From Stanieria sp. NIES-3757 (lineage in GTDB: Bacteria; Cyanobacteriota; Cyanobacteriia; Cyanobacteriales; Xenococcaceae), in the NCBI GenBank assembly GCA_002355455.1, contig AP017375.1:3811640-3835639 (forward strand): a stretch of DNA of 24,000 nt. Direction: 5' to 3'. Positions within the stretch are counted from its first letter, which is position 1. The number at the start of each line of letters is the position of its first letter. Positions 1 to 24,000 of the stretch are shown here, one piece after another. A program made the translations under genes and the position numbers. A model generated the notes under the pieces. It saw only the letters and a program-made list of their open reading frames with translations. It had not been told where the DNA came from and did no database searches.

Positions 1-936
1 GTTACTATTGCCTTCGTGGATCGATTGAATGATCAGATCGACATCAACATTCTGACGAGAAATTTCTCCAAACAAGCTAGCAGCTACTCCTGGACGGTCT
101 GGTACTCTAAGTAAAGCTACTTTGGCTTGATCGGTATCTAACTCTACTGCGTCTACTGCTTTGGTCAGTTCTAACCCTTCTAAAGAACGAGGTTGAGGTA
201 AAGGAGAAATAACTCTCGTACCTGGTGCATCACTCCAACTCGATAGTACGACTAAAGGAACGCCGTAATTACGAGCAATTTCCACCGCACGAGGATGCAA
301 TACTTTTGCACCCAAACTTGCCAACTCTAACATTTCATCGGCAGTAATTTCATCCATCAATTGCGCTTGAGGAACAAGTCGAGGATCGGTAGTCAGAATA
401 CCTGGTACATCAGTATAAATCTCACAGCGATTTGCTTTTAAAGAAGCAGCTAAAGCCACTGCTGAAGTATCCGAACCACCCCTACCCAAAGTAGTAATTT
501 CTAAATCTTGACTCTGACTAATCCCTTGAAATCCTGCCACTACCACAACTTCACCTGCATCGAGATGACGTTGTACCCGTTCGGTTTTAATTTGTAAAAT
601 TCTGGCACGACTATGTTCAGCTTCCGTGACAATTCCAACCTGTGCGCCAGTCAGGGAAACGGCTGGTTGTCCTAACTCCTGTAATGCCATACTCAAAAGA
701 GCGATCGAAACTTGTTCCCCAGTCGATAACAACATATCCATTTCACGACGACAGGGATTGGTAGAAATCTCTCTGGCTAAATTAACTAAAGTATCGGTGG
801 TTTTTCCCATTGCCGAGACAACTACCACTAAGCTGTTACCCTTTTGAACAGTTTGATGTACTCGTTGCGCTACCGCTTTAATTCGTTCGACCGAACCGAC
901 CGAAGTACCTCCATATTTTTGGACAACTAATGCCAT
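1..936 (-). CDS. lysC: Aspartate kinase, N-terminal 312 codons; the 3' part of the gene lies beyond the window start
   Basis: The reverse complement from the ATG at 936-934 reads [26 protein letters not shown]...[12 protein letters not shown]...[13 protein letters not shown], the classic aspartokinase N-terminus and kinase motifs. The frame stays open to position 1. It is absent from the ORF track because no stop lies in the window. Confidence 0.9.
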
Positions 937-1041
937 GATCTTTTTCTCCCCGACCTACTGCAAGCATCGCCGATCATATCAAATCTGGAAGTATTTAAGT
1001 AATTTTTTATGGTAACTCTAAATTATACTTCTAGATTTAAT

Positions 1042-1062
1042 CCCTCTTTTATGACTATGGGG
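1042..1062. repeat. Terminal inverted repeat of the IS (lysC-proximal end)
   Basis: CCCTCTTTTATGACTATGGGG matches the reverse complement of 2464-2486 (CCCTCTTTTATGACTATAGGGTG). The first 17 nt are identical. Confidence 0.8.
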
Positions 1063-1074
1063 AAAAATATTGAA

Positions 1075-2430
1075 TTAGCAAGCAACAGAGAACGAATACT
1101 CTAAAAATTGACTTTGAGGAAAAGGAGAACCACGAAAGCGATTCATAATGTTGATTAACTTAGAAAAACCAAGTTGAAGATGTTGATTAGGAAATACGGA
1201 TAGCCAAGGTTGAATAAGAGAGAAAAAGATTAATGGTTGAATAATTAAGCGCAAGTTATTTAAAGAACTTTTCCAACCAGCACCAGAATCCCACGCCTGA
1301 TGATTAGAGAAAGGAAAAGAAGAAACTGATTTAAGAGTAGAGACTTGAGAATTGGCATCGGGAACAATCGTCTCTAATTGAAAATAATTAGCTTGAAGAC
1401 TTACTAAAAAATAAGTACTCATAATTAATTCCCACCAGCGTTCTATACCGTGATAATCTGTAACTCGAAAATCTGCCCAACCAAGTTCATTTTTGACTTG
1501 TTTAAACGCATATTCAATCCAGTTTCTCAAACTATATTCTGAAGCAATTGTGGTGGCAATTTTGCCTTTTTTATTCGTCATAATAAACCAAGTATCTTTT
1601 GGTTCAGGGTTTTTGTCGTCTTGTTTACTTATTTGATAGAAACGAATATGTTTTCTTGTGCCAAAAATAATTTCTCTAATGTATCTAGTTTCGCTCTTCT
1701 TTCGAGATAATTTTTGTTGATAAGCTTGCCATCGATTATATTTTTTTTTCTCATCGCCGAACATCCAAACCTTATGGTTAGAGCGAATTGCCACAATATA
1801 CTCCAGATTCAATTGCTCCAAAACTGTAATTACATCTCCACTTTCTCCATACAAACTATCAGCTAATATTAACTTGATGTTAAAGTTCCATTTTTGTAAT
1901 TCCTTGATTATTTCTACAGCTAGTTGTGGTTTGGTTTTATATGTATCTTCTGCTTTGAGGCATTTGTTCGGCTTAAATATTTTAAAAAGTAAAGGGTATG
2001 TTATTCCCTCTACTACTGCATAAGCATTAACCGACACAATTCCATTTTTTGTCTTTCCTAAATTACCAATATACTGTCTGGCTACATAATCAGTTGTTTT
2101 TCCTTTCTTGACATCTCCTGTTTCATCAATACAAAGAGTTATTTTTCTTTCTCCAATCAATAATTTAGTCAACCATAATCTAATTTCTCGTATTTTTTCT
2201 ACATTCCAATGAGCTTCAGATAGAAAATAATTTAATCCTTGACTATCTTTTAATCCTACCGCTCTTGCTATCTTTGGTAGCGACTTTCTAGGTATTTCTG
2301 ATAGCATTCCTAAATGTATTAATTTGAATGCTTCATAATTTCTCACATCAGAGAATAGCTCTTGGTAGGCTTGACAATAGTGATCGATAAAACTCACTGT
2401 TGATGATGCTTCTCTTCGTGGTGTCACCAT
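1075..2430 (-). CDS. DDE transposase, IS4 superfamily / IS701-like
   Basis: Motifs seen are CIDETGD (first D), ILADSLYG (second D) and a perfect Y-(2)-R-(3)-E-(6)-K signature in YSLRNWIEYAFKQVK. The ORF is full length with no frameshift. Confidence 0.9.
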   Translation of the reverse strand: MVTPRREASSTVSFIDHYCQAYQELFSDVRNYEAFKLIHLGMLSEIPRKSLPKIARAVGLKDSQGLNYFLSEAHWNVEKIREIRLWLTKLLIGERKITLCIDETGDVKKGKTTDYVARQYIGNLGKTKNGIVSVNAYAVVEGITYPLLFKIFKPNKCLKAEDTYKTKPQLAVEIIKELQKWNFNIKLILADSLYGESGDVITVLEQLNLEYIVAIRSNHKVWMFGDEKKKYNRWQAYQQKLSRKKSETRYIREIIFGTRKHIRFYQISKQDDKNPEPKDTWFIMTNKKGKIATTIASEYSLRNWIEYAFKQVKNELGWADFRVTDYHGIERWWELIMSTYFLVSLQANYFQLETIVPDANSQVSTLKSVSSFPFSNHQAWDSGAGWKSSLNNLRLIIQPLIFFSLIQPWLSVFPNQHLQLGFSKLINIMNRFRGSPFPQSQFLEYSFSVAC

Positions 2431-2463
2431 TTTTCATTGGGTTTTTATTTTCAATTATTTTAT

Positions 2464-2486
2464 CACCCTATAGTCATAAAAGAGGG
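2464..2486. repeat. Terminal inverted repeat of the IS (TPR-gene-proximal end)
   Basis: This is the reverse complement of the 1042-1062 repeat. It ends 16 bp upstream of the ATG at 2503. Confidence 0.8.
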
Positions 2487-2502
2487 CTAAATATCTATTT
2501 TT

Positions 2503-3201
2503 ATGAAAAAACAGTTCTTTCTGATTCTATGTTTTTACCTTTTTTCTTCTTCTCTTTTATCCTGTGTAGCATCAGATTTCGGTAATCAGACTCAAACTAA
2601 TAAGGTCAAGACAGAATCGAGCTGTAACACTGTCCATATTCAAGCTTTAACTTAAATAGTTCAGGAAGAAAAAAATCAAATTTTAATCAAACAAATAGAC
2701 GAACAGTTAAAAAAAGAATTCGGTTATTCAAGATTACCTGACAATAAAACTCTTACCCGTCAAAGATGGCGATCGCTACGTAATCTCGGTTTTGCTTATG
2801 ATGATCGAGGTATGTATGGTAAATCTTTAGAAATTTATCGACTTGGATTAGCAATGAATAGACTAGCTGGAGATTTGGAATTAGAAGGGACGGCATTGCA
2901 TGATTTAGGTTTTAGCTTCAAAAATTTAAAGCAATATCCAGAAGCTTTAGAATGTTACCAAAAAGCTTTAAGTATTGCCAAGAAAATTAGCTCGAATTTA
3001 GCTGAAGAAGCTAAAGTTGCTACTCTCAATAATATTGGTGAAGTGTATCGAAATTTAAAACAATACGAGCGGGCATTAAAATATTATCGACAAGGATTAA
3101 TGATCGCGCTTAATCATCAAGACCCTGATATTCAACCACTTTTTCAAATTTTACTTAACAATATAGAAGAAGTACAAAAATTATCAGGACAATTAATCTG
3201 A
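2503..3201 (+). pseudogene. TPR-repeat lipoprotein gene interrupted by an in-frame TAA at 2653-2655
   Basis: The ATG at 2503 opens MKKQFFLILCFYLFSSSLLSCVASD..., a signal peptide with a lipobox-like LLSC. A TAA occurs at codon 51. The same frame reopens at 2656 and runs without a start codon through TPR-like sequence (LRNLGFAYDDRGMYGKSLEIY) into the track ORF 2812-3201. Confidence 0.55.
2812..3201 (+). CDS. Tetratricopeptide-repeat protein, the minimal ATG-initiated ORF and probably the 3' part of the interrupted gene above
   Basis: There are about three TPR units with the typical A/L/Y spacing (ALHDLGFSFKNLKQYPEALECYQKAL, LNNIGEVYRNLKQYERALKYYRQGL). The M at 2812 falls inside a TPR helix. 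Confidence 0.6.
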   Translation: MYGKSLEIYRLGLAMNRLAGDLELEGTALHDLGFSFKNLKQYPEALECYQKALSIAKKISSNLAEEAKVATLNNIGEVYRNLKQYERALKYYRQGLMIALNHQDPDIQPLFQILLNNIEEVQKLSGQLI

Positions 3202-3337
3202 AAATAATTATATAAAAAAATTCTAAAAATTGTCAGTTTGATTATTGCGATCGCTCTAAACCAAGATTGAACCTGAAAAATCAGTCGAGATTGGTTAAAT
3301 TAAAAATGTTTGTTGAATATTTCTTTATTCTTTATTA

Positions 3338-3883
3338 ATGAGCCAAACAGTTTTTCGCATCTCTCCTTTAATTCGTACTACCTTATTTTGTCTATATCTA
3401 GCTTTAACTATTCCCTTACCATTTTTGGCGCAAGCAACTTCGGCACCGATTCCACCAAGCTTATTATGGGTTGGGATTATTATAGGTGCAGTAGCAGTTT
3501 ACGGTGCTGGTTGTGAAAGAGTTATTTTGGATGAAGAAAAAATTACAGTAACTTATCCTGGTTGGATACCTTCATTCTTACGTAAAGGTTGGTCTTTACC
3601 TTGGCAAGAGATTAAACAATTAAAAATGCGTACTACTGGACAGGGTGGATTGGTTTATTATTTTGTTACAGTTTCAGCAGAGCGAGCTTATTTGTTACCA
3701 ATGCGTGTAGTTGGTTTTGCTCGCATGGTTAAAATTGTTGAGGAAAAGACGGGAATTGATACTACTGATATTCGTCCGCTAGCGCAACCTTGGATGTATT
3801 TAATTTTATTTGCCTGTACTCTATTTTTATTTTTAATTGATGGTTGGACTATTTGGACAGCAATGACAAGAAGTTCAATCTAG
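3338..3883 (+). CDS. Hypothetical membrane protein with two N-terminal and one or two C-terminal TM segments around a soluble core
   Basis: The 181-aa ORF has hydrophobic stretches LFCLYLALTIPLPFL, LLWVGIIIGAVAVYGAG and WMYLILFACTLFLFLIDGW. I recognise no catalytic motif. Confidence 0.6.
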   Translation: MSQTVFRISPLIRTTLFCLYLALTIPLPFLAQATSAPIPPSLLWVGIIIGAVAVYGAGCERVILDEEKITVTYPGWIPSFLRKGWSLPWQEIKQLKMRTTGQGGLVYYFVTVSAERAYLLPMRVVGFARMVKIVEEKTGIDTTDIRPLAQPWMYLILFACTLFLFLIDGWTIWTAMTRSSI

Positions 3884-3936
3884 TGTTTCTTGCCATTTTT
3901 ATGAATATGAGTAGATTTACACTCAGGACATTGCAT
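3880..3936 (-). pseudogene. Possible relic of a transposase N-terminal zinc ribbon (18 codons)
   Basis: The minus strand reads MQCPECKSTHIHKNGKKH*. The CPxC..KNG pattern resembles the start of IS1-type zinc-ribbon transposase proteins. The rest of the gene is absent, and its stop overlaps the stop of the 3338-3883 gene (CTAG). Confidence 0.3.
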
Positions 3937-4111
3937 TTTTTCTAATTTTCACTTTTTCGCGATTGTCTGTTGAGAAAATCATTCCTTATACTAATTCTCA
4001 AAAGTAACTTTAGTTTTAAAATCGAGATTTTTAAGCAAAGCATAAAATTAGTTAACTTAGTTAAAATTTGTAAGGTATGTTTCTTTCAATATTAACTAAC
4101 TAGATATCCGA

Positions 4112-4681
4112 ATGAATTTACCCAATCAAACTATATCTAAACTGACATTGGCAGAATTCTTGGAACTTGCAGAAACTAAGCCAGAACAAGAATACTTAGC
4201 AGGAGAAATATTACAGAAGCCGATGCCACAAGGAGAACATAGTGTTTTGCAAGCTAGTTTAGTTACAGAGATTAATCAAATAGGTAAATCACAAAAATTA
4301 GTCTGTGCTTTTCCTGAGTTACGTTGTACTTTTGCAGGCAGTTCTATTGTGCCTGATGTGGCAGTATTTGAATGGCAAAACATTCCGCTACAAGTTAATG
4401 GCAAGATTAGCAATAAGTTTGAAATTGCACCAGATTGGATCATTGAAATACTATCTCCTGAACAATCAGCTAATCAAGTGATTAGAAAAATTACTTTTTG
4501 TTTGAGCCAAGGAACAAAACTAGGATGGTTGATCGATTCTAAAGATGAATCGGTGGTAATTTTTGAACCTAATTCTACTCCTATAGTTAAAGCTAATCAC
4601 GATATTTTGTTAGTTTTAGAAGTTCTACAAAACTGGCAACTCTCAGCAGCAGATTTATTTAGTTGGCTAAATTTTAGGTAA
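4112..4681 (+). CDS. Uma2 family (DUF820) PD-(D/E)xK putative endonuclease
   Basis: The protein shows the typical Uma2 layout: LTLAEFLEL...EYLAGEI...MPQGEHS near the N-terminus, then PDVAVF and APDWIIEILSPEQS nuclease-core motifs. Confidence 0.85.
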   Translation: MNLPNQTISKLTLAEFLELAETKPEQEYLAGEILQKPMPQGEHSVLQASLVTEINQIGKSQKLVCAFPELRCTFAGSSIVPDVAVFEWQNIPLQVNGKISNKFEIAPDWIIEILSPEQSANQVIRKITFCLSQGTKLGWLIDSKDESVVIFEPNSTPIVKANHDILLVLEVLQNWQLSAADLFSWLNFR

Positions 4682-4790
4682 ATAATCATTACGTTAGTTT
4701 TGGGTATCAGAGACAAAAAACCTAGATAGACAAAAGTGTTTCAGCAAAAATGATTTGTCGAACTTACAATTATTTATTGCAGAACAAGTA

Positions 4791-4816
4791 TAAAAAAATG
4801 CCCTAATCTTAGGGCT
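4791..4816 (-). terminator. Rho-independent terminator candidate for the DUF4278 gene, possibly bidirectional
   Basis: The stem GCCCTA (4800-4805) pairs with TAGGGC (4810-4815) around the loop ATCT. On the minus strand it is followed by a 7-T run. It lies about 50 nt downstream of the stop at 4868. Confidence 0.5.
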
Positions 4817-4867
4817 TAAAGTTATTGTTGTGTCGTAAAAATAAATTTTAAAAGAATAAATTAAACC

Positions 4868-5044
4868 TCAATTTCCGTAAGTCACACCGCGATACTTTTT
4901 TACAACTAATTGAAAAGTAAAGCTTACTTGAGGAAGACGAATATGATAAATATTACCAAGAAAACGAGCATAATTTTCTGAAGTAATAGTTTGAACGTGA
5001 AAATTTTTAGGTTGATATTCGACACCACGATAACGTAGATTCAT
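4868..5044 (-). CDS. DUF4278-like small protein (58 aa), not in the ORF track
   Basis: The minus strand reads MNLRYRGVEYQPKNFHVQTITSENYARFLGNIYHIRLPQVSFTFQLVVKKYRGVTYGN*. The YRGV.Y motif at both ends is the DUF4278 hallmark common in cyanobacteria. Confidence 0.7.
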   Translation of the reverse strand: MNLRYRGVEYQPKNFHVQTITSENYARFLGNIYHIRLPQVSFTFQLVVKKYRGVTYGN

Positions 5045-5219
5045 GATAGCCTAGCCCCTGAAAGTAAATTAGTTAGTTGATTTGATTTTTAATTTACGAA
5101 GCGATCGGGAAAAAGTAGAGATAATCTAAAATCCTCAATGATAAATTTTGCCTTGTAACTGGTTAACATTTAAAAAACACTGGTAACATAAACGATCTAG
5201 ACCTTTGCTGCTGTTTGTC

Positions 5220-7535
5220 ATGACTGTCAATACGGACTTTTTTAGCCATCTCAATCCTTCTCAACGTCGCGCTGTTGAACATTTTTGTGGCCCTATGTTA
5301 GTGGTTGCTGGTGCTGGATCTGGTAAAACTAGGGCATTAACTTATCGAATTGCTAACCTGATTCGCAACCATAAAGTTGAACCAGAACATATTTTAGCGG
5401 TGACTTTTACTAATAAAGCTGCGCGAGAAATGAAGGAAAGAATTGAATATCTGTTTGTGCAAGAATTGGCACAGGATAAATATGGACAAAGGTTAGAGTT
5501 TTTAAACGAATACGACCAAAAAAAACTGAAGTCGCAAGTTTATAAAAAGATTACTAAACCTCTTTGGATTGGAACTTTTCATAGTTTATTTGCTCGTTTA
5601 CTTCGTTTCGATATTAATAAATATCAGGATGAAAGAGGTCGTACTTGGAAGCGAAACTTTTCTATTTTTGACGAGTCAGATGTTCAAAGTTTAATTAAAA
5701 ATATTGTTACTAAGCAGTTAAATCTAGACGATAAAAAGTTTAATCATCGTACAGTAAGATATGCGATTAGTAATGCTAAAAACCAAGGGTTAACACCTGA
5801 AACTTATGCTAGGGAAAATGGCGGTTATAAAGGTAGAGTAATTGCTGAAGTTTATAACGAATATCAAGCACAACTAGCAGCTAATAATGCTTTAGATTTT
5901 GATGATTTAATTTTAGTTCCAGTTAGATTGTTTCAACAAAATGAATCCATTTTGGGTTATTGGCACACTCAGTTTCATCATATTTTGGTAGATGAATATC
6001 AGGATACTAACCGCACTCAATACGATCTAATTCGTTTACTTGCTACTAATGGCGAAACAAAAAAACAGGAATGGGATTGGCGAGGTAGATCATTATTTGT
6101 GGTGGGAGATGCGGATCAATCTATTTATTCTTTTCGGTTAGCAGACTTTACAATCTTGCTCGATTTTCAACAAGATTTTGGGGATGGTTTACCCGATGAT
6201 GATACTCGTACAATGATTAAATTGGAAGAAAATTATCGTTCTCGGGAAAATATTTTACAAGCTGCTAATGCTTTAATTGAAAACAATAGCCAACGGATTG
6301 ATAAAGTTTTAAAAGCAACTAGAGGAATCGGAGAACAAATTTATATTTATAAAGCGGATGATGAACAACACGAAGCTAAGTTTGTTATTAATCAACTTAA
6401 ACGAATGGTAACAGAAAACCCTGAATTAACTTGGGGTAGTTTTTCAATTTTATATCGAACTAATGCTCAGTCTCGTCCCTTTGAGGATTTATTATTACAA
6501 AATAGTATTCCTTACAATATTGTCGGTGGTTTGAAATTCTACGATCGCAAAGAAGTTAAAGATGCGATCGCGTATCTTCGGATGATTGTTAATCCTAATG
6601 ATACGGTTAGTTTACTGAGAATTATTAATACTCCCAGACGTGGAATTGGTAAAACTAGTATTGAATCTCTTAATAATGCAGCACAACAATTAGGTGTTCC
6701 TCTTTGGGAAATTCTTAGTGATGAAACTTCGGTTAATACAATGGCAGGCAGATCGGCAAAATCAGTTAATAAATTTGCCCAAATGATTTTACATCTACAA
6801 CAACAACAAGAAAACTTAACTGCTGCTGAAACTTTGAACTATGTTATGGAAGCATCTGGTTATGTTGATGATTTAAAAAAACAAGGTACAGATGAAGCGG
6901 ATAATCGCATTGCTAACGTTGTTGAATTATATAATGCGATCGTTCAATTTCAAGAAGATAATGAAGAAAATAAACTGCAAGATTTCCTTGCTAATGCTTC
7001 CCTTGCTTCCGATCTAGATAATCTTGAAGAAGGGCAAGAAAAAGTCTCATTAATGACACTTCATTCTGCCAAAGGTTTGGAATTTCCTGTCGTTTTTCTA
7101 GTCGGAATGGAACAAGGTTTATTCCCTCACAATCGTACTTTAAACGATCCTTTAGAATTAGAAGAAGAACGTCGTCTTTGTTATGTAGGCATCACTCGCG
7201 CCCAAGAACAACTATTTTTAACTCATGCTAGAGAACGTCGTCTTTGGGGGGAAAGAGAACTTGCTGTTGCCTCACAATTTTTAAAAGAACTTCCTCAAGA
7301 TTTAGTTAGTAGTAATATTAAATCTCATTACCGTGCTAAAACTGCAAATACTACAATTCAAACTAATAATTATACTTGGAATATAGGCGATCGCGTTTGG
7401 CATCGAGAGTTTGGTGAAGGAGAAATTACCCACATTTTAGGTTCAGGAAAAAAAGCCACTCTAGCAATTAAATTTCCTAGTTTAGGTACAACAAAAATTA
7501 TCCCTCAACTAACTCCAATGGAAAAAATAAATTAA
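5220..7535 (+). CDS. pcrA: ATP-dependent DNA helicase PcrA/UvrD (superfamily 1A)
   Basis: Motifs seen are LNPSQRRAVEH, Walker A AGAGSGKT, Walker B VDEYQDTN, VVGDADQSIYSFR, TLHSAKGLEF and LCYVGITRA, plus a C-terminal GDRVWHREFGEGEI domain. The ATG at 5220 is preferred over the track's TTG at 5205. Confidence 0.92.
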   Translation: MTVNTDFFSHLNPSQRRAVEHFCGPMLVVAGAGSGKTRALTYRIANLIRNHKVEPEHILAVTFTNKAAREMKERIEYLFVQELAQDKYGQRLEFLNEYDQKKLKSQVYKKITKPLWIGTFHSLFARLLRFDINKYQDERGRTWKRNFSIFDESDVQSLIKNIVTKQLNLDDKKFNHRTVRYAISNAKNQGLTPETYARENGGYKGRVIAEVYNEYQAQLAANNALDFDDLILVPVRLFQQNESILGYWHTQFHHILVDEYQDTNRTQYDLIRLLATNGETKKQEWDWRGRSLFVVGDADQSIYSFRLADFTILLDFQQDFGDGLPDDDTRTMIKLEENYRSRENILQAANALIENNSQRIDKVLKATRGIGEQIYIYKADDEQHEAKFVINQLKRMVTENPELTWGSFSILYRTNAQSRPFEDLLLQNSIPYNIVGGLKFYDRKEVKDAIAYLRMIVNPNDTVSLLRIINTPRRGIGKTSIESLNNAAQQLGVPLWEILSDETSVNTMAGRSAKSVNKFAQMILHLQQQQENLTAAETLNYVMEASGYVDDLKKQGTDEADNRIANVVELYNAIVQFQEDNEENKLQDFLANASLASDLDNLEEGQEKVSLMTLHSAKGLEFPVVFLVGMEQGLFPHNRTLNDPLELEEERRLCYVGITRAQEQLFLTHARERRLWGERELAVASQFLKELPQDLVSSNIKSHYRAKTANTTIQTNNYTWNIGDRVWHREFGEGEITHILGSGKKATLAIKFPSLGTTKIIPQLTPMEKIN

Positions 7536-7555
7536 ACCAATACTATAACTAATTT

Positions 7556-9037
7556 TCATCTCATCCTAAACTTTGATAGAAAAGAATTTTTAACTGTCGC
7601 ACCAATACCTGCTGCCTTAGTTGGTGAATTATTAGCAAGAGTATAATCTGTGGGTGCAGACTCCCCTGGTTTGCTTAAAAGTGGATCTCCCATAACATCG
7701 GAGGAACTAGCTGCCATACCAGGCTTTACGCCATACCAGTTGTTTTGCTCGAAATTTAGACCTTGAAAGCTGATAATTCCATCAGTATTTTGTATGGTTG
7801 GTTTCGCAAAGATATTGTTTTTTATGTTCACATTGAATGTGTAGGGATCTTCGCTAATATTAAAAAGAGAGTGGTTTCCGTAGAAGGTGTTATTTTCGAT
7901 TGTCGTATTTCTCAGCCCGAAGAACTGAGCTTTTTGTCCTTTTGCGTGTGCGCCAGCATAAACACCATAATGGAAGCCTTCATGCCCGCCAACGATGATA
8001 TTATTTCTTACAGTATTTTTGTCGAGATAAAATTCAGGAGTATGTCCGAGATTATCATAGCGTTCGTTTGCCATTTGGATATTGTTGGTATCGCGGTCTG
8101 ATTTCATTGTCGCTGGATTACCTGTAGCCATAATAAAATTATTTTCAGCCGTGGATGATTGGGCATTGTCGAAGTATAAATTGACTGAATAGTTGTCGAT
8201 AATCGTGTTTCTTTGAACAGTTGCGTTATTAACTGAAACTAACCCAACACCTTCACCCCAATTTTCCACAACTTTATTATTGACAAATTGGATGTTCTCT
8301 GCGTTACGTGCTTGTAAACCCTGACCGTGGTTCTCTTTTTCTTTATTAGCACCAGAATTATTTTTATAGTTGTTAATTACTAGGTTGCCCTCAACCAGCA
8401 CATTTCGGGCGCGGTCTTTTTTCACATCTCCCCACATTGTGCCACGAACAGTTATACCATTAAGTTGATTATTATGGACATTATTTCCATACAGAGCAAT
8501 ATTTTCAGCTACAATTACTTCTAATCCACGACCTCTGGCATTGCGAATTTCTAGTCCGATGACTTGTACCCACTGTGTATCTTCGATGAGGAACAATGTA
8601 GTCGTATCGTTTAGATGCTTACCATCAATTATTGCTGTTTCACCTGGATAAGAACAAATTTTTAGTGGTTGTTGTTGAGAACCACCACGATTAACGTATA
8701 TGGCAGCATTTTTTACTGAGTCTTCGGAGAATTTGGGACTTGCACTGACGGTTGGTTGATAAAGTCCACCACGCAAGTAAATTACACCACCTTTACCAGC
8801 CAAATCAGAGATAGCTCTATTTACAGTTGCAAAGGGTTCAGTTTTGCTACCGTTATTCTTGTCTCGACCATTAGGTGCGACAAAAACTACTGGTTCGCTA
8901 GATGAATCATGTTCACAAGGATAAGATTTTTTGGTAAAGCCAATAACATCATCTTCGTTATGATTACAGCCCGTAAGCATCATCATAACTATTGGCAAAA
9001 TCATAGGATATTTCAGCCATTTGCTACTTTTTTTCAT
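7556..9037 (-). CDS. Right-handed parallel beta-helix repeat lipoprotein, a probable polysaccharide lyase or hydrolase-like enzyme
   Basis: The signal peptide carries the lipobox LTGC (MKKSSKWLKYPMILPIVMMMLTGCN). The N-terminal segment FVAPNGRDKNNGSKTEPFATVNRAI...GGVIYLRGGLY is followed by repeated N-rich PbH1-like turns (GNNVHNN, EGNLVINN, VNNKVVEN, QRNTIIDN, ENNFI, RNNIIVGG, ENNTFYGN, KNNIFA). Confidence 0.8.
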   Translation of the reverse strand: MKKSSKWLKYPMILPIVMMMLTGCNHNEDDVIGFTKKSYPCEHDSSSEPVVFVAPNGRDKNNGSKTEPFATVNRAISDLAGKGGVIYLRGGLYQPTVSASPKFSEDSVKNAAIYVNRGGSQQQPLKICSYPGETAIIDGKHLNDTTTLFLIEDTQWVQVIGLEIRNARGRGLEVIVAENIALYGNNVHNNQLNGITVRGTMWGDVKKDRARNVLVEGNLVINNYKNNSGANKEKENHGQGLQARNAENIQFVNNKVVENWGEGVGLVSVNNATVQRNTIIDNYSVNLYFDNAQSSTAENNFIMATGNPATMKSDRDTNNIQMANERYDNLGHTPEFYLDKNTVRNNIIVGGHEGFHYGVYAGAHAKGQKAQFFGLRNTTIENNTFYGNHSLFNISEDPYTFNVNIKNNIFAKPTIQNTDGIISFQGLNFEQNNWYGVKPGMAASSSDVMGDPLLSKPGESAPTDYTLANNSPTKAAGIGATVKNSFLSKFRMR

Positions 9038-9254
9038 GTAGCGTTACCAAGATATTTTAATAATTTTACTCGAACGAGGTTATTGAAACGTCTGTATTGT
9101 TGAAAAATATTTAAATAATTGAGCGACACCGCGTAGGGTTTGAAAATTAATTTTACTTAATTTGTATCGTAAATTAAAATAATAATAATTTATCTCAAGC
9201 GACTGCAATTTAAGGCATTGATATACCCTCAAACCGAATGAATACTTTTTGATA

Positions 9255-9956
9255 TTACTTGATTGGACTTATTTTTCCCATTTCTTTGAGTGCTGCAAGT
9301 GCGATCGCTTTGGGTAAAATGTTGTGTTCCTGGATTTGGACTCTAGCGTGTAACGTTTCTGGCGTATCATCAGGTAAGATGGGGACTGCTGCTTGCATTA
9401 AAATCAAACCACTATCAACTTCCAAACTAACTAAATGTACAGTACAACCCGTAATTTTGACTTTAGCTGCTAACGCCTGTTCAATTGCCCGAATACCTTT
9501 AAAACTAGGTAACAGACTGGGATGAATATTAATTAACCTGTTAGGAAAAGCATTAATTAAAACTTGGGTAACGACTCGCATCCAACCAGCCATAATTACC
9601 CATTTCACCCCATATTCTTGGAAAGTTGTGACAATTACTTCGTCTAAGTCTTCGCGCTTCTTATATTCTCGATGATTAATTAAAACAGTAGGAATATTGT
9701 ATTTTTCTGCCCGCGATCGCACTTTGGCATCGGGATTATTGTAAATTAAAACTTTAATCTCTGCATTTAATTCACCTTCTACGATCGCGCTTGCAACAGC
9801 TTCAAAATTTGTTCCACTACCAGAAGCCATAATACCTAATGATAATGGTTGATCTAACTGAAGTTGGGAGGATGATAAGTTAGGAGAAATTAATACGCGA
9901 TCGCGATCGGAAATAGCTTGGATGATCATTGCTTGGTGTTTGAAGCTTGAGTGCAA
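9255..9956 (-). CDS. purN: Phosphoribosylglycinamide formyltransferase
   Basis: Motifs seen are GIMASGSGTNFEAV, MAGWMRV and NIHPSLLPSFKG, then the active-site region GCTVH..EVDSG. The true start may be an internal Met, because the first 40 or so residues are an unconserved-looking extension. Confidence 0.9.
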   Translation of the reverse strand: MHSSFKHQAMIIQAISDRDRVLISPNLSSSQLQLDQPLSLGIMASGSGTNFEAVASAIVEGELNAEIKVLIYNNPDAKVRSRAEKYNIPTVLINHREYKKREDLDEVIVTTFQEYGVKWVIMAGWMRVVTQVLINAFPNRLINIHPSLLPSFKGIRAIEQALAAKVKITGCTVHLVSLEVDSGLILMQAAVPILPDDTPETLHARVQIQEHNILPKAIALAALKEMGKISPIK

Positions 9957-10089
9957 TTAATGAACTTATTATTATCTAATAAAACAACCCAAAAACATCC
10001 TGTCAAAAGAATCCCTGATAAATTAATAAGTTATCAGATTTAGCTTTATACTCTATAAGAAAATTGACACCCTATTAAACAAGATCACC

Positions 10090-10974
10090 ATGAATAAACA
10101 AAACAAGCTCTCCTCATGGTTAGATCGCGATAGTTTTGCTGCCTGGATTTTTCTAGCACCTGCACTAATCATTTTAGGAATATTCCTGTTTTATCCAATT
10201 CTGTATCTGTTATATCTCAGTTTTACAAGTGGTAGTTTTACTGTAGAGGGAATTAAATGGATTGGTTTAAGTAATTATTTTCGACTGTTTACGGATGCTG
10301 ATTTTTGGCAAGTCATTGGTAATACGGTTTATTTTACGGTCGCTACCGTTATTCCTACTTTAGTAATTCCATTGATTTTAGCTGTTTTACTCAATCGTTC
10401 CATTCCGTTACGGGGAATTTTACGTACTGCCTATTTTGTCCCTTCAATTACTTCTTTAGTGGCAGTTGGATTAGGATTTCGCTGGCTATTTCAAACTGAA
10501 GGGCCAATTAATCAATGGCTACTGCAACTCAATATTAACCCAATTCCTTGGTTAAGTAGTACGATTTGGGCAATGCCAGTTTTAATTTTACTTAGTAGTT
10601 GGAAGCAACTAGGATTTAATTTGATTGTCTTTTTAGCTGGTTTACAGACTATTCCTCAATCTCGTTACGAAGCAGCAGAATTAGATGGTGCTAATGGCTG
10701 GGCAAAATTTTGGTACATTACTTTACCAGGATTACAACCGACAATTATTTTTGCTACTGTTACTACAGCAATTTTTACTCTACGTAGTTTTGAACAAGTT
10801 TATATTATTACTGGTGGTGGCCCTTTAAATTCAACTAATTTATTAGTTTATTATATTTACGAACAAGCTTTTGCTCGGTTTGAGTTTGGTTATGCAGCAG
10901 CAGCAGCAACTATTTTGCTTGCGATCGCTTTTATGTTTGTTTATATTTATCTGCGTACTTGGAAAGAAGATTAA
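10090..10974 (+). CDS. ABC transporter permease, carbohydrate-uptake type (MalF/UgpA-like)
   Basis: The protein has six predicted TM segments and the EAA loop YEAAELDGANGWAKFWYITLPGL. No partner permease, ATPase or binding protein is adjacent. Confidence 0.85.
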   Translation: MNKQNKLSSWLDRDSFAAWIFLAPALIILGIFLFYPILYLLYLSFTSGSFTVEGIKWIGLSNYFRLFTDADFWQVIGNTVYFTVATVIPTLVIPLILAVLLNRSIPLRGILRTAYFVPSITSLVAVGLGFRWLFQTEGPINQWLLQLNINPIPWLSSTIWAMPVLILLSSWKQLGFNLIVFLAGLQTIPQSRYEAAELDGANGWAKFWYITLPGLQPTIIFATVTTAIFTLRSFEQVYIITGGGPLNSTNLLVYYIYEQAFARFEFGYAAAAATILLAIAFMFVYIYLRTWKED

Positions 10975-11456
10975 TTGTCTTGATAACCAGTTTTTATAAT
11001 TAAATTAAAGTATTTTTGCCATTAAATTCAATTTTTTAGACTAAATATAATTTTTTTTATTATTAATAGTTAATTAAAGAGGCTGATTGGTGTCAAATTT
11101 CAGTTTTTGATTCGCAAATTTCTTGGTTAAATTTCCAACAGCGATCTGCTCCGCAGGCGCATACGCGATCGCTTTAGGAGAAGATTTTCTATTTTCTTTA
11201 CTTTTGACTAATATGATATTTTTGGCAGACCGCCCAGTATACACCTAAATGAATCTACTTGTTGTTAATCAAAAAAATATCTAGATAAATTTACAGAAAT
11301 AATTCTTCGTATTATACTTCTTCACAAGCCGTCAATCAGTAGTGGTTTTAATTTATATAAACTTCATAAAATTCAAGTTTATGTAAACTATATTTACTCA
11401 CAATATAAATATTAGGACAGCAAAAGCTATTGCAGCCGTCAAACATAATTCTCAAT

Positions 11457-12881
11457 ATGAAAAACTTAAAACTAAAAAATTTGCTTAAACCTCGTTTGCG
11501 AAATTCCAAACGTCAAGAATTAGAAGTTAGTTTACCATTTGTATTTTTCTTTTCTGCAATTTGGACTTTAGCAATTTATGGGGTTTTAATACCTTTTAGA
11601 ACAACTCCTCTCGGTATTTTTATGTATGAGAGGGGATTTACTCAATACGTAGTTATCGCTTTATCTGGGATGGTGCTTGCTATCACTGTATTAAAGTATT
11701 TCAAGCTAAAGTCTGAAAGTCATGCGTTAAGAAAAATTTGGATTGCCGAACATATTCCCCTAGAAAAACCAAATTCGCCAGATGTTGCTTATTTTCGCGA
11801 CAGATTAGCCAAAGATGGAAGTTTAGTTGCAATTCGTTGTAGTCGTGTTTTAGATGCTTATATCCACTCAGGCGATCGCGCTGCTGCCACAGAATTTGCT
11901 TTAGATGACTCTTCCTTTTATTTAAGTACTTCAGAATCATCTTATTCTTTTCCTCGCATCTTAATTTGGGCGATTCCTCTCTTAGGATTTTTAGGTACAG
12001 TATTAGGAATTAGTCAAGCAGTAGGAGGTTTTTCTGGAGTTTTAGAACAAGCTGAAGATGTTGAAAAAATTAAAGAAGGAATTACTTCTGTTACTACTGG
12101 TTTAGCAGTGGCGTTTGATACTACTTTACTTGCTTTATGTTTTAGTATTTTATTAATGATTCCCTTAGTTTTAGTCGAGCGTTATGAAACTCGATTACTC
12201 CTAGGAATAGATATTTTTATTAATGATAAATTACTGCCTAGATTAAAAAATAAAAATAAAGATGTTAATGTCGAAACTATTAATCAAGCAGTTAAAGGAG
12301 CAATTGACGAATATTTTCCCAATCCAGAAGCTTTAATTGAACCAGCACAAATTTATGCCGAAAAAGCTGCTCATGTTTTAGCACAAGGATTTATCGAACA
12401 GATTAGCAAAGTACAAGATGTTAGCTCTGAGATCATTCAACAAGTAGGAGAAGTTCGTTCGTTAGCTAGCAGTGATCGCCAAGAATTTATGAATTTCTTT
12501 CATCAACAGCAACAAGCTAACCAAGAATTAATTGCAGGTATAAAAGCAACAATTGAAGAAATAAAAACAAACCAAGAATCAATTGCGATCGGTTTAAATG
12601 GTCAAGCTACAGAAATAAGCCAAACTTTAGAAAAAGCTGCTCAAGCTTTAGAAAATCGCGTTGCTAATTTAGAACAAGCTGCTAATAAAATTCCCCAACT
12701 AAATCAGTTTCAGCAAAGTTTAGATCATAATCTGCAATCAATGGAAAAAACTGCCCAATTGGAAGAAGTTTTAATAGGTGTCAAAGAAAACCTTGCTCAA
12801 CTACAACTAATTCTCAAGCAGATGACTCAACCTCGTAAAATTACATTAATTGAACATCAAAATGGCAATATCCCTTTCTAA
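11457..12881 (+). CDS. MotA/TolQ/ExbB-family proton-channel protein with a long C-terminal coiled-coil tail
   Basis: There are four TM segments. The last two carry the family signature PLLGFLGTVLGISQAVGGF ... TTGLAVAFDTTLLALCFSILLMIPL. They are followed by about 230 residues that are rich in Q, E, A and L and poor in proline. The ATG at 11457 is preferred over the track's TTG at 11430. Confidence 0.8.
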   Translation: MKNLKLKNLLKPRLRNSKRQELEVSLPFVFFFSAIWTLAIYGVLIPFRTTPLGIFMYERGFTQYVVIALSGMVLAITVLKYFKLKSESHALRKIWIAEHIPLEKPNSPDVAYFRDRLAKDGSLVAIRCSRVLDAYIHSGDRAAATEFALDDSSFYLSTSESSYSFPRILIWAIPLLGFLGTVLGISQAVGGFSGVLEQAEDVEKIKEGITSVTTGLAVAFDTTLLALCFSILLMIPLVLVERYETRLLLGIDIFINDKLLPRLKNKNKDVNVETINQAVKGAIDEYFPNPEALIEPAQIYAEKAAHVLAQGFIEQISKVQDVSSEIIQQVGEVRSLASSDRQEFMNFFHQQQQANQELIAGIKATIEEIKTNQESIAIGLNGQATEISQTLEKAAQALENRVANLEQAANKIPQLNQFQQSLDHNLQSMEKTAQLEEVLIGVKENLAQLQLILKQMTQPRKITLIEHQNGNIPF

Positions 12882-12902
12882 AATAAAAGAGGAAATGCAA
12901 CA

Positions 12903-13394
12903 ATGAGGGGCAGAAAAACCCGAAAAATAGCAGAAGCAGAGCTAAGTTTAGACTCATTTTTGGATATCATCGCAAATATAATTGGAGTCTTAATTTTTAT
13001 TACTCTATTTGTCGCAACTCAGGCAATGAATCAAAAAGAAGTAACCATTCTGGCTAAATCAGAACAGGGAGAAAATCGGAGTAAAAATCCTCGTTATATT
13101 GAATGTCGGGAAGATGGTGTAGTACTTTATCCTAGTAAAGAATTTGTTCCTCAAGCGCAACTACAAAATCCTAATTCGGCATTACAAAAATTAATTAGCC
13201 AAATCCAAAATAACAAAGACAAAGAGTATTTAATTGTTGCTTTAAGACCAAGTGGAATTGATGTTTTTAATCAAGTTCGCAATGTAGTTCAAGGCAAAGG
13301 AATTGATATTGGTTATGAACCACTGGATTCTGGTTGGAACTTAAACGTTCAAGGTGAAGTAGTTAATGAGAAGAAGAAAACGTCGCAAAATTAA
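12903..13394 (+). CDS. ExbD/TolR-like single-TM protein (paralogue 1)
   Basis: A basic N-terminus is followed by SLDSFLDIIANIIGVLIFITLF, which places an Asp at the start of the TM segment as in ExbD (PFIDVMLVLLIIF). The C-terminal YLIVALRPSGIDVFNQVRNVVQGKGIDIGYEP resembles the ExbD periplasmic domain. A GAGGA sequence precedes the ATG. Confidence 0.55.
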   Translation: MRGRKTRKIAEAELSLDSFLDIIANIIGVLIFITLFVATQAMNQKEVTILAKSEQGENRSKNPRYIECREDGVVLYPSKEFVPQAQLQNPNSALQKLISQIQNNKDKEYLIVALRPSGIDVFNQVRNVVQGKGIDIGYEPLDSGWNLNVQGEVVNEKKKTSQN

Positions 13395-14061
13395 TCATCC
13401 TGGTCAAAATTTTGACTCATTTCTCGATACTATGACAAACACCATTGGTGTTTTAATGTTTATTACTCTTTTTACAACTTTGATTGCTGAAAAAAGCACT
13501 TCTGTAGTTCGGACTCCCCTCGCTTCAAAAATTGAAAAAACACCTCGTTTTTTTGAAATTAGAGATAATAAAGTTACCTATATAAATGATACGAAAGTAG
13601 GAGCAGAGATAGAAGAATTAATTGGTAATCTTCCTGCCTGTAATCAACCAGAAGGAATGTCGGGATTGGGGTTAGCGGAAAATCAAGCTTATTTTGATTA
13701 TCGCTCTTGTATTCAAAGTCGGGCTAACCGTTTGATTAACTTTCAAACTCAAACCGATTTTTATAATGTCAAAATGGTAAATGCAAGTACATTCTCTCTA
13801 CTTTACGAACCACTTCCTACTAAAGAAGGAGAATCTAAACCACAATTGCAGCAGCCTAATTCGAGTTTTCAGACCACTTTAGCTAAATTAAATCCTAATA
13901 AAGATTATCTCGCTTTTATTGTTCGACCTGATAGTTTTGCAACTTTCAGAGCAGCTAGAGAACAAGCCTGGAAACAAGGATTTAATGTTGGTTGGGAACC
14001 TCATAAAGAAGATGCACCGATTATCTTTGGTTCAGGGGGAAGAGCCATTGACGCACAATAA
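13366..14061 (+). CDS. ExbD/TolR-like single-TM protein (paralogue 2, larger periplasmic part)
   Basis: MRRRKRRK...FDSFLDTMTNTIGVLMFITLF aligns residue for residue with the upstream ORF. The C-terminal YLAFIVRPDSFATFRAAREQAWKQGFNVGWEP is also shared. The ORF overlaps the upstream ORF by 29 nt. Confidence 0.55.
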   Translation: MRRRKRRKINHPGQNFDSFLDTMTNTIGVLMFITLFTTLIAEKSTSVVRTPLASKIEKTPRFFEIRDNKVTYINDTKVGAEIEELIGNLPACNQPEGMSGLGLAENQAYFDYRSCIQSRANRLINFQTQTDFYNVKMVNASTFSLLYEPLPTKEGESKPQLQQPNSSFQTTLAKLNPNKDYLAFIVRPDSFATFRAAREQAWKQGFNVGWEPHKEDAPIIFGSGGRAIDAQ

Positions 14062-14084
14062 ACATTTATTTATGCTCATTTAAA

Positions 14085-14324
14085 ATGAAAATTTTTACTA
14101 ATTTTTTGAGTTCTTTAATCATGGCTGGATGGATAGCCGCGATCGCAGTTTTTTCGATTCAGAATATTCAGCAAGTATCTTTGAAATTTTTAACTTTTCA
14201 ATCAATTCAATTACCAATTGGGGTTTTATTGTCATTTTGCTTGGGAATTGGTTTTCTGTTGGGTTCTTTATTGCCTTTATTGTGGCAAAGATCTAGAAGA
14301 GCTAGTCAGGATGTTTATTATTAA
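14085..14324 (+). CDS. Small two-TM membrane protein, LapA-domain (DUF1049)-like
   Basis: The 79-aa protein has two hydrophobic helices (LIMAGWIAAIAVFSI and IGVLLSFCLGIGFLLGSLLPLLW) and a basic tail (QRSRRAS). It starts 23 nt after the preceding ORF. Confidence 0.6.
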   Translation: MKIFTNFLSSLIMAGWIAAIAVFSIQNIQQVSLKFLTFQSIQLPIGVLLSFCLGIGFLLGSLLPLLWQRSRRASQDVYY

Positions 14325-14426
14325 ACCTTAAAAGTGAGGTTAGGTAATAAGTAATAGGTAATAAATTGGCATAACAGATTTCTTCAGCCTGTCTATAATA
14401 AACAGGAAAGGCGGAGGTTACTTGCC

Positions 14427-15305
14427 ATGTTTTTGGTTACTGGTGCAACTGGATCGTTAGGACGTAGAATTGTTAGACAATTAAGAGAACAAGGCAAATC
14501 AGTACGAGCTTTTGTTCGTCTTACGGCTAATTATGAAGAATTAGAAGACAGAGGCGCAGAAATTTTTATTGGCGATCTCAAACAAGATAAAGATATAGCC
14601 AAAGCCTGTCAGGGAGTAAAATATATCATCAGTAGTCATGGCTCTGGTAATAATGCTCAAGCTCTAGATTATCGAGCCAATATCGAATTAATTGACTGTG
14701 CTAAAGAAAATCAGGTTGAACATTTCGTCTTTATTTCTGTTTTGGGAGTAGATCGAGGTTATCAAGATTCTGCCACTTTTAAAGCCAAACGAGAAGTAGA
14801 AAAGTATTTAATTAAAAGTGGTTTAAACTACACTATTTTACGTCCTTCGGGATTTGCTAATAATCTTTTACCCTTAGCAGAAAGATTTCGTGAAACAGGA
14901 ATTTATGTACTAATTGGCGATCCGCAACATCGCTCTTCAATTGTTAGCACTGATGATTTAGCTACGATTGCGATCTCGGCTGTAGAAGTGCCAGCAGCTA
15001 AAAACCGAATTTTTGCCGTAGGTGGGCCAAATATTCTGACTAGAGAAGATATTCCTCGGATCTTTGCCCGTTTATTTAACAAAGAGCCAATTATTATTAA
15101 TCCTCCTTTAATGTTATTTGATGGCTTGCGATCGGGACTTGGTTTAATTAATCCACAGTTACAAAAATCTTTGGGTACACTAAGAACTTTACTCGCACAC
15201 GAATTCTTTTGTACAGCAGAAGAAATTGCTTTACTCGAATCTACTTTTAATATCAAAATGGAATCGCTGGAGAGTTTTTTACAACGTTATTTAGGTAGTA
15301 ATTAA
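14427..15305 (+). CDS. NAD(P)-binding atypical SDR, NmrA/Ycf39-like
   Basis: The N-terminal Rossmann motif is VTGATGSLGRRIVRQL. The length is 292 aa, and FISVLG and ILRPSGF segments are typical of the NmrA-like family. Confidence 0.85.
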   Translation: MFLVTGATGSLGRRIVRQLREQGKSVRAFVRLTANYEELEDRGAEIFIGDLKQDKDIAKACQGVKYIISSHGSGNNAQALDYRANIELIDCAKENQVEHFVFISVLGVDRGYQDSATFKAKREVEKYLIKSGLNYTILRPSGFANNLLPLAERFRETGIYVLIGDPQHRSSIVSTDDLATIAISAVEVPAAKNRIFAVGGPNILTREDIPRIFARLFNKEPIIINPPLMLFDGLRSGLGLINPQLQKSLGTLRTLLAHEFFCTAEEIALLESTFNIKMESLESFLQRYLGSN

Positions 15306-15316
15306 ATTATTTTGAT

Positions 15317-16120
15317 TTATTTGCGAGCTTGGACAAAAAAAGTGGTTCTATCATACCAAATTCCTTGTTTTGTTCTTAATTTTTCAATTTCTAGACGATA
15401 TTCAGTCTTGAGTTTAGCTAACTGTTCAGTAGAAAGGTTGGCTAAAGGATTTCCTCTAGGATAAAAACCATTTCCACTCCAATCAACCCAAACATGATTT
15501 AAGGGTAAATATTCTCCTGATACTTCAATTTCCAGCTTAATATCTCGTAAACCTGCTTGTTGGAGCATCTTATGGCATTTTTCTGGACTCCCAAGTGGTT
15601 CATTAATATGAGGTAAAAAACTACCCAAAACGCTCTTGCATACTTTAATTTGAATTGCTGCTAAATAAGCAGTTTCAGCAGGACACGTAAAAGCCAAATA
15701 TCCTTGAGGTTTGAGCCATTGATGGCAATTGTATAAAGCTTGAGGCAGATTGGAAAGATAAGTAATAGCAGAACAACAAAAAATGACATCAAAACTTTCC
15801 TGCGCAAAGTTAATCAATTCGACATCAGCTTGAATTAATTCAAGATTTTTTAATCCCAAACCGATAATTTTTTGTCTAGCTTGTTGTAGCATCCCTGACG
15901 ATAAATCAACTCCAACTACTGAGCCTTCATCCCCTACTTGTTGTGCTGCTGCAATTGCAACTAAACCTGTTCCTGTAGCAAGATCGAGAATTTTTTGTCC
16001 TGGTTGAATGGGTACAGATTCAAGTAACCGTTTTGCTTCGCAAGGATGGCGTGTACCTTCGCGATCATAGTTAGTTCTACGGTCAAAAAAATCGATTACT
16101 TGCTGCTTGTATTTATTCAT
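15317..16120 (-). CDS. Class I SAM-dependent methyltransferase
   Basis: Motif I is ILDLATGTGLVAI, the post-I acidic residue is in VVGVDLS, and DVIFCCSAITYL is typical of the Methyltransf_11/25 type. Confidence 0.85.
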   Translation of the reverse strand: MNKYKQQVIDFFDRRTNYDREGTRHPCEAKRLLESVPIQPGQKILDLATGTGLVAIAAAQQVGDEGSVVGVDLSSGMLQQARQKIIGLGLKNLELIQADVELINFAQESFDVIFCCSAITYLSNLPQALYNCHQWLKPQGYLAFTCPAETAYLAAIQIKVCKSVLGSFLPHINEPLGSPEKCHKMLQQAGLRDIKLEIEVSGEYLPLNHVWVDWSGNGFYPRGNPLANLSTEQLAKLKTEYRLEIEKLRTKQGIWYDRTTFFVQARK

Positions 16121-16250
16121 TATTAAAACTTAAATCTTTTGTAAGCAAATTTAGATTAATTTGTCGCTTTAGCTACAATTTCGAGGACTAGATTTATTTC
16201 AAGCTAGAGTACAAATTCATAAATAAGATGATGAATCTGAGTTAATCACT

Positions 16251-16376
16251 GTAGAGGCGTTTTGCGCCTTTTTTACGCTGTCTTTAGACAGCAACATAGT
16301 AATAACTATAAAGACGCAACATATCACGTCTCTACTGATAACTCTTTGTACGGGCAAAGCACTGCCTTGCCACTAC
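16251..16376. repeat. Cluster of four short hairpin-forming palindromic repeats (cyanobacterial GTAGAG..CTCTAC / GTA.GGGCA..TGCC..TAC type)
   Basis: The four hairpins are 16251-16276 (GTAGAGGCGttttGCGCCTTTTTTAC), 16277-16292 (GCTGTCtttaGACAGC), 16309-16335 (TAAAGACGcaacatatcaCGTCTCTAC) and 16348-16376 (GTAcgGGCAAaGCAcTGCcTTGCCacTAC). Confidence 0.5.
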
Positions 16377-16411
16377 AGGATAACTGATAACTGAATAGAG
16401 GAGGATTGCTT

Positions 16412-17848
16412 TTGCAACTAGACGCATACGATCCAGAAGAATTTTATGATGAATTATTTGTCGCTCAAGGAAAACCGCGATCGCAAGCGGAATCTCTGAT
16501 CAAATTAATCCAAAAACTAGGAATTAAACAATTAGAACAACATCGGCAAACAGCCGAGATCGCTCTGTTTAAATTAGGAGTAACTTTTAACGTCTATAGT
16601 GATAATCAAGGCGTAGAAAGAATTTTTCCTTTTGATATTATTCCTCGCATTATCTCAGCCCAAGAATGGCAATGGCTAGAAAAAGGCTTAAAACAGAGAA
16701 TTAAAGCTCTTAATCTCTTTCTCGATGACATTTACAACGAGCAACTAATCCTCAAAGACGGTAAAATTCCTGCGGAAGTAATTCATACCGCTACTGGTTT
16801 TCTGAAACCTTGTCTTGGGATAAAACCACCTCAAGGAATTTGGTGTCATATTACTGGTACAGATTTAGTACGCGATCGCGATGGTAAATGGTATGTACTA
16901 GAAGATAATCTGCGAGTACCTTCAGGAGTTTCTTACGTCTTGGAAAATCGGCGAGTGATGAAAAGCACTTTTCCCGATATCTTCCACACCATGGCTGTTA
17001 AAGCGATCGATGATTATCCCAGTCATTTACTAGAAACTTTATTAAATTTAGCACCACCTCATTTACCCGAACCTACTGTAGTTGTTCTCACTCCTGGTAT
17101 CTACAATTCTGCCTATTACGAACATTCTTTTCTAGCACAACAAATGGGAGTAGAGTTAGTCGAAGGTAGAGACTTAGCCGTCGTCGATGGCTATTTACAG
17201 ATGCGAACTACTAAAGGATTGCGTCGAGTCGATGTCGTTTATCGTAGAGTAGATGATGGCTTTTTAGATCCTAAGGCTTTTCGTCCCGATTCCCGTTTAG
17301 GTGTTCCAGGATTAATGGAAGTATATCAGCAAGGAAAAGTAGCCTTAGCCAATGCACCAGGAACAGGAGTAGCAGACGATAAAGTAGTTTATGCTTATGT
17401 GCCTGAAATGATTCGCTACTATTTGGGCGAAGAACCCCTTTTATGTAATGTTCCCACCTATCTGTGTTGGCAAGAACAAGACCGAGAATACGTCCTCAAA
17501 AATCTAGATAAATTAGTAGTCAAAGCAGCCAACGAAGCTGGAGGTTACGGAATGTTAGTCGGGATTAAAGCTACACCAGCAGAAAGAGAAGAATTCGCTC
17601 AAAAAATTCTTGCCCAACCTCGTAATTATATTGCTCAACCAACCCTCAGTTTGTCGCGAGTACCTACTTTAATTGATGGTGAAATCGAAGGAAGACACGT
17701 AGATTTGCGTCCTTATATCCTCCATCGTGGTGATGAAGTTTATGTTCATCCAGGCGGACTTACCCGCGTTGCACTCAAAAAAGGCTCATTGGTAGTTAAT
17801 TCTTCTCAAGGAGGAGGAAGTAAGGATACTTGGGTTTTAACAGAATAA
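16412..17848 (+). CDS. Circularly permuted type-2 ATP-grasp protein (DUF404/DUF407 class)
   Basis: The sequence (M)[15 protein letters not shown]...[34 protein letters not shown]...[19 protein letters not shown] is characteristic of this family. The TTG at 16412 sits about 6-7 nt after the AGAGGAGGA Shine-Dalgarno, whereas the track's TTG at 16406 abuts it. Confidence 0.85.
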
Positions 17849-17911
17849 AGCCAAGCAAACAGGGAAAGTATTGACAACAAAAACTTATAACCAATGACTA
17901 ACAAATAACGA

Positions 17912-18859
17912 ATGTTAAGTAGAGTAGCTGATTCAATTTACTGGTTAAACCGCTATATCGAGCGAGCCGAAAATGTTGCTCGTTTTGTCGATGTCAATCT
18001 CAATCTGATGTTAGATTTGCCTCCAGGAATGACCCAGCAATGGCAACCTCTGGTTTCAATTACAGGAGATGTAGAACTGTTTAAAGCACGTTATGGTGAA
18101 GCAAATGCCAAAAATGTGATTCAATTCCTAACTTTTGAAGAAGATTACCACAATTCGATTATTTCTTGCTTACAACGTGCTAGAGAAAATGCCCGTTCTA
18201 TTCGAGAAATCATTTCGTCAGAGATGTGGGAAGAAGTCAACTCTTTTTATTTAATGGTGAAAGAAGCCTCACCAGGAAAACCTTTTGATGCCCTGCCCTA
18301 TTTTTTTTATCAGGTAAAAATGGCTAGTCACCGTTTTGCTGGAGTCATGGATGCGACGATGACTCATAATGAGGGATGGCATTTTGGGCAGATGGGTAGA
18401 CTTTTAGAAAGAGCAGACAAAACTACTCGCATTCTCGATGTCAAATATTTTGTTTTATTACCTTCAGCGGAATGGGTAGGTACACCTTTAGATCAAATTC
18501 AATGGATCTCTCTACTTAAGTCTGCTAGTGCTTATGAGATGTATCGTAAATGCCAGCATCGCATTACTCCTACTTGTGTGGCTGAATTTTTAATTTTAAA
18601 TCGTCAGTTTCCTCGTTCGATTCACTTCTGTCTTTGGCAAGCTGAACAATGTCTGCATGAAATTACCAACACTCCTACAGGAACTTGGTGTAATGGTGCA
18701 GAAAGATCTCTTGGCAAATTATGCTCTCAATTAGGTTATTTAACTATAGAGGATGTAATTCAGACTGGTTTACATGAATTTCTCGATCAAATGCAAAGTT
18801 CGATTAATCAGGTAGGAAACGAAATTTATACAACTTTTTTTGCAGTGGATAATTGTTAG
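17912..18859 (+). CDS. Alpha-E domain protein (DUF403)
   Basis: MLSRVADSIYWLNRYIERAENVARFVDVN is the canonical alpha-E N-terminus. The protein is all-helical in character and is the usual downstream partner of the permuted ATP-grasp gene. Confidence 0.85.
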   Translation: MLSRVADSIYWLNRYIERAENVARFVDVNLNLMLDLPPGMTQQWQPLVSITGDVELFKARYGEANAKNVIQFLTFEEDYHNSIISCLQRARENARSIREIISSEMWEEVNSFYLMVKEASPGKPFDALPYFFYQVKMASHRFAGVMDATMTHNEGWHFGQMGRLLERADKTTRILDVKYFVLLPSAEWVGTPLDQIQWISLLKSASAYEMYRKCQHRITPTCVAEFLILNRQFPRSIHFCLWQAEQCLHEITNTPTGTWCNGAERSLGKLCSQLGYLTIEDVIQTGLHEFLDQMQSSINQVGNEIYTTFFAVDNC

Positions 18860-19281
18860 TTGAAATCTTTGGGATAACAATCAGTCTCAATTGAGATTAA
18901 TTTTTGTCTACCCATAATTATTTACGCTTAATTAGACGAATTCGAGCTAATACCATTTATCAATGGTAACAAGAGACTTAGTTAAAAATCAAAATTAAAA
19001 ATTAAAAAGCTAAAAGGCAAAACTAGCAAGACATTTGACAATAAATTTTAATAAGAAATAATTGGGCTATATATCTAGCTAGTTTCGAGAATTGGTATAA
19101 ACTACTGCGATCGCTTTGTTGAGACAATTTTAAAGTAAAGTTATCTTTTCTGTTTGATGGGTACGATTGAGTCAATAACTTACTTGGAGTATCCGAGAGT
19201 TAAACAGTTAAGGTAACAATAATTCGTCATCGACGATGACAAACAATTACTAACTGTACATTTGATGGACAAATTTTTAAA

Positions 19282-19353
19282 CTCCCCAGGTAGGATTTGA
19301 ACCTACGACCAATCGGTTAACAGCCGACCGCTCTGCCACTGAGCTACTGAGGA
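19282..19353 (-). tRNA. tRNA-Asn (anticodon GUU), CCA not encoded
   Basis: The minus strand reads TCCTCAG TA GCTC AGTGGCA GAGC G GTCGG CTGTTAA CCGAT TGGTC GTAGG TTCAAAT CCTAC CTGGGGA G. All four stems pair, with one G-U in the acceptor stem and one in the anticodon stem, and the anticodon loop is CT-GTT-AA. Confidence 0.93.
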
Positions 19354-19372
19354 ACGCTCATAACAGTTATTA

Positions 19373-19401
19373 ACTTTAGCGTAAAAAAAAATCTTTGGCA
19401 A
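19373..19401 (-). promoter_or_regulatory. Sigma70-type promoter candidate for tRNA-Asn
   Basis: On the minus strand, TTGCCA (19401-19396) is separated by 17 nt from TAAAGT (19378-19373). The -10 element ends about 20 nt upstream of the mature tRNA 5' end, which would leave a short leader for RNase P. Confidence 0.35.
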
Positions 19402-19494
19402 GAGTTTCCTCCAATTTTTTTTTCCGATTAAATCTAGCGATTAACTATCCCGAAGAGATATCTTAGGAATGATAAGTATTTTTATAATTTACTA

Positions 19495-19992
19495 ATGCTA
19501 GCGGATCACCATAAAAGGGTCTATTTATCTTTTATTTCGACGGATTTGCCTCTTTGGAATATTATTGAAGCTAACGCTTCGCTTTACCAAAAAGAGCGCG
19601 ATCGCTTTCATCTATTATTAAATCAAAAGAGTCTTTCTCCTTTACCGACTTTATTAACTAACTCAGAAAGTCATTCCCATGATGAGTGTCACGAAAGATT
19701 ACTTTGGTTAGAAATTTCGCCTTATCGAGTAATTTTAACCATGCAAAGTAAAGGCAAATTAAGCTATCGCCATTTTTGGGAACGAGGAGTATATGGGATT
19801 AGTCGTTATTGGTTAAATAATTTAAATAATGATTCGCCAGAAAATAAAGGTTCTTTACGGCTACGGAATTTTACTCGTTATCTTAAACTAGAAGGAACTC
19901 CTTCACCCACAAGTTTGCAAGTAGAATATGAATTGTGGTCAAGCAGATTGCAACTTGGTTCTTATGTTTTACATTTAGATATCGATCATTAA
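19495..19992 (+). CDS. Hypothetical protein (165 aa), soluble
   Basis: This is a clean ORF with no family motif that I recognise. Its codon usage looks similar to its neighbours. Confidence 0.5.
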   Translation: MLADHHKRVYLSFISTDLPLWNIIEANASLYQKERDRFHLLLNQKSLSPLPTLLTNSESHSHDECHERLLWLEISPYRVILTMQSKGKLSYRHFWERGVYGISRYWLNNLNNDSPENKGSLRLRNFTRYLKLEGTPSPTSLQVEYELWSSRLQLGSYVLHLDIDH

Positions 19993-20045
19993 AAAAATTT
20001 TGCTCGATTCTAGTTCCTAAGCGAAATTATTTAAGTTTTAAATTA

Positions 20046-20882
20046 TTAAAGAGCATAAATCGCCTCAATTAAACCCTGACAAACCTTAGTTAAAAAATCT
20101 AAATCTAAAGTTTTGATCGTATCACTAGGTTGATGATAATGAGGATTGCGTAAAAAAGCTGTATCTGTCACCATCATGGCAGCATAGCCTCGATCCCAAA
20201 ACGGACTATGATCGCTTAATCTAGTTTGAGGAACTAACTTACCTTGATTAAATACTGGTAACCATTCACAAGGAGTATGTTTACGAACACAACGGCTTAA
20301 ACGCATCAAATCGGGAATAGTGGTTAAATTGCCGACTAGAGTAATAAAATCACCTGTTGAGGGGTAAAAATATTTTAATCCTGGAGGATAATGTTGAGAA
20401 CCTTTATTGCGATCGCAGTAACCCAACATTTCTAAAGATAACATCAATCGCAAGGGTTGGTTTGCCTGTTTAAGAGTTTCGGCATAAGCTGTACTACCTA
20501 ATAAACCATATTCTTCCAAATCAAAAGCTACTAATCGAAGCGGATATTTAGCAGGTTTGGTGGCAAAAACAGAGGCTAATTCTAATAAAACAGCTACTCC
20601 TGTTCCATTATCATCTGCGCCAGGTGTTCCTGGTACAGCGTCATAGTGCGCTCCAATTAAAATAGGTGGTAAATTAGATTGGTTGGCTGACGAAAGATTA
20701 AGAATTAAATTTTCATAGCTTTTTGATCCGACTTGAAATTCATGAATTTCAACTTCTCCCCATTGAGATAGTTGCCGACGAATGTATTGTTTAACAAAAA
20801 AATGACCCCCCGAGGCGACATAAGGATCTCTTTCTCTAACAATTTCTAGCAAATGATCGTAAAGACGTTGTTGTAAATCCAT
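20046..20882 (-). CDS. M28 family zinc metallopeptidase (aminopeptidase)
   Basis: Motifs seen are GAHYDAV..PGADDNGTGVAVLLELA, FDLEEYGLLGS and a C-terminal HYHQPSDT. These match the M28 metal-ligand pattern. Confidence 0.87.
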   Translation of the reverse strand: MDLQQRLYDHLLEIVRERDPYVASGGHFFVKQYIRRQLSQWGEVEIHEFQVGSKSYENLILNLSSANQSNLPPILIGAHYDAVPGTPGADDNGTGVAVLLELASVFATKPAKYPLRLVAFDLEEYGLLGSTAYAETLKQANQPLRLMLSLEMLGYCDRNKGSQHYPPGLKYFYPSTGDFITLVGNLTTIPDLMRLSRCVRKHTPCEWLPVFNQGKLVPQTRLSDHSPFWDRGYAAMMVTDTAFLRNPHYHQPSDTIKTLDLDFLTKVCQGLIEAIYAL

Positions 20883-21191
20883 AAATCACATCAAGTCAGA
20901 GTCAAATTTAACTATTGGGATAATTAATAATAACTACTATATAAATCGTTATTTAGATTTAATCTTGATATTTATTTAAATAATTAGCCATACTGAATCA
21001 AAGTATGATTGATCATTGTCGCTTCACGTTAATCAAAACTACAAATTAAATCTTTGGTATTAACTTATTTTCAAGCGATCGCTATAAAATTTAAACTAAA
21101 TAATTCAATTTACATTCAGTAAACTGAACCAAATTAAAGAATCCAAACTAGTTTAAAAGAACTTAATTTCAGTCCAATTAAAATTTGTTAA

Positions 21192-21578
21192 TCATAATTG
21201 TGCGGGAGGCTCGATAGTTGAAGGCGATAAAGCAACAGCTTTAGCTTGCAAAATTTGAAAAACTTTTGCTTGATCGTCTGGAGTAATTACCGATTTAACT
21301 AACTCACCATCATCAATTACGATCGCTTTATTCTTAAACAAACGTTTAGGATCGAAAGAAGACCAATAAACCTTTGCAGCATTATTTCTTTCTCTTACAT
21401 TAGTTAGATTACCCCAGATTTGAGAAAGTCCAGACCAAATAGTTAATTTTTGCTCACTAATACTATTAATCTGACTATAAGGAATTATTTTATCGCCTCC
21501 TAAAGGGACATAATAATTTTTAATAGTAATGGCTTCCTCATCACAAATAATTTGTTTATCCTCATACAAAATAGTCAT
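21192..21578 (-). CDS. Hypothetical soluble protein (128 aa)
   Basis: The ORF is intact with no recognisable motif. It is possibly a small beta-rich (PH-like) fold, but that is a guess. Confidence 0.45.
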   Translation of the reverse strand: MTILYEDKQIICDEEAITIKNYYVPLGGDKIIPYSQINSISEQKLTIWSGLSQIWGNLTNVRERNNAAKVYWSSFDPKRLFKNKAIVIDDGELVKSVITPDDQAKVFQILQAKAVALSPSTIEPPAQL

Positions 21579-21692
21579 AAGAAACCAAAAGAATCTTTTA
21601 CTATTTCTATCGTTAAATAATTTTTCTTTTATTACCAGTATCTTTAGTTAGATTTTTGGATAATTATTTTTTTTTGAGTTTAATAAGTTAAG

Positions 21693-22568
21693 TTAAACCT
21701 CAATCACTGCATTGTCGGAACTAATTTGACAATCAGGACAAAAGTGAGCAGAACGACCATTTAATTTAATTTTTTCAATTTTATTTCCACAAATACGGCA
21801 GGGATAACCACCTCTTCCATAAACCCAGGCAGCATCGCCATAATTACCACTGACTCCTAACAAATTGAGAAAATCACTAAAAGTAGTTCCGCCTTTAGCT
21901 ATTGCTGCTTGTAAAACTTCGATAATAGCAACATAAAGATTTTTAATCTGTGTATCGGTTAAATTTGTTGCGATCGCAGTTGGTCTAATCCCACTTTTAA
22001 ACAAAGCCTCATCTGCATAAATATTACCAATTCCTGCTACTAATTCCTGGTCTAACAGCAAAGTCTTAATATTACGACGACTATGGCGTAATTTCTGACT
22101 AAAATAAGCCAAAGAAAAATCTTCTGCAAAAGGTTCTGGTCCTAATTTTTGTAAGCCTGTAATAATTTCTGCTGGTTGCAAAGCAGGTGGCACATACCAA
22201 AGTTTTCCAAAAGTGCGCGTATCGACAAAACGTAATTCTTGATGGTTGGGAAAAAACAGCCGAATGCGAGTATGTTTCTGTAAAGGTTCTGATTGTTTTA
22301 CCCACAACAATTGACCAGTCATACGCAGATGAACTCCTAGCCAACCTGCTGGTTGTGCAGAAGCAGATTGTAGTTGCGCTAGTAAATATTTACCTCGCCT
22401 TTCCCAACTGACAATTTTTTTATGAACTATTCCTTGTAAAAATTCTGTTCCAGAAAGAGGGTAGGCAAGCGTTCTAGACAATAACACCTTCCCACCCTCA
22501 ATTGTTTGTTCGAGGGTTAACTGATTAAGACCCTGACGTACTGTTTCTACTTCTGGTAGTTCCGGCAA
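21693..22568 (-). CDS. mutM: Formamidopyrimidine-DNA glycosylase (Fpg/MutM), TTG start
   Basis: The protein starts (M)PELPEVETVRQGL, with the catalytic Pro2 and Glu3. It has the H2TH region and the C-terminal zinc finger CRICGNKI...CPDCQ. No in-frame ATG lies upstream before a stop at 22623-22625. Confidence 0.93.
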   Translation of the reverse strand: MPELPEVETVRQGLNQLTLEQTIEGGKVLLSRTLAYPLSGTEFLQGIVHKKIVSWERRGKYLLAQLQSASAQPAGWLGVHLRMTGQLLWVKQSEPLQKHTRIRLFFPNHQELRFVDTRTFGKLWYVPPALQPAEIITGLQKLGPEPFAEDFSLAYFSQKLRHSRRNIKTLLLDQELVAGIGNIYADEALFKSGIRPTAIATNLTDTQIKNLYVAIIEVLQAAIAKGGTTFSDFLNLLGVSGNYGDAAWVYGRGGYPCRICGNKIEKIKLNGRSAHFCPDCQISSDNAVIEV

Positions 22569-22648
22569 GCTAAAAACTATCCTTTGGTTAAATACAACTA
22601 AAAATAGCCTATCAGTCTTACCCTAATTTTGTTTTCTTCAAGAAGAAT

Positions 22649-22861
22649 TTATTTAACTTCTTCTAGTTCGCTTTCTGCAAAGTTATTACTATTGACACCG
22701 GTAGAATTTCCGCTATAGCCGTTGTAGTTAACTTTATCAAAACGAACAATTACGGGATAGCGAATACCGCTTTGATCGATACTAGCCACAGTACCGCAAT
22801 CTTGATACCAAAAAGAATCCTTACGAAGAACTTTAACTTTAGATCCGCGTTTAATTGCCAT
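22649..22861 (-). CDS. psaE: Photosystem I reaction centre subunit IV
   Basis: [48 protein letters not shown]... is the unmistakable PsaE SH3-like sequence. Confidence 0.96.
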
Positions 22862-22942
22862 ATTTTTTGTTTTGCTTTAAATGACTTTAAATATCAAAAT
22901 ACTATCGGATCGTCATCACCTTTTAGATATAGATTTTAAGTT

Positions 22943-23584
22943 TTATTGCGAATTTTGCCATTTTACACTGACAAAATGGGCTGGACGACCCAACTGGTCA
23001 GTGGTTTGAATAATTTCCTTAATTTTTAAATTAAACGGAATTGCTGTAGTCAAATACTTTTGTACTGACATACCAATTTCAGGGGCAATCCAGGCAGCAG
23101 TAGTAGTTGCAATTCCTAATCCAATTAGTTGTCCAATCGGTTCTCTGGGTAGCAATAAATAAGTGCTAAAAATCATGCCTGTGGTGATTAACATTGATAC
23201 TGAAACATTAGTACCACAGCGCGGATGAAGAGCTAAATCCCATTCACCTTTGAGTAATCGATTCAAAGCTATCTCAACCGCCCTTTTTAGATTCAAAGGA
23301 TGAATATCGCCGTAAAGATAAAAACCCTTTTCGGTTGATAGTCCGCCAATTTTTTCATTATCTCCCAAGACGTTATTGCCTGAAGCAGAAAAATTTTGTT
23401 CAAAATCGCTTAATACCCACACAGTAGCGTGTTCAAGAGCGTGTACTTGACGGATTAACAAAAATTCTTTTAAACCAGGAATAAAACCCAACTGTTGCAA
23501 TAATTCACTATCCTGCCCCGGATGAGGAGTAAAAAAATCAAAATTCCAAAAATTGCCATTCTCGGCAGAAGCTGCATTAGTCAT
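22943..23584 (-). CDS. Conserved-looking hypothetical membrane protein with HxxEH and HPRCGTN motifs
   Basis: The 213-aa protein carries VHALEH (nt 23429-23443), LHPRCGTN and two hydrophobic segments (VSVSMLITTGMIFSTYLLL and LIGLGIATTTAAWIAP). Confidence 0.6.
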   Translation of the reverse strand: MTNAASAENGNFWNFDFFTPHPGQDSELLQQLGFIPGLKEFLLIRQVHALEHATVWVLSDFEQNFSASGNNVLGDNEKIGGLSTEKGFYLYGDIHPLNLKRAVEIALNRLLKGEWDLALHPRCGTNVSVSMLITTGMIFSTYLLLPREPIGQLIGLGIATTTAAWIAPEIGMSVQKYLTTAIPFNLKIKEIIQTTDQLGRPAHFVSVKWQNSQ

Positions 23585-24000
23585 AGTTTTATAATCTTTG
23601 ATAGCAAACTATCCAGCTTGGAAGCACTGCTGACCGTTTTAATTGTGGTTGAGTGTCTTACAGTTTCAATTCTATTGTAATCCTACGGATTAGCTGCTAT
23701 GCCGAGATTTTGGAATTATCTTAAGTTTCCTAATTGCTAATAAATATTTTACTCAACTCAACAATTAAACCAACAACAACTCGACTTTTTTCGGAAAAGA
23801 TCTGCTTTTACCACCAAAAATGGACTAAGATATCTGGGATATGCAACGAGAATTTCTCGGAGCAAGATTATTAAACGTGGTACAGCCAGATTGGCATGGT
23901 TTTTTGGAAAAAATTGTTTAACAACACTGAAACCACTGCTAATTCAACAACTAGCAGATTCGAGGGTGAAGTGCTAAGTTCATCAGATATGGATGTTTCT

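Follow-up and report, generated by a model that had tools for sequence, protein, structure and literature searches.

The window analyzed here is a 24,000-nucleotide stretch of the genome of the cyanobacterium Stanieria sp. NIES-3757. Four consecutive open reading frames are listed on its plus strand, hereafter genes A, B1 and B2, followed by a gene for a LapA-like protein. The genes and their features are as follows.

11430–12881, + strand: gene A, 483 aa from the listed TTG start
11955–12179, + strand: MotA_ExbB core of A (TM3, periplasmic loop and TM4; residues 176–250)
12180–12878, + strand: predicted cytoplasmic helical tail of A (residues 251–483), from periodicity and coiled-coil matches
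12831–12854, + strand: tail tip motif of A, PRKITLIE (residues 468–475; P468, R469 and E475 nearly invariant)
12903–13394, + strand: gene B1, 163 aa, single-pass, with a periplasmic domain of TolR/ExbD fold
12948–13028, + strand: TM helix of B1 (residues 16–42), B2-like in this clade, LDSFLDIIANIIGVLIF
12951–12953 and 12963–12965, + strand: codons for Asp17 and Asp21 of B1
13366–14061, + strand: gene B2, 231 aa, single-pass B1 paralogue with an enlarged periplasmic domain
13411–13494, + strand: TM helix of B2 (residues 16–43), with Asp17 at 13414–13416 and Asp21 at 13426–13428
13588–13815, + strand: insertion in B2 relative to B1 (residues ~75–150), a gap in the hhalign alignment
14085–14324, + strand: gene for a LapA-domain small membrane protein, 79 aa

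Genes A and B1 are separated by 21 nt, B1 and B2 overlap by 29 nt, and B2 lies 23 nt ahead of the LapA-like gene; the ORF coordinates thereby reproduce the spacing given in the initial annotation. A, B1 and B2 are adjacent and probably co-translated, and 4-nt overlaps between genes of the module are seen in distant lineages. Since orthologue alignments of A begin at an ATG at 11457, this codon may be the true start, giving a protein of 474 aa.

Protein A carries the motifs WAIPLLGFLGTVLG, TTGLAVAFDTT and MIPL, a basic N-terminus and four hydrophobic segments (residues 31–49, 70–88, 177–195 and 231–249). It matches Pfam MotA_ExbB over residues 166–244 at 30.9 bits (gathering score 22.9), in agreement with its original description as a four-TM protein with a MotA/TolQ/ExbB signature. 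It shares 89% identity with Sta7437_2383 of Stanieria cyanosphaera. Among 68 orthologues, conservation peaks in TM3 and TM4 (means of 0.91 and 0.92, with 0.80 for the loop), and T190, D230, T231 and T232 are invariant. The long tail ascribed to this channel subunit was also recovered, as a helical region of ~230 aa with heptad-like hydrophobic periodicity and scarce Pro and Gly; its matches in Pfam and the PDB are coiled-coil ones only. The proximal part of the tail is conserved and the middle poorly so (0.47), and relatives span 389 to 1023 aa in total length. Whatever the tail length, distant lineages retain the tip motif. By eye, about four of the 68 orthologues lack it; a strict pattern match retrieved 49 of 68.

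B1 matches STA3757_34780 of Stanieria sp. NIES-3757 at 100% identity and, like B2, has a single N-terminal TM segment with basic residues ahead of it. Its AF2 model (pLDDT 76) comprises a TM helix and a TolR/ExbD fold, with TolR 5by4 (probability 1.0) and the ExbD periplasmic domain 8p9r/8vgd (TM-score 0.68–0.70) as top Foldseek matches. Several B1 orthologues carry the JGI annotation ExbD. A structural search with the B2 model alone (AF2, pLDDT 73) found no neighbor; hhalign comparison of the two families (probability 98.9%, E 2.1e-17) identifies B2 as a clear paralogue of B1. The claim of two ExbD/TolR-like paralogues thus holds, B1 by its fold and B2 through its link to B1. Comparison of the three proteins with Pfam, as suggested at the outset, was less uniform: A passes MotA_ExbB, but B1 falls below the ExbD threshold (15 of 66 orthologues match, best E 5.9e-4) and B2 matched no family. 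The B2 insertion (~75 aa) contains C92 and C115, invariant in 66 sequences, and is present without these Cys residues in high-GC (deep) lineages. The C-terminal tail of B2, FGSGGR-x-IGVQ, is invariant.

Asp17 and Asp21 sit within the motif LDSFLD/FDSFLD of the window's B1 and B2, and the two Asp codons singled out initially are indeed those of Asp21 in each protein. That the TM segment starts with a conserved Asp is, however, true of B2 only. D17 and D21 occur in 79 of 79 B2 orthologues, within the motif QNLDSFLDILTNTVGVLMF, which persists in 70%-GC lineages and in one distant system, whereas position 21 of B1 is Ser in 70 of 74 orthologues and Asp in 3 of 74. Judged from these residues, Asp21 in the window's B1 is a clade-specific change. 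The TM segments of B1 and B2 have 53 of 69 nt and 15 of 23 aa in common in the window, compared with medians of 37/69 nt and 8/23 aa at 72 other loci. The B2-like TM segment in B1 of this clade probably arose by gene conversion.

Conservation was assessed in the best 80 of 115 loci found via the invariant B2 motif. A, B1 and B2 follow one another in this order, all on the same strand, in 68 of the 80, a recurrence beyond chance that confirms in other genomes the observation as a whole and the co-conservation of the three genes. The trio is kept across many cyanobacteria and some other bacteria, including 70%-GC lineages, and non-cyanobacterial-looking contigs of 55–71% GC carry the same B-type pair beside related tailed A subunits. 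Even at loci where overall protein identity to the window's copies is only ~45–50%, the two B TM helices hardly vary and remain unlike each other. The module occurs in at least 115 species genomes (182 clusters for B2, 92 for B1), and its distribution looks patchy.

No gene for TonB, TolA, an OmpA-type protein or a TonB-dependent receptor was found in the window or among the 122 immediate neighbors in 68 loci, and the neighborhood survey gave no recurrent partner of this type, as first proposed. Nor does any candidate cytoplasmic partner gene recur next to the module (80 loci; 122 immediate neighbors). The operon had been called self-contained, but the lack of TonB inside it is not proof of self-containment. 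Immediate neighbors are mostly ordinary genes, including those for histidine kinases, peptidases, oxidoreductases and pigment/cofactor enzymes. In a 70%-GC lineage the module sits stably beside a yceD-rpmF-plsX-fab cluster. The 79-aa protein, rightly described as LapA-like (Pfam LapA_dom, 36.8 bits against 28), is not part of the conserved unit. Its gene was found in 24 of 80 loci, all Pleurocapsales-like and sometimes with another gene intervening, and also downstream of orphan B2-like genes at three loci (L058, L069 and L073). The LapA-domain gene is a lineage-specific neighbor outside the core module. The initial interpretation therefore stands for the family and tail of A, the B1 fold, B2 paralogy and co-conservation, but not for a conserved Asp in B1, LapA or self-containment.

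The module resembles ExbB-ExbD and TolQ-TolR in several respects: the PF01618 core of A, with a PLLG-x-x-GTV motif and, within its final TM, a TT motif; a single-pass B1 with basic N-terminus, TM helix and TolR/ExbD-fold periplasmic domain; the TM Asp retained in B2; and gene adjacency. It differs from ExbB and TolQ in the four predicted TM segments and ~230-aa coiled-coil tail of A, and from the ExbD/TolR homodimer in encoding two unlike B subunits, of which B1 normally lacks the Asp. A further difference from Ton and Tol is that B1 stays under the Pfam ExbD threshold and B2 has no ExbD match, with no TonB, TolA or Pal linked. The best PDB sequence match of the A core is 8vvn, a 696-aa pentameric MotA/TolQ/ExbB-domain protein (E 0.21).

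Within NCBIfam, A scores higher on ZorA than on any ExbB/TolQ model. The match to antiphage_ZorA_2 spans residues 75–440 on profile positions 7–374 of 383 (E 7e-8) at 31.9 bits, far below the 100-bit cut-off, and PADLOC ZorA models give 16–28 bits, under every cut-off; coiled-coil composition may inflate these scores. Likeness to Zorya lies in a MotA/ExbB-family A subunit whose helical cytoplasmic tail is long and varies in length, in the weak full-length match to ZorA models, in the 8vvn match of the core and in the location of some copies in defense islands. The ZorA tail is needed for Zorya function, and ZorA has three TM helices compared with four predicted in A (bioRxiv 10.1101/2023.12.18.572097). 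ZorB is MotB-like and homodimeric with a peptidoglycan-binding domain, whereas B1 and B2 are two distinct proteins with the ExbD/TolR fold. The module has no linked effector of the ZorC, D, E, F or G type, and most copies lie amid housekeeping genes. Despite the similar layout, A reaches none of the ZorA cut-offs, and neither B1 nor B2 is ZorB-like.

In the Myxococcus AglR-AglQ-AglS system, a single TolQ/ExbB-like gene is accompanied by two TolR/ExbD-like genes that differ from each other, and AglQ and AglS both presumably carry the Asp. AglR is not known to have a long tail. The module shares with this gliding motor the pattern of one channel gene with two different ExbD-like genes, a likeness of architecture; it differs in that B1 normally has Ser in place of the Asp and in that no Glt or Agl partner genes lie at the module. 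AglRS has been classed among non-flagellar 'GIT' homologues (PMC12505986). A non-canonical motor put forward recently, in which TolQ-like proteins pair with vWA 'trans-pore helix' proteins, is similar in that unusual single-pass proteins with a conserved Asp, mostly heterologous pairs, take the place of TolR/ExbD as dimeric partner (PMC12204202). Its partners are vWA-domain proteins, in contrast to the TolR/ExbD fold of B1 and B2, and no cytoplasmic A-subunit tail is described there.

Several physiological roles can be considered for the module. It might be a third, divergent ExbB-ExbD set that powers outer-membrane uptake (e.g. of iron) via a TonB encoded elsewhere, with the tail as an accessory; we consider this rather unlikely. 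It would be the counterpart of sll0477-sll0478-sll0479 of Synechocystis sp. PCC 6803 ('exbB, exbD3, exbD4'), in which an ExbB-like gene and two downstream genes labeled hypothetical make up one transcription unit (TU3083) with a Fur box and 6.7-fold induction without iron (PMC4195498; PMC8634477). This likeness is one of gene pattern, taken from the published description. According to a review, iron uptake depends on three ExbB-ExbD complexes (PMC7133116), and the operon is counted among the clusters needed for it; tonB genes are usually unlinked to their motor (PMC12204202). The B1 fold, whose top structural matches include solved ExbD periplasmic domains in complex with TonB or with D-box peptides, the JGI label and the mostly housekeeping neighborhoods also fit an uptake role. 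However, Synechocystis does not appear in the best 80 of the 115 loci retrieved by the invariant B2 motif, and the window and the 122 immediate neighbors contain no gene for a TonB-dependent receptor, TonB or iron transport; unlike the iron-/Fur-regulated sll0477-0479, the module has no recurrent iron-related neighbor. The four predicted TM segments and 230-aa tail with conserved tip of A, which ExbB and TolQ lack, its higher ZorA scores, the usual lack of the essential Asp in B1 and the patchy-looking distribution also argue against uptake. A Tol-like role in envelope maintenance or structure, in which the motor pulls on or organizes cell wall and outer membrane via the B2 periplasmic domain, possibly with the LapA-like protein in Pleurocapsales, is purely inferential and appears very unlikely. 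TolR 5by4 is the best structural match of B1, and the conserved B2 insertion with its two Cys, the invariant B2 tail and the LapA-domain gene, even after orphan B2-like genes, are compatible with it. Yet the window and the 122 neighbors include no TolA, TolB, Pal or CpoB-like gene, deep lineages lack the Cys insertion, LapA linkage is limited to 24 of 80 loci, and the conserved cytoplasmic tail is left unexplained.

Some copies have defense or CRISPR contexts, which the initial annotation did not include. At five Nostocales loci, one on a plasmid, the module directly follows type III-B CRISPR genes. On Anabaena cylindrica pANACY.03, cas10-cmr3-cmr4-cmr6 and a CARF-HEPN protein gene lie directly upstream on the same strand, with viperin downstream, and four further Nostocales genomes have the same Cmr/Csx1 block ahead of the module. 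The copy on Microcystis NIES-2481 p1 is surrounded by genes for a methylase, a nucleotidyltransferase with SLATT, a helicase, DUF559, and HNH and GIY-YIG nucleases; both plasmid-borne copies thus sit among defense genes. PD-T4-6, mad and MkoA are further PADLOC matches among immediate neighbors. These contexts, the ZorA-like architecture of A and the patchy distribution would suit an anti-phage or mobile-element defense function, as a Zorya-like envelope sensor or type III CRISPR-Cas accessory that signals via its tail or collapses the membrane potential. We regard this as improbable. The five Nostocales copies come from close relatives and may go back to a single event, the 122 immediate neighbors are mostly ordinary, and the place beside yceD-rpmF-plsX-fab is stable. 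Furthermore, the conserved unit has no effector gene (nuclease, helicase or NTPase), B1 and B2 gave no PADLOC matches, A is far under ZorA cut-offs, and the module was not found in phage records or IMG/VR contigs.

Our preferred reading is that A, B1 and B2 form one membrane machine, an as yet undescribed subfamily within the class of 5:2 ion-driven motors, in which the B1/B2 axle is asymmetric and output passes through the cytoplasmic tail; as a whole, the chances of this reading fall just short of even. That the module is a MotA/ExbB-ExbD-type motor complex is likely, a heterodimeric B1/B2 axle is an even call, and the tail as main output is put forward tentatively. Five copies of A would form a ring with TM3/TM4, the invariant Thr and Asp230 facing inward, and one B1 and one B2 TM helix would constitute the axle inside it, a 5:1:1 stoichiometry. 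B2 would provide the canonical proton-carrying Asp21, plus Asp17, and B1 normally a Ser, so the axle would be naturally asymmetric. Near-invariant yet unlike B TM helices fit two non-equivalent positions inside one ring; an alternative would be a homodimer of B1 and another of B2, in separate A rings. Within the Stanieria clade, B1 would have taken on a B2-type helix, thus placing Asp on both helices. The TolR/ExbD-like periplasmic domains of B1 and B2 would anchor the axle to the envelope, probably by way of peptidoglycan, as in the case of TolR. Proton flow would then turn or switch the A ring, which would carry its ~230-residue coiled-coil tail into the cytoplasm, and the tip (PR-x-I-x-L-V-E) is the likely contact to a putative cytoplasmic partner. 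Output may also be periplasmic, because the ExbD/TolR fold couples to TonB/TolA in known systems and TonB is usually unlinked. With its tail extending into the cytoplasm, the proposed motor would work more like ZorAB than ExbBD-TonB.

The operon comprises four plus-strand open reading frames:

11430–12881, plus strand: A, tailed channel subunit of the MotA/ExbB family (483 aa, listed with a TTG start)
12903–13394, plus strand: B1, first small subunit (163 aa)
13366–14061, plus strand: B2, second small subunit (231 aa)
14085–14324, plus strand: LapA-domain protein (79 aa, passes Pfam LapA_dom)

Recomputed spacings (21-nt gap, 29-nt overlap, 23-nt gap) agreed with those of the initial annotation, and the tight packing is real. 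The listed TTG start of A may lie too far upstream, since orthologue alignments start at an ATG at 11457. B1 is STA3757_34780 of Stanieria sp. NIES-3757 (100% identity), and A shares 89% identity with Sta7437_2383 of Stanieria cyanosphaera PCC 7437, which identifies the window as pleurocapsalean cyanobacterial DNA. In all records examined, B1 and B2 are annotated as hypothetical proteins. A 455-nt AT-rich intergenic region upstream of A holds one promoter-like site (11290–11318), a promoter count below the shuffled expectation. This region is preceded by an ABC-transporter permease gene (BPD_transp_1, 10090–10974, plus strand) without an adjoining ATPase or binding-protein gene. Besides this lone permease, the window carries purN, an NmrA-like protein, a methyltransferase and the like. 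Genes for a DDE transposase (1075–2430, minus strand), a Uma2-family putative endonuclease (4112–4681, plus strand) and a UvrD/PcrA-type helicase (5205–7535, plus strand) lie 4–10 kb upstream of the A–B1–B2 trio, hereafter the module. At 16406–18859 (plus strand) lie two adjoining genes that form a conserved set, one for a circularly permuted ATP-grasp protein and the other for an Alpha-E domain protein; a DUF6391 protein is encoded at 22943–23584 (minus strand).

Subunit A passes Pfam MotA_ExbB (PF01618; 30.9 bits versus a cut-off of 22.9, E 2.6e-7) over residues 166–244, its last two transmembrane (TM) helices, and most A orthologues have a precomputed match to the same family. The only relevant NCBIfam match, antiphage_ZorA_2, aligned end to end (residues 75–440 of A to 7–374 of 383), scoring 31.9 bits against a cut-off of 100; the PADLOC ZorA models gave 16–28 bits. 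Searches of the PDB with the A core yielded 8vvn, a 696-aa pentameric "MotA/TolQ/ExbB proton channel domain-containing protein", as best match, at a non-significant E of 0.21. The A-core family profile matched nothing there, and the full-length profile retrieved coiled coils only. Given the Pfam result, the weak ZorA scores and the insignificant PDB matches, A is, as judged by profile comparison, a genuine member of the MotA/TolQ/ExbB family that is not close to any characterised subfamily.

The hydropathy of A indicates a basic N-terminus and four TM segments, then a helical region of ~230 residues with heptad-like periodicity. Conservation across 68 orthologues is highest in TM3 (0.91), TM4 (0.92) and the loop that joins the two (0.80), and lowest in the mid-tail (0.47). 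Invariant residues include T190, D230-T231-T232, E250, E253, R68-G69-Q72 and R136/R139. T190 (in LGT), T231 and T232, unchanged in diverse sequences (sets of 18 and 16), would by motif position be equivalents of the pore-facing ExbB T148 and T181. In the last TM helix, Asp230, itself invariant, comes immediately before the two invariant Thr (DTT, residues 230–232, window 12117–12125). An Asp beside the pore Thr pair is unusual in the MotA/TolQ/ExbB family; it would add five carboxylates near the presumed ion path and may be related to the Asp missing from B1 (see below). The tail itself (residues 251–483), helical and heptad-like, varies in length among relatives, with total lengths of 389 aa in Crocosphaera and 584–1023 aa in other relatives, and has a conserved tip. 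This extreme C-terminal motif, L-x-P-x-L-x-x-L-x-(K/Q)-P-R-x-I-x-L-V-E, was seen by eye in all but ~4 of the 68 orthologues (49/68 by strict pattern match), and is also present in the most distant lineages despite the variation in tail length.

The two small subunits had been described as ExbD/TolR-like paralogues. Unlike A, neither passes its expected Pfam family: B1 scored 14.4 bits against ExbD (PF02472), below the gathering score of 25.4, and B2 matched no Pfam family. The ExbD model matched 15 of 66 B1 orthologues (best E 5.9e-4) and none of 66 B2 orthologues. Sequence profiles of both proteins found nothing significant in the PDB (ExbD 6tyi, E 1.4). The AlphaFold2 model of B1 (66-sequence alignment, pLDDT 76) consists of a TM helix followed by a β-β-α-β-α-β-β domain. 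Its top Foldseek match in the PDB was E. coli TolR (5by4; probability 1.0, E 5e-3), and the other two of the top three were the ExbD periplasmic domain (8p9r_A and 8vgd_B; TM-score 0.68–0.70, rmsd 3.0). No structural match in the PDB was obtained for the B2 model (pLDDT 73). Profile–profile comparison aligned the B1 and B2 families (probability 98.9%, E 2.1e-17) across the N-terminus, the TM helix and a C-terminal β-α-β unit; B2 alone has an insertion of ~75 residues, which includes two invariant Cys. From the B1 model matches and this alignment we infer that B1 and B2 are divergent ExbD/TolR-fold paralogues, B1 by its predicted fold and B2 only via paralogy to B1.

A TM Asp had been proposed for both subunits. 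This holds for B2, in which Asp17 and Asp21 were present in 79/79 orthologues within the near-invariant helix QNLDSFLDILTNTVGVLMF. Among 74 B1 orthologues, 70 have Ser at position 21 and three have Asp, the usual helix being (V/I)ELFPFLSILACTIGTLILLIIV. A B2-like helix in B1 was confined to the window and its closest relatives (proteins P0242, P0244 and P0246; loci L001 and L010), so that the presence of two Asp-bearing subunits is a local peculiarity. The helix-coding segments of B1 and B2 in the window (12948–13028 and 13411–13494) share 53/69 nt and 15/23 aa, compared with medians of 37/69 nt and 8/23 aa in 72 other loci. This difference points to what looks like partial gene conversion from B2 to B1, by which the Stanieria-clade B1 would have gained its Asp17/Asp21 helix. 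Read from the orthologues, the ancestral state is one Asp-type and one Ser-type helix. A Xenococcus locus carries an intermediate B1 helix (QDLESFLDILTCTIG). Conservation in either helix greatly exceeds that in the rest of its protein, as expected if each helix holds its own fixed position inside one ring.

A scan with the B2 alignment, using one genome per species, gave 115 confirmed loci, a lower bound owing to the motif-based search, of which 80 were retrieved. By tblastn and ORF clustering, A, B1 and B2 followed one another on one strand in 68/80, and the three genes are therefore co-conserved. The 12 exceptions comprised four contig ends or fragmented A genes, two B1–B2 pairs without A, and six orphan B2-like genes. 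The LapA-like gene, initially counted as part of the unit, was present in only 24/80 loci, all Pleurocapsales-like, which rules it out as a fourth subunit. No other gene cluster was found in more than 18 of the 80 loci, leaving no recurrent fourth gene. Leading Pfam families among the 122 immediate neighbours were histidine kinases (13, mostly in the Crocosphaera/Cyanothece lineage), Uma2 (6), ABC-class ATPases (5) and M16 peptidases (4). TonB, TolA, OmpA/MotB and TonB-dependent receptor families were neither among these leading families nor in the remainder of the 24-kb window.

The orphan B2-like genes, without adjacent A or B1 (L045, L050, L058, L067, L069 and L073), encode proteins with a different C-terminus (…IRTILGSELPGG…). 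In three Pleurocapsales loci (L058, L069 and L073) a LapA-domain gene follows the orphan directly or one gene on, which may point to a B2–LapA association independent of the motor. In several loci of Pleurocapsales, inserted Uma2 genes separate the LapA gene from B2.

An exhaustive HMMER search with A (1.84 billion cluster representatives) returned 2,858 matches at E ≤ 1e-3, 1,400 at ≤ 1e-10 and 128 at ≤ 1e-30. Contigs of ~70% GC encode A (488–506 aa) with a Ser-type B1 and an Asp-type B2 at 4-nt overlaps. More distant tailed A proteins (27–31% identity), matching the PADLOC ZorA models weakly, come with proteins of both helix types (e.g., NYDSLLDTMANVVG and SLFPFLSVLAG), and related B subunits are present in contigs of 55–71% GC. 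These sets suggest a wide uncharacterised family of such motors. Considering the match numbers, the high-GC modules and the distant A/B sets with their weak ZorA scores, the module is, at the level of sequence, part of a large and essentially undescribed superfamily branch. In the divergent ~70% GC modules (L081–L085 and L092), A identity is 31–35% and B2 is without the Cys insertion; in two such lineages the module adjoins an E. coli-type yceD-rpmF-plsX-fabH-fabD-fabG-acpP cluster. Distant tailed MotA-like proteins of 500–770 aa (L086/L087, L090 and L091) lie beside CHAT/FGE-sulfatase, Ser/Thr kinase or ankyrin genes and come with proteins that have DS-x-LD or FPFLS helices.

A, B1 and B2 probably form a MotA/ExbB–ExbD-type ion-driven complex of a new subfamily. 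The structural reading of the initial annotation was largely right in its tailed A and ExbD/TolR-like B1 and B2, and needed revision on three points: the Asp, the LapA gene and how much was made of a missing TonB. Known 5:2 motors have five A-type ring subunits around two B-type axle helices. Here the obligate B1–B2 gene pairing, the translational coupling and the separate near-invariance of each helix speak for an asymmetric axle in an A5:B1:B2 assembly, to which we give an even chance. A ring of tailed A would surround an axle made of the B2 helix, with its Asp pair, and the B1 helix, with Ser. The TolR-like domains would anchor in the periplasm, and the A tail with its tip would deliver the output in the cytoplasm. 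This placement of output and anchor, by analogy with ZorAB, is put forward more tentatively.

The comparison with Zorya goes only so far. A has a long cytoplasmic helical tail, as does ZorA. In the 5:2 motor ZorAB, the ZorA subunit spans the membrane with three TM helices, and defence requires its tail (bioRxiv 10.1101/2023.12.18.572097). ZorB is MotB-like, with a peptidoglycan-binding domain; B1 and B2 had no PADLOC matches at E ≤ 1, and the B1 fold is TolR/ExbD rather than OmpA-like. Zorya effectors (ZorC/D, ZorE, ZorF/G) did not recur as linked genes in the 80 loci. A bona fide Zorya system is ruled out by these absences together with the sub-threshold ZorA scores. As for the flagellar stator MotAB, B1 and B2 have no OmpA/MotB domain, and flagellar genes are absent from the window and neighbouring loci. 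In gene architecture (A+B+B′) the module resembles AglRQS-type motors, which act with Glt gliding proteins; no Glt-like neighbours were seen.

The main rival, which we consider unlikely, is a Ton-type role exerted through an unlinked TonB. The B1 periplasmic domain has the ExbD/TolR fold with a single N-terminal TM helix, as in the Ton system. No TonB or TonB-dependent receptor accompanies the module in the window or the leading neighbour families; the claim that a TonB/TolA/OmpA-type partner is missing stands to that extent, but tonB is usually unlinked to its own motor (PMC12204202), and the absence carries less weight than it had been given. The Synechocystis operon sll0477–0479, whose gene pattern matches that of the module, is induced 6.7-fold by iron starvation (PMC4195498). 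Its genes are named exbB/exbD3/exbD4, with a Fur box reported in strain 6803 (PMC8634477), and a review citing Jiang et al. 2015 describes three ExbB–ExbD complexes as required for iron uptake (PMC7133116). The module may be this already-studied "third ExbBD" of cyanobacteria. No Synechocystis locus was among the best 80 of 115 from the B2-motif genome scan, and no Synechocystis entry among the 30 matches checked by name. An Anabaena exbB2 (alr4587) mutant shows no diazotrophic growth (PMC8262864). Published exbB2 primers had no match with ≤4 mismatches in Nostocales A genes; by this weak inference, exbB2 is probably a different ExbB and not the A orthologue. A Tol-like envelope role, with TolR as the top structural match of B1 and TolA absent from the same surroundings, appears very improbable.

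A role in defence is also doubtful, and more so than a Ton-type one. The only two plasmid records with the module both place it among defence genes. On Anabaena cylindrica PCC 7122 pANACY.03 it lies directly after cas10-cmr3-cmr4-cmr6 and a gene for a 510-aa protein, on the same strand, with deoxynucleoside kinase and viperin downstream. Such a Cmr block precedes the module in four further Nostocales genomes, where PADLOC CARF-HEPN/Csx1 models match the gene immediately preceding A (E 2e-250). Judging from this gene context, the module may be functionally linked to type III CRISPR. Against a defence role, neighbourhoods are mostly ordinary, the high-GC lineage holds the module in a stable housekeeping position, and phage records and IMG/VR contigs contained no copy. 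The plasmid and Cmr contexts in turn complicate a housekeeping reading. A universal cyanobacterial housekeeping operon is ruled out by these plasmid- and island-borne copies and by a distribution that looks patchy (at least 115 species genomes with the invariant B2 motif; 182 B2 and 92 B1 clusters).

In all, then, five Nostocales loci (pANACY.03 as L089, 1–8541; L029, L042, L046 and L059) have a type III-B Cmr block and a Csx1-like CARF-HEPN gene directly ahead of the module and co-oriented with it, and viperin and deoxynucleoside kinase genes lie downstream in two loci (L089 and L024). On Microcystis aeruginosa NIES-2481 plasmid p1 (L088, 1–12315) the module sits within an apparent defence island, with genes for an N6-methylase, a nucleotidyltransferase with SLATT, a helicase, DUF559, NUDIX, HNH and GIY-YIG nucleases and an integrase.

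Returning to the ion-driven A–B1–B2 complex, its broadest reading is that the module is the founding, well-conserved case of a separate 5:2 branch extending beyond cyanobacteria, with a tailed MotA-like ring, an asymmetric axle and output through the tail. We regard this as speculative. The tail would then replace TonB, TolA, the rotor or the Zorya effectors as output, and some Nostocales may have recruited the module next to type III-B CRISPR-Cas.

Ion-driven 5:2 motors (MotAB, ExbBD, TolQR, GldLM, ZorAB) form a small group of machines that transmit membrane energy to other parts of the cell. To our knowledge, in every known type the axle is a homodimer and the output is defined. The module is conserved, unannotated and mechanistically odd: its axle domain is of the ExbD/TolR type and its tailed ring of the Zorya type, its two axle subunits are non-equivalent, with the proton-binding Asp on one in most species, and it lacks a linked output protein. 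Were it an ordinary TonB-dependent energiser, the value of the finding would be modest and mainly annotational. It would also bear on whether the "third ExbB–ExbD" counted in studies of cyanobacterial iron uptake is really a Ton motor. Should the proposed assembly be right, whether a motor can run on one Asp, and what the conserved tail tip contacts, become testable, and Stanieria-clade motors, in which B1 regained the Asp so that both helices carry it, would offer a natural comparison of symmetric and asymmetric axles.
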